Shown here: one piece after another, positions 1 to 64,000 of the stretch | Layout: the number at the start of each line of letters is the position of its first letter | How positions within the stretch are numbered: the first letter of the stretch is position 1 | NCBI GenBank assembly: GCA_023488435.1 | Contig: JAMDCK010000030.1 | Span: 20,177-84,176 of the forward strand | Source of the DNA: Actinomycetota bacterium | GTDB lineage: Bacteria; Actinomycetota; Coriobacteriia; Anaerosomatales; UBA912 | Direction of reading: 5' to 3' | Length of the DNA: 64,000 bases | Notes under the pieces: generated by a model | Database searches by the model: none | What the model saw: the letters and a program-made list of their open reading frames with translations, nothing else | What the model was told of the DNA's origin: nothing | Made by a program: the position numbers and the translations under genes

Positions 1-854
1 CGCTTCAGTTTACGGAGGTAAATGACGTGCCGCTTGAACCAACTGCCCTTATGGCCAGCGACGTATATTGTCCTACCCTGAAAGAGGTACCAGCGGAGGC
101 AGAGATTGCTTCACATCGCCTCATGCTCAGAGCGGGCTTGATTAGAAAGACGGCATCAGGGATATATTCGTTTCTGCCTCTCGGATATCGCTCGTTGATG
201 AAGATCGAAGCCATTGTGCGGCAGGAGATGCATGCGGTTGGATCGCAAGAGGTGCTTCTTCCGATAGTCCAACCGTCCGAGCTGTGGCTTGAGTCGGGCC
301 GTTGGTCTGTGTACGGCCCCGAGCTTGCAAGGCTAACCGATCGTTCCGGCCGTGAGTACTGCCTTGGTCCCACACACGAGGAGATAATCACAGCACTGGT
401 TCGCAATGAGATTCGCAGCTATCGTCAACTGCCGGTCTCGCTGTTCCAAATCAACATGAAGTTCCGGGATGAAATCAGGCCCAGATTCGGACTGTTGCGC
501 GGCCGTGAGTTCATAATGAAGGACGCCTACTCCTTCCACGCAACACAGGATTCGCTGCAAGAGCACTACGATGCTCAGAAAATCGCATACGGCCGGATTT
601 GTGACCGCCTATCCTTGAGGTACCGGCCAGTTCAAGCTGAGTCAGGTCAGATCGGCGGCAGCGTGACCACTGAGTTCATGGCTTTGGCCGACTCCGGTGA
701 AGCTGAAATCGTCTATTGCTCCTGCGGTTATGCAGCCAACGTTGATGTAGCTGAAGTCAATATGATGGTCGGTCCTCAAGGGCCGGCGGTTCCTCTCGAG
801 AAGGTTGCAACTCCTGGCCTTAGAACCATCGCTGAACTTGCAGATGCCTTTGAC
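1..854. repeat. Direct-repeat copy A of the proS upstream/5' region (identical to 1502-2355)
   Basis: Read base by base, 1-854 equals 1502-2355 (offset 1501) with no mismatch seen. Identity stops at 855 (a) versus 2356 (c). Copy A starts at the window edge, so its true left end is unknown. Confidence 0.9.
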
Positions 855-989
855 ATTGGCATAGCGGCAGGCGATGGGGTCGGGGTCATCTTCGTAAAGG
901 GAGCCCCAACAAGAAAGGTGTCGGAGGGCGAGATCGTAGACGCACTTTTCGAAGAACTGAAGATCATGGAATCGTCTGGCTCCGCGTGA
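27..989 (+). pseudogene. Chimeric truncated prolyl-tRNA synthetase fragment: first 276 ProRS codons fused in frame to 44 unrelated codons
   Basis: It has the same GGAGG/GTG start context as proS at 1528. The protein is identical to ProRS up to ...AELADAFD, then diverges ([16 protein letters not shown]...SSGSA*). It lacks class II motif 3 and the anticodon-binding domain. Confidence 0.75.
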
Positions 990-1061
990 TGGGAATCGCC
1001 TTGTCGGTCAAGATGCGATAAGCTGAAATACGAGATTTCCATCATACCGAAGGAGGTAGTC

Positions 1062-1451
1062 ATGGGTGAGAGGGTTAGTGTAGCCGTGATTGGTGGCGGC
1101 CGTATGGGAACGCCGCTTGTCATGGACTTCCTGACGCGTCCCTTCGTTGACTTGGTTGCCGTAGTCGACAAGAATCCGGAGAGCCGCGGGGCCCAGATAG
1201 CCAAGCAGCACAACATCTTTTTCTGCACCGATGTGTCTGAGCTTGCCGCAGATGCCGAGAACATAGACATGGTCATAGATGTATCTGGAGATCCTCAGGT
1301 CAAGAAGTCGCTGAAGGAGGCTTTTGTAGCTTCAGGCAACAGGACAACCATCATCGTGCATGACATCACTGCACGCCTGATAATGAGCCTTGCTGCTGAT
1401 TCTTCGGAATTGATCGCGACCGTCCATCCCGAAGATCGAGGGATCGGATAG
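1062..1451 (+). CDS. Small NAD(P)-binding Rossmann-fold protein (dinucleotide-binding domain only)
   Basis: 129-aa ORF with GAAGGAGG (1049-1056) 5 nt upstream of the ATG. The N-terminal VAVIGGGRMG is a GxGxxG motif, followed by VAVVD at the end of beta-2. It lies in the unique segment between the two proS repeat copies. Confidence 0.6.
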   Translation: MGERVSVAVIGGGRMGTPLVMDFLTRPFVDLVAVVDKNPESRGAQIAKQHNIFFCTDVSELAADAENIDMVIDVSGDPQVKKSLKEAFVASGNRTTIIVHDITARLIMSLAADSSELIATVHPEDRGIG

Positions 1452-1501
1452 ACGCCTTATTTTGCAGTTCCAAGCGGGCCGCCGTCGGTTCTGGCGCGGC
1501 T

Positions 1502-2355
1502 CGCTTCAGTTTACGGAGGTAAATGACGTGCCGCTTGAACCAACTGCCCTTATGGCCAGCGACGTATATTGTCCTACCCTGAAAGAGGTACCAGCGGAGG
1601 CAGAGATTGCTTCACATCGCCTCATGCTCAGAGCGGGCTTGATTAGAAAGACGGCATCAGGGATATATTCGTTTCTGCCTCTCGGATATCGCTCGTTGAT
1701 GAAGATCGAAGCCATTGTGCGGCAGGAGATGCATGCGGTTGGATCGCAAGAGGTGCTTCTTCCGATAGTCCAACCGTCCGAGCTGTGGCTTGAGTCGGGC
1801 CGTTGGTCTGTGTACGGCCCCGAGCTTGCAAGGCTAACCGATCGTTCCGGCCGTGAGTACTGCCTTGGTCCCACACACGAGGAGATAATCACAGCACTGG
1901 TTCGCAATGAGATTCGCAGCTATCGTCAACTGCCGGTCTCGCTGTTCCAAATCAACATGAAGTTCCGGGATGAAATCAGGCCCAGATTCGGACTGTTGCG
2001 CGGCCGTGAGTTCATAATGAAGGACGCCTACTCCTTCCACGCAACACAGGATTCGCTGCAAGAGCACTACGATGCTCAGAAAATCGCATACGGCCGGATT
2101 TGTGACCGCCTATCCTTGAGGTACCGGCCAGTTCAAGCTGAGTCAGGTCAGATCGGCGGCAGCGTGACCACTGAGTTCATGGCTTTGGCCGACTCCGGTG
2201 AAGCTGAAATCGTCTATTGCTCCTGCGGTTATGCAGCCAACGTTGATGTAGCTGAAGTCAATATGATGGTCGGTCCTCAAGGGCCGGCGGTTCCTCTCGA
2301 GAAGGTTGCAACTCCTGGCCTTAGAACCATCGCTGAACTTGCAGATGCCTTTGAC
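1502..2355. repeat. Direct-repeat copy B (native proS upstream/5' region)
   Basis: Identical to 1-854. It continues without interruption into full-length proS. Confidence 0.9.
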
Positions 2356-3273
2356 CTGCTTTCATCGCAGACGGTCAAGACCATGGCTGCCAAGACCGTT
2401 GACTCCACACTGGTCTACTTCCTTCTCCCGGGCGACCGCGAGCTCAACCAGGTCAAGGCCCAAGCTGCGGTCCCCGGCGTGACTCTGCTTGACGAGGAGG
2501 ACTTCAAGGCCTTCGGCATCCCGAAAGGTTCATTGGGCCCCGTGAACGCTCCATCGGGCACACTCCTCGTCGCGGACCGCTCGCTTCTTGAGCTCCTCAC
2601 CTGGACTGTCGGTGCCAACGAGGACGGCTACCACTACTTCGGCGCTTCCCGTGATCGTGATTTCGAGATCGACCTGTTCGCCGACCTCTTGATCGCTTCG
2701 GCTGGCGATCGCTGCCCAGTCTGCAAATCCCAGTCGCTTGAGGTGGCTCGCGGTATCGAGGTCTCACAGGTCTTTCAGCTTGGGACCAAGTACTCGGAGG
2801 CGATGGGGGCAACCTTCATGTCCGAGGAGGGCAGGGAGGAGCCTCTCCTCATGGGCTGCTACGGCGTCGGCATCACACGTTGTCTTGCTGCGGTCATCGA
2901 ACAACATCACGATGAAAAGGGTATTGCCTGGCCAATGGCGCTGGCACCAGTACACGTTGTGGTGCTACCCCTCATATCGGATCCTGCCGTCGCCGAGATG
3001 GCCTCCGACACATGGAAGGCGCTTGCTGAAAGCGGAGTCGAGACAATTCTGGATGATCGTGATGAAAGGGCTGGCGTCAAGTTCGCAGATGCCGACCTCA
3101 TCGGCTATCCGATGCAGATAGTATTCGGAAAGAAGACGCTGACAGAAGGACTGGTTGAGCTCAGGGACCGCAAGACTGGAGAATCGAGGGACATTCCCGC
3201 CGACGAAATCTGTCAGCTGGTCACCGAAATCGTCAGAAAGGCCATCCGGGACTCAAGCTCGGTACCCGGGTAG
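1528..3273 (+). CDS. proS: Prolyl-tRNA synthetase, bacterial type with editing insertion
   Basis: GTG at 1528 lies 8 nt after GGAGG (1515-1519). Class II motif 2 ([25 protein letters not shown]), motif 3 (GCYGVGITR), an internal editing insertion and a C-terminal anticodon-binding domain are present. The tracked start at 1462 (TTG) is probably an upstream over-extension. Confidence 0.95.
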   Translation: MPLEPTALMASDVYCPTLKEVPAEAEIASHRLMLRAGLIRKTASGIYSFLPLGYRSLMKIEAIVRQEMHAVGSQEVLLPIVQPSELWLESGRWSVYGPELARLTDRSGREYCLGPTHEEIITALVRNEIRSYRQLPVSLFQINMKFRDEIRPRFGLLRGREFIMKDAYSFHATQDSLQEHYDAQKIAYGRICDRLSLRYRPVQAESGQIGGSVTTEFMALADSGEAEIVYCSCGYAANVDVAEVNMMVGPQGPAVPLEKVATPGLRTIAELADAFDLLSSQTVKTMAAKTVDSTLVYFLLPGDRELNQVKAQAAVPGVTLLDEEDFKAFGIPKGSLGPVNAPSGTLLVADRSLLELLTWTVGANEDGYHYFGASRDRDFEIDLFADLLIASAGDRCPVCKSQSLEVARGIEVSQVFQLGTKYSEAMGATFMSEEGREEPLLMGCYGVGITRCLAAVIEQHHDEKGIAWPMALAPVHVVVLPLISDPAVAEMASDTWKALAESGVETILDDRDERAGVKFADADLIGYPMQIVFGKKTLTEGLVELRDRKTGESRDIPADEICQLVTEIVRKAIRDSSSVPG

Positions 3274-3284
3274 CCCGACGCCTC

Positions 3285-3340
3285 ACCACAAGGTCGACCA
3301 GGTCGAATCTTTGAGCATACGCCTGAGCTGACCTTGTGGT
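3285..3340 (+). terminator. Stem-loop downstream of proS (11-bp perfect stem, no U tract)
   Basis: ACCACAAGGTC (3285-3295) pairs with GACCTTGTGGT (3330-3340) across a 34-nt loop, starting 12 nt after the proS stop. Function as a terminator or regulator is not established. Confidence 0.3.
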
Positions 3341-3428
3341 ATCATAAGGTCGTCAGAAAATATCGTCGGGTGATGAGAAGTGGGCGAACCGTCCGCTTCT
3401 TTTGTTCTTGAGGAATGAGTGAAGCGAG

Positions 3429-3914
3429 TTGTCTAAGCGTTTGCAATCCACAATAGAGGCCCTTCTAACCCCGGCTGCGAATCGCGAGGGGTTTGAACTG
3501 GTTGCTGTCGAGGTAGTCGGAGTACACAGATCTCCGGTCATTCGCATCTTCTTGGATCATCCAGCGGGCATCGATGTCGAGCGTCTCGCTAGTGCAAACA
3601 AGTGGATCTCCGACATCCTTGACGCCGAGGATCCGGTTAGCGGTTCGTACACCCTGGAAGTAAGTTCTCCGGGGGTCGACAGGCCGTTGTCGAAGAAGTC
3701 AGACTTCGTGCGATTCTTGGGCGAGACGGCCTCAATCAAGACGGATCCGATAGATGGTAGATCCTCCTTCACGGGAGCGATCTCCGACGTAACAGATGAA
3801 GATATCGTGCTAAGTTCAGAAGTGGGTGTCTTCAGAGTACCCTTCACCCAGATCAAGAAGGCCCGATTGAAGGGCAAGATCGATTTCAGCCAGAAAGGAG
3901 AGCACCCTAAATGA
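3429..3914 (+). CDS. rimP: Ribosome maturation factor RimP
   Basis: 161-aa ORF with a TTG start. It sits in the conserved position immediately upstream of nusA with an ATGA stop/start overlap at 3911-3914. The sequence is RimP-like (VEVVG...VIRIFLD, C-terminal SH3-like part). Confidence 0.85.
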   Translation: MSKRLQSTIEALLTPAANREGFELVAVEVVGVHRSPVIRIFLDHPAGIDVERLASANKWISDILDAEDPVSGSYTLEVSSPGVDRPLSKKSDFVRFLGETASIKTDPIDGRSSFTGAISDVTDEDIVLSSEVGVFRVPFTQIKKARLKGKIDFSQKGEHPK

Positions 3915-5050
3915 GCTCAGATCTGATGGATGCCCTGAAAACACTCGCTCGTGAGAAGAATATCGATGAGTTCGACATGATCGACAAGCTCCAGCAGCAG
4001 CTGGCGGCTACCTACAGACGCATCATGGAGCTCGACAATGACACCCGAGTGGTTCTGGACAAAGAAACGGGCAGAATCTATGTATACGAACTCGTCCCCG
4101 TAGGCGGGACGGAGGAAGAGCCTATCCTTGAGGAGCACGATATCACCCCCAAGGATGTGTCCAGAATTGCTGCCCAGGCTGCAAAAGGTGTCATAACGCA
4201 GATGATTCGTGATGTTGAAAAAGATCGCATCTACGATGAGTATTCCGATCGGATCGGCGAGAGTGTTACAGGCATCGTGCAGCAGTCTGATTCGCGCTAC
4301 ACCCTGATCAAGCTGAGGGAGGGCGTCGAGGCTCTTCTGCCCCCGAGCGAACAGCCTCCTAACGAGAGGTACGATCACAATCAGCGAATCAAAGCCTACA
4401 TCATAGAGGTCCGCAAGACATCCAGTGAACCTTCGGTGGTCGTCTCCAGGACACACCCTGGATTGATTCGCAGGTTGTTCGAGCTGGAGGTTCCCGAGAT
4501 ATACGACGGGATCGTCGAGATCAAGAGCGTGGCTAGGGAGCCAGGCATGCGCAGCAAGATCGCAGTCTCCAGTCGTGAGCCAAGCCTCGATCCCGTGGGC
4601 GCTTGTGTCGGCCCCAAAGGATCTCGCGTGCGGATGATTGTGGGAGAGCTACGTGGCGAGCGCATTGACGTGGTTCCTTGGTCCGAAAACAATGCGGAGT
4701 ATGTTGCGAACGCGTTGTCACCTGCGAAGGTGGCAAAGGTCCAGGTCGATGTTGACACACATACTGCGACTGTCATGGTCCCCGATGACCAGCTCTCGCT
4801 GGCCATCGGCAAAGAAGGCCAGAATGCTCGTCTGGCCGCCAAGCTCACTGGCTGGAGAATCGACATCAAGAGTCTGGCCCAAGCGGGTACTTCCGGGCAT
4901 GGTACTTCAGCCTCAGGGGAACTCGATGCCGTTCCCGCAGACGAAGATGGCCGATGTGTATCGGTGACCTCCACAGGACTACGCTGTCGCAACCGCTCCA
5001 ACAAGGGATCGCGGTACTGCCGGATACACGAAGGAGATTCTGACGCTTAG
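3911..5050 (+). CDS. nusA: Transcription termination/antitermination factor NusA, with a short Cys/His-containing C-terminal tail
   Basis: Contains an N-terminal domain, an S1 domain and two KH domains ([14 protein letters not shown]; [19 protein letters not shown]). The C-terminal tail is [27 protein letters not shown]. Confidence 0.95.
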
Positions 5051-5364
5051 TGAGCACTCAGGCAAAATCTCCCATCAGAACCTGCGTCGGCTGCCGAAAG
5101 TCCCAAGAGAAGGGTACTTTGATTCGGATAGTTCGTTCTCCAGACTCCGGTATTTCCGTCGATTCGAGCGGCCGATTGCCTGGCAGGGGCGCATATATCC
5201 ATGCTAATGAAGAGTGTTTCGACTTAGCGGTCAAGCGCAAACGCTTCGAACCTGCGTTGCGAGTAAAATTGTACGAAGATGACACTTCGCGCTTACGGAC
5301 GGAACTCCGTAGCTGTATTGATGATGTTCGTTTCCATGCACGCAAGGATGGTGAAAGCTGCTGA
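5050..5364 (+). CDS. ylxR: YlxR/RnpM family RNA-binding protein (DUF448)
   Basis: RTCVGCRK...LIRIV and GRGAYIH motifs, in the conserved nusA-ylxR-infB position. The GTG start overlaps the nusA stop by 1 nt. Confidence 0.85.
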   Translation: MSTQAKSPIRTCVGCRKSQEKGTLIRIVRSPDSGISVDSSGRLPGRGAYIHANEECFDLAVKRKRFEPALRVKLYEDDTSRLRTELRSCIDDVRFHARKDGESC

Positions 5365-7784
5365 TGCCCAGTATGCGAGTACATGAGCTGGCCAAAGAAT
5401 TCGGGATGAACTCCCAAGAGCTGCTGGGACACCTTCAGCGTTTGAAGATCCCCGCGAAGGGACATTCCTCCTCATTGGTCGAGGCTTACGTTGACAAGAT
5501 TCGAAAAGACCTAGGGCCCGTTATCGCCGAAAAGCAGGCCGAATTAGAAGCCATCCGCTTGCAGCAGCTCGAAGAAGAGAGACGCCTCGCCGAAGAGCTT
5601 GAAGCCAAAGCGCAGGCAGAGGCTGTAGAGCGCGCTAATCGTGAGGCAGCTGCAAGAGCTGAGCGCGAAGCAGCCGAAGCTTCGCTCAAGGCTGAGCGTG
5701 AAGCGGAGGAAGCAAACGCTAGGGCCGCAGCTGAGGCATTCCAGGCTGAGCAAGAAGCAGCAGCTAATGAGCGTGCTGAACAAGAGAAGCGCGATGCCGA
5801 GGAAGCGGCGAGGCTCGATCGCGAAGAGGCAGAGCGCTACCGTGCGATGGCGGAGCAGGCCCAGGCCCAGACAGCGATCAAGACGGCTCATGACAGGGTG
5901 ATTCAAGAGGCGAAAGATGCTGTAGCGGCTGCTGCTCGCGACGGGAAGAAGAAGAAGAAAAAGCAGAAGAGACATGAGGTAACCGCTACGGCCACGGAGG
6001 ACTCGACTCCCGTCGAGGTCGTCTCGGCAGGCAAGGCTGATGGTGCCCTTACCGTCACAGAAGGTGCCACCGTCGGCGAGCTGGCTGCCTTGCTCGACAC
6101 ATCCACCAGCGAGATCATCAAGCGACTGATGCTGCTTGGAACCATGCTGACGGTCAATCAGCCGATGCCTCGTGACGTTATGGAGTTGGTGGCCGAGGAT
6201 CTTGGCAGGACACTCAACATCGTCCGCCTGGAGGAAGAGACGGTCTTGACCTTCACTGATGCCCCCGAGGACCTTATACCTCGCCCTCCGGTTGTCACCG
6301 TCATGGGTCATGTCGACCATGGAAAGACATCGCTGCTCGACGCGATCCGTGAGACTGGAGTTGCCCAAACCGAGGCAGGTGGCATCACTCAGCATATCGG
6401 TGCTTCAGTGGTCACTCACAAGGATCAGCGGATCACATTCATCGATACGCCGGGACACGAGGCATTCACAGCGATGCGCGCCCGTGGAGCCAAGGTGACT
6501 GACATCGCGATTCTTGTTGTAGCCGCAGACGACGGGGTCATGCCGCAAACAGTAGAGGCCATCCATCACGCTAAGGCTGCAAAGGTGCCGATAATCATCG
6601 CTGTCAACAAGATTGACAAAGATGGAGCTAATCCTGACCAGGTGCGCCAGATATTGACCGAGCACGAGATCGTCCCCGAAGAGTGGGGCGGAAACAACAT
6701 CTTCGTCGATGTTTCGGCTAAGAAACGTATCAATATCGATGAGCTTCTAGAGACGATTTTGCTCGTCGCCGAAGTCGAAGAGCTTCGAGCCAACCCCGAA
6801 GCTCCGGCAAGCGGAGTTGTCATCGAGGCCAAGCTCGACAAGGGTCGCGGGCCTGTTGCAACCGTGCTGGTCCAAAGAGGGACCCTCAGGGTCGGTGATT
6901 CTCTGGTCGCAGGCTCCACCTACGGCCGCGTAAGAGCCCTGGTCGATCCCAAAGGCGCCACCATCTCCTCGGCGGGCCCTGCTGACCCTGTTGAGGTACT
7001 CGGCCTCGGAAGCGTGCCTTCTGCCGGAGACGAATTCCGAGTCTTCGCCGATGAGCGCGATTCGAAGAATCTCGCTGAGGAACGTGCCTTGAAGCTAAGA
7101 CTGTTGGCCCAGGACAAGAAGGTCCATGTCTCGCTGGATGACTTGTTCGCTCGCATTCAGGAAGGCAATCTTCGCGAGTTGAACTTGGTGGTCAAGGCCG
7201 ATGTTCATGGCTCGATCGAAGCCCTCAAGGACGCGCTGGACAAGATGGACCAGAGCGAGGTGAAGATCTCTGTCATCCACTCAGCAGTCGGAGGTATCAC
7301 CGAGACCGATGTCATGCTAGCCGACGCATCCGATGCCATCATCATCGGATTCAATGTGCGACCCGAACCCAAAGCCAAAGCCCTGGCGGAGAAGGAGAGC
7401 GTTGACCTGAGGATGTATCGGGTCATCTACCAGGCTATCGAGGACATCAACGCGGCGCGAGTCGGAATGTTGGCTCCCGACGTCGTCGAGACCGACACGG
7501 CGCAAGTGGAGGTCCGCGAGTTGTTCAGGGTGCCAAAGATCGGCGTCATTGCCGGATGCTACGTTCTTGATGGCGAGATCAGCCGAGACGATCGAATTCG
7601 AATTGTGCGTGAAGGCCTGATCGTATACGAAGGCAAGGTCGGATCGCTTCGTCGGTTCAAAGAAGATGTCAAGTCCGTTCGTGGAGGATATGAGTGTGGT
7701 ATCTCCATCGATGGATACCAAGATCTCAAGCAAGGCGACCTGATCGAAGGATTCAAAATCTCCGAAGTCGCCCGCACAGAATGA
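5364..7784 (+). CDS. infB: Translation initiation factor IF-2
   Basis: G domain motifs [20 protein letters not shown] and NKID are present. The N-terminal region is long and E/A/R/K-rich. The start could instead be the internal Met ([11 protein letters not shown]) at 5373. Confidence 0.97.
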
Positions 7785-7797
7785 TCGAGGTGAAGCG

Positions 7798-8205
7798 ATG
7801 AAGGAGACTTCCAGAACTCGCAAGATGAACGAGAGCCTCAGGGAGGCCATCGCTCTGATATTGCTGGACGCCATATCCGACCCTCGCCTGCACTTCGTTA
7901 CCGTCACTGGGGTCAGAGTGTCCCCAGACATGGCGGTGGCCAACGTTTACGTCACCGCTCACGGTGATGCAGATCGCTACCAAGAGGTTCTAGCCGGATT
8001 GGATTCCGCCAAAGGGCGCATCAGGGGCATACTCGGTGGGAAGATCACCACCCGAGTGACTCCGGAGCTGAGGTTCTTCATCGACGAGAGCGTGGATGCA
8101 GGCATGCGGATAGCCGAGGCACTGAAGTCACCGCCCGCATCCATGTCCGCTGATCGTCGGTCTTCGGCTGATGGCGAACCAACCGAATCCGGCACTTCTG
8201 GGTGA
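7798..8205 (+). CDS. rbfA: Ribosome-binding factor A
   Basis: 135-aa ORF directly after infB. The core is RbfA-like (R..K..E.L.E.I..IL....DPRL..VT.T.V..S.D...A.VYV). Confidence 0.9.
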   Translation: MKETSRTRKMNESLREAIALILLDAISDPRLHFVTVTGVRVSPDMAVANVYVTAHGDADRYQEVLAGLDSAKGRIRGILGGKITTRVTPELRFFIDESVDAGMRIAEALKSPPASMSADRRSSADGEPTESGTSG

Positions 8206-9188
8206 GGTGGCTTCCAATGCAATCCGAGGTCCAAAAGGCGGTTTCTCGCCTGCAGAAGGCGGATTTCGTCGTTGTAGGTTCCCACACCCAACCTGACGGA
8301 GACGCCATTGGATCGACGCTGGCTCTCACCCTGGCTCTGCGTTCGATTGGCATTGAAGCCGTTCCGACCCTTGCAGACGGTTGCGATGTACCGTCGACGT
8401 ACACGTTCTTGCCGGGGATCGCCCTGATCGTCCCATTCTCGGAGTTAGAGGATGTTGATGTCTTTGTCGCCCTTGACACCGCGTCGTTTTCGCGGCTCGG
8501 TGGCTCATCGATACTTGCTGAATCCGCCGCTAGCGTGATAGTCGTGGATCATCATGCAGACAACCCCGGTTTCGGGTCCATCAATGTCATCGACCCGTCC
8601 AAGGCCGCTACCGCCCACTTGGTATGGGAACTACTCGGTCCCCTAGGCGTCCAGCCAACTCCCGAGATTGCGCTGTGCTGCTACACCGGCCTCGTCACGG
8701 ACACCGGTCGATTCTCATATTCCAATACCACTGCTGAGGCCCTAAGGTGCGCCGCCGAGATGATTGAGAGTGGTGTCGACCCTGCAGAGACGGCCCGACT
8801 CGTATACCAAGAGCTCTCACCAGCTTATCTCGCGCTTGAGGCCAGAGTCTTGGCGAGGCTCACTCTCGCCAATTCCGGAAGGGTCGCCTGGTCTTGGTGC
8901 ACCGAGCGGGATTTCACCGAGACTGGCGCAACACTCTCCGAGATCGAGGGATTACCCGATGCAGTCAGGCGAATACAAGGCGTCGATGTTGTTCTCATGC
9001 TACGGGTTCTCGAAGGCGAGATCCGAGGCAACCTCAGGTCCAAGACCGGTTTCGATGTTTCTTCGGTGGCTAGGGTATTCGGTGGGGGAGGGCATGTGCC
9101 CGCTGCGGGCTTCACATACAACGGATCGATGCAGACACTGCTTGACCGATTGATGCCTATGTTGCCCGGCGGCGATTCGGCTTCGTGA
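8202..9188 (+). CDS. nrnA: DHH/DHHA1 phosphoesterase, NrnA-like oligoribonuclease/pAp phosphatase
   Basis: Contains DGDAIGS, the DHH motif (VVDHHADN) and the DHHA1 motif GGGH (FGGGGHVPAAGF). Confidence 0.85.
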   Translation: MRWLPMQSEVQKAVSRLQKADFVVVGSHTQPDGDAIGSTLALTLALRSIGIEAVPTLADGCDVPSTYTFLPGIALIVPFSELEDVDVFVALDTASFSRLGGSSILAESAASVIVVDHHADNPGFGSINVIDPSKAATAHLVWELLGPLGVQPTPEIALCCYTGLVTDTGRFSYSNTTAEALRCAAEMIESGVDPAETARLVYQELSPAYLALEARVLARLTLANSGRVAWSWCTERDFTETGATLSEIEGLPDAVRRIQGVDVVLMLRVLEGEIRGNLRSKTGFDVSSVARVFGGGGHVPAAGFTYNGSMQTLLDRLMPMLPGGDSAS

Positions 9189-10126
9189 TGGCACGCCGCA
9201 ACACCACCGATTTGTGCGGCATTCTGCCTTTCGACAAATCTAGCGGACCTTCGAGTCACGACATCATCAACATTGTTCGAAGGATAAGCGGAGAAGGCAG
9301 AGTTGGACATGCCGGGACATTGGACCCTATGGCCACCGGGTTGCTCGTGGTGCTACTTGGTCCGGCGACGCGCCTCGCTCGATTCCTCACCGCAGAGTCG
9401 AAGACGTATCGAGCCAAGATAACCTTCGGATCCGCCACGGACACGGACGACGCCGATGGAGAGATCATTTCCACACTCCCAGTCCCGTCACAAGTATCTG
9501 AAGTCGGGTTCGTCGAAGCTTGTATCGAAGGGCTTATCGGCCAGAGGGATCAGCTTCCGCCGGCATATTCGGCCATAAAACTCGGCGGGACCAAAGCCTA
9601 TACGGTTGCTCGTCGTGGTGAGACGCCGGAGTTGCAGCCTAGAACGGTTCGGATAGATGACGCCCGCCTGATAACCCTCGATGGGGGCCCACCGCCCACC
9701 TGGGATGTTGAGCTCTCGGTATCAAAGGGCACCTACATCCGCTCAATAGCCCGCGATCTCGGGTCAGCTCTCGGCACGGCGGCGCATCTGAGCGAACTCA
9801 GACGGTCCCGCTCCGGAACCGTGGATGTGGGGCAGGCTATAACTGCCGACATCATCAAGGGCCACAGTGGGTCAGTCTCCGAGTTCTTCATCGATCCTGT
9901 CGAGACTCTTGGATTCCCTGTGATCCAAATCGGTGACGATCAGGCCGCTGCGGCATCCAACGGCTGTCGATTGTCGATCGATCCGCTCGACTCCGAGCCA
10001 GCAATAGATACTCCGCTGACGGTGGTGGATCGTTCAAGGATCATAGGGATATTCTCATCCGATGGCGCTCGCTTGATCCCGATGCTGATTCTCCCAGGTG
10101 ATGCTCCACTATTGAGGCACCCATGA
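9185..10126 (+). CDS. truB: tRNA pseudouridine(55) synthase TruB
   Basis: Catalytic Asp motif HAGTLDPMATGLLVVLLG, in the conserved rbfA-truB-ribF context. Confidence 0.93.
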   Translation: MMARRNTTDLCGILPFDKSSGPSSHDIINIVRRISGEGRVGHAGTLDPMATGLLVVLLGPATRLARFLTAESKTYRAKITFGSATDTDDADGEIISTLPVPSQVSEVGFVEACIEGLIGQRDQLPPAYSAIKLGGTKAYTVARRGETPELQPRTVRIDDARLITLDGGPPPTWDVELSVSKGTYIRSIARDLGSALGTAAHLSELRRSRSGTVDVGQAITADIIKGHSGSVSEFFIDPVETLGFPVIQIGDDQAAAASNGCRLSIDPLDSEPAIDTPLTVVDRSRIIGIFSSDGARLIPMLILPGDAPLLRHP

Positions 10127-11067
10127 GTACGGTGATGACATGGAGCCCAGAGATCGAGCATCTCGGTGACTGCGTACTCACTATCGGGGTTTTCGATGGC
10201 GTGCATCTTGGACACGTCAACCTGATTTCGGAGACAGTGCGTAGGGCTACGCTATCCGGGGTTCCCTCAGTCCTCATCACATTCGATCGAGACCCGGACA
10301 CCGTTGTAAATCCTGGCGTCGACACCGTTCAGCTTCTGTCCCTAGCCGAGAAGATCGACCGCTTGTCCCATACCGGAATCGAGCGGATCATCATCTTGCC
10401 CTTTGACGATCGTATGGCCGCCTACTCACCGAAGGACTTCTTGAGTCTGGTGGTACTTCAAGCGATGACCCCCCGGCACATCATCGTGGGGGAGGATTTC
10501 CGCTTCGGAAACAAGGCAACTGGCGACATCCGTCTTCTGACGGCGCTTGCGGCAAAATCGGGCATCGATGTTTTGGGGATACCTCTACTGGAGCTTGACG
10601 GCGCCCCGGTCAAGTCTACCCGAATCAAGCGTCATCTCGTCGATGGGGATGTGGAGCGCGCCAAGCGCCTCCTTGGACATCCGCATTCGCTATCCGGAAC
10701 CGTAATCCACGGTGCGGGTCGCGGAAGCCGATTGCTCTCAATCCCAACGATCAACATCAGCACCCAGGGTGCTAGCCTTCTGCCTGCTGCTGGCGTGTAC
10801 TCTGGGAAAGCTCACCTCGTCGACGGTGGTCATCCCGCGGCAATCTTCGTCGGTAGCTCACCATCATTCGCCGATTCAAGGTTCGGAGTCGAAGCTCACC
10901 TTCTCGGCTTTGCGAATGATGTCTATGCCCAAAAGGTCACGCTGACGTTCGAAACACGCATCCGTGATCTTCAGGAATTCGCCACTCCTGACGCACTTGC
11001 ATCGGCGATCATAGCCGATGTCGACATCGTCCGACGTCTGTCAGGAATGGAGCCGGAATCACCATGA
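10123..11067 (+). CDS. ribF: Bifunctional riboflavin kinase / FAD synthetase
   Basis: N-terminal adenylyltransferase motif GVFDGVHLGH and a C-terminal riboflavin kinase part (SGTVIHGAGRGSRL..PTINI). Confidence 0.93.
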   Translation: MSTVMTWSPEIEHLGDCVLTIGVFDGVHLGHVNLISETVRRATLSGVPSVLITFDRDPDTVVNPGVDTVQLLSLAEKIDRLSHTGIERIIILPFDDRMAAYSPKDFLSLVVLQAMTPRHIIVGEDFRFGNKATGDIRLLTALAAKSGIDVLGIPLLELDGAPVKSTRIKRHLVDGDVERAKRLLGHPHSLSGTVIHGAGRGSRLLSIPTINISTQGASLLPAAGVYSGKAHLVDGGHPAAIFVGSSPSFADSRFGVEAHLLGFANDVYAQKVTLTFETRIRDLQEFATPDALASAIIADVDIVRRLSGMEPESP

Positions 11068-11116
11068 TGGAATCTCCGGTCGTGTCTAGCTACGATGAGT
11101 CGTCAGCCCCTGATTG

Positions 11117-11125
11117 TGGTATTAT
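11117..11125 (+). promoter_or_regulatory. Candidate extended -10 element (TGgTATTAT) upstream of rpsO
   Basis: TGGTATTAT lies about 95 nt upstream of the rpsO ATG. No good -35 hexamer is present. This is sequence pattern only. Confidence 0.3.
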
Positions 11126-11220
11126 GTTTAGGTTGTATGGATACCCTGTCCTTCGATCATCGAATCACCAACGATTTTCATCGGAGAGGGCGAACCCCGT
11201 TAGAAAGGTGAAGATGTAAC

Positions 11221-11490
11221 ATGGCTTTGGATAAGGAAATCAAGTCGCAGATCGTGTCAGAGTACGCTAGGGGCGAAGCAGACACCGGGTCCCCAGAGGT
11301 TCAGGTCGCTTTGCTGACCAAGCGTATTCGTGATTTGACCGAGCACCTCAAGATCCACAAGACTGATCACCACACCCGCCGAGGGCTTCTGCGACTCGTC
11401 GGACAGAGGCGTAACCTGCTCGCATACCTGAAGAAATCCGATATTGAGCGTTACCGGGACCTTATTGCACGTCTAGGAATCCGCGGTTAG
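11221..11490 (+). CDS. rpsO: 30S ribosomal protein S15
   Basis: 89-aa ORF with the typical S15 sequence ([40 protein letters not shown]). Confidence 0.97.
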
Positions 11491-11513
11491 TGGATTTCGA
11501 ACGCACGAGTGTA

Positions 11514-11534
11514 GCCGCAACCAAAGTGTGCGGC
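11514..11534 (+). other. Small hairpin in the rpsO-pnp intergenic region
   Basis: GCCGCA (11514-11519) pairs with TGCGGC (11529-11534) across a 9-nt loop. It is located where rpsO attenuator or pnp leader hairpins occur in other bacteria. Function is unproven. Confidence 0.25.
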
Positions 11535-11834
11535 ACGGAACAGGAAGTGGAAATTGATGAGTAAGGTTGTCGAGACTTTTGAGCTGTTTGGCAAGGAGTA
11601 TACGTTCGAGACAGGCGAGCTGGCCAAGCAGGCTGGCGGAGCGGTGGTTGTGCGCCAGGGAGACACTATGGTCTTGGTGGCTGCCACAGCGTCGGCCCAA
11701 GCCAAGGATTTCGACTTCTTCCCACTGACGGTGGACTTTGAAGAGCGGATGTACGCTGCCGGGAAGTTGCCCGGCGGTTTCATCAAGCGTGAGGCCAGGC
11801 CTAGCGAAAAGGCGATTCTGACTGCACGGATGAT

Positions 11835-12570
11835 CGACCGTCCTCTGCGTTCAGCTTTCGCAGAAGGCTTCCGTAACGAGGTCCAGATCATTGCGACCGT
11901 GCTCTCGGCTGATCAGGTCCATCAGCCCGATGTGATTTGCATCATGGGAGCGTCGGCGGCTTTGATGGTTGCTGGGATCCCCTTCGACGGTCCGCTGTCC
12001 GGTGTCCGGGTCGCTAGGGTCGACGGCGAGCTGCTTGTCAACCCCACCTTCGAAGAGCTTGATCGCTCCGACCTCGACCTTGTGGTTGCCGGTTCCGCCG
12101 ATGCAATCTACATGATCGAAGCCGGAGCCAATGAGGTTACTGAGGACGACATGTTAGAAGCGTTGCGGTTCGCGCAGAACGCGATTGCGCAATTCTGTGA
12201 AGTCCAGAAAGATTTCGCTAGCCGCGTTGCATCCACCAAGATGGAAGTTGCTATCTACGAGATCGACGAAGCGCTCAGAAGTAGGGTCTTCTCCCTCGGC
12301 TATGACAAGATGAGCGAGGCGCTGCGTAACCCCGATAAGCATTCCAGAATGTCGGATGTGGCAACCGTCAAAGAGTTCGTCATCACTCAGTTCTCCGACG
12401 ATGAGATGGCCGCCTCGGGTAAAGACATCAAAGCTCTTCTCAAAGAACTCGAGAAGACGGCCATGAGGCGCATGGTCCTCGATGAGGGCGAGCGAGTTGA
12501 CGGTCGTCGATCCGATGAGGTTCGTGAGATTTCGAGTGTAGCCGGCTACCTCCCTCGCGCCCACGGATCG
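11835..12570. repeat. Tandem duplication unit 1 inside pnp
   Basis: Identical by eye to 12572-13307, with a period of 737 nt. Confidence 0.9.
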
Positions 12571-12571
12571 A

Positions 12572-13307
12572 CGACCGTCCTCTGCGTTCAGCTTTCGCAG
12601 AAGGCTTCCGTAACGAGGTCCAGATCATTGCGACCGTGCTCTCGGCTGATCAGGTCCATCAGCCCGATGTGATTTGCATCATGGGAGCGTCGGCGGCTTT
12701 GATGGTTGCTGGGATCCCCTTCGACGGTCCGCTGTCCGGTGTCCGGGTCGCTAGGGTCGACGGCGAGCTGCTTGTCAACCCCACCTTCGAAGAGCTTGAT
12801 CGCTCCGACCTCGACCTTGTGGTTGCCGGTTCCGCCGATGCAATCTACATGATCGAAGCCGGAGCCAATGAGGTTACTGAGGACGACATGTTAGAAGCGT
12901 TGCGGTTCGCGCAGAACGCGATTGCGCAATTCTGTGAAGTCCAGAAAGATTTCGCTAGCCGCGTTGCATCCACCAAGATGGAAGTTGCTATCTACGAGAT
13001 CGACGAAGCGCTCAGAAGTAGGGTCTTCTCCCTCGGCTATGACAAGATGAGCGAGGCGCTGCGTAACCCCGATAAGCATTCCAGAATGTCGGATGTGGCA
13101 ACCGTCAAAGAGTTCGTCATCACTCAGTTCTCCGACGATGAGATGGCCGCCTCGGGTAAAGACATCAAAGCTCTTCTCAAAGAACTCGAGAAGACGGCCA
13201 TGAGGCGCATGGTCCTCGATGAGGGCGAGCGAGTTGACGGTCGTCGATCCGATGAGGTTCGTGAGATTTCGAGTGTAGCCGGCTACCTCCCTCGCGCCCA
13301 CGGATCG
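12572..13307. repeat. Tandem duplication unit 2 inside pnp
   Basis: Identical by eye to 11835-12570. A single junction base (a) sits at 12571. The native downstream sequence resumes at 13308. Confidence 0.9.
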
Positions 13308-14497
13308 GGTCTCTTCACCCGCGGTCAGACTCAGGTACTTTCGGTTTTGACGCTCGGCATGCTGTCCGAATGGCAGCGCATCGACACCATCGATGTCACC
13401 GATGGCAAGCGCTACCTGCATCACTACAACTTCCCGCCGTTCTGTACTGGGGAAACCGGATTCATGCGCGGACCCAAGCGCCGAGAGATTGGGCACGGAG
13501 CGCTCGCGGAGAGGGCCCTCGTCCCCGTCCTTCCTGAAGAGGATGAGTTTCCCTACACGATTCGTATAGTCTCCGAAGTCTTGGAGTCCAACGGTTCGAG
13601 CTCCATGGGTTCGGTTTGTGGTTCGACACTAAGCCTCATGGATGCCGGCGTGCCTATCACTGCACCTGTCTCAGGAATTGCGATGGGGCTGATCAAAGAG
13701 GGCGACGAGGTTGCTGTACTTTCAGACATTCAGGGACTCGAGGACTTCCTCGGCGACATGGACTTCAAAGTAGCGGGTACCGAGAATGGGATCACCGCCC
13801 TCCAGATGGATAACAAGGCCAAAGGCTTGAGCCATGAGATCTTGGAGCAGGCCCTGCGTCAGGCAAAGACCGGTCGCGAGCATATCCTCTCCGAGATGAT
13901 GAAGGTCATCGACACCCCCCGCGAAGAACTCAAGGAGAACGCCCCGCGCATTATCACAGTCCGCATTCCTGTGGATCGTATTCGTGAGGTCATCGGGTCC
14001 GGAGGAAAAGTCGTTCGTTCAATCCAGGAAGAAACTGGTGCCCAGATCGACATCCAGGAGGACGGCACCATCTTCATTGCATCGAGGGATCAAGGTGGGG
14101 AAGAGGCTCGTCGCCGTATCGAGATGATTGTCAAGCAACCTGAGATCGGCGAAAAGTACACCGGACGAGTCGTCTCCATCCAGGCATTCGGCGCCTTTGT
14201 GGAGCTTATGCCTGGCAAAGATGGACTCCTTCACATCTCGAAGGTTGCCAAGGGTCGGGTCGAGAAGGTCGAGGACGTCCTCAGCGTTGGGGATGAGGTC
14301 GAGGTCGAGATCACCGACATCGACGATCGTGGCAAGGTATCCTTGGATCGTCTGGACAAGCCTGAGGCTCCAGCCGGCGCTCAGGGCGCTCCGCGCTCTT
14401 CCGAGCGGGATCCTCGCCCTCACGGTCGTGGTAGCGATGACCGCTCGTCAACGGATTCCAAGAGGCCTCGCAGAAGGCACTAACCATAATCGTATAC

Positions 14498-14550
14498 TTC
14501 ACCCACGCCGACCAAATCCTCGCTAGCGATGAAGGGCTGGCGTGGGTGAA
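14498..14550 (+). terminator. Stem-loop after pnp (12-bp perfect stem)
   Basis: TTCACCCACGCC (14498-14509) pairs with GGCGTGGGTGAA (14539-14550) across a 29-nt loop, starting 15 nt after the pnp stop. There is no clear U tract. Confidence 0.4.
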
Positions 14551-14568
14551 TACATTTAGCGAAGGATC

Positions 14569-15825
14569 GTGAATATGTTCTACCAGCAAACTGTGCTGGA
14601 CAACGGATTGACTGTAGTCACCGAGCGTATCGATACGGTGCGGTCGGTTGCTCTTGGTGTATGGTTCCGGGTAGGTAGCAGGGATGAAACCAGTGCCGAA
14701 GCCGGAATGTCACACTTTATTGAACACATGATGTTCAAGGGGACGCCCACTCGCAGTGCTGCGGACATCTCGCAGGCATTCGACCGCATCGGGGCCGATC
14801 TCAATGCATTCACCGCGAAGGAATACACCTGCTACTACTCCAGATTCGTCAGCGACAACCTGCCCGTTGTCATCGATCTCTTCTCCGACATGCTCTGCAA
14901 CTCTTCGCTGGCCGAAGACGCTTGCTTTCGCGAGCGCGAGGTCGTCCTCGAGGAGATCGCCCGCACCGAAGATGCGCCTGACGATCAGATCCACGAGATC
15001 TTCGCTTCGGGTTTGTACGCTGGCCACCCTTTGGGCTCGTCGATCCTAGGCACGCGTGCCAGCGTTGCTGGTTTCGATCATGCCGCCACGGCAGCGTTCA
15101 GGCAAAAACATTACTCGCCAGGCAACTGCATAGTCGCTGCTGCTGGTTTGATCGATCACGATGAACTTGTGGCCCTGGTATCCTCGCTCCTTGTGCTACC
15201 GGGCTCAACCATCAACACACGCACGCTTTCGACTCCGACGTCACCTAAATCACTGGTGTCAATCAACAAGGAGACCGAACAGTCCCATATCTGCTACGGG
15301 ATGACTGCATTGAAGTGGGACCACCCTGATCGTTATGCACTTTCGATTGCAGACGCGGTTCTCGGAGGCGGAATGTCCAGTAGGTTGTTCCAAGAGATTC
15401 GTGAGAGCAAAGGTCTTGCGTATGCCGTCTACAGTTTCATGACGCTCTTTCAAGAGACCGGACAGTTCGCAGTCTACGCTGGCACTCGTCCTGCGAATAC
15501 CGCCGAGGTCGTCCGCATCATCCGCCAACAAATTGAGCTCATGGCCTCCGATGGCATCTCGGCAGCGGAACTTGACAGGGCGCGTAACTCCTTCAAGGGG
15601 CACTTGGTGCTGGGCCTCGAGGATACAAGGGCCAGGATGTCGCGTTTGGGCAAGAGTTTCGTTGTTCAATCAGAGCTTCTGTCGATAGATGAGCTCATCG
15701 GGCGAATCGAGGCGGTTACCGTGGACGATGTCGCTCGCGTGGTCTCATCCGTATTCGCTGCCAAGGGCTCACTCGCGTTCATCGGGCCACTCACTTCCGA
15801 GGAAGTTGATCGACTGTCCCAGTAA
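14569..15825 (+). CDS. M16 (pitrilysin/insulinase) family zinc peptidase
   Basis: Inverted zinc motif HxxEH in HFIEHMMFKGT. It has the position of pepR/mlpA after pnp. The start may be the ATG at 14575. Confidence 0.9.
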   Translation: MNMFYQQTVLDNGLTVVTERIDTVRSVALGVWFRVGSRDETSAEAGMSHFIEHMMFKGTPTRSAADISQAFDRIGADLNAFTAKEYTCYYSRFVSDNLPVVIDLFSDMLCNSSLAEDACFREREVVLEEIARTEDAPDDQIHEIFASGLYAGHPLGSSILGTRASVAGFDHAATAAFRQKHYSPGNCIVAAAGLIDHDELVALVSSLLVLPGSTINTRTLSTPTSPKSLVSINKETEQSHICYGMTALKWDHPDRYALSIADAVLGGGMSSRLFQEIRESKGLAYAVYSFMTLFQETGQFAVYAGTRPANTAEVVRIIRQQIELMASDGISAAELDRARNSFKGHLVLGLEDTRARMSRLGKSFVVQSELLSIDELIGRIEAVTVDDVARVVSSVFAAKGSLAFIGPLTSEEVDRLSQ

Positions 15826-15843
15826 GGTTACGGGAGGTTCGTT

Positions 15844-16626
15844 ATGGTGAAGGTTCTTGTCTGCGGTGCTTTGGGAAAGATGGGTTCGGCTGCTGTCGAG
15901 GCTGTCATGGCTACCGATGACCTGCACTTGGTGGCTGTCGTGGACACTGGGATAAGTCTCCAGTCCGAGCCCGAAAACATCGAATCACCCCGAGAATTCC
16001 GAGATCTCGCTCAGGCGATAGCGGCCACCGAACCCGATGTGATGGTCGACTTCACTCATCCTCAATCAGTTGAGGACAACCTAGCCATCGCACTGCGATC
16101 CGGTGTCGATTGCGTGGTGGGGACCACGGGGCTGTCGCCGGATGTCCTTTCCTCGCTTGCAGAAAATGCACCTAACGGGACATGCCTGTTCTTCGCCCCG
16201 AACTTTGCAGTTGGGGCGGTGCTGATGATGAGATTTGCAGCCGAAGCAGCCAGATTCATGCCGCACGTCGAGATAATCGAGTTGCATCACGACCAAAAAG
16301 CCGATGCTCCCAGTGGAACCGCACTAAGAACCGCCTCTCTGATCGCGGAGCATCGGTCACTCGTTCCAGGTGAAGCGGCAGTGGAGTCGCAGGTCCTCGC
16401 GGGGGCGACCGGTGCACAAGTTGACGGCATCCCAGTCCACTCCATCAGGCTTCCGGGCCTAGTAGCACATCAAGAGGTTATCTTCGGAGCTAGCGGTCAA
16501 ACGTTGACCATCCGCCACGATTCTCTCGATCGCACTTCTTTCATGCCCGGAGTTCTGCTGGCTGTCCGCAAGGTTGGGGGTCTCTCGGGTTTGATTGTTG
16601 GCCTAGAAACGCTTATGGGTGATTAG
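15844..16626 (+). CDS. dapB: 4-hydroxy-tetrahydrodipicolinate reductase
   Basis: N-terminal dinucleotide fold (VCGALGKMG) and the conserved ELHHDQKADAPSGTA motif. Confidence 0.93.
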   Translation: MVKVLVCGALGKMGSAAVEAVMATDDLHLVAVVDTGISLQSEPENIESPREFRDLAQAIAATEPDVMVDFTHPQSVEDNLAIALRSGVDCVVGTTGLSPDVLSSLAENAPNGTCLFFAPNFAVGAVLMMRFAAEAARFMPHVEIIELHHDQKADAPSGTALRTASLIAEHRSLVPGEAAVESQVLAGATGAQVDGIPVHSIRLPGLVAHQEVIFGASGQTLTIRHDSLDRTSFMPGVLLAVRKVGGLSGLIVGLETLMGD

Positions 16627-17878
16627 CTTGGCTTCAGACACCATCGGAAATTCGGGTTCCATTGTCGTCATGAAGTTCGGCGGTACATCGACTGCTGACC
16701 ACCAGAGTCGAAAAGCAGTGGTTGGGAAGATACTCAACGCCATCAAGTCAGGGCTCAGTCCGGTGGTAGTTGTCAGCGCAATGGGCAGGCAAGGCTCCCC
16801 GTACGCAACCGACACCCTTTTGGCGCTACTCGATGAGGGTGCAACCGACCCGCAAGACACAGACCTACTCTTGTCGACAGGTGAGATCATTTCAGCAGTG
16901 GTTGTTGCTCAGGAGTTGAGGGCCGCAGGCATTTTAGCCAAGGCTATATCAGGTGGCGATGCTGGGTTGATCACCGAAGAAAACCATGGCGACGCACGAA
17001 TAGTAGCCATCTATCCGGATCGAATTATCGAGCTGATACAAGGTGGTTGCGTTCCCGTAGTTGCCGGCTTCCAGGGAGTCTCGGTCGGCGGATCGACAAC
17101 CACCCTTGGCCGGGGTGGTAGCGACACAACTGCTTGTGCGCTTGGTGTAGCTCTCGATGCTGCGGCCGTTGAGATCTATTCGGATGTCGAAGGAGTTGCA
17201 ACGGCCGATCCGCGGGCCTGTGACGGAACCAGGATCCTCGAGGTCATCGGGGCAGACGAGTTGTTCCAGCTTGCTAGGCATGGCGCGCGAGTAGTGCATG
17301 CGCCGGCAGCAGATCTTGCTCTTCGCAACAGCCTCCGCCTCAGGATTCGAGGCACGTTTTCTGCCGATGAGGGAACCATGGTATTACCCGATGACCGTTA
17401 CTCTCCAACAGGGGTTGCAACTGCACTTTCGCACACAACCGACATAGTGCGCGTACGGGTCGACCTTAGTCATGATGAGGGCTCTCCCGACCACATGAAA
17501 GCTCAGTCCGAGGTCTATTCGGCGATGGCGCTTCGTGGGATATCGCTCGACATGTTCACCCCCGCTGGCCGCCATCTGATCTTCACTACCTCGTTTGATT
17601 GCACTGAGGGATTGAAGGCAGCCTTGGATGCTCTCTCGCTCCCATACGACCTTCAGACTGATTTGTCTAAAATCACCCTTGTTGGGGCTGGAATGCACGG
17701 TGTACCCGGCGTAATCGCCAAGATGTCTGAGTGCCTGAACACCGCAGGCGTGCCAGTTCTCCAGAGCTCCGACAGCCACACCACAATCTCGGTAATCGTG
17801 AATTCAAGGTTGCTTAGGGTTGCCCTTGAAGCGCTAAGTAAGGACTTCGATCTTGGAAATGGGAATTGTTCGTGCTGA
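16619..17878 (+). CDS. lysC: Aspartate kinase
   Basis: The VVMKFGGTS kinase N-terminus, GRGGSDTTA, and a C-terminal ACT-type regulatory region are present. The GTG start overlaps the dapB stop. Confidence 0.9.
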   Translation: MISLASDTIGNSGSIVVMKFGGTSTADHQSRKAVVGKILNAIKSGLSPVVVVSAMGRQGSPYATDTLLALLDEGATDPQDTDLLLSTGEIISAVVVAQELRAAGILAKAISGGDAGLITEENHGDARIVAIYPDRIIELIQGGCVPVVAGFQGVSVGGSTTTLGRGGSDTTACALGVALDAAAVEIYSDVEGVATADPRACDGTRILEVIGADELFQLARHGARVVHAPAADLALRNSLRLRIRGTFSADEGTMVLPDDRYSPTGVATALSHTTDIVRVRVDLSHDEGSPDHMKAQSEVYSAMALRGISLDMFTPAGRHLIFTTSFDCTEGLKAALDALSLPYDLQTDLSKITLVGAGMHGVPGVIAKMSECLNTAGVPVLQSSDSHTTISVIVNSRLLRVALEALSKDFDLGNGNCSC

Positions 17879-17976
17879 GCGAAGAACTTGGCGCTCTGCC
17901 ACGATTGGACGTAATGTGTCGTTGAAGTGCTTTAGAATGGCTAGAGTCGAAAAGAATCACATGAGGAGAGCGAATT

Positions 17977-18867
17977 ATGACCACCCCTAGATTCGGACGC
18001 TTGATTACTGCGATGGTGACTCCGTTCACTGCCGACGGCTCCCTCGATCTACCCAGGGCTGGAGCGCTCGCAGAGAGGTTGATCTCACAGGGATCCGACG
18101 CACTCTTGGTGTGCGGGACCACCGGTGAGTCCCCTACAGTGTTCTACGATCAAAAGCTGGATCTCTTCCGAAGTGTCCTCGAAGCGAACCAAGGTAGAGT
18201 CCCGGTGATCGCCAACGTTGGTGACAACTGCACCGATGATTCCATCCACTTCGCCCGCAAGGTTGAGGGGCTTGGCGTCGATGCCTTGATGGCCGTGGTT
18301 CCGTACTACAACAAGCCGCCGCAAGAGGGGCTGTATCGACATTTCCGTGCCATAGCTCAAGCAGTCGAACTGCCTGTCATCCTCTACAACATCCCGGCGC
18401 GTTGCGTGATCAACATGGAGCCAAGTACAATCGTTCGGCTTGCCGCCGACTGCCCAAATATCGTTGCAGTCAAGCAGGCCAACTCGGACCTTTCACAAGC
18501 CGCCGAAATCATCGCCAGTGCCCCAGCTGGATTCGAGGTCCTCGCAGGTGACGATGAGCTCACGCTACCGATGATGGCTATCGGCGGCACTGGTGTAATA
18601 TCTGTACTGTCAAACATTGCGGGACCGCAGTTCAAAGAGATGATCGAGGCCCAAGTCGCCGGCGATCATACACGCGCACTCAGACTTCACCTTGAGCTGC
18701 TCCCTTTGATAAAGACACTGTTCATCACGGCAAACCCAATAATGGTGAAGAAAGCGTTCGAATTGATGGGATATCCTGTCGGAGGGGTCAGACTTCCGCT
18801 CATCGAAGCCAATCAGGCTCAAGAAGCGGAACTGTCTGCTGTCCTTAGGCACCTGGATCTCATCTGA
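17977..18867 (+). CDS. dapA: 4-hydroxy-tetrahydrodipicolinate synthase
   Basis: Contains the GTTGES motif, YNKP, and a Schiff-base lysine context (IVAVKQAN). Confidence 0.95.
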   Translation: MTTPRFGRLITAMVTPFTADGSLDLPRAGALAERLISQGSDALLVCGTTGESPTVFYDQKLDLFRSVLEANQGRVPVIANVGDNCTDDSIHFARKVEGLGVDALMAVVPYYNKPPQEGLYRHFRAIAQAVELPVILYNIPARCVINMEPSTIVRLAADCPNIVAVKQANSDLSQAAEIIASAPAGFEVLAGDDELTLPMMAIGGTGVISVLSNIAGPQFKEMIEAQVAGDHTRALRLHLELLPLIKTLFITANPIMVKKAFELMGYPVGGVRLPLIEANQAQEAELSAVLRHLDLI

Positions 18868-18908
18868 GTCTGTCCGCAGCATAGAGAACTGGAGCAACAA
18901 CACATCTT

Positions 18909-20579
18909 ATGACACACAAGAAGAACCGACTTCGGGTCATCCCTTTGGGGGGACTCGAGGAAATCGGAAAGAACATGACCGTGTTCGAGTACGGCAACGA
19001 CATGGTTGTAATTGACGCTGGCATCATGTTTCCAGATGACGCTCATCCCGGTGTGGACCTCATACTCCCAGATTACTCCTACATCCTAAAAAGAGTCGAC
19101 AAACTTCGCGGCATCATCATCACTCATGGGCACGAAGACCACACAGGAGCGTTGCCATACCTCCTCAAGGATCTGGGTGAGTCCGTCCCCGTCTTGGGAA
19201 CCCGACTGACGTTGGGTCTGATCAAGGGCAAACTTGAGGAGCACGGTATCAGCAAGCCCAAGCTTCGCGAGATTCGAGCCGGTATGCACGTCAATCTGGG
19301 AGGCTTCGGCTTCGACTTCATAGCAGTTAACCACTCAATACCCGATAGTGTGGCGGTCGTAATCAGGACCTCTTTTGGAAACATCCTTCATACTGGGGAT
19401 TTCAAATTCGATCAAACTCCTGTCGATGGACGCCAGACGGATTATCAGGAGTTGGCTAAGCTCGGGAAGCAGGGGCTCCTCATGCTTCTCAGTGATTCGA
19501 CCAACGCCGAAACGCCAGGCACTACAAAGTCTGAGTCCGTTGTCGGACCGACGCTCCATTCGATCATGTCCGAAGCTGATCAACGTGTTATCGTTGCGTC
19601 ATTCGCCAGTCACATCCATCGCCTGCAGCAAGTCTGCGATGCTGCCATTGCGTGTGGCCGAAAAGTCGTGGTCACTGGGCGGTCGATGATCAACAATGTT
19701 AAGATCGCCAGGACTTTGGGATATCTGAACATTGACGACGCCAATATAGTCGACGCGTACACCGCCGGCGAAATCCCAGCTGATAAGGTGTGCGTACTGT
19801 CCACGGGCAGCCAAGGGGAGCCTCTGTCCGCCTTGTCCCGCATGGCTAGTGGTGAACACAGGGCCGTACAGATCCAGAGCGGGGACACCGTGATCATCTC
19901 GGCAAGTCCGGTTCCCGGGAACGAGAAGGCTGTCGGGAAGGTCATCAACAGGCTCGTCAAGCTCGGAGCGGATGTATTCCACAAGTCCTTTGCTCCGGTT
20001 CACGTCTCGGGGCATGCGGCGTCGGAGGAACTCAAGCTCATGCTCAACCTCGTCAATCCCGAGTACTTCGTTCCGGTCCATGGCGAATCAAGGCACCTTC
20101 ATGCTCATGCAAAATGCGCTGTGTCTGTTGGTGTTGCTGCCGAGAAGATTTTCATCATGGAGAACGGCGAGTGTCTTGAGATATCGGATCGAGGGGTGAG
20201 GATCTCGGAGAAGGTTCAGTCCGGGGTGGTCTACGTCGATGGAATCGGCGTTGGTGATGTGGGCAAACATGTCCTCAAGGATCGACACCTTCTGGCTAAG
20301 GACGGCATTGTCACCATCGTCCTCGCATTCGATCCACGCACAAAGAAGATCGCTTCAGAGATCGAGTTGATCATGCGCGGGGTCACCCTTGCAGATGACG
20401 ATGCCCTTCACTCGGATACAAGGGATCGGATACGCAAAACACTGGACCGGGTCGTGCGCGATAGCAGTGTTTCCACAGAGGACATCCAACGTGCAGTCAG
20501 GGATTCAGTAGCTAATATGTTGTGGGACAGAATCAGACGTCGTCCGATGGTCGTACCTGTGGTCATGGAGGTCAGTTGA
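18909..20579 (+). CDS. rnj: Ribonuclease J
   Basis: Metallo-beta-lactamase motif HGHEDHTGALPYL with beta-CASP and C-terminal domains; 556 aa. Confidence 0.95.
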   Translation: MTHKKNRLRVIPLGGLEEIGKNMTVFEYGNDMVVIDAGIMFPDDAHPGVDLILPDYSYILKRVDKLRGIIITHGHEDHTGALPYLLKDLGESVPVLGTRLTLGLIKGKLEEHGISKPKLREIRAGMHVNLGGFGFDFIAVNHSIPDSVAVVIRTSFGNILHTGDFKFDQTPVDGRQTDYQELAKLGKQGLLMLLSDSTNAETPGTTKSESVVGPTLHSIMSEADQRVIVASFASHIHRLQQVCDAAIACGRKVVVTGRSMINNVKIARTLGYLNIDDANIVDAYTAGEIPADKVCVLSTGSQGEPLSALSRMASGEHRAVQIQSGDTVIISASPVPGNEKAVGKVINRLVKLGADVFHKSFAPVHVSGHAASEELKLMLNLVNPEYFVPVHGESRHLHAHAKCAVSVGVAAEKIFIMENGECLEISDRGVRISEKVQSGVVYVDGIGVGDVGKHVLKDRHLLAKDGIVTIVLAFDPRTKKIASEIELIMRGVTLADDDALHSDTRDRIRKTLDRVVRDSSVSTEDIQRAVRDSVANMLWDRIRRRPMVVPVVMEVS

Positions 20580-21379
20580 TGGAGATTTTTTGGGCGCTCG
20601 TACTCGGTATTGTTCAGGGCTTCGCTGAGTTTCTGCCGATCTCTTCCTCTGGTCACCTTCGTCTCATCCAAGATATGTTCTTGCTACCGGAAACCTTTGG
20701 GCTAGCTTTCGATGTCTTGTTGCATATTGGAACCCTATTGGCCGTCGTGGTGTATTTTCGGGGCGACTTGGCCCATATGGCCTCTGCTGTTCTCACCAAT
20801 GCCCCTGAGCGACAGGATGATAGGCGACTTCTGTTTCTGATCGTGGTCGCCACAGTTCCTACCGGGCTAATCGGATTATTCGGCGCAGATTGGTTCGAGA
20901 ATGTTCCTACTCTCTTCATCGGAATCGGTCTCGTCGTCACTGCACTTCTCTTGAAGGCGGCAGATCGTTTGTCTAGACGCTCCATACATTCTGCCGGCAG
21001 ACTGGGCTACGTACCTGCACTGCTCATCGGTGTTGCGCAGGGCCTCGCAATCATGCCGGGCATCTCAAGATCCGGTGCTACCATGGCGGCCGGGCTTGGA
21101 CTGGGTCTAGATCGCGAGCAGGCAGCGAGGTTTTCCTTCCTCTTGTCAATCCCAGTGATTTTGCTGGCATCAATGAAGGAGGGGTATGAGGTGGTGGTCC
21201 TGAACGAGCCCATCCCGGGAACTGCGGCAATCTTGGTGGGATTGCTCGCGTCTACGATAACAGGGTATATCGCGATCGCTGGCCTCATGCGCTTCATCAA
21301 GAGCAATTCTTTCACCGTGTTCTCAATCTACACGGCTATACTTGGTGTTGCCGTGATAATCTGGCAAACGGTAGGGTAG
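20579..21379 (+). CDS. uppP: Undecaprenyl-diphosphate phosphatase (BacA/UppP)
   Basis: MEIFWALVLGIVQGFAEFLPISSSGH and PGISRSG motifs in a polytopic membrane protein. The ATG at 20579 overlaps the rnj TGA. The tracked start at 20522 is probably an over-extension. Confidence 0.92.
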   Translation: MEIFWALVLGIVQGFAEFLPISSSGHLRLIQDMFLLPETFGLAFDVLLHIGTLLAVVVYFRGDLAHMASAVLTNAPERQDDRRLLFLIVVATVPTGLIGLFGADWFENVPTLFIGIGLVVTALLLKAADRLSRRSIHSAGRLGYVPALLIGVAQGLAIMPGISRSGATMAAGLGLGLDREQAARFSFLLSIPVILLASMKEGYEVVVLNEPIPGTAAILVGLLASTITGYIAIAGLMRFIKSNSFTVFSIYTAILGVAVIIWQTVG

Positions 21380-21403
21380 GAAGGGGCGTCGCACGGGATC
21401 GAG

Positions 21404-23653
21404 ATGACCTCAAACAACAAGAAACGTTCTCGAACTGCTAGCGCCGCAAAGCGTACCGCGGGGCGCAGGGTTGATCCAGCCAGCCCAATGCTTGACCAGA
21501 GCTCCCGCTACGACATCATCGGGATCAGTCTGTGTGCACTCGCGATTGCGATGGGTATTGCACTCTTTGCGGAGGGCACTGGCATCGCCGGGGAGTACTT
21601 TTCCCAGATAGTAGCGCTGGCGTTTGGAGACGGTGGCTACGTTCTCCCAGTTATCATAATGGTTTTTGGGGTAACCTTTTTTCTCCGGCTGAACACACTT
21701 ACTGAGGCTAGAGTCGGTATGGGCCTGCTGCTGATGTTCACAGCCCTGGTGTCGATGTTTTCCGTTGGCGCACCCCTCGAAAACTTTTGGACCCCCGAGA
21801 GCGTTGCCGCACGAGGGGGCTATTATGGAGCGGCGATTGCTTGGGTACTGGTCAGCATGGTTGGGGATACCATCGCGTATGTCTTCCTTGTTGCACTGAT
21901 GCTTATCGGCCTCGTGCTGAGTGGAGCCTCAATTTCGTCGGCAATCTCCTGGATCCGCAACTCATATTCAGCGACTGGCGGTGAAGATAATGAGGTCAGA
22001 TCCAAGAAGCGCTCTCAGCCTCGTGCCAAGGATGTTTCCCCTATGCCGGATCCTGTCGGGAGGGTTAACCCTGAGACTTATGCTGAGACGGTACGGCCAC
22101 CACGGCCTTCGGCTCAAGAAGATCCAGCCAGACATCGCAAGACAACGCCTTCACCCCATTTCGCTGCACCGAGAGCAATGGAAGGTTTCGAGCTTCCGGC
22201 CCCAACACTCCTGGAGAGGACCAGCTCCCGCACAGCTAGTGTGAACAACGACCGCGAATTGGCTCTCACAGCTCGTCTGATTGAGGACACGCTGGCTACG
22301 TTCGATATACCGGCTAAGGTTTTGCGATGGGTGCCTGGGCCTACGGTGACGATGTTCGAACTCGATCTAACCCGAGGAATCAAAGTAAGCAGAGTTACCA
22401 CTTTGGCCGACGACCTCGCCCTGTCTTTAGCGGCGCCAACCGTTCGTATCTTGGCCCCAATTCCGGGAAAGTCGCTTGTTGGAATCGAAGTTCCCAACGA
22501 CCGACGACAGACCGTGACCTTGGGTGATGTGTTGGGAGCCGACTCGAAGATGCATACTTCGGCTGGCCCTTTGTTGCTGGGAGTTGGGAAGGATGTTGGC
22601 GGGGAGTCGGTACTGGCAGATTTGGCGACAATGCCTCATTTGTTGATAGCCGGATCGACGGGTACCGGAAAATCGGTCTGCATCAACGCATTGCTTTCGA
22701 GCATTCTAATGCGGGCTACCCCAAGTGAGGTCCGACTGATTCTCATCGACCCCAAGAGGATCGAATTGTCCCTGTACAACGGGATTCCTCACCTGTACGT
22801 TCCTGTGGTCACCGAGGCCAAGCAGGCCGCCAGCGCACTCGCGTGGTCGGTATCGGAGATGGAAAGGCGACTGAAGTTGCTCCAATCCGCTGGCGCCAGG
22901 AACATTGGGATGTACAACGGTCTCTTGCACGCCGGCAAACTTCCTGAAGATGCCCAAGAACTACCCTATCTTGTTATTGTGATCGACGAACTTGCGGACC
23001 TAATGATGGTTGTTGCCAAAGAGGTCGAGGACTCGATCTGCCGGCTGGCTCAGATGGCTAGAGCCGCGGGAATCCACCTGATAGTGGCCACTCAGCGGCC
23101 TAGTACCGACATCATTACCGGCCTGATAAAGACCAATATCACCAATAGGATTGCCTTTGCCGTGGGCAGCAGTATCGACAGCCGAGTCATCCTGGATCAA
23201 CCCGGTGCCGAGAAGTTGGTTGGCTTGGGCGACATGCTCTTTTCGATGCCTGCTTGGCCGAAACCCAAGAGGATTCAAGGGGCATATATCTCAGAGGCTG
23301 AGATCGCCAAGATCATGGAGCACGTCAAATCACAGGCCAATCCCGACTATCATGAAGAGATCCTGACTTTGAAAGTGGCTCAGTCAGGCGGGGGTGTTGA
23401 CACGGGGGGAGATGAAGATCCCCTATTGTGGGAGGCAGCCGACATCGTGGTTACCAGTGGCATCGGATCAACATCACTTTTGCAACGCCGGCTAAAGGTC
23501 GGGTATGCTCGTGCTGGCAGGATTATGGACATGCTGGAAACTCGCGGTATCGTCGGACTGCCTGATGGTAGCCGTCCCCGTGAAGTCTTGATCGACATTC
23601 AGGATCTTGAGGCGATGATGGCCCTCGACGCCCGGGATATAACCGGAGATTGA
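21404..23653 (+). CDS. ftsK: DNA translocase FtsK/SpoIIIE
   Basis: N-terminal transmembrane segments, a Pro/Arg-rich linker, Walker A GSTGTGKS, Walker B VIVIDELADL, and a C-terminal gamma domain. Confidence 0.95.
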   Translation: MTSNNKKRSRTASAAKRTAGRRVDPASPMLDQSSRYDIIGISLCALAIAMGIALFAEGTGIAGEYFSQIVALAFGDGGYVLPVIIMVFGVTFFLRLNTLTEARVGMGLLLMFTALVSMFSVGAPLENFWTPESVAARGGYYGAAIAWVLVSMVGDTIAYVFLVALMLIGLVLSGASISSAISWIRNSYSATGGEDNEVRSKKRSQPRAKDVSPMPDPVGRVNPETYAETVRPPRPSAQEDPARHRKTTPSPHFAAPRAMEGFELPAPTLLERTSSRTASVNNDRELALTARLIEDTLATFDIPAKVLRWVPGPTVTMFELDLTRGIKVSRVTTLADDLALSLAAPTVRILAPIPGKSLVGIEVPNDRRQTVTLGDVLGADSKMHTSAGPLLLGVGKDVGGESVLADLATMPHLLIAGSTGTGKSVCINALLSSILMRATPSEVRLILIDPKRIELSLYNGIPHLYVPVVTEAKQAASALAWSVSEMERRLKLLQSAGARNIGMYNGLLHAGKLPEDAQELPYLVIVIDELADLMMVVAKEVEDSICRLAQMARAAGIHLIVATQRPSTDIITGLIKTNITNRIAFAVGSSIDSRVILDQPGAEKLVGLGDMLFSMPAWPKPKRIQGAYISEAEIAKIMEHVKSQANPDYHEEILTLKVAQSGGGVDTGGDEDPLLWEAADIVVTSGIGSTSLLQRRLKVGYARAGRIMDMLETRGIVGLPDGSRPREVLIDIQDLEAMMALDARDITGD

Positions 23654-23662
23654 GAATCAGCT

Positions 23663-24424
23663 ATGGCCGACACAGTTGGGCGACAACTCTCAAGAGCCAG
23701 ACGTGCGCTTGGAATCACTCTCAAAGAAGCTGAGTCAGCCACCAAAATTCGATCCAAGAACCTCCAATCGATAGAGGACGGGCACTACGACGCCATCCCT
23801 GAACCGGTCTATCTTCGCGGTTATGTGATCGCGTACGCAAAGTATCTAGATCTTGATCCGGTACCGTTGCTTGAAACACTTCAACTGGAGATAGGCGCGA
23901 TTACGGAGCCCCCGCGAATAAGACCGCGAGAATCTCGACCCTTACGGGCAACTGAAACTGGACCAGCATTAAAGACAGGAGTTACAGTCCTAATCGCTTT
24001 GGTCGTCTTAGCAGGTCTTGTCTTCGGCGCAATTCGGCTGACCGGAACCCGCGACCCACTTCCGCCGATTCCACCGATAGACGAGTCCACTCCAAGTGTT
24101 GAGGCGGTCCGCGATCAGACTCCATCGGCTTCCGCCGTAGGAACACCACCAACACAGAGTATCGTTGACCCGCAGTCCATAGTCGATGACTTCACGTTGA
24201 GGATTAGTGTCAGGCCAGAAACCTCTTCCTGGCTCAGGGTGTCGGTTGATGGGCGGGTTGCTTATGAGGGCGTCTTAATCGGCGACCAGTCTCGTGAGTG
24301 GCTTGTGACTGACAGTGCTACCATTAGGGTTGGAAGACCATCAGCGGTAGAGATCACTAAGAATGGCCAGCAAGTAGCAATTCCTCCAGGTTCGTCAACA
24401 CCGGAAATCACACTGGAGCCTTGA
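23663..24424 (+). CDS. RodZ-like membrane protein (N-terminal HTH, one TM, C-terminal DUF4115-like domain)
   Basis: Contains an XRE-type HTH (LSRARRALGITLKEAESATKIRSKNLQSIE), one TM segment (VTVLIALVVLAGLVFGAI) and a beta-rich C-terminus. Confidence 0.7.
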   Translation: MADTVGRQLSRARRALGITLKEAESATKIRSKNLQSIEDGHYDAIPEPVYLRGYVIAYAKYLDLDPVPLLETLQLEIGAITEPPRIRPRESRPLRATETGPALKTGVTVLIALVVLAGLVFGAIRLTGTRDPLPPIPPIDESTPSVEAVRDQTPSASAVGTPPTQSIVDPQSIVDDFTLRISVRPETSSWLRVSVDGRVAYEGVLIGDQSREWLVTDSATIRVGRPSAVEITKNGQQVAIPPGSSTPEITLEP

Positions 24425-24488
24425 TATCCACCGAAGGGTCTTATATCAATAGATGTTGATACAAGATTCGCGCTGAAAGGTTCAATGG

Positions 24489-24986
24489 ATGGCAAAAGAT
24501 CAAAGTTTCGATATCGTCAGCCAGGTCGATGTCCATGAAGTCGACAACGCTGTCCGCCAGGCACAAAAGGAGATCATTCAACGCTATGATCTTAAGGACA
24601 GTGGATCATCGGTCGATCTGGACAAGTCCGCTCCCTCAGTTACTGTGGTCGCACCGAGTGATTTCATAGCTAAGCAGGTTCGTGATGTCCTTGAGTCCAA
24701 GCTTGTCAAACGAGCCGTTGATCTTGCCTCGCTCTCATGGGCGGCTCCTCAGCCCATCTCGGGCGGGAAGGTCAAGGTCAGTGCTACGATTATCAACGGA
24801 ATAGACCCTGACATCTCAAAGAGGGTCAACAAAGACATTCGAGACCAGAAATTCAAGGTCAAGGTCCAGATTGAAGGGGACAAGCTCCGCGTTTCGGGGC
24901 CCAAACGCGATGACCTACAGGCGGTCATCGCTTTCCTGAAAGAGCAAGACTACGGCATTCCCCTCCAGTATACGAATTATCGCTAG
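24489..24986 (+). CDS. yajQ: YajQ family nucleotide-binding protein (UPF0234/DUF520)
   Basis: 165 aa with the typical start SFDIVS.VD..EV.NAV.QA.KEI..RYD.K. Confidence 0.85.
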   Translation: MAKDQSFDIVSQVDVHEVDNAVRQAQKEIIQRYDLKDSGSSVDLDKSAPSVTVVAPSDFIAKQVRDVLESKLVKRAVDLASLSWAAPQPISGGKVKVSATIINGIDPDISKRVNKDIRDQKFKVKVQIEGDKLRVSGPKRDDLQAVIAFLKEQDYGIPLQYTNYR

Positions 24987-26336
24987 ATGAGTTACCGGCA
25001 CACAGGAAGTCCTGCCCACCGACCTTCCGTTCACTTTGTCACTCTGGGCTGCCCAAAGAACGAGGTTGACTCAGACGAGATGGCTACGGACGTGGTCGCT
25101 TCGGGATATGAGGTGACGGCCGATCTAGGTGAAGCACAAGTCGTTGTTTTGAATACTTGTGGTTTCATCCGTGATGCTGTTGAAGAATCAGTGGCAGAAG
25201 CGTTGGAGCTCGCTGAGTGGCGATCCCTCGAGGAAGGGCGCCGCCTGATCGTTGCTGGTTGTATGGTCTCTCGATACGGGAACGAATTCGTGGAGTCTTT
25301 TCCCGAGGCAGACGCAGTGATATCTCTTGCGGATAGGCATTCCCTCGCCTCGGTCATTTCGACATTGGTTGGTCCTCCAAAAACCGACGAATCGTCCCGG
25401 CGTGCCGCCCGTCAAAGTGCTTCGGTGCCTACGCCTCACGCCTACCTCATGATAAGCGATGGCTGTGATCGCGTTTGTTCGTACTGCACAATACCCTCTA
25501 TTCGAGGAAGATATCGAAGCAAGGCATTCGAAAAGGTCCTCAATGAAGCCGATGCGATGGTTAGGTCAGGAGCCAGAGAGATTATCTTCATTGGGCAGGA
25601 CATCACTTCGTGGGGCAAGGACTTACCCGACGACCCGAGAACCCTTGTAGACCTGGTTGATTCGGTTTCAGAGACATCGGGTCTGAACTGGTTACGGTTA
25701 ATGTACTGTCAGCCCAACGGTCTGACCGATGAGCTGCTTGAGCTGATGGCACGTAAACGAAACATCTGCAACTATCTCGACATCCCCCTTCAGCACGTCT
25801 CAGAAGACATCCTACGGTCAATGCGACGCAGTGGCTCTCCAGATGAGCTCCGTGCGTTGATCGCAAATATTCGGACCCGGGTGCCAGATATCATCTTACG
25901 CACTACATTCATCGCCGGCTTTCCCGGCGAGACCCGCTATCACAGCTCGGAGCTCATGAAGTTCGTTGAGGAGACAGGTTTCGATTATGTCGGAGTATTT
26001 CCCTTCTCCCCCGAGCACGGAACCGCAGCCTACGATCTACCGGATCAAATTTCGTCGAGAACTAGGGTCGCCCGCGCCCAAAAAATCCGCGATTTGGCGG
26101 ACTCGGTTGCTTTTGAGAAGAATGCCGGACACGTTGGCAGACAAATGTCGGTTCTTTCTGTCGGTGTTGACGAGGAAGGCATGAACATCGGCCGATGGGC
26201 AGGCCAGGCTCCCGACATAGACGGAGTTGTCATTCTCGACAGAGTAGTTCCGGTGGGGCAGTTCGTACAAGCAATTATCGTCGACTCTCTCGGATATGAC
26301 TTGGTTGGGGAGGTGTGCTCTGATCAGACTTTCTGA
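24987..26336 (+). CDS. rimO: Ribosomal protein S12 methylthiotransferase RimO
   Basis: Contains an MTTase N-domain (TLGCPKNEVDSD), a radical SAM motif CDRVCSYCTIP and a C-terminal TRAM domain. Confidence 0.9.
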   Translation: MSYRHTGSPAHRPSVHFVTLGCPKNEVDSDEMATDVVASGYEVTADLGEAQVVVLNTCGFIRDAVEESVAEALELAEWRSLEEGRRLIVAGCMVSRYGNEFVESFPEADAVISLADRHSLASVISTLVGPPKTDESSRRAARQSASVPTPHAYLMISDGCDRVCSYCTIPSIRGRYRSKAFEKVLNEADAMVRSGAREIIFIGQDITSWGKDLPDDPRTLVDLVDSVSETSGLNWLRLMYCQPNGLTDELLELMARKRNICNYLDIPLQHVSEDILRSMRRSGSPDELRALIANIRTRVPDIILRTTFIAGFPGETRYHSSELMKFVEETGFDYVGVFPFSPEHGTAAYDLPDQISSRTRVARAQKIRDLADSVAFEKNAGHVGRQMSVLSVGVDEEGMNIGRWAGQAPDIDGVVILDRVVPVGQFVQAIIVDSLGYDLVGEVCSDQTF

Positions 26337-26934
26337 CATCGGGTGGGCGAACAGAATCACTATCGCTCGAATGGTGTTCATTCCCGTAGTAGTCGTCGTC
26401 TTACTTGCCCGGCTGCCCGATTGGGGACCATGGTGGGCCGCGGCGCTTTTCGCCTTCCTTGCTGCCACAGATGCGGTCGATGGCTACGTCGCTAGAACTA
26501 GGAATCAGATCACTACTTTTGGGAAGCTCATCGATCCACTCGCCGATAAACTCCTAGTCACTGCAGCCCTCATTTCGCTAGTCGAGCTTGGTGCGGTGCC
26601 AGCGTGGGTTGCCCTAGTAATCATTTCGCGTGAGTTCATCGTCACGGGTCTGCGAATGGTGGCGGTCGCTGAAGGACGCACAATCGCAGCGGGAAACTTC
26701 GGAAAGGCCAAGACAGTTCTCCAAGTTATTGCGATAGTTGCTTTCATACTCAAGGACACCGATCCGATCGTTGCGCTGGGACACCAAGCGGTGGTCTTCG
26801 CCAACGTGTTCGCCTGGGGGCTCATGGGTGCAGCCCTGATACTGACTGTTACTTCTATGATCGATTACTTTTACCATGCCCGTGATGTCATCAAGATCGA
26901 AGATGGACCTAATGGGAACAAAGATTCCAGCTAG
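26296..26934 (+). CDS. pgsA: CDP-diacylglycerol--glycerol-3-phosphate 3-phosphatidyltransferase
   Basis: CDP-alcohol motif DAVDGYVARTRNQITTFGKLIDPLADKL in the conserved rimO/pgsA/cinA/recA context. The start is uncertain because the ORF overlaps the end of rimO. Confidence 0.88.
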   Translation: MTWLGRCALIRLSDIGWANRITIARMVFIPVVVVVLLARLPDWGPWWAAALFAFLAATDAVDGYVARTRNQITTFGKLIDPLADKLLVTAALISLVELGAVPAWVALVIISREFIVTGLRMVAVAEGRTIAAGNFGKAKTVLQVIAIVAFILKDTDPIVALGHQAVVFANVFAWGLMGAALILTVTSMIDYFYHARDVIKIEDGPNGNKDSS

Positions 26935-27451
26935 CGCCGACTCAGACCCCTCGGCGCAACAGGCAGTCGAAACCCTTCTTCGAACTGCTCGCTCATCCGG
27001 GGTCACCCTGTGCGTAGCTGAGTCCTGTACCGGCGGCCTTTTGGCTGCCCTAGTCACTGAGGCCCCTGGTGCATCACAGGTCTTTCAGGGTGGTGTAGTG
27101 GCATACTCCAACCGACTCAAGATTGATGTCCTCGGCGTGGATCAGACACTACTGTCTACACATGGATCCGTCAGCCCAGAAGTCGCAAAAGCTATGGCCC
27201 TTGGTTCATTGTGTTTATGTACAGCCGATGTCGCACTCTCTATCACTGGTATTGCGGGACCCACAGGTGGCTTGCCCGACAAGCCGGTGGGCCTTGTTTG
27301 GTACGGTATCGCGATCCGAACGTCTGACGCGATCGACACCTTCACCGAGTCTCGCCATTTTGATGGCGATAGAGTTTCGGTCCGCCATGCCGCTGCGCTG
27401 CATGGTTTGCGCCTCTTGCAAGATGCTGTTGCCCCATGTGAGGGCACCTGA
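26876..27451 (+). CDS. cinA: CinA C-terminal domain protein / nicotinamide-nucleotide amidohydrolase (PncC-like)
   Basis: CVAESCTGGLLA and GIAGPTGG motifs. Only the CinA C-terminal domain is present. The likely start is an internal Met near 26903-26912. Confidence 0.85.
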   Translation: MPVMSSRSKMDLMGTKIPASADSDPSAQQAVETLLRTARSSGVTLCVAESCTGGLLAALVTEAPGASQVFQGGVVAYSNRLKIDVLGVDQTLLSTHGSVSPEVAKAMALGSLCLCTADVALSITGIAGPTGGLPDKPVGLVWYGIAIRTSDAIDTFTESRHFDGDRVSVRHAAALHGLRLLQDAVAPCEGT

Positions 27452-28026
27452 TGCGCGCCTTCGCTGCCGTAGAGCCCTCCGACCAACTTCGGGATTACCT
27501 TCAGCAGCTGTGTCGGAGAATCCGAAACGCCGATAACATTTGGGCCACTCAAAGATGGACTAGTCCTGAAAACTATCACATCACGCTAAAGTTCTTCGGC
27601 TCCATTCCGACTCCGGTTTGCCTGGCCCTTGTACGAGATTTGCAGGCATGTCTCTCAAGCCACCGAAAGTTCAAGTTGCCGATCTCTGAAATAGTCACGG
27701 ATTTTCCTCGGGGACAAGGCGTCAAGTTGTTGATGACTGCTTTCTCCGATCCGGTTGGCGATTTTGCTCGACTTAGGAGGGTGTTGGATGGTGTAGGCAC
27801 AGCCTATGGAGTTCCCTCGGATCACCGAGAAGCCCTGCCTCATATAACCCTTGCGCGTGCCTCTCGGATCGGCCTCCAAATCCCATCCATAGAATCATAT
27901 GGATCCGGCCCCCGCGATCTTGTAGATGAGTGTATCAATGTAGATGCGGTGTCCATCTTTTCAAGCGAGCTTACAAGAGAGGGGCCTCGCTACAACCTCC
28001 AAGTAAAGATTCAGCTTATGGATTGA
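27451..28026 (+). CDS. thpR: RNA 2',3'-cyclic phosphodiesterase (2H family, ThpR/LigT)
   Basis: Contains two HxT/S motifs: HITLKF and HITLAR. Confidence 0.85.
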   Translation: MRAFAAVEPSDQLRDYLQQLCRRIRNADNIWATQRWTSPENYHITLKFFGSIPTPVCLALVRDLQACLSSHRKFKLPISEIVTDFPRGQGVKLLMTAFSDPVGDFARLRRVLDGVGTAYGVPSDHREALPHITLARASRIGLQIPSIESYGSGPRDLVDECINVDAVSIFSSELTREGPRYNLQVKIQLMD

Positions 28027-28050
28027 CAGCGAACATTTGTTCGATATACA
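28023..28050 (+). promoter_or_regulatory. recA promoter with a LexA (Cheo/SOS) box in the spacer
   Basis: TTGACA (28023-28028), a 16-nt spacer, then TATACA (28045-28050). The perfect palindrome CGAACATTTGTTCG (28030-28043) fills the spacer, 55 nt upstream of the recA ATG. Confidence 0.75.
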
Positions 28051-28098
28051 CTTCGCGTAAGTGATGCGACGGCCTTCGATTATTGGGAGTGGAAGAAC

Positions 28099-29133
28099 AT
28101 GGATTCAGAGAAAACTAAGATTCTCGACGTTACCAAGGATCAAATCGACCGAAAGTTCGGCAAGGGCTCCCTTATGAAGTTGGGTGAACACGCTGCGGTT
28201 ATGAAGGTCGCCGCAATACCCACAGGGTCCTTGGCGCTTGATGCAGCACTTGGAATCGGGGGAGTGCCACGTGGAAGGATCGTAGAGATCTACGGACCCG
28301 AATCGAGCGGAAAAACGACCCTGGCTCTACAGATATTAGCCGAAGCGCAGGCTCAAGGCGGCATCGTTGCATTCATCGATGCAGAGCATGCCCTTGACCC
28401 AACCTACGCCTCAGCTCTTGGTGTAGACGTTGATGAGCTACTAATCTCTCAGCCCGACACGGGGGAGCAGGCTCTCGAGATCGCAGACATGCTCGTTCGT
28501 AGCGGCGCAATCGATGCAGTGGTCATAGACTCGGTCGCAGCGCTGGTCCCCAGAGCTGAGCTTGAGGGTGAGATGGGGGACGTGACAGTTGGCTTGCAGG
28601 CGCGACTCATGAGTCAAGCACTCAGAAAACTTGCGGGCTCGTTGAATAAATCCGCAACCACATGCATATTCATCAATCAGCTGCGTGAGAAGATCGGAGT
28701 GATGTTCGGTAGTCCCGAAACCACCTCCGGTGGCCGTGCACTTAAGTTCTACTCAACTATACGGATAGATGTTAGAAGGATCGACTCCATAAAGCAGGGA
28801 ACCGACATCGTTGGCAACCGTGTTCGCGCTAAAGTGGTAAAGAATAAGGTAGCCGCACCATTTCGTCAGGCGGAGTTCGATCTTATGTATGGACAGGGAA
28901 TCAGCAAAGAGGGAAATCTTCTGGATTTGGGTGTTGAAGAGGGTGTGATATCAAAATCAGGTTCCTGGTATACGTACAACGAAGAACGCCTGGGGCAAGG
29001 ACGTGAAGCTGCCAAAGATTTCCTTAGGGAGCATATTGACTGTCGTAATGAAATCGAATCAACAATTCGAGCCCGCCTGGGGCTTCCAGTGGTCGGCTCG
29101 CAAACGGCTATGGAGGTTCCACTGCCGGAGTAG
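28099..29133 (+). CDS. recA: Recombinase RecA
   Basis: Contains Walker [10 protein letters not shown] and the typical RecA core and L1/L2 regions. Confidence 0.98.
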
Positions 29134-29171
29134 TCACACCTGCCGGATGAGCGGCTTGCAGTACTCCTAAG

Positions 29172-29213
29172 ATCTAGGGATAGCGGGCTATCCGAGAACA
29201 GCTATCCCTAGAT
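29172..29213 (+). terminator. Perfect 13-bp-stem hairpin after recA (likely a terminator without a U tract)
   Basis: ATCTAGGGATAGC (29172-29184) pairs with GCTATCCCTAGAT (29201-29213) across a 16-nt loop. The loop contains an extra GCTATCC, which allows an alternative shorter hairpin. Confidence 0.5.
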
Positions 29214-29289
29214 AGCCATATCGAGAACACAGGTTCGGCCTTCACCCATCATTCCGTCTGGGTATTTTCGTGTGCAAATGGCGCCTTTC

Positions 29290-29318
29290 TTGATTTATCT
29301 GCATCCGAGACTTACTAT
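29290..29318 (+). promoter_or_regulatory. Candidate sigma-70-type promoter inside the long recA-rny spacer
   Basis: TTGATT (29290-29295), a 17-nt spacer, then TACTAT (29313-29318). This would give an rny leader of roughly 280 nt. Pattern match only. Confidence 0.3.
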
Positions 29319-29602
29319 TGAGCAGGTGTTATTGGATTTCACGCCGTGTGCCGCACATCAGGTGCGCCTTAGGCTTTTTGATTGGTGTACTTGCTGTTGA
29401 CCTGACGGGCTCGGGATTCCGGGCCTGAATCACTGTTTACTGCGGTTACCCACGGTTGCGATCCTACAATCGTTCCTTAGCTGTTCACTTTTAGTCGACA
29501 CACCGGATCGAGTGTACACACTGCACTAAGCGCGTGCTGTACTAGACCGTACATCACCGAGCCATTTAGACGAACAACTAAACAGTTGGGAGGAGCGCAA
29601 CG

Positions 29603-31135
29603 ATGAACGACATGCTACTCATCGTCATCGCACTAATCATCGGCGCCGTTGTCGGATACCTTGCTAATCGATTTATTCTGAAAGGTCGAATTGAGCGATC
29701 CGGCGAAGAGGCCGAACGATTGATTGCAGATGCCACCAGGCAAGCCGAGACACTACGCAAAGAAGCTGTGATTGAGGCCAAGGATCAAGCCTTCGCCCTC
29801 AAGCAAGAGACCGATCTTGAAATCAAAGAGCGCAGAAAAGAACTCTCCGCCATGGAGGGTCGTCTCACCCATCGCGAAGAGAATCTTGACAGACGAATCG
29901 AGTCCCTGGACAAAAAAGAGCATCAGCTTTCTTCACTCCAAGGTCAAATCGCCAAGAAGGAGAAGGATCTCGACGAACTCATCGACGCTCACAACGAGCG
30001 CCTGCAGTCCATCGCAGGAATAACGCGCGATGAAGCAAAGACTCAACTGTTCAGCCAGATCGAGTCGGAGGTCAAGCAGGACGCTGCGGCCATGATCAGG
30101 GAAGCCGAGGCGCTTGCACGTGAGGAGGCCGACAAGAAGGCTCGCAACATAGTTGGGGTTGCGATTCAACGTGTCGCTGCTGATCATTCGGCCGAGTCTA
30201 CCGTTTCCGTTGTGCACATTCCCAGTGATGATATGAAGGGTCGTATAATCGGCAGAGAGGGTCGCAATATCAGGGCCTTTGAGCAGATGACAGGCATCAA
30301 TTTGATAATTGATGACACCCCTGAAGCTGTGGTTCTTTCGAGCTTCGATCCTGTTCGCAGGGAAGTCGGGCGTGTCACCCTAGAGTCTCTGATTGCTGAC
30401 GGGCGTATCCATCCTGCACGTATTGAGGAGCTATTCAATAAGGCCGAACTCCAGGTCAATCAAATCATCCAGGAAGCAGGCGAACAGGCTGCCTTCGACG
30501 CTACGATACACGGACTACATGGCGAGCTCATTCGAACCATCGGTAGGCTGAAGTTCCGTACATCCTATGGCCAAAATGTCCTGAAGCATTCCCTGGAGGT
30601 TGCCCACCTAGCCGGCGTCATGGCCGCTGAACTGGGGGTTGATGTAGAACTTGCGAAGAGGGCTGGCTTATTGCATGACATCGGAAAGGCCATAGACCAC
30701 GATATAGAAGGTCCTCATGCGGTCATTGGTGCCGATTTGGCCCGCCGGATGAACGAGCCGAAGTCGGTCTTACACTGCATTGAAGCGCATCATGGTGACG
30801 TGGAACCAACGACTGTAGAAGCCGTTCTCGTACAAGCCGCAGATGCTATTTCTGCTGCCCGTCCTGGTGCCAGGAGAGAGACGCTTGAAAGCTACATCAA
30901 GCGACTGGAGAAGCTTGAGGCGGTCGCACAGTCCCATCCGGGTGTTGAAAAGAGCTACGCCATGCAAGCCGGCCGTGAAATTCGGGTCATGGTCAAGCCG
31001 GACAAGATCAGCGACTCCGATTCGGTTGTCCTAGCCAGGGACATCGCTAAGCAAATTGAGGCTGAACTCGAGTATCCTGGACAGATCAAGGTGATTGTAA
31101 TTCGCGAACGCAGAGTCGTGGAGTATGCCAAGTAG
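29603..31135 (+). CDS. rny: Ribonuclease Y
   Basis: Contains an N-terminal TM helix, a coiled coil, a KH domain ([15 protein letters not shown]) and an HD domain (LLHDIGKA). GGGAGGAG lies upstream of the ATG. Confidence 0.96.
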
Positions 31136-31150
31136 TCTGACGACCCTGAG

Positions 31151-32242
31151 ATGGATGACATGAGTGAAGAGAATCGCGCCCTTCTCGATTTGGTCACAAG
31201 TGTTTCGGGGACCTCCTATCGCAAGGTCGAGGAAGCGTTTGGAGATGGCTTCGTCAGACTGCACACATCTGAAGCCGAGAGGCGACAGGCGAAGCACGAT
31301 ATTCGCAGTGTCGAAGACGTCGTTATAGAGCTGCTTCGAAACTCACGCGATGCTGGAGCGAGTCGAATTTTCATCGCCTCCAGTCGCTCGGGAGACATCC
31401 GCTCCATTGCAGTCATTGATGACGGTATAGGAGTCCCGCTTTCTATGCACCAGCGAATCTTTGAACCACGTGTCACATCGAAACTTGATTCGATGGTTAT
31501 CGACTCCTGGGGGGTGCATGGACGGGGTATGGCGTTATACAGCATCAAGGCCAATGCGCCTGATGTTCGAGTTGCCGCATCTGCCACCGGGCTTGGTTCC
31601 GCAATCGTCTTTTCGAATAACTGTCAGACGCTACCTGAACGGTCCGACCAGTCCACTTGGCCCATCGTTGATCTATCTGAGCAGGGGTCACCCGTCGTTA
31701 CTAGGGGGCCGCACAATATCCTTAGGTCTGTGGTCGAGTTTGCATGCCAGCATCCTGAGATCCAAGTCTACATTGGGTCTCACGCTGAAGTAGCCGCCAC
31801 TATGTTCGTTTTGGCTGTGAGCGGGGCTGAGTCCTCGGGGGTTCTTCTCGTCGATGATGTCGAGGGATTGAATGTATGGCAACGCTTGGCTGCGTCAATG
31901 GATGCGGCAGAGTTGGTTGTCGTTGCGTCCTCGATAGGTCTAGAGATTTCGGAGCGTACAGCCCACCGTGTTCTCTCGGGCGAGGGCAAGGCACTCCCCC
32001 CGATACTGGAGATATGCAACGCTATCGAGCAAGATACCACTGTTGATCAACCACCTGATATCTATAAGAACCGAAAAGGACTTAAGATCCACTCGGATGA
32101 CCTCATTGAGTTTCGTCGCGGAATTACCGCTGCTTTCGATGGGCTTGCCGAGAGATACTTCATCTACATGAAGGAAGAGCCTCGAATACGCGTGACACGA
32201 GACGCTATCCATGTCCGATTCGAAATCGACAAAGAGGACTGA
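31151..32242 (+). CDS. GHKL-superfamily (MutL/Hsp90-like Bergerat fold) ATPase of unknown function
   Basis: Contains an N box (VVIELLRNSRDAGASRIFI), a G1 box (VIDDGIGV) and a G2 box (GVHGRGMALYSI). About 220 C-terminal residues have no motif I recognise. Confidence 0.65.
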   Translation: MDDMSEENRALLDLVTSVSGTSYRKVEEAFGDGFVRLHTSEAERRQAKHDIRSVEDVVIELLRNSRDAGASRIFIASSRSGDIRSIAVIDDGIGVPLSMHQRIFEPRVTSKLDSMVIDSWGVHGRGMALYSIKANAPDVRVAASATGLGSAIVFSNNCQTLPERSDQSTWPIVDLSEQGSPVVTRGPHNILRSVVEFACQHPEIQVYIGSHAEVAATMFVLAVSGAESSGVLLVDDVEGLNVWQRLAASMDAAELVVVASSIGLEISERTAHRVLSGEGKALPPILEICNAIEQDTTVDQPPDIYKNRKGLKIHSDDLIEFRRGITAAFDGLAERYFIYMKEEPRIRVTRDAIHVRFEIDKED

Positions 32243-32371
32243 TTTTCCTGATAGGATTGGATATGATTAAGCTTAGTTCAATGAACCTAATATGAACCAC
32301 TAGGATCAAAAGACTATATGCAGCCGGCAAACCAATTGCCTGTCTAAGTAGATTTCGAACAAGGAGAAACA

Positions 32372-32644
32372 GTGGAAGTCCTAAAGGTCTCTACAAAGTC
32401 CAACCCGAACTCGGTTGCAGGTGCACTCGCTGGAACACTGCGTGAACACGGTGCAGTTGAGATGCAGACGGTGGGGGCCGGTGCCCTCAATCAGGCAATC
32501 AAGGCCATTGCGATCGCTCGCGGATTCTTGGCACCCTCAGGCATGGATCTCAGCTGCGTGCCTGCGTTCGCTGATATCGAGATCAACGGCGAGGAACGAA
32601 CAGCGATACGCCTACTCGTTGAACTACACAACATGAGTGGATAG
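32372..32644 (+). CDS. spoVS: SpoVS family protein
   Basis: 90-aa ORF (MEVLKVSTKSNPNSVAGALAG...GAGALNQAIKAIAIARGFL) with a GTG start 6 nt after AAGGAGAA. Confidence 0.9.
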   Translation: MEVLKVSTKSNPNSVAGALAGTLREHGAVEMQTVGAGALNQAIKAIAIARGFLAPSGMDLSCVPAFADIEINGEERTAIRLLVELHNMSG

Positions 32645-32674
32645 TTTCGTCGACTCGATTGTGGTGTATCGATA

Positions 32675-33523
32675 GTGTTTGATTTTCATGTTCACAGCAA
32701 CCAGTCCGATGGTCACCTGACCCCCAGGCAATTAGTCGAAAAAGCCGATCACGAGGGGCTCCTGGCCCTCTCTCTTACGGATCATGATTCTATAGGGGGA
32801 ATAGAGGCCGCTGCGCAGACGGCCGACGAACTCGATCTCATCTTTGTTCCAGGGGTTGAATTCTCTGCCATTCTTGCCGAGACAGAACTCCATATTCTGA
32901 CATATTTCATAGATCATACCGACCCAATATTGATCGAACAGTTGGACTTCTTGCGTCATGCCAGAGTTTGTCGCGCCAGACGAACCGTCGATCTCTTTCG
33001 CAAGTTCGGAGTACCACTTGACTTCGACGAGGTGGTGCATGAGTCAGGGGATGGCGTCATCGGGCGCGTACACCTGGCCAAGGCGCTTGTCTCCAGCAAC
33101 GTTGCTACTGATGTCTCCGATGCATTTTCCCGGTTCCTCGGCCAGGGGAGGCCATTCTATCTTCCAAAGGAATCTGCGGATCCTATCGCTTTGCTTTCAA
33201 TGGTCTCGCGCATAGGTGGCTGCGCTGTACTGGCTCATCCGGGTATCAACGGCGTGGATAGGTTTCTCCCAATCCTAGTTGAGGCCGGCCTAGCGGGGAT
33301 TGAAGTCTATCATCCTCTGCACACTCCCGAGCAGGTCGAACACTATCGTTTTCTTGCCGCAAAGTTCGACCTGATTATTACCGGAGGATCCGACTTTCAC
33401 GGCATCGACTCGCTAGCGAGTCGCTTTGGAGTCTCTGAAATTCCTGTATCGGACGTTGCTCGCTTTCTGGCAGCGTCCGATGACCCGAGTCTGCTGGATC
33501 GTCTGACTGCGATGATCGAATGA
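32675..33523 (+). CDS. PHP-domain metal-dependent phosphoesterase (TrpH/YciV-like)
   Basis: N-terminal FDFHVHSNQSDG, LTDHD, and a C-terminal GGSDFHG. Confidence 0.85.
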   Translation: MFDFHVHSNQSDGHLTPRQLVEKADHEGLLALSLTDHDSIGGIEAAAQTADELDLIFVPGVEFSAILAETELHILTYFIDHTDPILIEQLDFLRHARVCRARRTVDLFRKFGVPLDFDEVVHESGDGVIGRVHLAKALVSSNVATDVSDAFSRFLGQGRPFYLPKESADPIALLSMVSRIGGCAVLAHPGINGVDRFLPILVEAGLAGIEVYHPLHTPEQVEHYRFLAAKFDLIITGGSDFHGIDSLASRFGVSEIPVSDVARFLAASDDPSLLDRLTAMIE

Positions 33524-33593
33524 TTCTATGACATGATATTGATTGATTTTCACCTCCTACCATGTCGCCTCACCCGTGATAGACTCTAGCGTC

Positions 33594-35006
33594 ATGAACA
33601 CTTACTTCATACGCACATTTGGCTGTCAGATGAATAAGCACGATGCCGAGAGAGTCGCAGGGCTGCTTGAGGCTGAGGGCATGGACTCCGCAGATGATCC
33701 AGAAGCTGCTGACGCAATCGTCTTTATGACCTGCTGCGTTCGTGACAACGCAGATAACAGATTCTTTGGCCAACTCTCCAGCTTGCGTGAGCTCAAGACC
33801 CGAAAACCCGAGGTCCTAATTGCTGTAGGTGGATGCATAGGGCAACGGGATGGACTTTCGATTGTCGATCGTTTCGAGCATGTTGATGTTGTCTTTGGAA
33901 CACATAATGTGGGACGACTGCCACACCTTCTCGATATGGCATCCTTCTCGGTGAACCCAGTTGTTGAAGTCCTCCAATCATCTGACGACTTTGCTTCGGA
34001 TCTTCCCGCCCGAAGGGAGCATTCGTATCACGCATGGGTTCCAATTGCGACAGGCTGCGACAACCATTGTGCTTACTGTATCGTTCCCGCAGTTCGCGGT
34101 AACGAGAAGTCACGTACTGAAGCATCGATCCTGAGGGAGATTGAACGCCTCCTTCAAGACGGCGTGATGGAGGTCACCCTATTAGGTCAGAACGTGAACT
34201 CATGGGGGCGGGACCTTTACGGTGCACCGCGATTCCACGTACTTCTCGACAAGATCTCCCAGATGGGAGTTCCGCGAGTTCGATTCACCACAAGCCACCC
34301 TAAAGATCTTTCGAACAACACCATTGAGGCTATGGCGTCTACCGACGCCATCTGTAACGCCCTGCACTTGCCCGTACAGTCCGGTTCCAATCAGGTACTT
34401 GGAGCAATGAACCGCGGCTACACGTCGGAGCAGTATCTGGATGTAGTCCATCGACTGTACGAGCGCATTCCTGGGCTTGCCCTTTCCACGGATGTCATTG
34501 TTGGCTTCCCTGGTGAGACTGATTCAGACTTTCAGGCCACATTGGATCTTGTAGAAACGTGTCGTTTTGATCAGGCGTTCTCCTTCATGTATTCGCCTCG
34601 AGAGGGTACACCGGCTTACGGCATAGATAACCAAATTCCCCGTGAAGTGATGCAAGAACGATTCGACGCACTCATTCCGGTTATCCACTCATCCGCTTTG
34701 ACAAAGAACAAAGAGCTGATAGAAACCAATCAACTCGTCTTAGTCGAAGGTCGATCCCGCCGAGACCCGCTAATGCTTTCGGGAAGGACGGAGGGCAACA
34801 AGGTCGTTCACGCTCCGCTCAGCGACACGCTGTCCATCGAGGACATGGTTGGCAAGCTTGCGGAAGTATTGATTTCTGACGCGCGCACTTGGCATCTGAC
34901 GGGAAGGATCATCTCGACAGAGCCTGTGAGCACTAGCTCTGTGGACTCTAGTATCAATGCATCGGCTGCGGATCGTACTCTCGATTCGCCGTTCAATCGA
35001 AGTTGA
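33594..35006 (+). CDS. miaB: tRNA-i6A37 methylthiotransferase MiaB
   Basis: MNTYFIRTFGCQMNKHD, a radical SAM motif CDNHCAYCIVP and a TRAM domain. The tracked start at 33543 is probably an over-extension. Confidence 0.92.
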   Translation: MNTYFIRTFGCQMNKHDAERVAGLLEAEGMDSADDPEAADAIVFMTCCVRDNADNRFFGQLSSLRELKTRKPEVLIAVGGCIGQRDGLSIVDRFEHVDVVFGTHNVGRLPHLLDMASFSVNPVVEVLQSSDDFASDLPARREHSYHAWVPIATGCDNHCAYCIVPAVRGNEKSRTEASILREIERLLQDGVMEVTLLGQNVNSWGRDLYGAPRFHVLLDKISQMGVPRVRFTTSHPKDLSNNTIEAMASTDAICNALHLPVQSGSNQVLGAMNRGYTSEQYLDVVHRLYERIPGLALSTDVIVGFPGETDSDFQATLDLVETCRFDQAFSFMYSPREGTPAYGIDNQIPREVMQERFDALIPVIHSSALTKNKELIETNQLVLVEGRSRRDPLMLSGRTEGNKVVHAPLSDTLSIEDMVGKLAEVLISDARTWHLTGRIISTEPVSTSSVDSSINASAADRTLDSPFNRS

Positions 35007-35956
35007 TCATTGTGCTTGACCCCGACCCTCCTATTGTCGTGGCCATTATGGGTCCGACCGCTGTGGGTAAATCGGCGGTAGCCCATCGTGTGGCAACGCT
35101 TCTTGACGGCGAGATCGTCAGCGCGGACTCGATGCAGGTGTACCGCGGGATGGACATTGGGACCGCCAAACCCATGCTTGATGGTACAATCCGTCACCAT
35201 TGCATCGATCTGGTCGATCCCGGAAAGCCATTTTCTGCGGCCATGTACCAACAGGAGGCCAGACAGGCCATCCAGGATATTTGCAACCGCGGCCGAATCC
35301 CAATCCTAGTTGGGGGGACTGGACTCTATGTGCGAGCCGCTCTTGAGGATTTCCGATTTCCGACAGGGAGTATCGACTCACCTAGCAGAGTTGCTCTTGA
35401 GGCGGATGCTCGTCGGCTAGGCTCCCTAGCGCTTCATGAACGCCTGCGCAGACTGGATCCGGATTCTGCTGAGTGTATCCATCCAAATAATGTACGACGC
35501 GTCATCCGCGCGCTGGAGATGGCTGCTCAAGGACTGAGCTATTCGGAGCGTCATGCGGAATTCGTTACCCCTAAAGACATCTATCGCGCATTGCGATTCG
35601 GGCTCTCAATGGATCGCAAAATATTGTACGCGGCCATCGATGCACGGGTGCAGTCGATGCTTTCGAATGGCTTACTGGACGAGGTCAAGGCTCTCGTTGA
35701 CGCTGGCTATGCAGAGGCTCTCACCTCTATTCAAGCAATCGGTTATAAGGAGTTCCTTCCGGTTCTCGAGGGCACCGTTGACTTGGAGGCTGCTTCGGCT
35801 GCGGTCGCGCAGGCAACGCGGAGGTATGCTAAACGCCAGCTTTCATGGCTGCGAGGCGACAGGCGCATCCAATGGATCGAGATGACCGATATTGACGTGG
35901 ACGCGTGTGCACACCGGATAGTCACCGCTGTTGCCGCCGCACGTGCTGTACTGTAA
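35003..35956 (+). CDS. miaA: tRNA dimethylallyltransferase MiaA
   Basis: P-loop GPTAVGKS and SADSMQVYRGMDIGTAKP. The start overlaps the miaB stop. Confidence 0.93.
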   Translation: MIIVLDPDPPIVVAIMGPTAVGKSAVAHRVATLLDGEIVSADSMQVYRGMDIGTAKPMLDGTIRHHCIDLVDPGKPFSAAMYQQEARQAIQDICNRGRIPILVGGTGLYVRAALEDFRFPTGSIDSPSRVALEADARRLGSLALHERLRRLDPDSAECIHPNNVRRVIRALEMAAQGLSYSERHAEFVTPKDIYRALRFGLSMDRKILYAAIDARVQSMLSNGLLDEVKALVDAGYAEALTSIQAIGYKEFLPVLEGTVDLEAASAAVAQATRRYAKRQLSWLRGDRRIQWIEMTDIDVDACAHRIVTAVAAARAVL

Positions 35957-35997
35957 TCTGCTCCAAATAGACTTCGTTGGACTTCAAGGGGATTGAG

Positions 35998-36846
35998 ATG
36001 CTGTTAGAATTCACGAAGATGCATGGCCTCGGAAATGATTTCATCATCGTCAACGATCTGGACGCCGTACTCGACCTTCCTGCAAACAAGATCGCGCAGC
36101 TTTGCGATAGGCACTTCGGCGTTGGCGCCGATGGGATGATCTTCGTTCGCCCCGCCACCGAATCTGGCGCACACGCCTACATGCACTACTACAACGCCGA
36201 TGGATCCCAGGCAGAGATGTGCGGCAACGGCATCCGTTGTTTCGCCAAGTATCTGATAGACAAAGAGTTGGTTCCCCCTGGGACACCCAAGCTGTATGTC
36301 CAGACCTTGGGTGGAGTTCGTTCAATAGACGTCCAAATTGATGAGTGCGGAACAATGTCATCGGCTACCGTGGACATGGGTGAGCCAAAGCTAGCACCAA
36401 GTGATATTCCCTCTACTTTTGAGGGAGACATAGTCTTTCAGCGGTCAGTCGAGACTTCTGAGGGCTCTTTCGATGTCACCGCAGTCTCGATGGGAAATCC
36501 GCACGCGGTAATCTGGGTCGACGACCTCGATGCTGCTCCAGTGCTGACAGTTGGTCCACTGATTGAATCCCACGACAGCTTTCCTGCCAAGACAAATGTT
36601 GAGTTTGCTCAGATCCTTGACCCCACACGTATTCGCTTGCGAGTATGGGAGCGGGGAGTTGGCGAGACCCAGGCTTGCGGAACAGGTGCATGTGCGACTG
36701 TAGTCGCTGCTGTCCTTGCTTCCGCAACTGATGAACGTGTGGTAGTAGAGCTGCCTGGGGGAGAGCTTCTCATCGAGTGGCAACAGGGTGGAGCTGTCTT
36801 CATGACTGGTCCCGCCACCCATGTTTTCGAGGGACGAGTGAGATAG
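35998..36846 (+). CDS. dapF: Diaminopimelate epimerase
   Basis: Contains MHGLGNDF and two catalytic Cys contexts (EMCGNG; ACGTGA). The tracked start at 35977 is also possible. Confidence 0.93.
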   Translation: MLLEFTKMHGLGNDFIIVNDLDAVLDLPANKIAQLCDRHFGVGADGMIFVRPATESGAHAYMHYYNADGSQAEMCGNGIRCFAKYLIDKELVPPGTPKLYVQTLGGVRSIDVQIDECGTMSSATVDMGEPKLAPSDIPSTFEGDIVFQRSVETSEGSFDVTAVSMGNPHAVIWVDDLDAAPVLTVGPLIESHDSFPAKTNVEFAQILDPTRIRLRVWERGVGETQACGTGACATVVAAVLASATDERVVVELPGGELLIEWQQGGAVFMTGPATHVFEGRVR

Positions 36847-36975
36847 TCGGTTGAGCTAGATTGCTCTTTTCACTCGGTTGCGCTGGAGTCCCCCTCCTCG
36901 GCTGTAAGTTACCCTACCAATGAGCTATTGTTAAGCACGGTCATATTGGAACAAGAGAAACAGGAACGAAGAACA

Positions 36976-38133
36976 GTGAGAACAGCCAACCGCATCGCCA
37001 ACCTGCCTCCATATCTTTTCGCTGAGATCGATCGAAAGAAGGAAGAGAAAATCGCTCAAGGCATCGATGTCATCTCACTGGGAATAGGCGACCCTGACCT
37101 GCCCACACCAGAAAACATCATCGCAGCGATGGCCGAGGCGATCCAAGACCCGTCGAACCATCAGTACCCCAGCTACTTCGGCGCCAAGCGCTATCGCGAA
37201 GCTTGCGCCGAATGGATGAATCGCAGATTCGGAGTCTCGCTAGACCCCGATACCGAAGTCCTAGCGCTAATCGGCTCCAAGGAGGGCATCGCCCACGTGT
37301 TCATCGCTTATGTCGACCCGGGGGATGTCACATTGGTACCCGGATCGGGTTATCCGGTATACCACACCGGAGGCATCCTCGTTGGCGGCGAGAGCTGGTT
37401 CATGCCCATGACCGAGGAGAACGACTTTCTCGCTGACTTCGAGAGTTGTCCACCCGAAGTCCTCAAGCGCGCTAAGATGATGTTCATCTCTTACCCAAAC
37501 AATCCAACCTCTGCTATAGCTACTCCTGAGTACTTTGATCGGGCTATTGCTTTCGCAAAGGAGCATGATCTGTTGCTGATTCATGACAATGCTTACAGTG
37601 AGATAGGATTTGATGGGTACAAGCCTATCAGCATTTTGGAGCGTCCGGGCGCGAAAGAGGTCGCCATAGAGTTCTTTAGTTGCTCTAAATCGTACAACAT
37701 GACTGGCTGGAGAATCGCATTCGCTGCCGGCAACCCCTCGGCAATAAAGGCTCTAGGCACTGTCAAGAGCAATATAGACTCTGGCGCCTTCACCGCTGTA
37801 CAAGATGCCGCGATCGAGGCCATGCTTGGACCACAAGATATCACGGATGAGCTTTCGGATGTCTACCAGAGACGCAGGGATATGGTCATGGATGCTCTCG
37901 CCGACGCAGGCCTTTCAGCCAGGATCCCGAAGGGTACAATTTACGTATGGGTAAAGGTTCCAAGTGGACACGACTCCGCTTCATTCGCGACCAAGGTTCT
38001 CGAAGAGGCTAACGTCATTGTTGCCCCGGGCAACGCCTATGGACCCAGCGGAGAGGGTTACGTCAGAATCTCACTAGCGACCCCAGATGACCGACTCGCC
38101 GAGGCACTGGACCGCATAAAAGCCACCCTGTGA
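36976..38133 (+). CDS. dapL: LL-diaminopimelate aminotransferase (DapL-type class I aminotransferase)
   Basis: NLPPYLFAEIDRKK and a PLP-lysine context (SCSKSYNMTGWR). It is adjacent to dapF. The ORF is open from 36928; the GTG at 36976 gives the usual N-terminal length. Confidence 0.75.
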   Translation: MRTANRIANLPPYLFAEIDRKKEEKIAQGIDVISLGIGDPDLPTPENIIAAMAEAIQDPSNHQYPSYFGAKRYREACAEWMNRRFGVSLDPDTEVLALIGSKEGIAHVFIAYVDPGDVTLVPGSGYPVYHTGGILVGGESWFMPMTEENDFLADFESCPPEVLKRAKMMFISYPNNPTSAIATPEYFDRAIAFAKEHDLLLIHDNAYSEIGFDGYKPISILERPGAKEVAIEFFSCSKSYNMTGWRIAFAAGNPSAIKALGTVKSNIDSGAFTAVQDAAIEAMLGPQDITDELSDVYQRRRDMVMDALADAGLSARIPKGTIYVWVKVPSGHDSASFATKVLEEANVIVAPGNAYGPSGEGYVRISLATPDDRLAEALDRIKATL

Positions 38134-38144
38134 TGAGGAGCTGA

Positions 38145-39449
38145 ATGGGCGGACGGATCAGACCTCCTGAGTGGGAGAGGGAAGATCGGCGCCAACGCGC
38201 CGTCTTAGTGGGCGTTGACTCTGGAGACCGCGAGTGGCCCGTTGAAGAGTCCCTCGGAGAGCTAACACGGCTCGCCGAAACCTTTCACTGTGATGTTGTT
38301 GCTCAGACCTTCCAGCGCGTCGACAGAATTCGTGTTCACACCCTTCTCGGCCCAGGCAAGATTGAAGAAGTTGTCCAACTCGCCAAGTCGTTTTCGGCAG
38401 ATCTGGTGATAATCGATGGCGAACTCACACCGCGTCAAGATGCGGCCCTGGCCGACTCGTTCGGTGACGTTCGCGTGATGGACCGCACTGGCTTGATTCT
38501 GCAGATATTCGCCGAACATGCAGCGAGCAAGGAAGGTAAGTTGCAGGTAGAGCTCGCACAGCTCGAGTACCTTCTTCCGCGCCTTAGGGGAATGTGGGGA
38601 CACCTTGTCAAAGAGCGTCTCGGAGGGGGAAAGGGTGCCATTTTCGGGGCAGGCGAATCCCAGCTGGAGACCGATCGACGTCTAGTCCGGAAGCGGATAT
38701 CTGTTGTTAGATCACAGCTCAAGCGCGTGGCCTCTTCGCGAGCAACTCAACGAAGCCAGCGAAGGGCCAGTGGAGTTTTTCGTATAGCCTTGGTTGGCTA
38801 CACTAATGCCGGCAAGTCAACGTTGATGAATGCTTTGACCGGGTCAGACGTCATCGCCTACGACATGCTGTTTGCAACACTGGATTCCACCACCCGAAGA
38901 CTCGTCCTTCCAGACGGGAGAACCGTCACCCTTACTGACACAGTAGGCTTCATCAACAAATTGCCTCACGGACTGGTCGAGGCGTTCAAATCTACCTTGG
39001 ACGAAGTCGGGGAGGCGGACTTACTGTTGCATGTTATCGATGCCTCACACTCCCAGGCGATTGCACAGGCTAATGCGGTTCGCGGAGTACTTGCGGATAT
39101 CGGTGCGGACGATGTGCTTCAGATAGAGGTCCTGAACAAGATCGACCAAACTTCTGATGATCAGCTCGCTCGATTGACCGGACATTTCGATACACCTGTC
39201 TCCACATCGGGACTCACGGGGGTTGGGTTGGATGTTCTGGTAGACAGGATTATCCATGAAGCAGCCAGGGCCAGTCGTGTCTTGAACCTTGTCATTCCAT
39301 ATACGCGTGGCGACATAGTGATGCTTGCTTATGAGCAAGCTCATGTGATTGCCGAGAGCCACAACGAGATTGGCACTAACCTGACGGCTCGAGTCCCCAG
39401 CAAGCTTCTGGGTAAGTTCGAGGAGTTTACAGAAAATCAGCAGGGCTGA
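38145..39449 (+). CDS. hflX: GTPase HflX
   Basis: Contains an HflX N-domain, G1 GYTNAGKST, DTVGF and NKID. Confidence 0.93.
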   Translation: MGGRIRPPEWEREDRRQRAVLVGVDSGDREWPVEESLGELTRLAETFHCDVVAQTFQRVDRIRVHTLLGPGKIEEVVQLAKSFSADLVIIDGELTPRQDAALADSFGDVRVMDRTGLILQIFAEHAASKEGKLQVELAQLEYLLPRLRGMWGHLVKERLGGGKGAIFGAGESQLETDRRLVRKRISVVRSQLKRVASSRATQRSQRRASGVFRIALVGYTNAGKSTLMNALTGSDVIAYDMLFATLDSTTRRLVLPDGRTVTLTDTVGFINKLPHGLVEAFKSTLDEVGEADLLLHVIDASHSQAIAQANAVRGVLADIGADDVLQIEVLNKIDQTSDDQLARLTGHFDTPVSTSGLTGVGLDVLVDRIIHEAARASRVLNLVIPYTRGDIVMLAYEQAHVIAESHNEIGTNLTARVPSKLLGKFEEFTENQQG

Positions 39450-39468
39450 GGGCAAAAGTCTTCAAGAG

Positions 39469-40095
39469 TCATTTGATTTTGCGAAACAACCCGATGACTA
39501 CACCGAGTATCGTCACATCTGTGGAATAGATCGGTTCGTGGTGTTGGTTCTCGGGCTGTAACCTAACAGCTCCCTCTTCCAGGAAGAAGCGCTTCACAGT
39601 TGACTCACCGTCAAGGAGGGCAACCACGATGTCTCCGTTAGAAGCGGTGCTCTGATGCCTGACAACTACATGATCACCGTGCAGGATCCCAGCCTCAGTC
39701 ATGGAATCACCCTGGACCTTGAGCACAAATGCTGATTCAGATGCTAATTCAAGTGGCAGGCTGATGGTCGACTCTATGTTCTCAGCGGCCAGAATAGGTT
39801 GACCGGCCGCTACCTTCCCAAGAATAGGAACCGCCAAGACTTGGGTGTAATCGACACCGCGTTCGGTATCCCTGTAATCGAGAACCTCAAGGGCCCTAGG
39901 CTTTGATGGGTCACGCTTGATGTAACCCTTCTTCTCAAGTGCTACAAGGTGTGCGTGAACGGTAGACGGCGAGGAGAGACCCACTGCTTGACCAATGTCG
40001 CGCACACATGGGGGAAAACCCTTCCGGTGAACCTCGGACCTGATGAAATCGAGGATCTGCTGTTGCCTTCGCGTGAGGCTACGCGTGTAAGCCAT
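39469..40095 (-). CDS. lexA: SOS repressor LexA
   Basis: MAYTRSLTRRQQQILDFI, a winged HTH, and the S24 peptidase Ser (VQGDSM) and Lys (TVKRF). The tracked start at 40170 over-extends across the gene's own promoter. Confidence 0.95.
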   Translation of the reverse strand: MAYTRSLTRRQQQILDFIRSEVHRKGFPPCVRDIGQAVGLSSPSTVHAHLVALEKKGYIKRDPSKPRALEVLDYRDTERGVDYTQVLAVPILGKVAAGQPILAAENIESTISLPLELASESAFVLKVQGDSMTEAGILHGDHVVVRHQSTASNGDIVVALLDGESTVKRFFLEEGAVRLQPENQHHEPIYSTDVTILGVVIGLFRKIK

Positions 40096-40109
40096 GGACT
40101 CTCCCGATA

Positions 40110-40156
40110 CGAAAGTATGTTCGATTGAGTTTAGCGCATTCTCGGTATTGCGGCAA
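40110..40156 (-). promoter_or_regulatory. lexA promoter with an autoregulatory LexA box
   Basis: On the minus strand: TTGCCG (40156-40151), a 17-nt spacer, TAAACT (40133-40128), then CGAACATACTTTCG (40123-40110, one mismatch to CGAAC-N4-GTTCG). The box ends 14 nt before the ATG. Confidence 0.65.
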
Positions 40157-40230
40157 TCGGATCCCCGCAAGAATGTCAGACCCGAGGGCTATGGTAATAA
40201 CAGTTTCGGGCAATCACGGAAGGCATTGTA

Positions 40231-40569
40231 ATGAAATCGAGTTGTGAAATTACTAACCGAAGAAGTCATCGGACTGGGTCGACTGGCAGCACTGCCATCG
40301 ATGTGATGCTTGCCTCGATCATGCTTCTGGTTGTTGTTGCCTCTGGTTATTTGAGTGTGACAAGGCACGATGTGGCTATGCCCCAGAATGCTAGGATAGT
40401 AGTCGTTGGATCCGGACAAAACTTGTGGTCATTAGCGGAGGAGAATCCGGTGCAGGGCCTTGATACTGCTCAGACAGTCGCCCTCATTCGACTAATGAAT
40501 TCCAAGAACGATTCCGGGCTCAATCCGGGGGAGGCCGTAATCGTACCGACAGCATCCAATGGACACTGA
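40231..40569 (+). CDS. Membrane-anchored LysM-domain protein, divergent from lexA (ChiZ-like position)
   Basis: Arg/Ser-rich N-terminus, one TM segment (MLASIMLLVVVASGYLSV) and a C-terminal LysM-like domain (VVVGSGQNLWSLAEE...LNPGEAVIVP). Confidence 0.7.
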   Translation: MKSSCEITNRRSHRTGSTGSTAIDVMLASIMLLVVVASGYLSVTRHDVAMPQNARIVVVGSGQNLWSLAEENPVQGLDTAQTVALIRLMNSKNDSGLNPGEAVIVPTASNGH

Positions 40570-40663
40570 TTTTGCTTCACCGTAAAAGTATTGTTTCACC
40601 ATTCACTTTTCCCACCACATGTTGTATGTTATAGTCTGCAAACGTCAACATCTAGGGGAAGCT

Positions 40664-41110
40664 ATGCGGTGTCCGTTCTGCTCTAATGAAGAAACCAAAG
40701 TTGTCGACTCTCGTGTCTCAGAGTCTGGCGAGGCAATACGACGCAGGCGTGAGTGCCTCGGGTGCTCCTCAAGATTCACAACCTATGAGCGTCGCGAAGA
40801 GATGCCTCTCATGGTAGTCAAGAGGGACGGTTCCACTGAGCCTTTTGATCGTGGTAAGTTGCTTAGAGGATTGGTGGTCTCAACTGCAAAACGCAATGTG
40901 CCGATTGAGAGACTCGAGGCGTTGATCGCCGACATCGAGCAGGACCTGCACAATACGCTTCGCTACGAAATCTCCTCTGTCGAGCTGGGAGATATAGTTT
41001 TGCGATATCTGCAGGACTTCGACAAGGTCGCCTATATCCGATTTGCCTCTGTATACAAATCATTCCAGGATCTGGATGAGTTTTACACAGAGCTGCGTGT
41101 TATCGAATAG
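40664..41110 (+). CDS. nrdR: Transcriptional repressor NrdR
   Basis: MRCPFCSNEETKVVDSR zinc ribbon (C-x2-C...C-x2-C) plus an ATP-cone. The tracked start at 40619 is probably an over-extension. Confidence 0.95.
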   Translation: MRCPFCSNEETKVVDSRVSESGEAIRRRRECLGCSSRFTTYERREEMPLMVVKRDGSTEPFDRGKLLRGLVVSTAKRNVPIERLEALIADIEQDLHNTLRYEISSVELGDIVLRYLQDFDKVAYIRFASVYKSFQDLDEFYTELRVIE

Positions 41111-41144
41111 TCACATCTGTTCATTCCTCTAGGAGAGGGTTCCA

Positions 41145-41576
41145 CTGACCGAGGTTCACATAAAGCGCTTGGACAGCGAGGTTCCGCTTCCAGAGTACGC
41201 ATATCCAGGCGACGCAGGACTGGATCTCTCCTCCACGCATCGCGTCACCCTCATGCCGGGTGAGCGCCAGCTGATTTCGACCGGAATCTCAATAGCCTTG
41301 CCAATAGGCTATGCAGCATTTGTTCAGCCGCGGAGTGGCCTAGCCCTACGCTCAGGACTCGGGATAGTCAACTCTCCCGGCCTGATCGACTCTCAGTACC
41401 GAGGCGAGATCAAAGTCATTGCTATCAATTTTGACCAGCATGAACCTATTCACATCGAACGTGGTGACAGAATAGCCCAGCTGGTCATACAGCCCATAGC
41501 TTCGGTTCGGTTGGTCGAAGTTCTCGAACTTGACGCCACGGAAAGGGGAGAGGGAGGCTTTGGTAGTTCCAGCTGA
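41145..41576 (+). CDS. dut: dUTP diphosphatase (trimeric dUTPase)
   Basis: Contains AGLDL, PRSG, GLIDSQYRGEI and RGEGGFGSS motifs. The first canonical start (TTG at 41169) would delete strand beta-1. The in-frame CTG at 41145 lies 6 nt after AGGAGAGG and is the proposed start. Confidence 0.85.
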   Translation: MTEVHIKRLDSEVPLPEYAYPGDAGLDLSSTHRVTLMPGERQLISTGISIALPIGYAAFVQPRSGLALRSGLGIVNSPGLIDSQYRGEIKVIAINFDQHEPIHIERGDRIAQLVIQPIASVRLVEVLELDATERGEGGFGSSS

Positions 41577-42018
41577 ACGCAACCCCAGGATACGGGTAGC
41601 TGCTCTTATGATCTGGCGAGATGAAATCGTTCTTGTTCGCCACATGAAAGACCATCTTGAGTATCACCTGCTTCCCGGAGGGGGAGTGGACTGGGGAGAG
41701 ACTCTTCACCACGCACTGAAACGCGAAGTTCTTGAGGAAACTGGAATACTATGCAGCCCTCAGGATCTCTTATTTGTGCATGACAGTATAGATCCTGCGG
41801 GTCAGCGACATGTAGTGAACATATATTTTTCTGCCCATATCGATGACTTGCACTATGCAAAAACTTCCTTAGACCATCGAGTCGTTGGCATAGATTTCGT
41901 CAACCCTGACGATTTGACCCGCCTAGACCTTAGGCCCCCGATCGCACTTGACTTGATTGCATTCCTGCATGACGTCTCAGGTTTCAGGCCACGGTACACA
42001 GGTTCGGGCTACGCTTAG
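41530..42018 (+). CDS. NUDIX hydrolase
   Basis: Nudix box GGGVDWGETLHHALKREVLEETG. The start is uncertain because the ORF overlaps the end of dut; a TTG at 41560 is possible. Confidence 0.85.
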   Translation: MTPRKGEREALVVPAERNPRIRVAALMIWRDEIVLVRHMKDHLEYHLLPGGGVDWGETLHHALKREVLEETGILCSPQDLLFVHDSIDPAGQRHVVNIYFSAHIDDLHYAKTSLDHRVVGIDFVNPDDLTRLDLRPPIALDLIAFLHDVSGFRPRYTGSGYA

Positions 42019-42127
42019 GGAAAGGAGCGACGAGTAGACCATAGAGGTGCGTATTTTCGTGAGTGGTTTCGACCGACTCTGAGGAGCAATCAAAGAGTGG
42101 GTACATACCGACAAAGGGAAGGGAACA

Positions 42128-43456
42128 ATGGAGGCATTCTTTAGATTCAAAGAACGCAATACCGATCTACGAACGGAACTCATCGCTGGAGTGGTTACGT
42201 TCATGACGATGGCCTACATCATCTTTGTGAATCCTGGAATTCTATCCAGCATGTTTGGGGATGCAGCTGCGGAGTGGATTCCGGCACTGGCCACAGCAAC
42301 CACCGTTGGCGCAGCGTTGATGTGCCTGGCAATGGGGCTGCTTACCAATCGACCCCTGGCGCTAGCCTCGGGCATGGGCTTGAATGCAATGGTAGCGTTC
42401 AGCGTTGTTCTAGGTGCTGGAGTTCCATGGCAGGTCGGAATGGCAGTCGTGTTCGTCCAAGGATTGATCATACTGTTGTTGGTTCTGACCGGCTTTCGCG
42501 AGGCGGTGATGAATGCCATCCCTCTGAATCTGAAGCGCGCCATCGGCGGCGGTATCGGCATATTCATAACCTTCATTGGACTCAAAAATGGCGGCATTGT
42601 CGTCTCAAAGGAGGCCACCTTGGTCTCCCTGGGGGACTTCACCCAGGAAGCGGTTTGGGTGACCCTCGTAGGGCTTGTAGCAATCTTCGCATTCATGGCG
42701 CTGCGCATAAAGGGCGACATTTTATGGGGCATCCTCGTTGCGGCAGCTGCTTCGTTGGCACTCGGAGTTACTCAGTTACCCACTCAGATCGTAGCAGCTC
42801 CTGACTTTTCAACATTTGGCGCACCCTTCATGGAGGTAGACGGCCAGATGGCGTTGCTGCACGTTTTCACACCAGCTGTCATGGTGTTCGTCTTTTCTAT
42901 GATGCTAACTGACTTCTTCGACACTATGGGGACTGTGGTGGCGGTTGGCGAACAGGCCGGCTTCGTTGACGAAAAAGGACAGGTTCCAGAGATCCGGAAC
43001 ATTCTTGCCGTGGACTCCACCGCAGCAGTGGTAGGTGGCGCTGTCGGCGCCAGCTCTATCACCACATATATCGAGTCTGCGTCCGGCGTCGCCGAGGGCG
43101 GACGCACGGGCCTGACTGCCATCGTTGTAGGGTTACTTTTTGCTGTTGCTACCTTCTTCACACCCGTCATCGCAATGATTGGTGGGGCCGGCTCAGTAAC
43201 GGCGGGTGCTCTGATAATCGTTGGATTCCTTATGATGAAGACGATTGCCGACATATCCTGGAGCGATTTCGAAGAAGCGTTTCCAGCCTTTATGACAATT
43301 GTTGGTATTCCGCTCACTTTCAACATCGCTTGGGGAATCGGGCTTGGATTCATCAGCTTCATAATCATCAAAGTTCTGCACAGGAAAGCCGTCGAAGTGC
43401 ATCCGTTGATGTATTTGGCTGGAGTTGCCTTCGCTGTCGCCCTCGCTTTGTACTGA
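42128..43456 (+). CDS. NCS2/AzgA-family purine (adenine/guanine/hypoxanthine) permease
   Basis: 442-aa polytopic membrane protein with the typical N-terminus FKF.ERNT..RTE..AG.TTF.TM.YI..VNP. Confidence 0.88.
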   Translation: MEAFFRFKERNTDLRTELIAGVVTFMTMAYIIFVNPGILSSMFGDAAAEWIPALATATTVGAALMCLAMGLLTNRPLALASGMGLNAMVAFSVVLGAGVPWQVGMAVVFVQGLIILLLVLTGFREAVMNAIPLNLKRAIGGGIGIFITFIGLKNGGIVVSKEATLVSLGDFTQEAVWVTLVGLVAIFAFMALRIKGDILWGILVAAAASLALGVTQLPTQIVAAPDFSTFGAPFMEVDGQMALLHVFTPAVMVFVFSMMLTDFFDTMGTVVAVGEQAGFVDEKGQVPEIRNILAVDSTAAVVGGAVGASSITTYIESASGVAEGGRTGLTAIVVGLLFAVATFFTPVIAMIGGAGSVTAGALIIVGFLMMKTIADISWSDFEEAFPAFMTIVGIPLTFNIAWGIGLGFISFIIIKVLHRKAVEVHPLMYLAGVAFAVALALY

Positions 43457-43497
43457 AGACATTCGATTTGGACAATAGCGGATAATATATCTTATGT

Positions 43498-43541
43498 AAA
43501 GTGAAGTACTTCCGCCTCTACTTGGGGAAGTACTTCACTTT
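43498..43541. terminator. Bidirectional hairpin terminator between convergent genes
   Basis: AAAGTGAAGTACTTCC (43498-43513) pairs with GGAAGTACTTCACTTT (43526-43541) in a perfect 16-bp stem with a 12-nt loop. It is flanked by A- and T-rich runs. The right arm is also the last codons of ORF 43518-43820. Confidence 0.6.
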
Positions 43542-43820
43542 GAAATCGCTAAGCGTTGATTCCCTGAGGTCATCCTCGGCCCCTTCCAGGAAGGTGAGAG
43601 CCTCTGCGTGAGAGTCAATGGGCTCAGTAAGACCTATGACCAAGTCATCGTGGATTCCCACCGCCTCGACAACATAACTATCGATCGATCCTAGTGTTTC
43701 GGCGACAGGACGCCTGTAAAGGACATCGTCTGCCCAGTCGAGGCTAGGTTCCTCCAACTCACTTAGCTTGACTATGCGCAGCCGGAAGAACTCTTTTGCG
43801 GGCCCGATTATCTTCTTCAC
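43518..43820 (-). CDS. Hypothetical acidic cytoplasmic protein (100 aa)
   Basis: Last gene of a three-gene minus-strand unit, 15 nt after the upstream stop. I recognise no motif. Confidence 0.5.
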   Translation of the reverse strand: MKKIIGPAKEFFRLRIVKLSELEEPSLDWADDVLYRRPVAETLGSIDSYVVEAVGIHDDLVIGLTEPIDSHAEALTFLEGAEDDLRESTLSDFKVKYFPK

Positions 43821-43835
43821 AAAACTCCTTGGTCC

Positions 43836-44252
43836 TTAGTCGACTCTGACATACTCATCATTGCCCATGACATAACCTGTAACTCCGTCTGGATGTTCTA
43901 CCTTATACCATTGACCATCCTTCTGAAGTATTCTCAGCTCGGTTCCGTCCGAAAGCACCTTGAGAGAACGTGTTCCCCTGTCGGGCCCTGCGCGTAGGTT
44001 GAGTCCATCCACAATAACGATCAATGTTTGGCTTTGCTGAGCTGAGTTGTCCGATTGGGCACCATTTGGTCCTGCTGGTTCAGTCGGTAAATCCGAAGAC
44101 TCAGTCGTATCACGAAGGGTGCCCCCTCCCCTTTGGGCCTCACGGAAATCACCAATCCAGGTCAAAATGATTGCAGTCACAACAATCAATACAAGCACGC
44201 CAAAAACGGCCCTTAGTCTTCTGGGAAAACTCGGGTTGGATGAACTTCTCAT
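43836..44252 (-). CDS. Membrane-anchored bacterial SH3 (SH3b)-domain protein
   Basis: One N-terminal TM segment (AVFGVLVLIVVTAIILTWI), a low-complexity linker, and an SH3b-like C-terminus (LNLRAGPD...GTELRILQKDGQWYKVEHPDGVTGYV). Confidence 0.65.
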   Translation of the reverse strand: MRSSSNPSFPRRLRAVFGVLVLIVVTAIILTWIGDFREAQRGGGTLRDTTESSDLPTEPAGPNGAQSDNSAQQSQTLIVIVDGLNLRAGPDRGTRSLKVLSDGTELRILQKDGQWYKVEHPDGVTGYVMGNDEYVRVD

Positions 44253-44809
44253 ATATACAGCCCCCCGCCGTATACGACTGACTCATCAACATCATAAGCA
44301 ATACAGAGTTCAACAAGCAATGTATCTGCGATGAGGTATTGTTCGGCGATCGCCCTCAAGTCTATGCATGACAGGGCATCAAGTGTTTCGGCCGGAGACA
44401 TATTACCCTCGTAAGGCAGAGTGTAAATAGCAATCAGATGCGCAGCATCAGCGAGTTCTTCTGCTGCCTTGTGTGTGATTGGATGCAGGCGGCGAATATC
44501 TAGTTCATCTCGAGTAATGAGCATTCTGGAACTGATTTCAGTGAGGGTTCTACGGTTCTCATCTGTGGAATGGGTTGCGAATAAAAGAAGTCCGGACTCG
44601 TTTGTAGAAGCCAGATGCTCTAGCACAGCCTCCATTGTCTTGCGGGAAGCTGTGATTCGCTCCCGGTAACCAATCAGGTGCATTGTCGAGCGCCGGATCC
44701 ATCGTTTGGCCAATATTCTATAGAAGAAGTACGATGCCACTCCAAGCGCAGAGATCGCAAGTGCAGCTGCGATGCCGATCCAAAGATATGGCTCCGGAGT
44801 GTCAATCAC
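44249..44809 (-). CDS. Hypothetical single-pass membrane protein (186 aa)
   Basis: One N-terminal TM segment (LWIGIAAALAISALGVASYFFY) and a helical cytoplasmic part. Its stop overlaps the next start by 4 nt. Confidence 0.5.
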   Translation of the reverse strand: MIDTPEPYLWIGIAAALAISALGVASYFFYRILAKRWIRRSTMHLIGYRERITASRKTMEAVLEHLASTNESGLLLFATHSTDENRRTLTEISSRMLITRDELDIRRLHPITHKAAEELADAAHLIAIYTLPYEGNMSPAETLDALSCIDLRAIAEQYLIADTLLVELCIAYDVDESVVYGGGLYI

Positions 44810-44878
44810 CTAAATCATCCTTCGCTAAAACGTGTAATCGACCTAAACAATTTGCGTGCAATGCAATCGACGCAAGAT

Positions 44879-45394
44879 CTACTTGACTCTTATCAGCGAG
44901 ACGATCCGCTCATCACCTAGCTTACTTCGGCCGTTGAGAAAGTCGAGTTCAATGAGAAACGCGTAACCACACACTTCAGCACCCATCTGATGAACAAGAG
45001 CAGCTTTAGCTGCAGCGGTGCCACCAGTTGCAAGAACGTCATCAACGATCAACACTTTGTCGGACGTGGAAAGCGCATCCGTATGGACCTCCAGAGCGTC
45101 ATTACCGTATTCAAGCTCATATTCATGTGAAGTTGTGTCCCATGGGAGCTTCCCGGGTTTCCGGGCAGGAACGAACCCGGCCCCTAGGCGGAAAGCAAGT
45201 GCCCCTCCAAAGATGAAACCTCTAGCCTCGGCACCTAGAACCTTTGTGATTCCTGCATTTTCATAGGAGGCGCCAAGAACTTCGATCGCCTGCGCAAATC
45301 CATCAGGACTAGCCAGGAGGGGCGTTATGTCCTTGAAAACAACTCCGCGTTCCGGAAAATCCGGAATATCCCTTATGAAATGATCAAGCAGCAT
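44879..45394 (-). CDS. apt: Adenine phosphoribosyltransferase
   Basis: FKDITPLL and the PRPP motif VLIVDDVLATGGTA. Confidence 0.95.
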   Translation of the reverse strand: MLLDHFIRDIPDFPERGVVFKDITPLLASPDGFAQAIEVLGASYENAGITKVLGAEARGFIFGGALAFRLGAGFVPARKPGKLPWDTTSHEYELEYGNDALEVHTDALSTSDKVLIVDDVLATGGTAAAKAALVHQMGAEVCGYAFLIELDFLNGRSKLGDERIVSLIRVK

Positions 45395-45413
45395 GATTTC
45401 AATCCCTTCTAAA

Positions 45414-45968
45414 TCAGTAGGTGGCTAACAGTGAATCATCTAGGCTCCAGACATCTGGAAGGTTCCTATACTTGCCGAGGTAATCCAAGCCGTACCCGAC
45501 CAGGAATTTGTCGGGGACGTCGAAACCACAGTAGGCGATTTCCGTACGAACAATACGGCGTACACGTTTATCGAACATAGCGCATACTTTGATAGATGCT
45601 GGGTTCCGTGCCTGTAAGACCTTTAGAACATACCTTAGGGTTAGCCCAGTATCCACGACATCCTCGACAACCAGAACGTGCGCCCCCTCAATTGAGTCCT
45701 CTAGGTCCTTGGTGATTCTGACAACTCCAGAAGAGCCCGCTCCATAGGAAGATATGGCCATGAAATCAAGTGTAACAGGAGCATTAATGGCTCTAGTAAG
45801 GTCGGCTAGAAAGAAAAGGCCGCCCTTCAACACAGTGATCAGCCTGATCTCTTCTCCGTCGTAATCTGCAGTGATTTGACCAGCAATCTCCTGAACCCTG
45901 AACGCAATCTCATCAGACGAATACTGTCGAACGCCTTCTGGAATATGGGTTGCACTATCAGGTATCAT
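45414..45968 (-). CDS. hpt: Hypoxanthine(-guanine) phosphoribosyltransferase
   Basis: LKGG.FF..DL, the PRPP motif VLVVEDVVDTGLTL, and VGYGLDY. Confidence 0.95.
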   Translation of the reverse strand: MIPDSATHIPEGVRQYSSDEIAFRVQEIAGQITADYDGEEIRLITVLKGGLFFLADLTRAINAPVTLDFMAISSYGAGSSGVVRITKDLEDSIEGAHVLVVEDVVDTGLTLRYVLKVLQARNPASIKVCAMFDKRVRRIVRTEIAYCGFDVPDKFLVGYGLDYLGKYRNLPDVWSLDDSLLATY

Positions 45969-45991
45969 GGTCCTCCGTTACAGAGAGCGCG

Positions 45992-46399
45992 TCAGGATCT
46001 ATCAGGTATGTCCTCGGTTGAGGAATGCAGGCCATACTTGAGAAGCAAGTTCCGAAAGTCCCTTTGGTAGAAGATTATTACATTGATGTCAGGATAAAGT
46101 TCGCGAAGCCTTCTGACTTTGCGGTTCTTGCGTGTGACAAGCTTCTGATTCATTGTTGTGAGTTCGATGTATAGATCAAGGTCCGGAAGATAGAAATCGG
46201 GGGTGAAGGAAGAGATGGGGTTTCCCTTGCTGTCTTGCTCTAGAGTAAAGGTCGTAGGCTCGTACTCCCAGCGGATTTCATAGTAGTCCAGAATCTGTGC
46301 AGCGACCCTCTCGCTGGGGTGGGCGAATAATTGGTCATCTATTGATCCTATGGATTCGAGGTCCTCACGCCGCTGTTGATGTTTTCTTTCGGGGATCAC
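45992..46399 (-). CDS. Small conserved-looking protein with a possible restriction-endonuclease-like (PD-(D/E)xK) core
   Basis: 135-aa ORF. The pattern E..AAQIL...I.WEYEP...FTPDFYLP...LYIELT...K resembles DUF559/Vsr-like cores. Its GTG start overlaps the MerR stop (GTGA). Confidence 0.4.
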   Translation of the reverse strand: MIPERKHQQRREDLESIGSIDDQLFAHPSERVAAQILDYYEIRWEYEPTTFTLEQDSKGNPISSFTPDFYLPDLDLYIELTTMNQKLVTRKNRKVRRLRELYPDINVIIFYQRDFRNLLLKYGLHSSTEDIPDRS

Positions 46400-47097
46400 A
46401 TGACGTCCTCGAACACCCGACCCAAAGATCTCCGAACGAGATGCGAGGTCAGTTGCTCAGATAGGGCGACGAGTTCGTCGAGGGATTCGAGGAGCTTCTG
46501 TCTACTTTCCGGAGTGCGATGACGAAACGCCGGCAGGAGAATCTGAGAGAAGAACGTGGTTTCCCTTTCGGCAAAAGTCTCGTACATTCTCAAATGCCTA
46601 GGTTCGACCCCAAATCGTCTCATGTCCCAGCAAACATGTGCGATCTGAGTGTCGGCATTTGAAAGTTCTAAGCCGCGATCGGTAGTGATGAACTTTATGA
46701 GCTGGAAACTCTCCAATTCCTTCACAAAGGATATGGGCAACCCTAAAGCCGATGGAATGTCATCCAGAAGCGTGGTGACAGCGTCGTCAAGGGGCAGTGA
46801 CGCAGCCTCGGCGATACCGGTAACCTGGCGCATCTCTGCCGGCACTTTGCCTTTGTCGTACTCTTGTAGCTTCTCTCGGATTATGGCGAGGGGCAGGAAT
46901 AGGTCGCGCTGCATCTTCAAAATCATCTCGATCCGCGCTACGTCCGTAGAGGAGAATTTTCGATATCCGCCCGCAGTGCGCTCTGGAGTGATCAAGCCCT
47001 CCTCTTCAAGATACCTGATTTTGGAGATCGAGACGTCTGAGCTGAGTTGCCTTAACCTGTCGACGACTTCGCCGATAGTCATGTAATCACGCTGCAT
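46396..47097 (-). CDS. MerR-family transcriptional regulator (Rv1828/FtsR-like)
   Basis: N-terminal MerR HTH (MTIGEVVDRL...SISKIRYLEEEGLITPERTAGGYRKFS..DV) and a long C-terminal domain. It lies directly downstream of an FHA gene, as in the actinobacterial gcvH-garA-merR clusters. Confidence 0.85.
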   Translation of the reverse strand: MQRDYMTIGEVVDRLRQLSSDVSISKIRYLEEEGLITPERTAGGYRKFSSTDVARIEMILKMQRDLFLPLAIIREKLQEYDKGKVPAEMRQVTGIAEAASLPLDDAVTTLLDDIPSALGLPISFVKELESFQLIKFITTDRGLELSNADTQIAHVCWDMRRFGVEPRHLRMYETFAERETTFFSQILLPAFRHRTPESRQKLLESLDELVALSEQLTSHLVRRSLGRVFEDVM

Positions 47098-47102
47098 CCG
47101 CG

Positions 47103-47549
47103 CTACCTAGCCTTCTTCGCAACGAACACCAACTGGAAACGGCCCACTTGAATTACATCACCAGCGTCAAGAACAGCACTGGTGACTAAGATACCATCGA
47201 CATAAATTCCATTGAGCGAGCCTTTGTCGACGATTTGCAGGACACACCCGGACTTTGTGATTTCGGCATGTGTCCGAGACACCGTGATGTCATTCAGGAA
47301 TATGTGGGATCCCGGATCGCGCCCAATGGTCGTAAGGGGTTCGGTGAGAAGGAAGCGCTCTCCCACTCCCGGTCCCCTAGTGACAATCAGCTCAGGGGCG
47401 TTCAGGGGGTCGGCGTCACAGACCCCGGACTCTTTAGGATCGACCACAGCTGCGAAAGACTGGGTCGAGCCCGACAGGTCTGCTGAGCACTCGACGCATC
47501 GAGCGTGGCCGCCCGCGTCAATCGAACCACATGACGGACACTTTACCAC
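47103..47549 (-). CDS. FHA-domain protein with an N-terminal C4 zinc ribbon (GarA/OdhI-like position)
   Basis: CPSC-x11-CVEC ribbon, then an FHA core (TIGRDPGSHIFLNDITVSRTHAEI......D.GSLNG.YV). Confidence 0.85.
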   Translation of the reverse strand: MVKCPSCGSIDAGGHARCVECSADLSGSTQSFAAVVDPKESGVCDADPLNAPELIVTRGPGVGERFLLTEPLTTIGRDPGSHIFLNDITVSRTHAEITKSGCVLQIVDKGSLNGIYVDGILVTSAVLDAGDVIQVGRFQLVFVAKKAR

Positions 47550-47570
47550 GCGAACTCCATTCGATGGATG

Positions 47571-47831
47571 TCAGTCCTGGAAGCCGAACTCTTTCCTTTG
47601 AAATGAAACTGCTATTTGATCCTCTAATGCTTTCATAACCTCGGGGTTCTCGAGGACTTTCTCCAGACGCTCTGGACTCAAGCGATTCTTGACGTATGGA
47701 TCTTGAAGAGCGTCAGTGAGCTTCCGGCCGTTACGCACTTCGCGAATCACGTAGTCTACAACCCGCTCCTCGATGGCGTCTGTGGCTAGGTCATCGAGAA
47801 ACAACTTGACTTTATCAGCAATCGAACTCAT
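47571..47831 (-). CDS. Hypothetical helical protein (86 aa)
   Basis: Compact ORF between the coiled-coil gene and the FHA gene. I recognise no motif. Confidence 0.45.
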   Translation of the reverse strand: MSSIADKVKLFLDDLATDAIEERVVDYVIREVRNGRKLTDALQDPYVKNRLSPERLEKVLENPEVMKALEDQIAVSFQRKEFGFQD

Positions 47832-47857
47832 TGATGTCTCCTAAGCGAGCAGATGCT

Positions 47858-48181
47858 CTAGTCGGTGGGATCGGCGGGGCTTGGCTGAGGGATCGGAATA
47901 TTTGAAAGGCTTCTACTGTCGGCGGACAGTATGTCGATGAGTCTTTCGACATCTGATCCCGAGATTAAATCAGCGCCGGCTTCATGCTGTGATTTGAGCC
48001 GGTTCACCAACTCTGCCCGAAGTATGTCGATGCGACCGTGGAGTATTCTTCGTTGATACGAGACCTTCTCTTCTTCAAGGCGGATCTTACCTATCAGTTC
48101 GCGCAGTTCATCGTTCGTTTTGCTGCCGAGATCGAGTAGGGCCTCTTCAAACGGATCGTTTCTGTCGTGCTGGTCTTCCAT
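47858..48181 (-). CDS. Small coiled-coil protein with an RsiG-like c-di-GMP-binding motif
   Basis: 107 aa starting at the internal Met (MEDQHDR); the tracked start at 48412 overlaps the upstream gene. It contains E37-x3-S-x2-R-x3-H-x3-D52 (EEKVSYQRRILHGRID), compared with the RsiG motif E-x3-S-x2-R-x3-Q-x3-D. Confidence 0.5.
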   Translation of the reverse strand: MEDQHDRNDPFEEALLDLGSKTNDELRELIGKIRLEEEKVSYQRRILHGRIDILRAELVNRLKSQHEAGADLISGSDVERLIDILSADSRSLSNIPIPQPSPADPTD

Positions 48182-48284
48182 CGTTGCCCCCGTTTTCGCA
48201 CTTACCGGCTGGTATTCTGTGACCCATTGTAGCAGATATTCTGAACATTCAAGTCGTACCTGAGCTTGATGATTGAGGGATGAG

Positions 48285-49067
48285 TCAAGGAACCACGATG
48301 AATCGGCTAGCAATATCTTCAGCAATAGAATGCTCTTCATCGGACAACGATGAATGTTCGAAGCGCACACCCAGCGTATCAGTAAAGCCTTCAATAAGTG
48401 CCGAGCGGACAACTTGAGGAGAAGGCTCAGGTGAACATATGGACGATATCGTCACTGTTGAGGCGATCAGTTCCTCCGTTTGAGGTGGGTCGAGCCGGAG
48501 CAACTTGGCTTCGGTGGCTACATCCTTCGTCATGACCAGTGAGCCATGCTGCAGAACTGTGTCCTCCAGCCAGACCTGTGCACTTCCCGATAACTTCTTC
48601 ACATCCACGGAAAGATCAGCGGGGGTAAGGCTGCCATAGCAGGCCGAAGAGCTCAGGTGACGGCTCCTCTGTCTCCTTTTCGACTGAGATGCATCTATGC
48701 CTATTGACTGGAAAGTGCTTACGAGTGCTCGCAGAATCCACGCATAAGAAGTGGCTACCCCACGTGGAATGCCGTCTCCGATTCCTGCAGTAAGTGAATA
48801 TGTAACCTCGTCGAAGTGCAGCACCCCCCTACCCCCAGTTGGGCGTCTGACTACTGGAACCCTAAAAGCGACCGCAGCATCGAAGTTGACCTCCTCCGCT
48901 GCCTGGAAGCGGCCTAGCGAAAGCGTGGGTTCGCACCAACCGTATATCCTTAGGGTAGGCATTGCGTTGCCGGCTGCATGAGATATCTGGATCGCCTTGT
49001 CAACCGACATATTCCTCAATCCCGTGCTGGGTGGATCAAGGATCAGTCGCCAAGTAGGAGTGTGCAT
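48285..49067 (-). CDS. Lipoate-protein ligase / octanoyltransferase family protein (LplA/LipM-like catalytic domain)
   Basis: Contains the RRPTGGRGVLH motif and a catalytic lysine context (KKLSGSAQ). It lies immediately downstream of the gcv genes. Confidence 0.85.
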   Translation of the reverse strand: MHTPTWRLILDPPSTGLRNMSVDKAIQISHAAGNAMPTLRIYGWCEPTLSLGRFQAAEEVNFDAAVAFRVPVVRRPTGGRGVLHFDEVTYSLTAGIGDGIPRGVATSYAWILRALVSTFQSIGIDASQSKRRQRSRHLSSSACYGSLTPADLSVDVKKLSGSAQVWLEDTVLQHGSLVMTKDVATEAKLLRLDPPQTEELIASTVTISSICSPEPSPQVVRSALIEGFTDTLGVRFEHSSLSDEEHSIAEDIASRFIVVP

Positions 49068-49070
49068 AGG

Positions 49071-50558
49071 TTACGAAGAGCTGTTCTTCGCTGTCCAGCG
49101 AAGATCGGGGTCCCGTGCGGCCCGGGCTTCGTCGAGTCGGCGAACCGCAGTGGTGTGTGGTGCGGCTTTGAGTGCATCAGGGTTAGCTTCGGCCTCGTCG
49201 GCAATAGCGAGCATTGCGGAGACGAATCGATCAAGCGCTGACAAAGGTTCTGTCTCGGTGGGTTCTATCATGAGGGCTTCTTCAACCAGCAAAGGAAAGT
49301 AGACGGTCGGGGGGTGTATCCCATAGTCGAGAAGCCGCTTGCCGATGTCGAGCGCTTTGACTCCGTTGGCCCTCTTTTGAGGCGAGGCCGATAGAACGAA
49401 TTCGTGCATGCATGTACGGTTATAAGGGAGGTCGTAAGCCGCTCTTAATCGAGACATCAAGTAATTGGCTGAAAGGACTGCTTGTTCGCTGATCGCTCGC
49501 AGCCCGTCTCCTCCAGAAGAGAGGATGTAGGCATAGGCTCTGATGAGAACACCGACGTTTCCATAAAACGATCGGACCCTACCAATGGACGCAGATGGCC
49601 GATGGATTCTGTACCCGTCGTCTCCATGCAAAATAACGGGACCAGGAAGGAAGGGCGCTAACTCCTCGCTGACGCAGACTGGTCCGGCACCTGGGCCACC
49701 GCCGCCGTGAGGAGTGGAAAAAGTCTTATGCAAGTTCACATGGAGAGAGTCGAATCCCATATCACCCGGCCTGGAGATACCCATGATGGCGTTAAGGTTG
49801 GCGCCATCACAGTACGAAAAAGCTCCACAAGCCCTCACGGCACGGGTGATTTCCTCAATGTTCAGGTCGAAAAGTCCGAGAGTATTCGGGTTTGTGAGCA
49901 TGACTGCGGCGACGTCTTCGCCTAGGGCGGCGTAAAGAGCATCGAGGTCGACACCGCCCGATGAATCGCTGGGTATCGTCTGAGCCTCATATCCACAGAG
50001 ACTGACGGTTGCGGGGTTGGTGCCATGTGCAGTATCAGGGATCAGTACCTTTCGCCTTGGATTACCTTTGCGCGAGTGGAATTCACGTATACACAGAAGG
50101 GCCGTATGTTCACCATGGGCGCCTGCGGATGGCTGAAGTGAGACGCCCGGAAGTCCAGTGATTTCACTCAGAGCGGACTGAAGTCCATGAAGTAGCTCGA
50201 GAATCCCCTGGACAGTACTCTCCGGCTGATACGGGTGCAGACCTGCGAAACCCGGCAACCGGCAAACATCTTCATTGAGTCGCGGATTATATTTCATAGT
50301 GCAGCTGCCGAGAGGATACATGCCAGTGTCCACCCCAAAGTTCACCGCAGCAAGTCTCGAGTAGTGGCGCATGATGTCGAGCTCGCTCACATTGGGCAGA
50401 TTCGGCGGACACTCGCGGTGAAGTCCCGGGAACATGGCGTCGATGGGGCCTTCCGAAGGCGAAGCAGAGTCAGCACTGGGGCAGGACCATTCAGGGTCGC
50501 CCAACTCGAAAATCAGCGGTCGACGAGTTGTGTCTGCTTGTCTTTCTTCCTCAATCAC
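49071..50558 (-). CDS. gcvPB: Glycine dehydrogenase (decarboxylating) subunit 2
   Basis: PLP-lysine context NLHKTFSTPHGGGGPG; 495 aa. Confidence 0.95.
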   Translation of the reverse strand: MIEEERQADTTRRPLIFELGDPEWSCPSADSASPSEGPIDAMFPGLHRECPPNLPNVSELDIMRHYSRLAAVNFGVDTGMYPLGSCTMKYNPRLNEDVCRLPGFAGLHPYQPESTVQGILELLHGLQSALSEITGLPGVSLQPSAGAHGEHTALLCIREFHSRKGNPRRKVLIPDTAHGTNPATVSLCGYEAQTIPSDSSGGVDLDALYAALGEDVAAVMLTNPNTLGLFDLNIEEITRAVRACGAFSYCDGANLNAIMGISRPGDMGFDSLHVNLHKTFSTPHGGGGPGAGPVCVSEELAPFLPGPVILHGDDGYRIHRPSASIGRVRSFYGNVGVLIRAYAYILSSGGDGLRAISEQAVLSANYLMSRLRAAYDLPYNRTCMHEFVLSASPQKRANGVKALDIGKRLLDYGIHPPTVYFPLLVEEALMIEPTETEPLSALDRFVSAMLAIADEAEANPDALKAAPHTTAVRRLDEARAARDPDLRWTAKNSSS

Positions 50559-51958
50559 AGTGTTTCAATCTCCCTCGCAAATGCGATCATCTCGGCTGCG
50601 GTACGCTTTTCAGTGACAGCGAATATTACGACATCCGAAAGATCCAATCCGGAGGCTGGACCAACGCCTTCAAAGTCGGCGATCCTGGCTGCAGAGACAC
50701 CGGCGATGTAGCCTCGGTCGATCATCTTGAGTTGCATCTCAGAAACATTTCCCCCGGAGTACCGCAGTGCAAACTCATAACCGAACGGCGCATCCCAAAG
50801 AGGTGTGAACTTGCCGGTTTCGAGAAGCAACCGGTACAAGAAACGTGCATTATCTACGCAGGCCTTCGCTACCTGAGCAAGGCCGTTGCCGCCAACGGCT
50901 GACAGATAAACCGCTGCAGCCAATGCGTTCAGTGAATGGTTGCTGCAGATATTGCTGGTCGCCTTCTCCCGACGAATATGTTGCTCTCTCGTCGACAGAG
51001 TGAGCGTATACGCCTCTCTTCCATCGACATCTACCGTTCGGCCGACGATGCGTCCTGGCATCTGCCGCAGGAATCGGCCCCGGCATGCGAAGAACCCGAA
51101 ACCCGGACCCCCGAACGACATCGGGCTACCAATGGACTGACCATCCCCGACGACCACATCAACACCAAAGTCAGACGGGGGTCTCAAGATGCCCAGAAGG
51201 ACAGGATTGACTGCAGCCACAGAGACCGCACCGATTCCGTGTGCAAAGGTCGTCATAGCGGCGATATCATCGATCACTCCGAAGAAGCTGGGGCTCTGCG
51301 TGACTACCGCAGCGACATCAACGAATAGGCTGGGGTCCAGGGAGTTTTCGATATGAGCGGCACTAATGCGACCCGTAGAAGTGTCTTCGGGCAGCTCGAT
51401 AAGAGAAAACTTTCCGCTCTTAGAGTAGGTCCTGATGGTTGATACCCATTCAGGGTGCATGTCGCCGACACACAGCACAGATTGCCTGGCGGTCACTCGG
51501 GTCGCCATGAATATCGCTTCAACGAGAGCAGTCGGCCCGTCGTACATACTCGCATTTGCCACGTCCATGCCAGTCAATTCACAAATCATGGATTGATATT
51601 CGTATAGTGCCTGCAATGTTCCTTGACTGACTTCCGGCTGGTAAGGCGTGTATGCGGTGAAAAACTCGGGGCGTCGTATCACGTGGTCAACGACGCTGGG
51701 AATGTAGTGATCGTAACAACCGGCACCAGCGAAACTGATTAACCTGCCAGCCGGGATATTGGATTCAGCAAGCGCTGAGAGGCGCGCTGAGACCTGCATC
51801 TCACTTTGTGCACTCGGTAGATCCAGCGGTCGCAAAAAGCGGACGCTCTTAGGGATATCCTCGAACAGGTCCTCGATCGAGTCACATCCGATCTGTTCGA
51901 GCATCTTCCTGCGTTGGCTAGCGGTAATCGAAATATATCGCATAGCTGAGGTTCTCAC
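50555..51958 (-). CDS. gcvPA: Glycine dehydrogenase (decarboxylating) subunit 1
   Basis: Typical N-terminus MRYISIT..QRRKMLEQIG, so the likely start is 51943. FTAYTPYQPE.SQG is present. Confidence 0.95.
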   Translation of the reverse strand: MRTSAMRYISITASQRRKMLEQIGCDSIEDLFEDIPKSVRFLRPLDLPSAQSEMQVSARLSALAESNIPAGRLISFAGAGCYDHYIPSVVDHVIRRPEFFTAYTPYQPEVSQGTLQALYEYQSMICELTGMDVANASMYDGPTALVEAIFMATRVTARQSVLCVGDMHPEWVSTIRTYSKSGKFSLIELPEDTSTGRISAAHIENSLDPSLFVDVAAVVTQSPSFFGVIDDIAAMTTFAHGIGAVSVAAVNPVLLGILRPPSDFGVDVVVGDGQSIGSPMSFGGPGFGFFACRGRFLRQMPGRIVGRTVDVDGREAYTLTLSTREQHIRREKATSNICSNHSLNALAAAVYLSAVGGNGLAQVAKACVDNARFLYRLLLETGKFTPLWDAPFGYEFALRYSGGNVSEMQLKMIDRGYIAGVSAARIADFEGVGPASGLDLSDVVIFAVTEKRTAAEMIAFAREIETL

Positions 51959-52338
51959 GCCTCGCCGACGTGAACCGAGTACCGATCGGCGGGCATCAGT
52001 GATTCCATCTCCTCAGGATCGCTCATCTGGATCTTGACTATCCAACCCTCACCGTAAGGTTCCGAGTTAATGATCTCAGGTGTGTCTGGGAGAGTCGAGT
52101 TTACCTGGACAACCTGACCCGTGACAGGTGCATACAGCTCTGAGACCGACTTCACAGATTCAACCTCACCGTAGACTTGCCCGGCCGATATAGTGCTACC
52201 GACTTCGGGCAGTTCGACATAGACTATCTCCCCTAGCTGTCTCTGGGCGAAGTCGGTGATGCCGATGGTGGCAAGCCCGCCTTCTCCAATCTTCACCCAT
52301 TCATGCTCAGGATGGTAGCTTCGATCATCCGGATTCAT
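51955..52338 (-). CDS. gcvH: Glycine cleavage system protein H
   Basis: HEWV motif and the lipoyl-lysine motif EVESVKSVSELYAP. Confidence 0.96.
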   Translation of the reverse strand: MNPDDRSYHPEHEWVKIGEGGLATIGITDFAQRQLGEIVYVELPEVGSTISAGQVYGEVESVKSVSELYAPVTGQVVQVNSTLPDTPEIINSEPYGEGWIVKIQMSDPEEMESLMPADRYSVHVGEA

Positions 52339-54679
52339 CGTTCTCCTTTCGGCAATTATTCTGTCTTAAAGAAGTGTCGTGCACGAATGGTGGATCCACA
52401 ACGATCAGCGGAGCGTGCTTCCGTCTGACCTGCAGATCAAGCTTCTGCTCCGCGACGGCGTACTCGATGGGAATGTAGCCAGATGCGATCCCGATAGAAA
52501 GCGATGGGGAGAATGTCCCACTGGCTACACGCCCAATTTCAATACCCTTCACCGAGATGCTCATTCCCTGCCTTGGTATCCCTTCGGTGGACGTGAAGAA
52601 AGCAAGCACTCGTTCAATGCCTTGTTCGCGAATCCGCCGAATTGCCTCGCTACCAACAAAATCATGCTTCTTATCTGGACAAACCCATCCGAGACGGGCG
52701 GATATCGGATCCACTCCCCTATCCATGTCTGAACCATAAAGATGATAACCCATTTCAAGTCTGAGGGTGTCGCGAGACCCGAGGCCACAAGGGGTGATTT
52801 CTGAGAACGAAAGCAGGTATCGCCAGATAGCCACTGTATTGGACTCATGTGTGAATATCTCGACTCCGTCTTCGCCGGTGTATCCGGTTCGAGAGAGGAG
52901 GACTGGCATGTTACCGACGGTGGACGGCGCAATGCTGAATCGCGCAGGAAAAGTGGTGTCTTTGGGCGTCATATGCTCAAGTAGCCTCATGGCGAGCGGA
53001 CCCTGCAGAGCTATCAAACCAGTGCGATCGGTCTCATCGATGATATCAAGATCGATGCCGTGCTTGCGCGCGCCCTCTCCGGCGGACTCATTTAGGCTCC
53101 ACCTGTCGCGGATCGTGTTCGCCCAATCGAAGACGATGTACCGATTCACCGCATTGGCCACAAGGAGATATTCGTTATCGCCAGTCCGATACACGATGAC
53201 GTCATCGATGATTCCCGCATCGTGGTCGCATATCAATGTGTACTGAGCTATTCCGGGCACTGAGAGACGAGACAGATCGTTCGTCATAAGGTACTGCAGG
53301 AAATCGAAAGCGCTTGCTCCGCACACCCGAAGCTGTGCCATGTGACAAAGATCGAAGATACCGCAGCCCTCCCGAACAGCCGAATGCTCCTGCCGTATAC
53401 CCATGTACTGCATCGGCATCAGATAGCCGGCGAACTCGGTCATCTGCGCACCAAGTGCGATGTGTTCATCGTAGAGCGGTGTTTTTGAAACCTGTGTGGC
53501 CAAGGGAACTTGCCCTTCCTGTGGACGGAAGAAGCGCTGAATGGCGATCCAAACTCTTTCGAACACTCCTGGCTTTTCTACCGAAACCTGTGAAACAAGC
53601 GTGGTCTGATAGATTAATCTATCATCTTGTACCAACCTTAGCGTACCAAGGCGATCGCCAGCAGCCACGGGAGCCTCGATGTGGGCAACTAGCTCAACCT
53701 CAGCCGTGACCTGACCGTCTGGCGCGAATATGTAGTCCGAAAAAGCGGAGTTCGAAACGGCAGGAATAGTGAGGTCGAGATAGTCGGTGACTCGCACTGA
53801 GCCGAATTCCTGGCCACGGTCCACGAATCTCTGGTATGTGAGATTTTCAAATCCCCAATCCATGGCCTGCTGGGCGATCACAAACCTTGCCCTCTCGCTA
53901 GGAGTCCCAAGAATGACCGCAAAAAGCTCGAGTCCGTCCCGGCTAGCCGAAGAGATTAACGAAAAGCCTGCGCGCGAGGTCCAGCCAGTCTTCAAGCCTG
54001 TTGCCCCAAGGTATTCGCCTACGAGCAGGCTTGTATTCTCTTCAGGCGGCCTCGGGCCAGAGCCATCCGGATCAAAGAATTCCAATGCTGATATCCTTCT
54101 GATCTCATCGCTCTGCATCGCATACCGAGCGAGTATTGCTAGGTCGCGTGCGGTGGAGTAGTGCCCGGCCTGATCTATGCCATGAGGATTCGCAAAGCGA
54201 GTATCTGACATACCTAGCCGAAGAGCCCGATCGTTCATGATTGCAACGAACTCCTCCGGGGAGCCTGCGACGTGTCGTGCCAGAGCGTTAGCAACCTCAT
54301 TTCCGGAAACCAACAGGAGGGCTTCGAGGCACTCCCTGACGGTCATGATTTCGCCAGGGCGGAGGTTGGCATTCGATCCCCCCGTTGCGATATCGGCTGC
54401 TGATATCATCACGGAGTCGTCGAGATTTGCACGATCGAGGACTACGATTGCCGTCATTATCTTGGTAATGCTAGCAATGGATCGACTCTCATCCGCGCCC
54501 TTTGACCACAATTCGTGCCCATTTTCTGAGACGAGCAGCAGTGCTTCGTGTGGAGTGTCAATCGAAGGACCGCGCGAGCTAGAAGTTGCCGAAAGTGGGT
54601 CATCGGAGTTGACTGCATAGGCTGAAGCCGGAGATAGGGCTATTACAATCGAAAGGATAAACACTAGCGAGTTATTCAT
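52325..54679 (-). CDS. gcvT: Single ORF fusing an exported D-alanyl-D-alanine carboxypeptidase (S11/PBP5-like) to aminomethyltransferase GcvT
   Basis: N-terminal half: signal peptide MNNSLVFILSIVIALSPASAYA, SITK, SGN and KTG motifs, and a PBP5 C-domain. C-terminal half, from KTPLYDEHIALGAQMTEFAGYLMPMQY, is a complete GcvT. No stop separates the halves. An in-frame TTG at 53503 preceded by AGGAAGGG could start a stand-alone GcvT. Confidence 0.8.
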   Translation of the reverse strand: MNNSLVFILSIVIALSPASAYAVNSDDPLSATSSSRGPSIDTPHEALLLVSENGHELWSKGADESRSIASITKIMTAIVVLDRANLDDSVMISAADIATGGSNANLRPGEIMTVRECLEALLLVSGNEVANALARHVAGSPEEFVAIMNDRALRLGMSDTRFANPHGIDQAGHYSTARDLAILARYAMQSDEIRRISALEFFDPDGSGPRPPEENTSLLVGEYLGATGLKTGWTSRAGFSLISSASRDGLELFAVILGTPSERARFVIAQQAMDWGFENLTYQRFVDRGQEFGSVRVTDYLDLTIPAVSNSAFSDYIFAPDGQVTAEVELVAHIEAPVAAGDRLGTLRLVQDDRLIYQTTLVSQVSVEKPGVFERVWIAIQRFFRPQEGQVPLATQVSKTPLYDEHIALGAQMTEFAGYLMPMQYMGIRQEHSAVREGCGIFDLCHMAQLRVCGASAFDFLQYLMTNDLSRLSVPGIAQYTLICDHDAGIIDDVIVYRTGDNEYLLVANAVNRYIVFDWANTIRDRWSLNESAGEGARKHGIDLDIIDETDRTGLIALQGPLAMRLLEHMTPKDTTFPARFSIAPSTVGNMPVLLSRTGYTGEDGVEIFTHESNTVAIWRYLLSFSEITPCGLGSRDTLRLEMGYHLYGSDMDRGVDPISARLGWVCPDKKHDFVGSEAIRRIREQGIERVLAFFTSTEGIPRQGMSISVKGIEIGRVASGTFSPSLSIGIASGYIPIEYAVAEQKLDLQVRRKHAPLIVVDPPFVHDTSLRQNNCRKENDESG

Positions 54680-54773
54680 TATGTCGGATATACTTATGCC
54701 ATGGGTACTGATTTTGATCACGGGTCGATCCATTTCGACGAGGGAAACTCATGACGCACTCGGTCAGCGAACA

Positions 54774-55142
54774 GTGAACCACACAGGGCACGAAACATCC
54801 AAGTGTAATTCCGACGCAACGGATTGCCAGGGCGGATTCTCGCTGTTTGAGCTCATGGCGGTCCTAGCCATCCTCGCGGTGTTGCTGACTATCGCGGTGG
54901 CGTCGTTCGCGCATGCAACCTCTAGCACACACCGAATGACCTGCCTTGCCAACCAGCGTACCCTCAACGCTGCGGTGCAGGCTTTTCGTGCGGACAACGA
55001 TGGGGTCAACATTCAGACAATCCTGGACCTTGAGCCCTACATCAACAACCTGACCTCGGCGACTCAATGTCCAGCGGACCCACAAGTGTCGCTCGAACTG
55101 GATCCCGCCTCTCAGCAGATCACTTGCCCCAACCACCAGTAA
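54774..55142 (+). CDS. Type IV pilin-like (prepilin-type N-terminal cleavage/methylation) protein
   Basis: Class III signal ...CQGG|FSLFELMAVLAILAVLLTIAVASF with Glu at +5. The ORF is open from 54681. The GTG at 54774 gives a 21-aa leader and avoids overlap with the divergent dac gene. Confidence 0.7.
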   Translation: MNHTGHETSKCNSDATDCQGGFSLFELMAVLAILAVLLTIAVASFAHATSSTHRMTCLANQRTLNAAVQAFRADNDGVNIQTILDLEPYINNLTSATQCPADPQVSLELDPASQQITCPNHQ

Positions 55143-55185
55143 GCACTTACTATTCGTGATGCGACTCCCACTATAGGAACGAGGA

Positions 55186-55977
55186 TTGATGAGGCAAGGA
55201 CGCTTCGAATTCTGGTTGATCTGCGTCGGGGCCATCGTGGTAGTTGCAAGCGTCGCCATCGTCGGCGGTGAGATTCTCGTTGAAGAACTCATCGCTCAAG
55301 TCATGCTCTATGCAGTATTCGTTGCTGCAGTATTTGGAGGAACATCATCTGGCCTGGTAGCCGCGCTCGCCTTCTCCATTGTCTACATTGCCATCCAGGT
55401 AGGGTTCAGAGCCGATGAAGTCGTGTTCAGCTGGGATCTCGTTCAGATGATTCTTGTTCGAGTCATCGCTTTCTCCGCGATCGGAGTGATTGTCGGAGAG
55501 ATGACGACACGTATACGCAAGAGATTCGACCAATCCAAGGAGCTCGAAGGAATCGATCCAGTGAGCCGGGGCTACAACCAGCGACTTGTAGCGTCCGCAT
55601 TAGAGATGGCTATTGCTGAGTCTCAGCGGTACGCCGTTCCTTTTTCGGTGACACTCATTCGTCTGACCCTGAATCCAAACAAATCGCCCAAGGCAGGGCA
55701 CCAGGAAAACATCATTAGGCGTATTTCTGAATCCGTCCGCACATCAACCAGGGTGTTGGATCGATTCGGTCGCACAGACGATGGCATCCTTGTACTGATA
55801 TCACCCAATACTTCCTTGAATCAGATTGAGGTTCTCAAGGCGCGACTCGAAGAGAATATCCAGAAATCTTTTGGGGAGCAGCTCGACGAGCTGTCAATCA
55901 CGAGCCTTTCGGCTCCTGAGAAGATTCAGGAAATTATCGAGTATCACCAGAGGCTGCAACGCGATCCGAAAACCTAA
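55186..55977 (+). CDS. Membrane protein with a degenerate GGDEF-like domain
   Basis: Three to four N-terminal TM segments. The domain aligns to GGDEF (DPVSRGYNQRL...RFGRTDDGILVLISP), but GRTDD replaces GGDEF/GGEEF. Confidence 0.65.
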   Translation: MMRQGRFEFWLICVGAIVVVASVAIVGGEILVEELIAQVMLYAVFVAAVFGGTSSGLVAALAFSIVYIAIQVGFRADEVVFSWDLVQMILVRVIAFSAIGVIVGEMTTRIRKRFDQSKELEGIDPVSRGYNQRLVASALEMAIAESQRYAVPFSVTLIRLTLNPNKSPKAGHQENIIRRISESVRTSTRVLDRFGRTDDGILVLISPNTSLNQIEVLKARLEENIQKSFGEQLDELSITSLSAPEKIQEIIEYHQRLQRDPKT

Positions 55978-55997
55978 CCGCAACGATCGAATGTGAC

Positions 55998-57800
55998 TCA
56001 AGGAGTAGTAGGCGTTGAGGGTAGCGACACTGGCAGCCTGGTTCCAACCCTAACGATCTCCTCTTTGGGGCGATAGACCGAGCGGAAAGAGTCGGTTCTG
56101 ACCGTCACCCCATCCCTCTTGACGAATCTCTGGACTACCACTGAGCCCCCGTTGGCGCCCGCCTGCTCGACTCTTCTGGAGCCAAGAGGCAGAGTGGGGT
56201 CTGGTGTTTCTCGGGTGGGGAAAGGCTTGACGTCACGCCAAGGGCTTGTCTCGCTGGTGACCACAAAACCCGGATCGGTTCCATACAGATTGACGGTCAC
56301 GGAGGATGCAGTGTACGACGTATCAACAAGGACCCAGTTCGGGGTGTCATTCTTAAAGCTGAGGTCGGGTCCGCCCCAAGCGATTGCCGCATCTCTCCCT
56401 GGGGGATATGCGGATATGAAAAGCGAGTGATTTCGACGCTCGAGGATGGGCAACCCGGACTCGAATATGGTATTGAACATGGTCGTCCCAAACTGACAGA
56501 TGCCGCCGCCCAGGGTTGGAACCAGTTGCCCATTGATGATGGCAGGAGCGGCCTGGAAGCCTCTTTCTGCGGTACGCCTGCCCGCCCTCTGATTCAAGGA
56601 GAAGGTTTCACCCGGCGCGAGTAGTACGCCATCAACCTTGTCAGCGATGAGATGGATATTATTGACGCGTGGACGGTTCGAACGGTCGAAACGGGTGGTA
56701 TAGGTAGCGAATCGTGTGGTGATGCCCATGTCTTTGGCTTCTTGAGTAGTGATCTCGGGTTCGATTCTGGTCATCCTGAGCTCAACCTGTCGACTCTGGC
56801 CATCAGTCAGAACTCTGGTCATCTCTTTTGCTAGCGACTCGAAATCCGGACCGGTGCCATCCTCCCCTGGAATAATCCGGACATTGTCACCTTGAACATC
56901 AAAGGATGCGTTTTTCGCCGGCCTACCAGCGGCAGACACAACAGGGCCTATCGTACTGGATGCAGCGATGGGGTCGACATAAGCGACCAAAATAGCGGAT
57001 CGAGCGGGAGCAGTAGCTGTTGATTCCTCGGCTCGGAACGCAATGACCTGCCCCAGGATTTCTGGCTTCAAGGTCCAACGTGAGTCCTCAAAAGTCAGTA
57101 CAACATCACTGGCCAGCATTGATTGCGCAACCGAAAGTGCCTGCTTCGCCTGGGCGTCTTCGATGCTTGGGTTGGCAGTTGCTGTGGGCAGTTCCACCGG
57201 TTTCGCGTCAGTAACACTAGATAGAAGGATGGCCTCAAGCAGAACATCCTGGGCAAGTGCGACTCCTGGTGATGATGTGCGCAAGGAGGCAGACGGCCCA
57301 TCGATGGTGATGGCGGCATCGACCGCAGGTATCTCCACTGCGCTTCTAATGGCCGAAATGACCGGAGCGGCGGCGGATGCGTCATAAGAAAGTGGAGCTG
57401 TAATTGCGGCACCCGACACCCAGCTGTCAATCCTTTCTACAGCGCGGTCGAGCACATTGCCTGCTCTGCCGACCCTGTATGCCGAATCAACGGCATCATC
57501 GACATCAAGAGTGGCCCCGATGGCTTGACCGGATGTCTCCCACTCCCCTTCCGGGTGGACGATGCGGATGCTTCTCTCAAATCGCTTTGTTGCGGTCTCA
57601 GCGAGTTTAATCGCAGCCTCATCACGGGGAAGGCCGCCGATCTCGATCCCATAAACGGTGACTCCGGGATGGATCTTTTCAAAACTGAGTGCGAGGTCTA
57701 TTGCACTAAAGATGAGTACAAACGCAAAGCTGGTCGCGATAACAGCAGCCAACACTCTCTGCCAAATGGGAAGCGTCATGAACTTATTGAACACGTTCAT
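55998..57800 (-). CDS. VanW-family protein with an N-terminal anchor and a C-terminal G5 domain
   Basis: VanW core (PGETFSLN...GGGICQFGTTMFN...RRNHS), a G5-like C-terminus (RVEQAGANGGSVVVQR...) and one TM segment at the N-terminus. Confidence 0.85.
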   Translation of the reverse strand: MNVFNKFMTLPIWQRVLAAVIATSFAFVLIFSAIDLALSFEKIHPGVTVYGIEIGGLPRDEAAIKLAETATKRFERSIRIVHPEGEWETSGQAIGATLDVDDAVDSAYRVGRAGNVLDRAVERIDSWVSGAAITAPLSYDASAAAPVISAIRSAVEIPAVDAAITIDGPSASLRTSSPGVALAQDVLLEAILLSSVTDAKPVELPTATANPSIEDAQAKQALSVAQSMLASDVVLTFEDSRWTLKPEILGQVIAFRAEESTATAPARSAILVAYVDPIAASSTIGPVVSAAGRPAKNASFDVQGDNVRIIPGEDGTGPDFESLAKEMTRVLTDGQSRQVELRMTRIEPEITTQEAKDMGITTRFATYTTRFDRSNRPRVNNIHLIADKVDGVLLAPGETFSLNQRAGRRTAERGFQAAPAIINGQLVPTLGGGICQFGTTMFNTIFESGLPILERRNHSLFISAYPPGRDAAIAWGGPDLSFKNDTPNWVLVDTSYTASSVTVNLYGTDPGFVVTSETSPWRDVKPFPTRETPDPTLPLGSRRVEQAGANGGSVVVQRFVKRDGVTVRTDSFRSVYRPKEEIVRVGTRLPVSLPSTPTTP

Positions 57801-57874
57801 CGATAATCATCCTGGGGGGATCGGAGGGTTCGACTGAGTGAGTCCTTCCCTCGAAAGGTTGCACATGTTTATAT

Positions 57875-60376
57875 TCAAATACTAGCCTCGACCATCTGCG
57901 TCCACTTGTCGGTCAAGGTCTTGAGTCTGTCTATTGTATCAGCTTCTGCAAAAATTGAAATATGCGGCTCTGATGAGTGAGGCAGGACCAGTATCCATCC
58001 GTCATCGTATTCGACTTGAATCCCCTCAGTGATGTCAGCAGTCGGGACTCCTGTTTCCTCCGTGAGGGAACGCATGACCTTGCCCTTGCTAGTCGACGGG
58101 CAGAATATGTCGGTCTGCTCGGCGAAGTATGGCGGGAGTTGTGCGACTATCTCGTCAAGGGTGCGTTCATCCTTGGCTAGCAGCGCACAGATTCCAACTA
58201 GGCTTGCGACGCCATCGTAGCCCGCAAGGAAGCTGGGGAAGATGTAACCGCCGGTACGACCCCCTGCGAATGAGACACTGTTATTGGCAGCTAGTTGGGC
58301 GAGGGACCTGCGAGAGCGACCGGGTCGGATCACGGAGTGCCCAGTGATTGCCGCAATCTTCTCAGCTACACGTGAGACTGTGGATGGTACTGCGACTGGA
58401 AGTCCAGACTCGTCGTACTTACACCACAGGTCGACCAAGGCAAACAACGATGTCGCCCCGTCCAAAGTTTTTCCGCTGGGTGTCAGTAGAGTCAGGCGCT
58501 CGCCTGAGGTATCGAAGGCGACACCCAGATCAGCCCCCAAGAACTGGACCAGTCTGGATAGTTCGCCGAACTCTTCGCTCTGGTCAGTGCCGATGAAGGT
58601 CCTCTCCGCATCAAGGAAGGGATTGATGCTGACCAGATCAATTCCTGAGTGGACGAATACTTGGGGCAGTACGAAAGAAGCTACCCCGCCGGCCAGATCG
58701 GCCACAACCTTGAAAGATGTGTCATCGGTGTTAATCGAGTGAGCGAAGGTCTCTAGGGCGCTCGAATAGTATTCGATCGTCCTGGGAGGGAAAGTCACGT
58801 CGCCAACATCGGAGAAGAAAGTGCGACGGAACTCACCTCTATGGTAGAGTCGCTCGATCTTCTTCTCCTCCCACGCTGCGATATCCAACCCGAGACGATC
58901 GAATATGTGAATCTCAATAGCCTGAACATCTGTCGCCGACTGACAGACATGGACTCCTCCGAGGCAACGAGTGTCTCGGGTGGTCAGACGATTCATCGCC
59001 GGAGAACAGACGCGCAGGTCCCGCACATGGCATCCTGCCGAATTCAAACCGGCAATCATGGCCCTCTTGATCATTCGAGATGAACGCGAAGAATCACGAC
59101 TGACCATGACATGTGAGCCCTTGGGAAGGAGCGATCCGTAGGCTTGCGCAATGCGCAGAGCCATTTCGGGGGACAAATCCACTCCGACGATTCCTGATAT
59201 CCCGCGCTCGCCGAACAGGGTTCTGGCACCAGTAGCCTCCCAGATGATCGAGCTACTGGCCACAGCACCTGGCTCGACGGTCTTGTATGGGTAGACCTGA
59301 ACGTCAGTGTTGATGTGAGCCCTGTGGCCAACGGTCACTTCATCGCCGAGAACGGCCCCACTGGCTACCGATGCCCCTCCACGAATATCGACACCTCTGC
59401 ACAAGACGGATCCCTGAACGTCAGAGTTCCTGCCAATGAAAGTATCGCTCCAAATTACCGAATGGGTGACCTTAGCATCTGTCCCAATGACGCAGTTGTC
59501 ACCCAAGACGGTGAAGTCACCAATGACGGCGCCTGATCGAATAGTAACGTTCTTTCCGACTACGACATGCTCGCCAAGTACGGCGTCGGCATCGATGCGG
59601 GCGCCTTCTCCTATCCACAACCCGTCACGGACGGAAATCCCCGGGATATAGAGATTAGCCTTACCCGACATGAGGTCCCGATGTGCCTGGACGTAGCTTT
59701 CCAAGCTACCAACATCGCACCAATAGCCCTTTGAGTGGAATCCATAGAGGCCGTAGCCCTTCTCCATGAGAAGCGGAAACAGCTGGCTGGAAAAGTCGAA
59801 GGCCTCACCCTGAGGAATGAAGTCAAAGACCTCAGGTTCCATGACATAGATGCCTGTGTTGATGGTGTCCGAGAATACCTGCCCCCAGGTTGGCTTCTCC
59901 AGGAAGCGTTCGATCCTTCCGTCGGCGTCGGTGATCACCACTCCAAAATCCAGAGGATCCGGCACGCTTTTAAGCGCTATGGTCACGGTCGCCCGCTTTT
60001 TGCGATGGAACTCGATAACTGATGTAAGGTCGATGTCGGTAAGAGCATCGCCGGAAATCACCAAGAAGGTGCCATCTCTTAGCAGATGCTCGGCGTTCTT
60101 TACAGAGCCCGCGGTTCCAAGAGGGGTTTCTTCGACTGCATAACTGAGGTTCATGCCCCACTCCTCGCCATTGCCGAAGTAGTCTTCGATGAAGCGAGGC
60201 ATGAATGCCAGCGTTGCGACAGCGTCGGTAATGTCATGGTGCTTGAGCAGGCCGATTATGTGCTCCATGATCGGTTGATTGACGATCGGGACCATCGGTT
60301 TTGGCCGCAAACTAGTAAGTGGTCGTAATCTCGAGCCTTCTCCGCCTGCCATGACAACGGCTTTCAATTGCCCCAC
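57875..60376 (-). CDS. Sugar-phosphate nucleotidyltransferase (mannose-1-phosphate guanylyltransferase-like) with a left-handed beta-helix, fused to a divergent phosphohexomutase-like domain
   Basis: N-terminus [23 protein letters not shown], hexapeptide repeats around residues 250-370, and a four-domain PGM/PMM-like C-terminal half with altered catalytic loops. Confidence 0.8.
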
Positions 60377-60412
60377 CTCCGTCGTTCCCCTGCGGTAAGT
60401 GCATCACCCGGA

Positions 60413-61018
60413 CTAACTGGTATGTCCCCTTACGAGTCGCTTCGCAAGCACTGTGTAATGAATGGCTGTTGAGGCCGACATGACTGCCCCTATGTATACG
60501 ATTATAAGCCCTAAAAGCAGCTGGTCGTCGGAGATTGTGACATATGGCCAATTGAGGATCATCAGCGAGAGACCGACGAACAGTACTGCTGTGGTTGCCT
60601 TGCCGACGAGCGTGACGGGCATCCTGAGCTGATGTCTCTCGAGTCTCCAGGCACCGTATAGAAGATAGACATCCCTCAAGACTAGCAGGGCGAGTATGGG
60701 AAGAGGCAGGCGGTCAACCATATAGAGCCCAATGACACCTGATGCAATCAGTAACCTGTCAACCAACGGATCTATGGCCTTGCCGATTGCAGTGACCGTG
60801 CTTGTTCTCCGCGCAATCTGGCCGTCGATCCAGTCAGTAGCGGCTGCTGAAGCATACAGGGCGAAAGCAAGGATGTCCGAACCATCGTCGCGGATCAGAA
60901 CCGTGAACGAGAATGGAACCAACATCAACCGAAGGATGGTTATGACGTTAGCAACGGTCCAAACATCACTCTCACTGTTGGTTGCCTCGCGTTCCACCGC
61001 GGTCGGCTTCTTGGTCAC
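60413..61018 (-). CDS. CDP-alcohol phosphatidyltransferase family protein (second paralog in the window)
   Basis: Motif DWIDGQIARRTSTVTAIGKAIDPLVDRL (D-x2-DG-x2-AR...G-x3-D-x3-D) in a polytopic membrane protein. Confidence 0.85.
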   Translation of the reverse strand: MTKKPTAVEREATNSESDVWTVANVITILRLMLVPFSFTVLIRDDGSDILAFALYASAAATDWIDGQIARRTSTVTAIGKAIDPLVDRLLIASGVIGLYMVDRLPLPILALLVLRDVYLLYGAWRLERHQLRMPVTLVGKATTAVLFVGLSLMILNWPYVTISDDQLLLGLIIVYIGAVMSASTAIHYTVLAKRLVRGHTS

Positions 61019-61078
61019 TGCACTCCTCGGTTGTACCGATCGCTAGTTGCGACCTTGTCCGATCGCCGAATAAGAACA

Positions 61079-61155
<77 letters not shown>

Positions 61156-61253
61156 ATCTTGGTCTTCAGACGGCAGATATGAATACTAGTGTTCCCAGCT
61201 AGAAGTATCAAGAAGAAAAATCGACTAACCCCCGTCTTGCAGGCTAGTTCCAA

Positions 61254-61616
61254 TCATGCGGATGGATTCGGTCCGCCCGTGACTCCACCCCGATACACAA
61301 GGACATGAACATCCTCGATGATGATAAGTCCGTCGGAGAGCATCTCACCGTACACTTCGGCTAAGGCTGTGATCTTGTCGGCGGTGTCGACCACTTGGAG
61401 CAACACCGGCAAATCCACCGACATCCTGATACCGTGCTTCACATGCTGGCGACTGGTTGCGCCAAACCCCGCTAATCCGCGCAATACGGTCGCGCCGGAA
61501 CATCCCGCGACACGCGCCTGCTCAACCATCGCCTGGGCAAGGGGTCTTCCGTCGTACATGTCAGCCTCTCCAAGATAGACTGAGAGTTTCTTTGCGGGCC
61601 CCGAGAGTTCTGTCAT
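61254..61616 (-). CDS. DUF190 (PII-like fold) family protein
   Basis: 120-aa ORF with K.L.VY.GE.D...G.PL..A....A...G..GATV.RG..GFG. Its ATG overlaps the coaBC TGA. Confidence 0.7.
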   Translation of the reverse strand: MTELSGPAKKLSVYLGEADMYDGRPLAQAMVEQARVAGCSGATVLRGLAGFGATSRQHVKHGIRMSVDLPVLLQVVDTADKITALAEVYGEMLSDGLIIIEDVHVLVYRGGVTGGPNPSA

Positions 61617-62929
61617 GATTGCTCCTTTGTTTCGGCTGTAGGTGCGAGTCTGTCAGAGACCAAGTCGAGCAGCCGTCTCGCAATCGACTTTTTGGACTGG
61701 GTGTCTAGCTGTTCGATTCCGAGTGGACCGACAAAGCTCACGCGGTTGTGAAGAGTCGCGAATCCAATCGATGGGTCCGAGACATCGTTTGCAACAACAA
61801 GATCTAGGTTCTTCGCCTTCAGCTTGGCCTTAGCATTCGAGATCACGTCGTTGGTCTCTGCAGCAAAACCAATCACAAGGCGATGACCTTTCACCTTAGC
61901 AAGGTCAGCCAAGATGTCAGGGTTCGGTGCGAGTGGGATGTTGGCGAGTTCATCAGTCTTCTTGAGCTTGACTGCCGATAGAGTAGCTGGCCGATGATCC
62001 GAAACGGCTGCGGTTGCAATCACGACATCGCAATCTTCGAATGCAGCAATCGCCGCAGCATGCATCTCACGGGCGGTCATGACTCCGACGAAGTCGACAC
62101 CGAAGGGTACTGGCAGCGAAGTTGGCCCCGAGATCAGTGTGACCCGGGCTCCTCGGCGGGAAGCTTCTTCAGCGATCGCGTAGCCCGTAAGGCCGCTGCT
62201 GTGGTTCGAGATGAAGCGCACGGGGTCGATTGGCTCGCGAGTGGGGCCGGCGGTGATTAGGATGTGGGCCCCGGCAAGGCTACGGGTACGATGCGCCTCA
62301 ACCAAGACGGATTCAATGATATCCTCGACATCTGCGAGGCGTCCCTGGCCGCTATCACCGCATGCCAGTTCGCCACACGCGGGATCGACCACGATGACAC
62401 CGCGCTGCCGAAGGGCGCTGACGTTGGCCTGGGTCACTTCGGAGTTCCACATCGCTGTGTTCATCGCGGGGGCCACGATGATAGGGGCCTGGGTCGCCAG
62501 AGCGGTGGTGGTGAGCATGTCATCCGCACGACCCGATGCAAGTTTGGCCATCACATTCGCCGTGCACGGCGCGATCAGGAACACATCGGTTTCCTGAGCC
62601 AAGGCGATGTGATGTACCGGCGCCGAGGGCGAGTCCTCCCACATCGTGGTGATGACAGGATTGCCGGTGAGCGCACGAAACGTTGCCGGGCCAACGAAGC
62701 GGGTGGCTGCCTCGGTCATGACGGTCTTCACTGAGAAACCGTGTGCAACAAGACTTCTTGCGATGTAACAGGCCTTGTAGGCCGCTATACAGCCGGTGAC
62801 GCCGATGAGGATATTTCGCCTGGGAACCTGAGCAAGATCGCTCGTGGCGGGGTTGTGGTCAACTGATTCGTGCATCTTCTGTCCATCTATGGGGGATAAG
62901 AAGTCTACGGTCGAATATGATGATAGCAT
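61613..62929 (-). CDS. coaBC: Bifunctional phosphopantothenoylcysteine decarboxylase / phosphopantothenate-cysteine ligase
   Basis: N-terminal flavoprotein (ILIGVTGCIAAYKA) and a C-terminal CoaB part (ITAGPTREPIDPVRFISNHSSG). The start may be the internal Met at 62875. Confidence 0.93.
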   Translation of the reverse strand: MLSSYSTVDFLSPIDGQKMHESVDHNPATSDLAQVPRRNILIGVTGCIAAYKACYIARSLVAHGFSVKTVMTEAATRFVGPATFRALTGNPVITTMWEDSPSAPVHHIALAQETDVFLIAPCTANVMAKLASGRADDMLTTTALATQAPIIVAPAMNTAMWNSEVTQANVSALRQRGVIVVDPACGELACGDSGQGRLADVEDIIESVLVEAHRTRSLAGAHILITAGPTREPIDPVRFISNHSSGLTGYAIAEEASRRGARVTLISGPTSLPVPFGVDFVGVMTAREMHAAAIAAFEDCDVVIATAAVSDHRPATLSAVKLKKTDELANIPLAPNPDILADLAKVKGHRLVIGFAAETNDVISNAKAKLKAKNLDLVVANDVSDPSIGFATLHNRVSFVGPLGIEQLDTQSKKSIARRLLDLVSDRLAPTAETKEQS

Positions 62930-62974
62930 CGAACGTGGCGATCGAAACCGCTAGCTATCGAGGAGATGATGTAG

Positions 62975-64000
62975 TTGCCTCTCAGAGCTTCCGAAGAATT
63001 CGAAGTACGTATCAGGATCGGAGGCCCGGCCGGTTTCGGCATCAAGGCTGCCGGTCAGACACTTGCGAAACTTTTTGCACGATCAGGCCTCGAGACATTC
63101 GATCTGACTGAGTACCCCTCGTTGATAAAGGGCGGTCACAACACTTACCACCTCAGGGTGAGCACCGAGCAGATTCACTCACATGTGCTCGACACAGACA
63201 TTTTGGTTGCCCTCGATCAGGAGACGGTCGCCCTGCATATCGCCGAATTGGGCACCGGCGGAGCCATCATGTACGACCCTGATGACTTCGATCCCCTAAC
63301 GCTTGGGATCGTCGATCTGCGACCGAACGATCGATGCCTGGTTCCCGTGCCTTTGAAGAGCATAGTTCGCGAAGCAGGCGGTCCGGCGATCATGCGCAAT
63401 ACAGCTTCTCTGGGCGCAGTTCTCGGATATATCGGCTTTCCCTTCGAGCCGCTGCAAGAATCGCTCACGTCGCAATTCGCCCGTAAGGGCCCAGCGATAG
63501 TCGAGCAGAATGTCGCAATCGCAAAGGCCGGCTACGATCACGCCCGCGCGAACGAGTGCGGCTTTCCCTACCGCCTGCAGCCGCTCCCCGAGAACGGCAA
63601 GCGCCTACTTGTCGACGGCAACGAAGCGGTCTTCCTCGGCGCCATGGCGGCTGGTGTCGGGTTCTACAGCGCCTATCCGATGACCCCCGCCTCGAGCCTG
63701 CTTCATCTGATGGCTGCCCACGGGGAGAAGGAAGGCGTGGTCGTCAAACACGCCGAGGACGAGATCGCCGCGATCAACATGGTGATCGGTGCCGCTTTCG
63801 GCGGGACAAGGGCGATGTGTGCGACCTCTGGCGGTGGCTTCTCGCTGATGGTCGAAGCGCTCGGATTCGCTGGGGTGAGCGAAACCGCATGCGTCGTAGG
63901 CGTTTTCACGCGTCCTGGACCCGCTACGGGGATGCCGACCTGGACCGAGCAGTCCGACCTGCGCTTCGTCTTGCACGCATCCCAGGGGGAGTTTCCGCGG
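62975..64000 (+). CDS. 2-oxoacid:ferredoxin oxidoreductase, fused gamma/alpha subunit (5' part; runs off the window)
   Basis: My own translation from TTG 62975 (in-frame TAG at 62972; AGGAG at 62961-62965) stays open for 342 codons to the window end. It is not in the ORF track because it lacks a stop. Gamma-type N-terminus IRIGGPAGFGIKAAGQTLAKLFARSG, then alpha-type GNEAVFLGAMAAGVGFYSAYPMTPAS...AEDEIAAINM. Confidence 0.8.
   Translation, partial: MPLRASEEFEVRIRIGGPAGFGIKAAGQTLAKLFARSGLETFDLTEYPSLIKGGHNTYHLRVSTEQIHSHVLDTDILVALDQETVALHIAELGTGGAIMYDPDDFDPLTLGIVDLRPNDRCLVPVPLKSIVREAGGPAIMRNTASLGAVLGYIGFPFEPLQESLTSQFARKGPAIVEQNVAIAKAGYDHARANECGFPYRLQPLPENGKRLLVDGNEAVFLGAMAAGVGFYSAYPMTPASSLLHLMAAHGEKEGVVVKHAEDEIAAINMVIGAAFGGTRAMCATSGGGFSLMVEALGFAGVSETACVVGVFTRPGPATGMPTWTEQSDLRFVLHASQGEFPR

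Follow-up and report, generated by a model that had tools for sequence, protein, structure and literature searches.

The left end of the 64-kb window (the whole stretch of 64,000 nucleotides analysed here) most likely records a template-switch duplication that is not a fixed feature of the genome and has given rise to no new gene. In positions 1 to 2355 a native segment of 1,501 bp (855–2355) is duplicated head to tail, with at least 1.57 units present, and the start of the sequence cuts the duplication off on its left side. Its sole novel adjacency lies between positions 854 and 855, where the 5′ part of proS, the prolyl-tRNA synthetase (ProRS) gene, runs in frame into the 3′ end of ispG. A second event of the same kind, equally specific to this contig, duplicates part of pnp further downstream. 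Direct local duplications with short microhomology, one of them carrying a 1-nt filler, are the signature of a backward template switch on the same strand. Whether it took place in the cell or in the tube, the event is of an ordinary and known kind and bears no sign of selection or function.

Geometry of the repeat

A base-by-base comparison of positions 1–854 with positions 1502–2355 found 0 mismatches over 854 bp, in agreement with the preliminary description, which had read the two segments as identical at an offset of 1501. The copies diverge exactly after 854 and 2355, where the sequence reads TTTGAC/ATTGGC at the first position and TTTGAC/CTGCTT at the second. A chance origin is far too improbable for an exact repeat of this length. 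When the whole window was scanned for repeats of at least 40 bp, one other was found in the 64 kb, that in pnp, and the window contains no Ns.

Copy A (1–854, forward strand) is the extra copy. It carries the last 5 nt of a hairpin in the proS leader, the proS Shine–Dalgarno sequence and GTG start, and ProRS codons 1–276, and it forms the 3′ part of a first, truncated 1,501-bp unit of which 854 bp are visible, the sequence beginning there. In every native locus (the public contigs described below) this segment occurs a single time. Copy B (1502–2355, forward strand) is the native proS leader with codons 1–276, and native sequence continues from it on both sides. Two junctions bracketing a unique segment had been described previously, but the comparison with native loci leaves one: the boundary at 1501/1502 is the sequence start displaced by 1,501 bp, is otherwise native sequence and is colinear with the native loci, so that 854/855 alone is new. 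The alternative offered at the same time, which places 855–1501 natively upstream of proS and makes 1–854 the misplaced part, is the one that the native contigs bear out, since they show the same order.

The joint at 854/855 is marked by the tetramer TGAC (851–854, forward strand), which precedes the breakpoint in both parental sequences, native ispG (GCTGAC/ATTGGC) and proS (TTTGAC/CTGCTT). For breakpoints placed at random in the window, the probability of a microhomology of at least 4 bp is 0.017. The proS region shows two of the features looked for in a tandem duplication formed in vivo, namely a head-to-tail arrangement with exactly one novel joint and a short direct repeat at both breakpoints.

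Comparison with public contigs

An exact-protein look-up of the product of orf129, a small gene lying between ispG and proS, returned 23 public contigs, and all 23 have the gene order rseP–ispG (364 aa)–orf129–proS (581 aa)–rimP–nusA–infB. The base-level comparison covered 10 of these loci. Each of the ten is 99.95–100% identical to the window and colinear with it from position 851 rightwards, and three (L007, L010 and L014) show zero differences from it over 10–11 kb. In all ten the proS 5′ region is single-copy and the 40-mer spanning the 854/855 joint is absent; the same 40-mer had no match in the genome_contigs or metagenome_contigs collections. The chimeric protein predicted across the joint, whether taken as 320 aa (GTG start), 312 aa (ATG start) or 328 aa (truncated at the edge), is absent from an index of 153 billion genes. 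A fixed duplication would be expected to reappear in independent assemblies of the same strain, and 23 of 23 assembled loci are native.

Apart from the pnp duplication, positions 855–64000 are colinear with the native contigs. Outside the two duplications there are no indels and at most a handful of substitutions relative to the native contigs (none relative to the best-matching ones). Both duplications fall within the first 13.3 kb; from 13308 to 64000 the sequence is gap-free and colinear, and the remaining ∼50 kb contain no anomaly. The right edge of the window is an arbitrary cut within colinear sequence, beyond which the native contigs extend.

Genes of the duplicated region and the chimeric reading frame

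The intact proS gene (1528–3273, forward strand) encodes a protein of 581 aa in which the class II core, the editing domain and the anticodon-binding domain are all present, and the native contigs have a 581-aa product called at the same locus. Copy B does, as had been claimed, continue into a normal proS, its domains being complete and its length and locus those of the native gene. Between the novel joint and proS lie three further elements. The first (855–989, forward strand) is the 3′ end of ispG (gcpE), comprising the last 44–45 codons and the stop; it matches positions 307–342 of the 343-position Pfam GcpE profile and is 100% identical to residues 320–364 of the native 364-aa IspG. No further piece of ispG was found in the window, the 5′ 319 codons being absent. 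The second, orf129 (1062–1451, forward strand), encodes a stand-alone Rossmann-type NAD(P)-binding domain of 129 aa that matches the Pfam N-terminal domains GFO_IDH_MocA and DapB_N. It is the sole complete gene within the 1,501-bp unit, and in all native contigs, as well as in a sister species of ∼80% identity, it is flanked by ispG and proS. The third is the proS leader (1452–1527), which contains a strong hairpin.

Across the joint runs a chimeric open reading frame (27–989, forward strand) of 320 aa, in which ProRS residues 1–276 are fused in frame to the last 44–45 residues of IspG. The GAC codon shared at the joint specifies Asp in both ProRS and IspG. The preliminary description had the start and extent of this frame right (the same Shine–Dalgarno sequence and GTG, 276 ProRS codons, ORF 27–989), and translation gives the 320 aa. 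It took the 44 codons beyond 854 to be unrelated sequence, and here it must be corrected: they are the in-frame 3′ end of ispG, as both the GcpE profile and the 100% identity show, and the chimeric frame stays open because it follows the reading frame of ispG as far as that gene's stop codon. Against Pfam, the chimeric product matches only positions 4–135 of the 179-position tRNA-synt_2b profile, which agrees with the earlier reading that it keeps motif 2 and has neither motif 3 nor the anticodon-binding domain. ProRS motifs 1 and 2 are retained, motif 3 and the anticodon-binding domain are missing, as is most of the editing domain, and a Pfam search of the chimeric frame gave no match to HGTP_anticodon or tRNA_edit. 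On the IspG side, the tail begins after the CPTC...GCVVNGPGE stretch that holds the conserved Cys and Glu residues of the enzyme, a stretch that carries the ligands of its iron-sulfur cluster. From this domain content the ProRS(1–276)::IspG(tail) frame is predicted to be a functionless by-product with no enzymatic function; the protein, if expressed, could at most interfere with ProRS dimerisation.

A second tandem duplication in pnp

The other long repeat in the window is a tandem duplication within pnp, of which two complete units are present in one assembled sequence. The first unit (11835–12570, forward strand) is 736 bp long and identical to 12572–13307. The second stretch (12571–13307, forward strand) begins with one untemplated nucleotide, an A at 12571, followed by the 736-bp copy, giving a period of 737 bp. 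The heptamer CACGGAT occurs at 11825, 12562 and 13299 and so stands at both native pnp breakpoints, an arrangement with P≈0.0005 per offset. The 737-bp period shifts the frame and splits pnp in two, one part of 371 aa (PNPase residues 1–338 followed by 33 out-of-frame residues) and one of 615 aa. In 23 of 23 contigs that carry the same RpsO, pnp is intact, encodes 729 aa and is unduplicated. The 40-mer across the pnp joint had no match in metagenome_contigs, and the truncated 371-aa PNPase has no exact-protein record.

A hairpin at the left terminus

A GC-rich hairpin (1472–1506, forward strand; −23.9 kcal/mol) lies between orf129 and proS. It is among the most stable 0.044% of 44-nt windows, and windows of such stability cover only 0.42% of bases. 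Position 1502, the image of base 1 in copy B, falls in the 3′ arm of this hairpin, the strongest in the window, which an arbitrary cut would achieve with p≈0.004. We therefore infer that base 1 is the true end of the contig or of the underlying molecule. The hairpin is kept in the sister species of ∼80% identity, where one stem pair has changed from C–G to T–A in a compensatory manner and a second has become a wobble pair. A search against Rfam returned tRNA-Pro only and found no leader element upstream of proS, and a promoter and terminator scan of positions 1–3600 gave nothing above shuffled sequence. Neither this hairpin at the sequence start nor the pnp tandem duplication (11835–13307) had been remarked on in the preliminary description, and both bear on the origin of the repeat.

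Origin of the duplications

The question posed at the outset, whether this is a rearrangement of very recent date or an artefact of assembly or of the contig end, named the right alternatives. We judge it rather probable that the duplication is technical, or derives from minority molecules, and lies outside the genome that the organism normally carries. On this account a polymerase that had copied proS as far as TTTGAC would have switched template back to GCTGAC, 1.5 kb upstream in ispG, and would then have copied the segment from ispG codon 320 to proS codon 276 (855–2355) a second time, leaving the joint at 854/855. The switch could have occurred in vitro, through template switching during amplification or library construction, or in minority molecules, in which case the assembler would have threaded the joint into the consensus near the contig end. 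The organism's real locus would be the single-copy rseP–ispG–orf129–proS–rimP.

A technical or non-fixed origin is favoured because the duplication is absent from all other assemblies, those of identical strains included, because two such events sit beside the sequence terminus, because a conserved housekeeping gene, pnp, is disrupted, and because the copies show zero divergence. It is favoured also because the microhomologies are shorter than those of joints verified in vivo and typical of in-vitro chimeras. A duplication of the contig-end or technical kind should lie at a true terminus, and the repeat does begin at base 1, which the hairpin suggests is such an end; its copies should be identical and unreproduced in independent assemblies, and they are. 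In chimeras produced by multiple displacement amplification (MDA) with phi29, about 77–93% of joints have at least 2 bp of complementarity, partners lie less than 10 kb apart, and roughly one joint arises per 10–22 kb regardless of gene function (PMC1855051). The two joints described here resemble these in their short complementarity (4 and 7 bp), in the spacing of the partners (1.5 and 0.74 kb), in a similar joint density and in their indifference to gene function.

Orientation, however, sets the two apart, since ∼97% of proximal MDA chimeras are inverted (337 against 11; PMC1855051), whereas both joints in the window are direct, a feature that speaks against a technical origin. Two further observations point the same way. 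DNA molecules bearing the joint must have been sequenced, as a true tandem duplication would equally predict, and the consensus is otherwise near-perfect, with no sign of a low-quality end.

The strongest competitor is a real and very recent microhomology-mediated tandem duplication, RecA-independent and of the replication-slippage type, that has reached fixation or a high frequency in the population sampled; we regard this as possible though less probable than not. The locus would then read ispG (intact)–orf129–proS′::′ispG chimera–orf129–proS (intact), a further 647 bp of the first unit would lie to the left of base 1, the assembler having broken the contig inside the repeat, and pnp would have undergone another such event in the same lineage. 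Assemblers often break at repeats. An overlap of only 4 bp means that the joint requires real molecules, and the head-to-tail arrangement with a single joint and microhomology is the classical signature of such events. With a complete tandem copy, ispG, orf129 and proS would all stay intact, so that the arrangement would presumably be viable, and the assembly of the pnp duplication is complete within a consensus that is otherwise perfect. Spontaneous duplications are, moreover, common in bacterial cultures (PMC3411829), and the lac amplification joints of E. coli provide a further example of microhomology-mediated tandem duplication (PMC1428787). The duplications of the window share with these spontaneous events the head-to-tail order, the single joint, the short direct repeats (TGAC and CACGGAT), the identity of the copies and the absence from sister genomes.

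The likeness ends at three points. Duplication joints verified in vivo in Salmonella chemostat populations have at least 11 bp of microhomology (PMC3411829), whereas those found here have 4 bp, and 7 bp plus a filler. Spontaneous duplications are normally rare variants, whereas here the duplication is the consensus sequence, and its first unit is cut by the sequence end. A real duplication is also at odds with its absence from the other assemblies, among them strains of 100% identity that come from several runs of apparently one series (SRR227461xx). It would require two independent unstable duplications, one of them knocking out pnp, to stand near fixation in a genome that, across most of the region compared, has no substitutions relative to the closest strain. 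Both events cluster beside the sequence terminus, and a real duplication leaves the position of that terminus within the hairpin without a reason. That an otherwise near-clonal, widely sampled uncultured bacterium should harbour, in one of its populations, two real duplications at high frequency strikes us as rather doubtful. If it were so, the window would offer a snapshot of a nascent fusion between the N-terminal half of ProRS and the tail of IspG, together with a doubled dosage of orf129 and a pnp knock-out, and would be a hint that template-switch duplication is elevated in the lineage.

Considerably weaker is the proposal of a pure mis-join by the assembler or scaffolder, in which overlapping contigs or paths were concatenated unmerged and no molecule with the joint ever existed; we consider this improbable. 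False duplications at joins are a known class of assembly error, and they have reportedly been described at contig ends and joins by Kelley & Salzberg in 2010 and Ko et al. in 2022. The repeat in the window is like them in its exactly identical copies at or near a sequence end, in being unreproduced and in the spurious truncated and chimeric gene models that result, and the 1-nt filler in pnp could be a closed gap of one N. False assembly duplications, however, usually stem from unmerged overlaps or haplotypes and lack microhomology, whereas the joints described here point to a polymerase event. Random concatenation predicts no microhomology, against the 4 bp (p=0.017) at the proS joint and the 7-bp repeat at the pnp joint, and the window is without Ns. 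Blind concatenation of overlapping contigs is unlikely because the joints carry the microhomology signature. Overlaps of 4–9 bp fall well short of any threshold for k-mers or overlaps and cannot make graph edges, and a mis-join in a k-mer graph was rejected on that ground.

Least probable, and very unlikely, is a functional new gene, whether a truncated ProRS paralogue or ProRS–IspG fusion under selection or an adaptive amplification of orf129. The in-frame fusion does keep the Shine–Dalgarno sequence and GTG, motif 1 and motif 2, and orf129 is complete within the unit, but an in-frame fusion is expected by chance one time in three. A functional paralogue should have a complete class II core with motifs 1–3, or some other complete domain, and should show conservation together with divergence. 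The product falls short of this in the ProRS parts listed above, its IspG tail amounts to just 45 residues starting past the GCVVNGPGE stretch, and it shows zero divergence from its parent and no occurrence in other assemblies; a functional paralogue was rejected for want of either divergence or conservation.

Three other readings were set aside. Had a proS fragment been inserted into ispG, another new joint would be required precisely at base 1, and ispG would be destroyed. A mobile-element origin was rejected in view of the absence from the window of inverted repeats of at least 40 bp; no transposase was present among the four ORFs of positions 1–3300 scanned against Pfam. A cDNA origin, in which switching by reverse transcriptase gives direct joints, is unlikely for a 64-kb contig that spans both strands and intergenic DNA.

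The main relevance of the template-switch duplication is as a matter of quality control and a hazard for annotation. Taken at face value, the contig would yield a spurious truncated ProRS/IspG fusion, would seem to lack ispG and would show pnp as split, and errors of this kind would skew what is called for this genome in gene content, completeness and paralogues. Were the duplications real, they would be ordinary microhomology-mediated tandem duplications, of modest interest as an environmental case caught in the act.

Near-clonality and insertions in related assemblies

When window positions 855–64000 were set against public contigs and loci (L001–L032), assemblies of several unrelated accession series showed 99.9–100% identity across tens of kilobases. 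These sources comprise DRR851xxx, ERZ22146367, ERZ27237461, SRR10252151, SRR10267473, SRR13221995, SRR227461xx and SRR29383103, together with two NCBI MAGs and one JGI metagenome. Because this identity holds across unrelated series, the uncultured species to which the window belongs is, as judged from sequence, nearly clonal. Its Pfam families include RsiG and Rv1828_C, which point to the Actinomycetota as its probable phylum. The gene order is the same in the sister species (GCA_002293965.1 and JGI 3300032021), which is ∼80% identical.

Some of the assemblies carry a gene for a UPF0236-family transposase (462 aa). L027 has a 1.5-kb insertion (its positions 16192–17718) placed at window ∼44330, and L003 diverges from the window directly after proS (window 3311), its sequence from 12250 onward encoding a transposase and multihaem cytochromes. 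Together these findings suggest an active IS in the lineage or, in the case of L003, a chimeric contig. For the same strain, several short-read contigs from Logan stop at window 61076–61105, at tRNA-Pro(GGG) (61079–61155, minus strand); the site (61076–61155) is uninterrupted in the window and in some other assemblies.

The region between ispG and proS

The gene between ispG and proS, orf129 (window 1062–1451), encodes a 129-aa protein made up of a Rossmann NAD(P)-binding domain alone; the domain is GFO_IDH_MocA/DapB_N-like, with weak similarity to Rex and to the N-terminal domain of acetaldehyde dehydrogenase. The gene keeps this position in both the window species and the sister species. Between orf129 and proS lies an exceptionally stable GC-rich hairpin (window 1472–1506; −23.9 kcal/mol), which the sister species retains with one compensatory change in the stem, C-G to T-A, and the leader downstream of the hairpin is unchanged between the two as far as the GTG of proS. 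The hairpin has no clear T-tract and an Rfam search returned no match for it; for proS it could serve as a terminator, attenuator or processing element.

Other features of the window

A further tandem duplication, specific to this contig, occupies window 11835–13307, with a unit of 736 bp plus 1 nt of filler and a CACGGAT repeat at its breakpoints. It frameshifts pnp, leaving ORFs of 371 and 615 aa; each of the 23 other contigs with the same RpsO has an unbroken pnp of 729 aa.

Upstream of gcvH and gcvP, an 802-aa ORF (window 52325–54733, minus strand) encodes a D-Ala-D-Ala carboxypeptidase (Peptidase_S11 and PBP5_C; residues 63–387) followed by a complete glycine-cleavage T protein (GCV_T and GCV_T_C; residues 420–784). 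The two proteins may be unusually fused here, or the ORF may have been called too long; an identical product is also called in five public contigs.

Follow-up and report, generated by a model that had tools for sequence, protein, structure and literature searches.

In the window, which is the whole 64,000-nt stretch of Actinomycetota DNA that was analysed, the pnp gene encoding PNPase is divided into two overlapping open reading frames by a perfect tandem duplication. This raises the question of whether the organism has lost an intact pnp, turns the gene on and off through the repeat, or has an intact gene that was written out incorrectly in one assembly. The split pnp with its 737-base duplication is present in only one deposited contig, that of a metagenome-assembled genome (MAG) from an uncultured Actinomycetota, and it most likely reflects either rare junction reads that the assembler followed or a short-lived mutation, and not a genetic switch. 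The anatomy of the duplications, their privacy to one assembly, the non-random microhomology at their junctions, and the selection acting on pnp were established directly.

Structure of the repeat within pnp

Comparison of the window with itself at an offset of 737 nt showed unbroken identity from 11835 to 12570 (736 nt, no differences), with mismatches on both sides. The first copy of the unit (11835-12570, + strand) comprises 736 nt and covers pnp codons 93-338, and the second copy (12572-13307, + strand) is 100% identical to it. The A at 12571 lies outside both copies, the offset of 737 being the sum of the 736-nt unit and this 1 nt. The repeat is direct and head-to-tail, with a spacer limited to a few junction bases. 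The preliminary description of this locus had given a period of 737, the same two copies and the extra A at 12571, and the offset comparison reproduced all of its coordinates. It had also placed the heptamer CACGGAT on the + strand at the left breakpoint (11825-11831) and again at 12562-12568 and 13299-13305, where it was found with a spacing of exactly 737 nt.

A 25-mer self-comparison of the full 64 kb detected two repeats only, the one in pnp and a second, in which positions 1-854 recur at 1502-2355 with an offset of 1501. The same comparison found no reverse-complement 25-mers shared within the 64-kb window, and hence no inverted repeat. Tandem Repeats Finder reported nothing, because the longest period that it was allowed (500) is shorter than the period of the repeat. 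A scan of the whole window against Rfam at the gathering threshold returned a single tRNA (61082-61155, - strand), and therefore no RNA element is involved in the duplication.

Several origins were considered and rejected. Chance repetition was dismissed on the size of the repeat, as 64 kb of sequence cannot give one so long by chance. An old paralogous duplication was rejected because the copies show no divergence and relatives lack the second copy, and duplication mediated by an insertion sequence (IS) or a long repeat was rejected because the breakpoints show just 4-7 nt of microhomology.

Coding consequences and selection on pnp

The 5' fragment of pnp (11557-12672, + strand) encodes 371 aa from an ATG, consisting of 338 native codons followed by a 33-aa frameshifted tail; the same frame read from a TTG spans 11554-12672 and encodes 372 aa. 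The 3' fragment (12636-14483, + strand) encodes 615 aa, corresponding to native codons 115-729, and no Shine-Dalgarno-like sequence was found ahead of its start. Pfam domains in the first frame were RNase_PH, RNase_PH_C and the PNPase alpha domain, while those in the second were RNase_PH_C, PNPase, RNase_PH, KH and S1. The possibility that the two products form a functional split PNPase was rejected, as the second is missing the initial 114 residues of the first RNase PH domain and its frame has no Shine-Dalgarno-like sequence. The ORF list agreed with the frameshift and the two overlapping frames noted in the preliminary description, and its claim that deletion of one unit restores pnp also held: removal of either unit yielded one pnp frame of 730 codons from the TTG, or 729 aa from the ATG. 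The arrangement that defines a PNPase (two RNase PH domains, the PNPase alpha-helical domain, KH and S1, in about 700 aa) was present only after this collapse to one unit, and the collapsed 729-aa product is identical to MCL4554060.1, the polyribonucleotide nucleotidyltransferase of a sister MAG.

The genomic context of pnp is canonical (rpsO-pnp-M16 peptidase-dapB). The rpsO gene (11221-11490) lies directly upstream of pnp, and the gene order was kept in nine related loci. The gap between ribF and rpsO contains a 51-aa open reading frame (11067-11221) that overlaps the ribF stop; it was called in several Logan assemblies, though not by NCBI, and has no Pfam match on record.

Alignment of the collapsed pnp with that of a relative of 80% identity gave 95% amino-acid identity, a dS of 1.22, a dN of 0.028, and a dN/dS of 0.023, and the gene is held under strong purifying selection in this lineage. 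Many bacteria can do without pnp. RNase J and RNase Y are also encoded in the same genome, so pnp may be dispensable here. In the actinobacterium M. tuberculosis, PNPase (GpsI) is essential (PMC12203904).

The duplication at proS

The second duplication is exact over at least 854 nt. Positions 1-854 (+ strand) are the tail of its first copy and contain the 5' part of proS; this copy begins 647 nt to the left of the window. The second copy is a complete 1501-nt unit (855-2355, + strand) with no mismatches to positions 9794-11294 of L010, the native reference contig for this region. The unit contains the last 135 nt of ispG, a gene for a 129-aa Gfo/Idh/MocA-like protein (1062-1451 in the second copy, + strand), and the first 828 nt of proS. 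Its junction, between 854 and 855, is clean, with a unit length equal to the offset of 1501.

At this junction the 5' part of proS runs in frame into the tail of ispG, producing a chimeric proS'-'ispG frame (27-989, + strand) that ends at the ispG stop. Because each of the flanking genes holds one breakpoint only, ispG remains intact in the first copy and proS in the second. The intact proS (1528-3273, + strand) encodes 581 aa in most assemblies, and the PGAP call is 573 aa (MCL5887564.1). The proS frame 1462-3273 encodes a complete ProRS, and the start used in relatives corresponds to 1528. The preliminary description had noted a second perfect duplication at proS, and this duplication is real and complete; it does not disrupt the gene, as one intact proS is present at 1528-3273. 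The two duplications are about 10 kb apart, and both fall within 13 kb.

A separate difference was seen near proS in L012 (12250-19317; ENA ERZ22146367, contig _1163), whose identity to the window ends just past proS (window position 3310). Beyond this point, in place of rimP-nusA, the contig carries a gene for a UPF0236-family transposase, one with faint matches to multihaem cytochrome domains, and one encoding 1152 aa. This divergence reflects IS-associated variation of the strain or else a chimeric contig.

Independent assemblies of the same organism

Twenty-five loci were fetched through look-ups of rpsO, the 129-aa protein, RNase Y, and an 802-aa protein. They came from NCBI MAGs (GCA_023382015.1, GCA_027358295.1, and GCA_002293965.1), from Logan assemblies of SRA runs (SRR22746111, SRR22746112, SRR22746123, SRR22746131, SRR22746134, SRR10267473, SRR13221995, SRR29383103, DRR851277, and DRR851289), from ENA assemblies (ERZ22146367 and ERZ27237461), and from JGI metagenomes. 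By BLAST, the window was colinear over positions 1-61105 with contigs from at least 14 other samples, at identities of 99.94-100%, positions 41136-42324 lying outside the fetched loci. Several contigs had no mismatches to the window over 10-21 kb. The sole structural differences between the window and the near-identical contigs were the two duplications.

All seven of the near-identical contigs that cross pnp contained a single 729-aa pnp, as did the 80%-identical relative (L001), and the pnp duplication junction was found in none of those seven. The proS region was colinear and single-copy in 15 of the 15 loci that cross proS (including L002-L004, L007, and L019), and the proS junction string was absent from the ten proS-crossing loci that were searched for it (including L011-L019). 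Several Logan contigs pass straight through all four breakpoints; a graph branch of appreciable coverage at these points would have prevented such contigs from being assembled. The junction 33-mers had no match in the genome_contigs and metagenome_contigs collections, but a native pnp control 23-mer and 38-mer were unmatched as well, so these scans carry no weight on recurrence and are not to be read as absence of the junctions.

The fetched loci also indicate that the organism is remarkably clonal: different submitters (SRR, DRR, ERZ, JGI, and GenBank) contributed at least 14 runs or assemblies whose contigs are 99.94-100% identical over tens of kb. This pattern suggests an enrichment or reactor strain that is widely shared. 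L001 and L009 represent a more distant relative, of only about 80% identity.

Protein records gave the same picture. An exact look-up with the intact 729-aa product in a collection of 15 billion proteins returned three sequences in the PNPase cluster: two full-length forms, found on 12 and 2 contigs, and the truncated 371-aa product, which had a single occurrence, in the NCBI MAG only. The truncated product is MCL5887574.1, annotated as 'MAG: hypothetical protein M1617_04625 [Actinobacteria bacterium]' on a 108,600-nt contig, and its sequence equals that of the window frame 11557-12672, frameshifted tail included. The order of accessions in the source MAG is dxr (MCL5887559), rseP (560), ispG (561), the 129-aa Gfo/Idh/MocA-like protein (562 and again 563), proS (564, 573 aa), rimP (565), nusA (566), ylxR (567), ribF (572), the 5' fragment of pnp (574), the M16 peptidase (575), and dapB (576). 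As the 129-aa protein appears twice (MCL5887562 and MCL5887563), its first copy lies just to the left of the window, and the event at proS is a complete tandem duplication. The source record has no protein accession for the proS'-'ispG chimera (27-989) or for the 3' frame of pnp (12636-14483).

Two fused proteins are encoded elsewhere in the window, both on the - strand. One (52325-54733) is an 802-aa protein in which a D-Ala-D-Ala carboxypeptidase (Peptidase_S11 and PBP5_C, residues ~62-386) is joined to a complete glycine-cleavage T protein (GCV_T and GCV_T_C, residues 419-783), an unusual combination of domains. Its gene directly adjoins gcvH and two gcvP subunit genes, and since the frame is also found in Logan contig L020, it is not an artefact of the source MAG. 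In the other, likewise a large protein (57875-60376), a sugar-nucleotidyltransferase with a left-handed beta-helix module is joined to a full phosphoglucomutase/phosphomannomutase module; this protein is 806 aa as called in L020, and the longest corresponding frame in the window encodes 832-833 aa.

Sequence at the junctions

At the pnp junction, the left parental sequence is CACGGAT GAT CGACCG, the right parental sequence is CACGGAT CGG GTCTCT, and the junction itself is CACGGAT CGA CGACCG. The crossover lies 2-3 nt past CACGGAT. In the imperfect junction triplet CGA (12569-12571, + strand), CG belongs to the right-hand context, and the A at 12571 matches neither parent. An equally economical description of this junction is a 5-nt microhomology, GATCG (11832-11836 and 12566-12570), combined with a stutter of the CGA triplet. 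At the proS side, the parental contexts are GAGGCTGAC followed by ATTGGC and CCTTTGAC followed by CTGCTT, which have the 4 nt TGAC in common. The junction-spanning strings of the duplicated contig at the pnp and proS sides are CCCACGGATCGACGACCGTCC, GCCTTTGACATTGGCATAG, and GCCTTTGACATTGGCATAGCGG.

The microhomology expected by chance was estimated from 200,000 random duplications simulated in the collapsed sequence. Clean microhomology of at least 4 nt, as in the TGAC case, occurred in 1.7% of the simulated duplications (p ~0.017), and a match of 7 nt or more lying no further than 14 nt from the junction, as in the CACGGAT case, occurred in 0.27% (p ~0.003); the joint chance probability for both junctions is ~5e-5. 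Judged from their sequence, both junctions point to backward switching of a polymerase between templates at short complementarity, and not to a blind computational join. Microhomology beyond chance implies that real junction molecules existed, as opposed to a random computational join. The template switch could have taken place in cells, by slippage or by an MMBIR-like restart, or in vitro; an MMBIR-like restart would also account for the occurrence of two clustered events.

Origin of the duplications

The explanation that we consider probable is that the assembler took a path that does not represent the genome, through junction reads that were chimeric or in the minority. Both duplications would have arisen very recently, head to tail, when a polymerase switched templates at short microhomologies, and the novel junctions would have been carried by what was presumably a minority of the molecules in one sample, either rare slippage variants formed in vivo or library chimeras. 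Each junction would have closed a cycle in the assembly graph, and the assembler may have threaded each cycle once, with the result that the unit was written twice. Copies produced by traversing such a cycle are identical by construction, whatever the frequency of the junction. The dominant genome would have an intact pnp, the organism's own gene being a single 729-aa one under strong purifying selection, and the split PNPase would be a consequence of annotation. The preliminary description had left the choice between real slippage and a loop in the assembly graph open, and the comparison with other assemblies shifts the balance. The loop is kept here as the route, with the refinement that microhomology of 7 nt alone cannot make a graph cycle, and junction-bearing reads must therefore have existed.

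MAG assembly is known to produce local errors such as a wrong number of repeat copies or identical sequence artificially joined end to end (Chen et al. 2020, PMC7111523), and the present contig likewise contains an identical repeat where independent assemblies of the same genome are single-copy. A state that is not fixed is also indicated by the presence of two structural changes within 13 kb alongside no substitutions relative to the nearest contigs over 11-21 kb, which would be unexpected in a lineage that had had time to fix two independent events. Against an assembly path through minority reads, the microhomology and the 3-nt imperfection are equally expected of a real template switch in vivo. 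It is uncommon for random library chimeras to recur at the level needed to persist through graph cleaning, and this speaks for a genuine variant of appreciable frequency. In addition, the proS-side duplication is harmless and pnp is often dispensable, so a clone with both duplications would in principle be viable.

These points lead to the possible, if doubtful, alternative that both duplications are real and were present in most cells of one sample, having been produced by a polymerase that twice switched templates backwards, by 1501 nt and by 737 nt. The switches may have belonged to one MMBIR/FoSTeS-like replication-restart event (DUP-normal-DUP) or to two slippage events. The pnp gene would be knocked out, but only transiently, with RecA-mediated collapse between the 736-nt perfect repeats restoring it precisely. 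Junction microhomology and a small insertion are hallmarks of replicative template switching, and the contig has both, in its non-random microhomologies and in the small non-templated or stuttered insertion at one junction. The direct orientation and clustering of the two events would fit such an origin, as would the survival of every gene after the proS-side event, the availability of RNase J and RNase Y as alternative RNA-decay enzymes, and the assembler's requirement for junction reads in sufficient number. What argues against real duplications in most cells is that the junctions are missing from every other sample of the same strain and the truncated product is known from one assembly only, that pnp has a dN/dS of only 0.023, that PNPase is essential in mycobacteria, and that two structural changes would have to be reconciled with zero point differences from sister contigs. 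The more specific proposal of a real clonal DUP-normal-DUP, generated by one replication-restart event in a natural near-clonal Actinomycetota population and leaving PNPase knocked out in a precisely revertible way, is unlikely. If true, it would represent a naturally occurring, reversible pnp null and an MMBIR-like complex rearrangement in bacteria in the wild.

It is highly improbable, by comparison, that the repeats serve as a programmed or selected ON/OFF switch of PNPase through phase variation, with an intragenic tandem duplication that is gained and then precisely lost. Repeats of 736 nt would by themselves allow precise reversion by homologous recombination, and comparable switches are known elsewhere: reversible inactivation by intragenic tandem duplication is attributed to cap3A of S. 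pneumoniae (Waite 2001, as cited in PMC11163986), and phase variation of the same kind to phcA of Ralstonia solanacearum (Poussier et al. 2003, as described in a citing paper). However, pnp is unduplicated in all the other samples and assemblies of the strain and in its 80%-identical relative, the gene has no hotspot feature, and the presence of a functionally unrelated duplication 10 kb away suggests a generic rather than a pnp-specific cause. The recurrence and coexistence of both states that characterize cap3A were not seen, with no duplication in the seven other pnp contigs and no second allele in other samples. The reversible on/off switch raised in the preliminary description thus finds no support in recurrence, in a second allele elsewhere, or in dedicated features.

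A purely technical join that corresponds to nothing in cells is also quite improbable, if less so than a switch; it might be a chimera from whole-genome amplification (MDA), or overlapping contig ends might have been duplicated by mistake during scaffolding, gap closing or polishing. MDA chimeras use 2-21 nt of complementarity and join nearby segments (PMC1855051), errors in which an overlap is written on both sides of a scaffolding gap are known (PMC7111523), and the filling of a 1-nt gap could explain the stray A at 12571. However, inverted joins account for 85% of MDA chimeras, and just 11 of 475 were both direct and under 10 kb (PMC1855051); here both events are direct, the 64 kb contain no inverted repeat, and the inversion with intervening deletion that typifies MDA chimeras was not observed. 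Contig-end overlaps of 736 and 1501 nt would far exceed any k-mer overlap, and blind end-to-end joining would not give microhomology at both junctions.

Implications for the public record

The chief value of these results concerns data quality, as a public MAG carries two local duplications (MCL5887562-MCL5887576, around M1617_04625). Their effect on the record is that PNPase has become a 'hypothetical protein' and an unannotated remnant, that an extra 129-aa gene is present, and that a chimeric proS'-'ispG frame has been created. Pangenome, essentiality or pseudogene analyses based on the source record would be misled, and the sister assemblies show the correct single-copy structure. Were the duplications real, they would amount only to a loss-of-function mutation, transient and of a mechanistic type already known, of modest interest for the dispensability of PNPase in Actinomycetota.

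Relation to known systems

Compared with PNPase as known from other organisms (GpsI in actinobacteria), the collapsed gene has the full series of RNase PH, RNase PH_C, PNPase alpha, RNase PH, KH, and S1 domains, whereas in the source record the gene is broken into frames of 371 and 615 aa. The locus resembles cap3A and phcA in having an out-of-frame, perfect tandem duplication within a coding region, from which precise reversion is possible. Those systems involve recurrent and diverse duplications, ON and OFF cells occurring together, and a selectable phenotype, while the pnp case is a single one, in one assembly, in a housekeeping gene for RNA decay, and with an unrelated duplication nearby.

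Mechanistically, the sequences of both events would fit ordinary microhomology-mediated tandem duplication. As in the DUP-normal-DUP products of FoSTeS/MMBIR, the units are direct and 0.7-1.5 kb long, the microhomologies are 4-7 nt, one junction has an imperfection of 1-3 nt, no IS or long repeat is present at the breakpoints, and the events lie within about 12 kb; unlike duplications of that type, these are known from one metagenome-assembled contig alone. Like the local assembly errors described in MAGs, the pnp duplication consists of hundreds of identical bases written twice, breaks an otherwise conserved gene, and is absent from sister assemblies; both duplications differ from such errors in their non-random junction microhomology, and so probably originated in real molecules.

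What the first reader, a model, noticed from the sequence alone, without database searches (positions are those of the whole stretch)
52325..54679. Exported D-Ala-D-Ala carboxypeptidase and cytoplasmic GcvT encoded as one uninterrupted ORF
The ORF begins with a classical signal peptide (…ALSPASAYA|V) and a complete S11 penicillin-binding carboxypeptidase (SITK, SGN, KTG, PBP5 C-domain). Without any stop it continues into a complete aminomethyltransferase (KTPLYDEHIALGAQM…) that heads the gcvH-gcvPA-gcvPB-lipoate ligase operon. GcvT needs cytoplasmic tetrahydrofolate and lipoyl-GcvH, so a covalent fusion to a secreted domain is topologically contradictory. There are three possible explanations. 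First, GcvT may be made separately from the in-frame TTG at 53503, which has AGGAAGGG 9 nt upstream, making it a nested gene inside a read-through ORF. Second, a lost stop codon or sequencing error may lie at the junction. Third, it may be a genuine fusion with uncleaved anchoring. No glycine riboswitch is visible where gcvT operons often carry one.
Basis: partly seen in the sequence, partly recalled or inferred. Interest (0 to 1): 0.6.

Follow-up and report, generated by a model that had tools for sequence, protein, structure and literature searches.

The report
Stop-codon-loss SNP merges dac and gcvT
The long "carboxypeptidase plus GcvT" reading frame is real, but it comes from one base change (TAA to CAA) that removed the stop codon between two normally separate, tightly packed genes in one strain of an uncultured actinobacterium, so it is an ordinary strain variant and not a new bifunctional enzyme.

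Summary
On the minus strand, 54679 (or 54733) to 52325 is one open frame of 784 (802) aa. It holds a complete S11 D-Ala-D-Ala carboxypeptidase followed by a complete GcvT.

The cause is one base. Window position 53512 makes codon 53512-53510 CAA (Gln). Eleven contigs from other samples are 99.6-99.98% identical over 1.8-7.2 kb, and all read TAA there. They encode a 389-aa Dac ending ...RFFRPQEG* and a 392-aa GcvT starting at TTG 53503, six bases after the stop. One of these contigs differs from the window only at this base over 4.3 kb.

The CAA allele is not a sequencing error. It recurs in five fetched, independently assembled runs from two SRA accession series and in two NCBI MAG proteins.

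More distant relatives (40-75% identity) all keep dac and gcvT separate but adjacent, with an ATGA overlap or a 32-nt gap. A search of 1.84 billion protein representatives found nothing that matches both halves.

GcvT is most likely still made from its own TTG. Its Shine-Dalgarno pairing (-7.0 kcal/mol) is the same in both alleles. The read-through fusion is probably a minor, tolerated by-product. No glycine riboswitch is present. Interest is low.

The parts
53510..53512 (-). CAA (Gln) codon at the position of the ancestral dac stop codon TAA. The stop-loss SNP is at window position 53512: C on the coding strand, G on the + strand.
   Evidence: the window and L006-L008 read GGG CAA GTT CCC TTG, while 11 other loci read GGG TAA GTT CCC TTG. 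Searches place the SNP at 53512.
53513..54733 (-). dac, an S11 D-Ala-D-Ala carboxypeptidase of the PBP5/6 type. It is 407 aa from ATG 54733 or 389 aa from ATG 54679, and ends ...RFFRPQEG in strains that keep the stop.
   Evidence: P0123/P0124/P0130 are 389 aa; L012 is called at 407 aa.
54614..54679 (-). Signal-peptide-like N-terminus MNNSLVFILSIVIALSPASAYA, with predicted cleavage after A-Y-A.
   Evidence: highest Kyte-Doolittle 19-aa window (2.22). The A-x-A pattern is read directly from the sequence. No dedicated signal-peptide predictor was available.
53525..53566 (-). Amphipathic helix VFERVWIAIQRFFR, a PBP5-type C-terminal membrane anchor. It normally sits 5 residues from the Dac C-terminus.
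   Evidence: largest helical hydrophobic moment in the whole 802-aa protein (0.78). The same segment is conserved at or near the C-terminus of homologues P0002, P0003, P0006 and P0010.
53513..53520 (-). Shine-Dalgarno sequence AGGAAGGG of gcvT, lying inside the last dac codons.
   Evidence: duplex energy with the 16S 3' end is -7.0 kcal/mol in both the CAA and TAA alleles. This is comparable to gcvH, gcvPA and gcvPB (-6.5 to -9.0).
52325..53503 (-). gcvT proper, 392 aa from TTG 53503 (M/L-ATQVSKTPLYDEH...).
   Evidence: P0121, P0127 and P0129 are called from this TTG in the TAA strains. GcvT model position 2 aligns 3 residues after it.
51955..52338 (-). gcvH (127 aa). It overlaps the end of gcvT by 14 nt.
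   Evidence: PF01597.
49071..51958 (-). gcvPA and gcvPB (GDC-P subunits 1 and 2). A lipoate-protein ligase gene follows.

Best explanation
Normal layout in this species. dac (exported S11 carboxypeptidase) and gcvT are separate, co-oriented genes. The junction reads dac-TAA, a 6-nt spacer GTTCCC, then the gcvT start TTG, with gcvT's SD inside the last dac codons. In this species the stop and the start happen to be in the same frame.

The change in the window's strain. A single T-to-C transition at 53512 turned TAA into CAA, so the dac frame now runs straight into gcvT.

Shown: the SNP, its polarity (TAA is ancestral), its recurrence in independent assemblies, and the unchanged SD and start of gcvT.

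Inferred:
- Functional cytoplasmic GcvT is still made by independent initiation at TTG 53503.
- Ribosomes that started on dac now produce some pre-Dac-GcvT read-through protein of 784/802 aa.
- Neither candidate dac start has a detectable SD, so this protein is probably made at a low level.
- The fusion is probably non-functional for glycine cleavage. It would either be exported away from tetrahydrofolate and H-protein, or stall in export and be degraded.
- The allele is therefore a tolerated, neutral to mildly deleterious strain polymorphism.
For: Junction and haplotypes:
- the same 90% cluster holds fused proteins (784/802 aa) and split proteins (Dac 389 aa ending PQEG; GcvT 392 aa starting M/L-ATQVSK).
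- the junction DNA is identical in 14 loci except for C versus T in the CAA/TAA codon.
- TAA loci are 99.6-99.98% identical to the window. L013 differs only at 53512 over 4328 nt, and at least five distinct haplotypes all carry T.

Recurrence of CAA:
- CAA occurs in SRR22746111, -123, -128, -140 and SRR10252151.
- it also occurs in two NCBI MAG proteins.

Relatives:
- in UBA912 (75% identity) dac ends ...RLFRPQEG-TGA, overlaps gcvT as ATGA, and is in a different frame.
- two more distant relatives have a 4-nt overlap or a 32-nt gap with an AAGGAG SD.
- no protein among 1.84e9 representatives matches both halves.

Translation signals and protein features:
- the gcvT SD scores -7.0 kcal/mol in both alleles. 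The dac candidate starts score only -1.5 to -3.1.
- the amphipathic anchor that normally ends a PBP5-type protein sits immediately before the junction.
Against: - No reads, transcripts or peptides were available, so the relative amounts of free GcvT and fusion protein are unknown.
- Loss of termination 6 nt upstream could remove termination-reinitiation coupling and lower GcvT output.
- The allele occurs in two accession series and on two haplotype backgrounds, so it is not strongly counter-selected. That leaves some room for a functional reading.
- The ranking of dac translation as 'low' rests only on the absence of an SD.
Confidence: 0.9

Rival explanations
1. Sequencing or assembly error: the true base at 53512 gives TAA, and the fused ORF exists only in the assembly.
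For: The window derives from a metagenome-assembled genome (one search names it a MAG). TAA is the allele in most contigs. Both alleles occur within one SRA series, so mixed-strain consensus effects are possible.
Against: CAA was assembled independently from at least five runs (SRR22746111, -123, -128, -140, SRR10252151). Ten, five and two contigs carry the fused products P0001, P0122 and P0126 respectively, and two NCBI MAG proteins carry it. A random error would not recur at the same base.
Confidence: 0.02
2. Genuine, selected bifunctional or tethered protein. The fusion is the functional form of one or both enzymes in this strain, for example GcvT held at the membrane by an uncleaved signal anchor or by the amphipathic helix.
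For: The allele persists in two accession series and on two haplotype backgrounds. dac-gcvT adjacency with tight coupling is conserved across the lineage, so some functional link between the two genes cannot be excluded.
Against: All other strains of the same species and all relatives keep a stop codon. In UBA912 the two genes are in different frames. No second Dac-GcvT architecture exists among 1.84e9 representatives. The only other apparent one, P0027, comes from a frameshift-ridden assembly. The linker is just the old 6-nt spacer plus the GcvT N-terminus. From general knowledge, GcvT needs cytoplasmic tetrahydrofolate and lipoyl-H protein.
Confidence: 0.04
3. Incipient loss of function. The stop-loss effectively disables Dac (mis-anchored or degraded) and/or lowers GcvT expression, and the strain is on the way to losing one of the genes.
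For: The C-terminal amphipathic anchor is no longer terminal. Termination-reinitiation coupling is lost (sequence). Other strains show further dac variation, namely a 6-nt deletion and loss of ATG 54679 in L009, which hints at relaxed constraint on dac.
Against: All catalytic motifs are intact and GcvT is identical in amino acids to the split-allele protein. No further disabling mutations have accumulated on the CAA haplotypes, which are 100% or 99.98-99.99% identical.
Confidence: 0.15

Closest known systems
PBP5/PBP6-type low-molecular-weight penicillin-binding proteins (MEROPS S11; E. coli DacA/DacC/DacD)
   Same: Peptidase_S11 and PBP5_C domains, the SxxK / SxN / KTG motifs, an N-terminal signal peptide and a C-terminal amphipathic helix anchor.
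   Different: Only 30-45% identical to any other described homologue apart from UBA912. In this strain the anchor helix is followed by 397 extra residues because the stop codon is lost.
Glycine cleavage system T protein (GcvT; TIGR00528 / PRK00389) in a gcvT-gcvH-gcvPA-gcvPB operon
   Same: Full-length match above the curated cut-offs, followed by gcvH, split gcvP and a lipoate-protein ligase.
   Different: No glycine riboswitch. The gene sits directly behind, and is apparently co-transcribed with, a cell-wall carboxypeptidase gene throughout this lineage.
Read-through fusion of adjacent genes by stop-codon mutation (the generic route to bacterial gene fusion; my own knowledge, not a tool result)
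   Same: Two co-oriented, closely spaced genes whose stop and start are in frame become one ORF through one point mutation.
   Different: The product joins an exported domain to a cytoplasmic enzyme and is polymorphic within a species. It looks like a raw mutational intermediate, not an established fusion.
Translationally coupled gene pairs (ATGA-type overlap or a few-nucleotide spacing)
   Same: Relatives show an ATGA overlap (UBA912, L020). The TAA allele has a 6-nt spacing with the SD inside the upstream gene.
   Different: In the window strain the upstream termination event no longer exists, so any coupling must be replaced by internal initiation.

Membership tests
S11 D-Ala-D-Ala carboxypeptidase (PBP5/6 type) | Peptidase_S11 domain above the Pfam gathering score | tested here: met
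   171 bits against a cut-off of 27.6.
S11 D-Ala-D-Ala carboxypeptidase (PBP5/6 type) | Active-site motifs SxxK, SxN and KTG | tested here: met
   SITK at 88, SGN at 143, KTG at 248 (802-aa numbering).
S11 D-Ala-D-Ala carboxypeptidase (PBP5/6 type) | PBP5 C-terminal beta domain and terminal amphipathic anchor | tested here: met
   PBP5_C scores 28.6 bits against 21.2. VFERVWIAIQRFFR has the highest hydrophobic moment. It is terminal in the TAA allele but not in the window.
S11 D-Ala-D-Ala carboxypeptidase (PBP5/6 type) | Sec signal peptide | tested here: inconclusive
   One search shows a hydrophobic h-region and an A-Y-A site. No dedicated predictor was available, and the true start (54733, 54679 or another) is unsettled.
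GcvT aminomethyltransferase | Full-length match above the curated equivalog/subfamily cut-off | tested here: met
   TIGR00528 311 vs 235.85; PRK00389 377 vs 300.
GcvT aminomethyltransferase | Genomic association with gcvH and gcvP | tested here: met
Evolved bifunctional fusion protein (Dac-GcvT) | Fused architecture conserved in orthologues or other lineages | tested here: not met
   all relatives are split; no representative matches both halves. P0027 is an assembly artefact.
Glycine-riboswitch-controlled gcv operon | Glycine riboswitch (RF00504) upstream of gcvT | tested here: not met
   no match in the window, L015, L020 or L021.
Translationally coupled gene pair | Upstream stop overlapping or within a few nt of the downstream start, with the SD inside the upstream gene | tested here: met
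   for the ancestral allele and for relatives. Actual coupling was not testable.

The most novel reading that the evidence does not exclude
The stop-loss allele is maintained by selection and is not drifting. It occurs in two SRA series and on two haplotype backgrounds. The lineage-wide, translationally coupled dac-gcvT-gcvH-gcvPAB-lplA arrangement without a glycine riboswitch would then reflect a real functional link between peptidoglycan trimming and glycine catabolism, which the fusion strain exaggerates, for example by changing Dac:GcvT stoichiometry or by tethering GcvT at the membrane.
Probability: 0.05. Interest if true: 0.5.

Novelty: already known. Interest (0 to 1): 0.15.

Why it matters
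The practical value is for annotation. The NCBI record names this 784-aa product simply 'GcvT'. In fact it is two genes merged by a strain-specific stop-loss SNP, and the real GcvT starts at TTG 53503. It is a clean natural example of the first mutational step towards a gene fusion, caught as a polymorphism among co-occurring strains, with an awkward exported-plus-cytoplasmic product. It could serve as a small test case for how internal initiation copes when upstream termination is lost. It opens no larger question.

Tried and rejected
- Glycine riboswitch or any other Rfam element at or upstream of the junction: nothing. The only hit was a sub-threshold SodB thermometer match at E=0.25, taken as chance.
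- Internal promoter or terminator between dac and gcvT: consensus matches were at the level of shuffled controls.
- A second Dac-GcvT fusion, P0027 (590 aa, carrying both Pfam domains). Its sequence is out-of-frame junk between a Dac fragment and GcvT. Its contig L023 is broken into many tiny ORFs, as expected of a frameshift-rich assembly, so it was rejected as an artefact.
- Long GcvT-containing representatives (518-685 aa) were checked as possible hidden Dac fusions. They are HemD-GcvT, LPG_synthase_TM-GcvT and DinB/MDMPI_N-GcvT, not Dac.
- Effect of the SNP on the SD or on local mRNA folding: the SD duplex is unchanged, and the local MFE is -15.5 vs -14.9 kcal/mol, a negligible difference.
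- Literature searches for UBA912 and for stop-loss fusions returned nothing usable.
- NCBI taxonomy places the nearest named relative only as 'unclassified Actinomycetota', so the lineage could not be named more precisely.

Full report
**1. Observation.**
The feature lies on the minus strand. The ORF listing gives one uninterrupted ORF, 54733 to 52325 (802 aa).

Domain matches in 802-aa numbering:
- Pfam finds Peptidase_S11 (63-278), PBP5_C (302-387), GCV_T (420-684) and GCV_T_C (708-784).
- NCBIfam GcvT models score above their curated cut-offs, and their position 2 aligns at residue 414.
- SITK, SGN and KTG are at residues 88, 143 and 248.
- The only strongly hydrophobic stretch is the N-terminal LVFILSIVIALSPASAYAV.
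- The strongest amphipathic helix in the whole protein is VFERVWIAIQRFFR. It lies directly before the junction, where a PBP5-type C-terminal membrane anchor belongs.

The junction reads ...CAG GAA GGG CAA GTT CCC TTG GCC ACA CAG GTT TCA AAA ACA CCG..., which translates as ...Q E G Q V P L A T Q V S K T P.... TTG is at 53503 and AGGAAGGG at 53520-53513.

**2. What it is.**
A homology search returned the same 784-aa protein from NCBI MAGs, named 'GcvT, Actinobacteria/Actinomycetota bacterium'. Its 90%-identity cluster also contains split products:
- Dac proteins of 389 aa that end ...IQRFFRPQEG.
- GcvT proteins of 392 aa that begin M/L-ATQVSKTPLYDEH.

I fetched the DNA for 14 contigs. The junction is identical in all of them except for one base:
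- The window and three contigs (SRR22746111, -123, -128) have GGG CAA GTT CCC TTG.
- Eleven contigs have GGG TAA GTT CCC TTG. They come from SRR25451290, JGI 3300031936, SRR2058407, SRR27443072, SRR22746118, SRR22746121, SRR13221995, DRR851275/287/289 and ERZ22146367.

The variable base is window position 53512.

The TAA contigs are 99.6-99.98% identical to the window over 1.8-7.2 kb. L013 differs from the window at this base only, over 4328 nt. At least five different haplotypes all carry T. TAA is therefore ancestral, and CAA is a recent stop-loss transition.

**3. Not an error.**
The CAA allele was assembled independently from SRR22746111, -123, -128 and -140, and from SRR10252151, which belongs to another accession series. 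The last two sit on a haplotype that differs from the window at 54030. It is also in two NCBI MAG proteins.

All four combinations of the 54030 and 53512 alleles exist. This implies recombination among strains or chimeric metagenome contigs.

**4. Relatives.**
- The nearest other species in GTDB representatives is 'Actinobacteria bacterium UBA912', at 75% identity. It has dac ending ...RLFRPQEG TGA with an ATGA overlap onto gcvT, and the two genes are in different frames.
- Two more distant relatives (Dac 40-45% identical) have a 4-nt ATGA overlap (GCA_029265315.1) or a 32-nt spacer with an AAGGAG SD (GCA_964607705.1).
- All share the block VanW/G5 ... dac-gcvT-gcvH-gcvPA-gcvPB-lplA.
- None has a glycine riboswitch.
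- An exhaustive phmmer search of 1.84 billion representatives found no protein matching both halves. The top hits are a 407-aa Dac (78% identity) and a 381-aa GcvT (51% identity).
- Long GcvT hits carry other N-terminal domains.
- The only other apparent Dac+GcvT protein, P0027, comes from a frameshift-ridden assembly.

**5. Mechanism.**
Shown:
- In the TAA strains, TTG 53503 is the only start that can give a GcvT with its conserved N-terminus, so this start and its SD are functional in the species.
- The SNP leaves the SD-anti-SD duplex (-7.0 kcal/mol) and the local mRNA folding essentially unchanged. That duplex is as strong as those of gcvH, gcvPA and gcvPB.
- The candidate dac starts have no SD (-1.5 to -3.1 kcal/mol).

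Inferred:
- Free cytoplasmic GcvT is still produced from TTG 53503 in the window strain.
- Ribosomes that began on dac now read through into gcvT and give a low level of pre-Dac-GcvT.
- That product is unlikely to work in glycine cleavage. From general knowledge, GcvT needs cytoplasmic tetrahydrofolate and lipoyl-H protein. The fusion may be exported, stuck or degraded.
- The persistence of the allele in several samples argues that the cost is small.

**6. Comparison and novelty.**
Both halves are ordinary members of well-known families, and their membership tests are met. The 'fusion family' test is not met. The phenomenon is a familiar kind of event: a stop-codon-loss polymorphism merging two in-frame, tightly spaced genes.

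The one mildly unusual feature is the lineage-wide placement of gcvT directly behind, and probably translationally coupled to, a cell-wall carboxypeptidase gene with no glycine riboswitch. I record this but did not pursue it beyond four relatives.

**7. Verdict.**
The ORF is real, its cause is trivial, and interest is low (0.15). The annotation should be two genes: dac with a lost stop in this strain, and gcvT from 53503.

Noticed in passing
window 54679-54733 (-) and 54681-55142 (+): The dac start is unsettled. ATG 54679 (-) lies 1 nt from ATG 54681 (+) of a divergent prepilin-like ORF (N_methyl motif GFSLFELM about 50 residues in), which leaves no intergenic space. The upstream ATG 54733 (MDRPV...) is conserved in UBA912. 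In strain L009 (SRR13221995) ATG 54679 is mutated to ATC. Both points favour 54733, or another start, over 54679. The pilin-like ORF probably starts further downstream than called.
   Followed up: partly
window 49071-54733; L015, L020, L021, L024: The gene order VanW/G5 ... dac-gcvT-gcvH-gcvPA-gcvPB-lplA is conserved in relatives whose Dac is only 40-45% identical. The dac/gcvT junctions are tight (ATGA overlap, 6 nt or 32 nt) and there is no glycine riboswitch. This suggests that gcv is co-transcribed with a cell-wall enzyme gene in this uncultured actinobacterial lineage.
   Followed up: partly
window 54030 and 53512: All four allele combinations of these two SNPs, 518 nt apart, occur among contigs: Ser/Asn at 54030 crossed with CAA/TAA at 53512. 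This indicates recombination between co-occurring strains, or chimeric metagenome assemblies.
   Followed up: partly
L009 (SRR13221995), equivalent to window 53883-53888: This strain has an in-frame 6-nt deletion in dac (ERARFVIAQQ becomes ERAVIAQQ) plus several other substitutions, so dac is fairly variable within the species.
   Followed up: no
L023 (ENA ERZ25039477 contig_128187): The syntenic locus of a higher-GC relative is shattered into many short ORFs, apparently by frameshift errors. One spurious 590-aa ORF (P0027) carries both S11 and GCV_T Pfam hits and mimics a fusion.
   Followed up: yes
P0152, P0258, P0166, P0156 (protein representatives): Other N-terminally extended GcvT proteins exist in public data: HemD-GcvT, LPG_synthase_TM-GcvT and DinB/MDMPI_N-GcvT. 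I did not check whether they are real fusions or similar read-through calls.
   Followed up: no
window 52325-52338: gcvT and gcvH overlap by 14 nt, and gcvH has a strong SD (AAAGGAGAA, -9.0 kcal/mol). gcvPA and gcvPB overlap by 4 nt. The whole operon is tightly packed.
   Followed up: no
window 61082-61155 (-): A tRNA gene is the only Rfam gathering-level hit in the whole 64-kb window.
   Followed up: no
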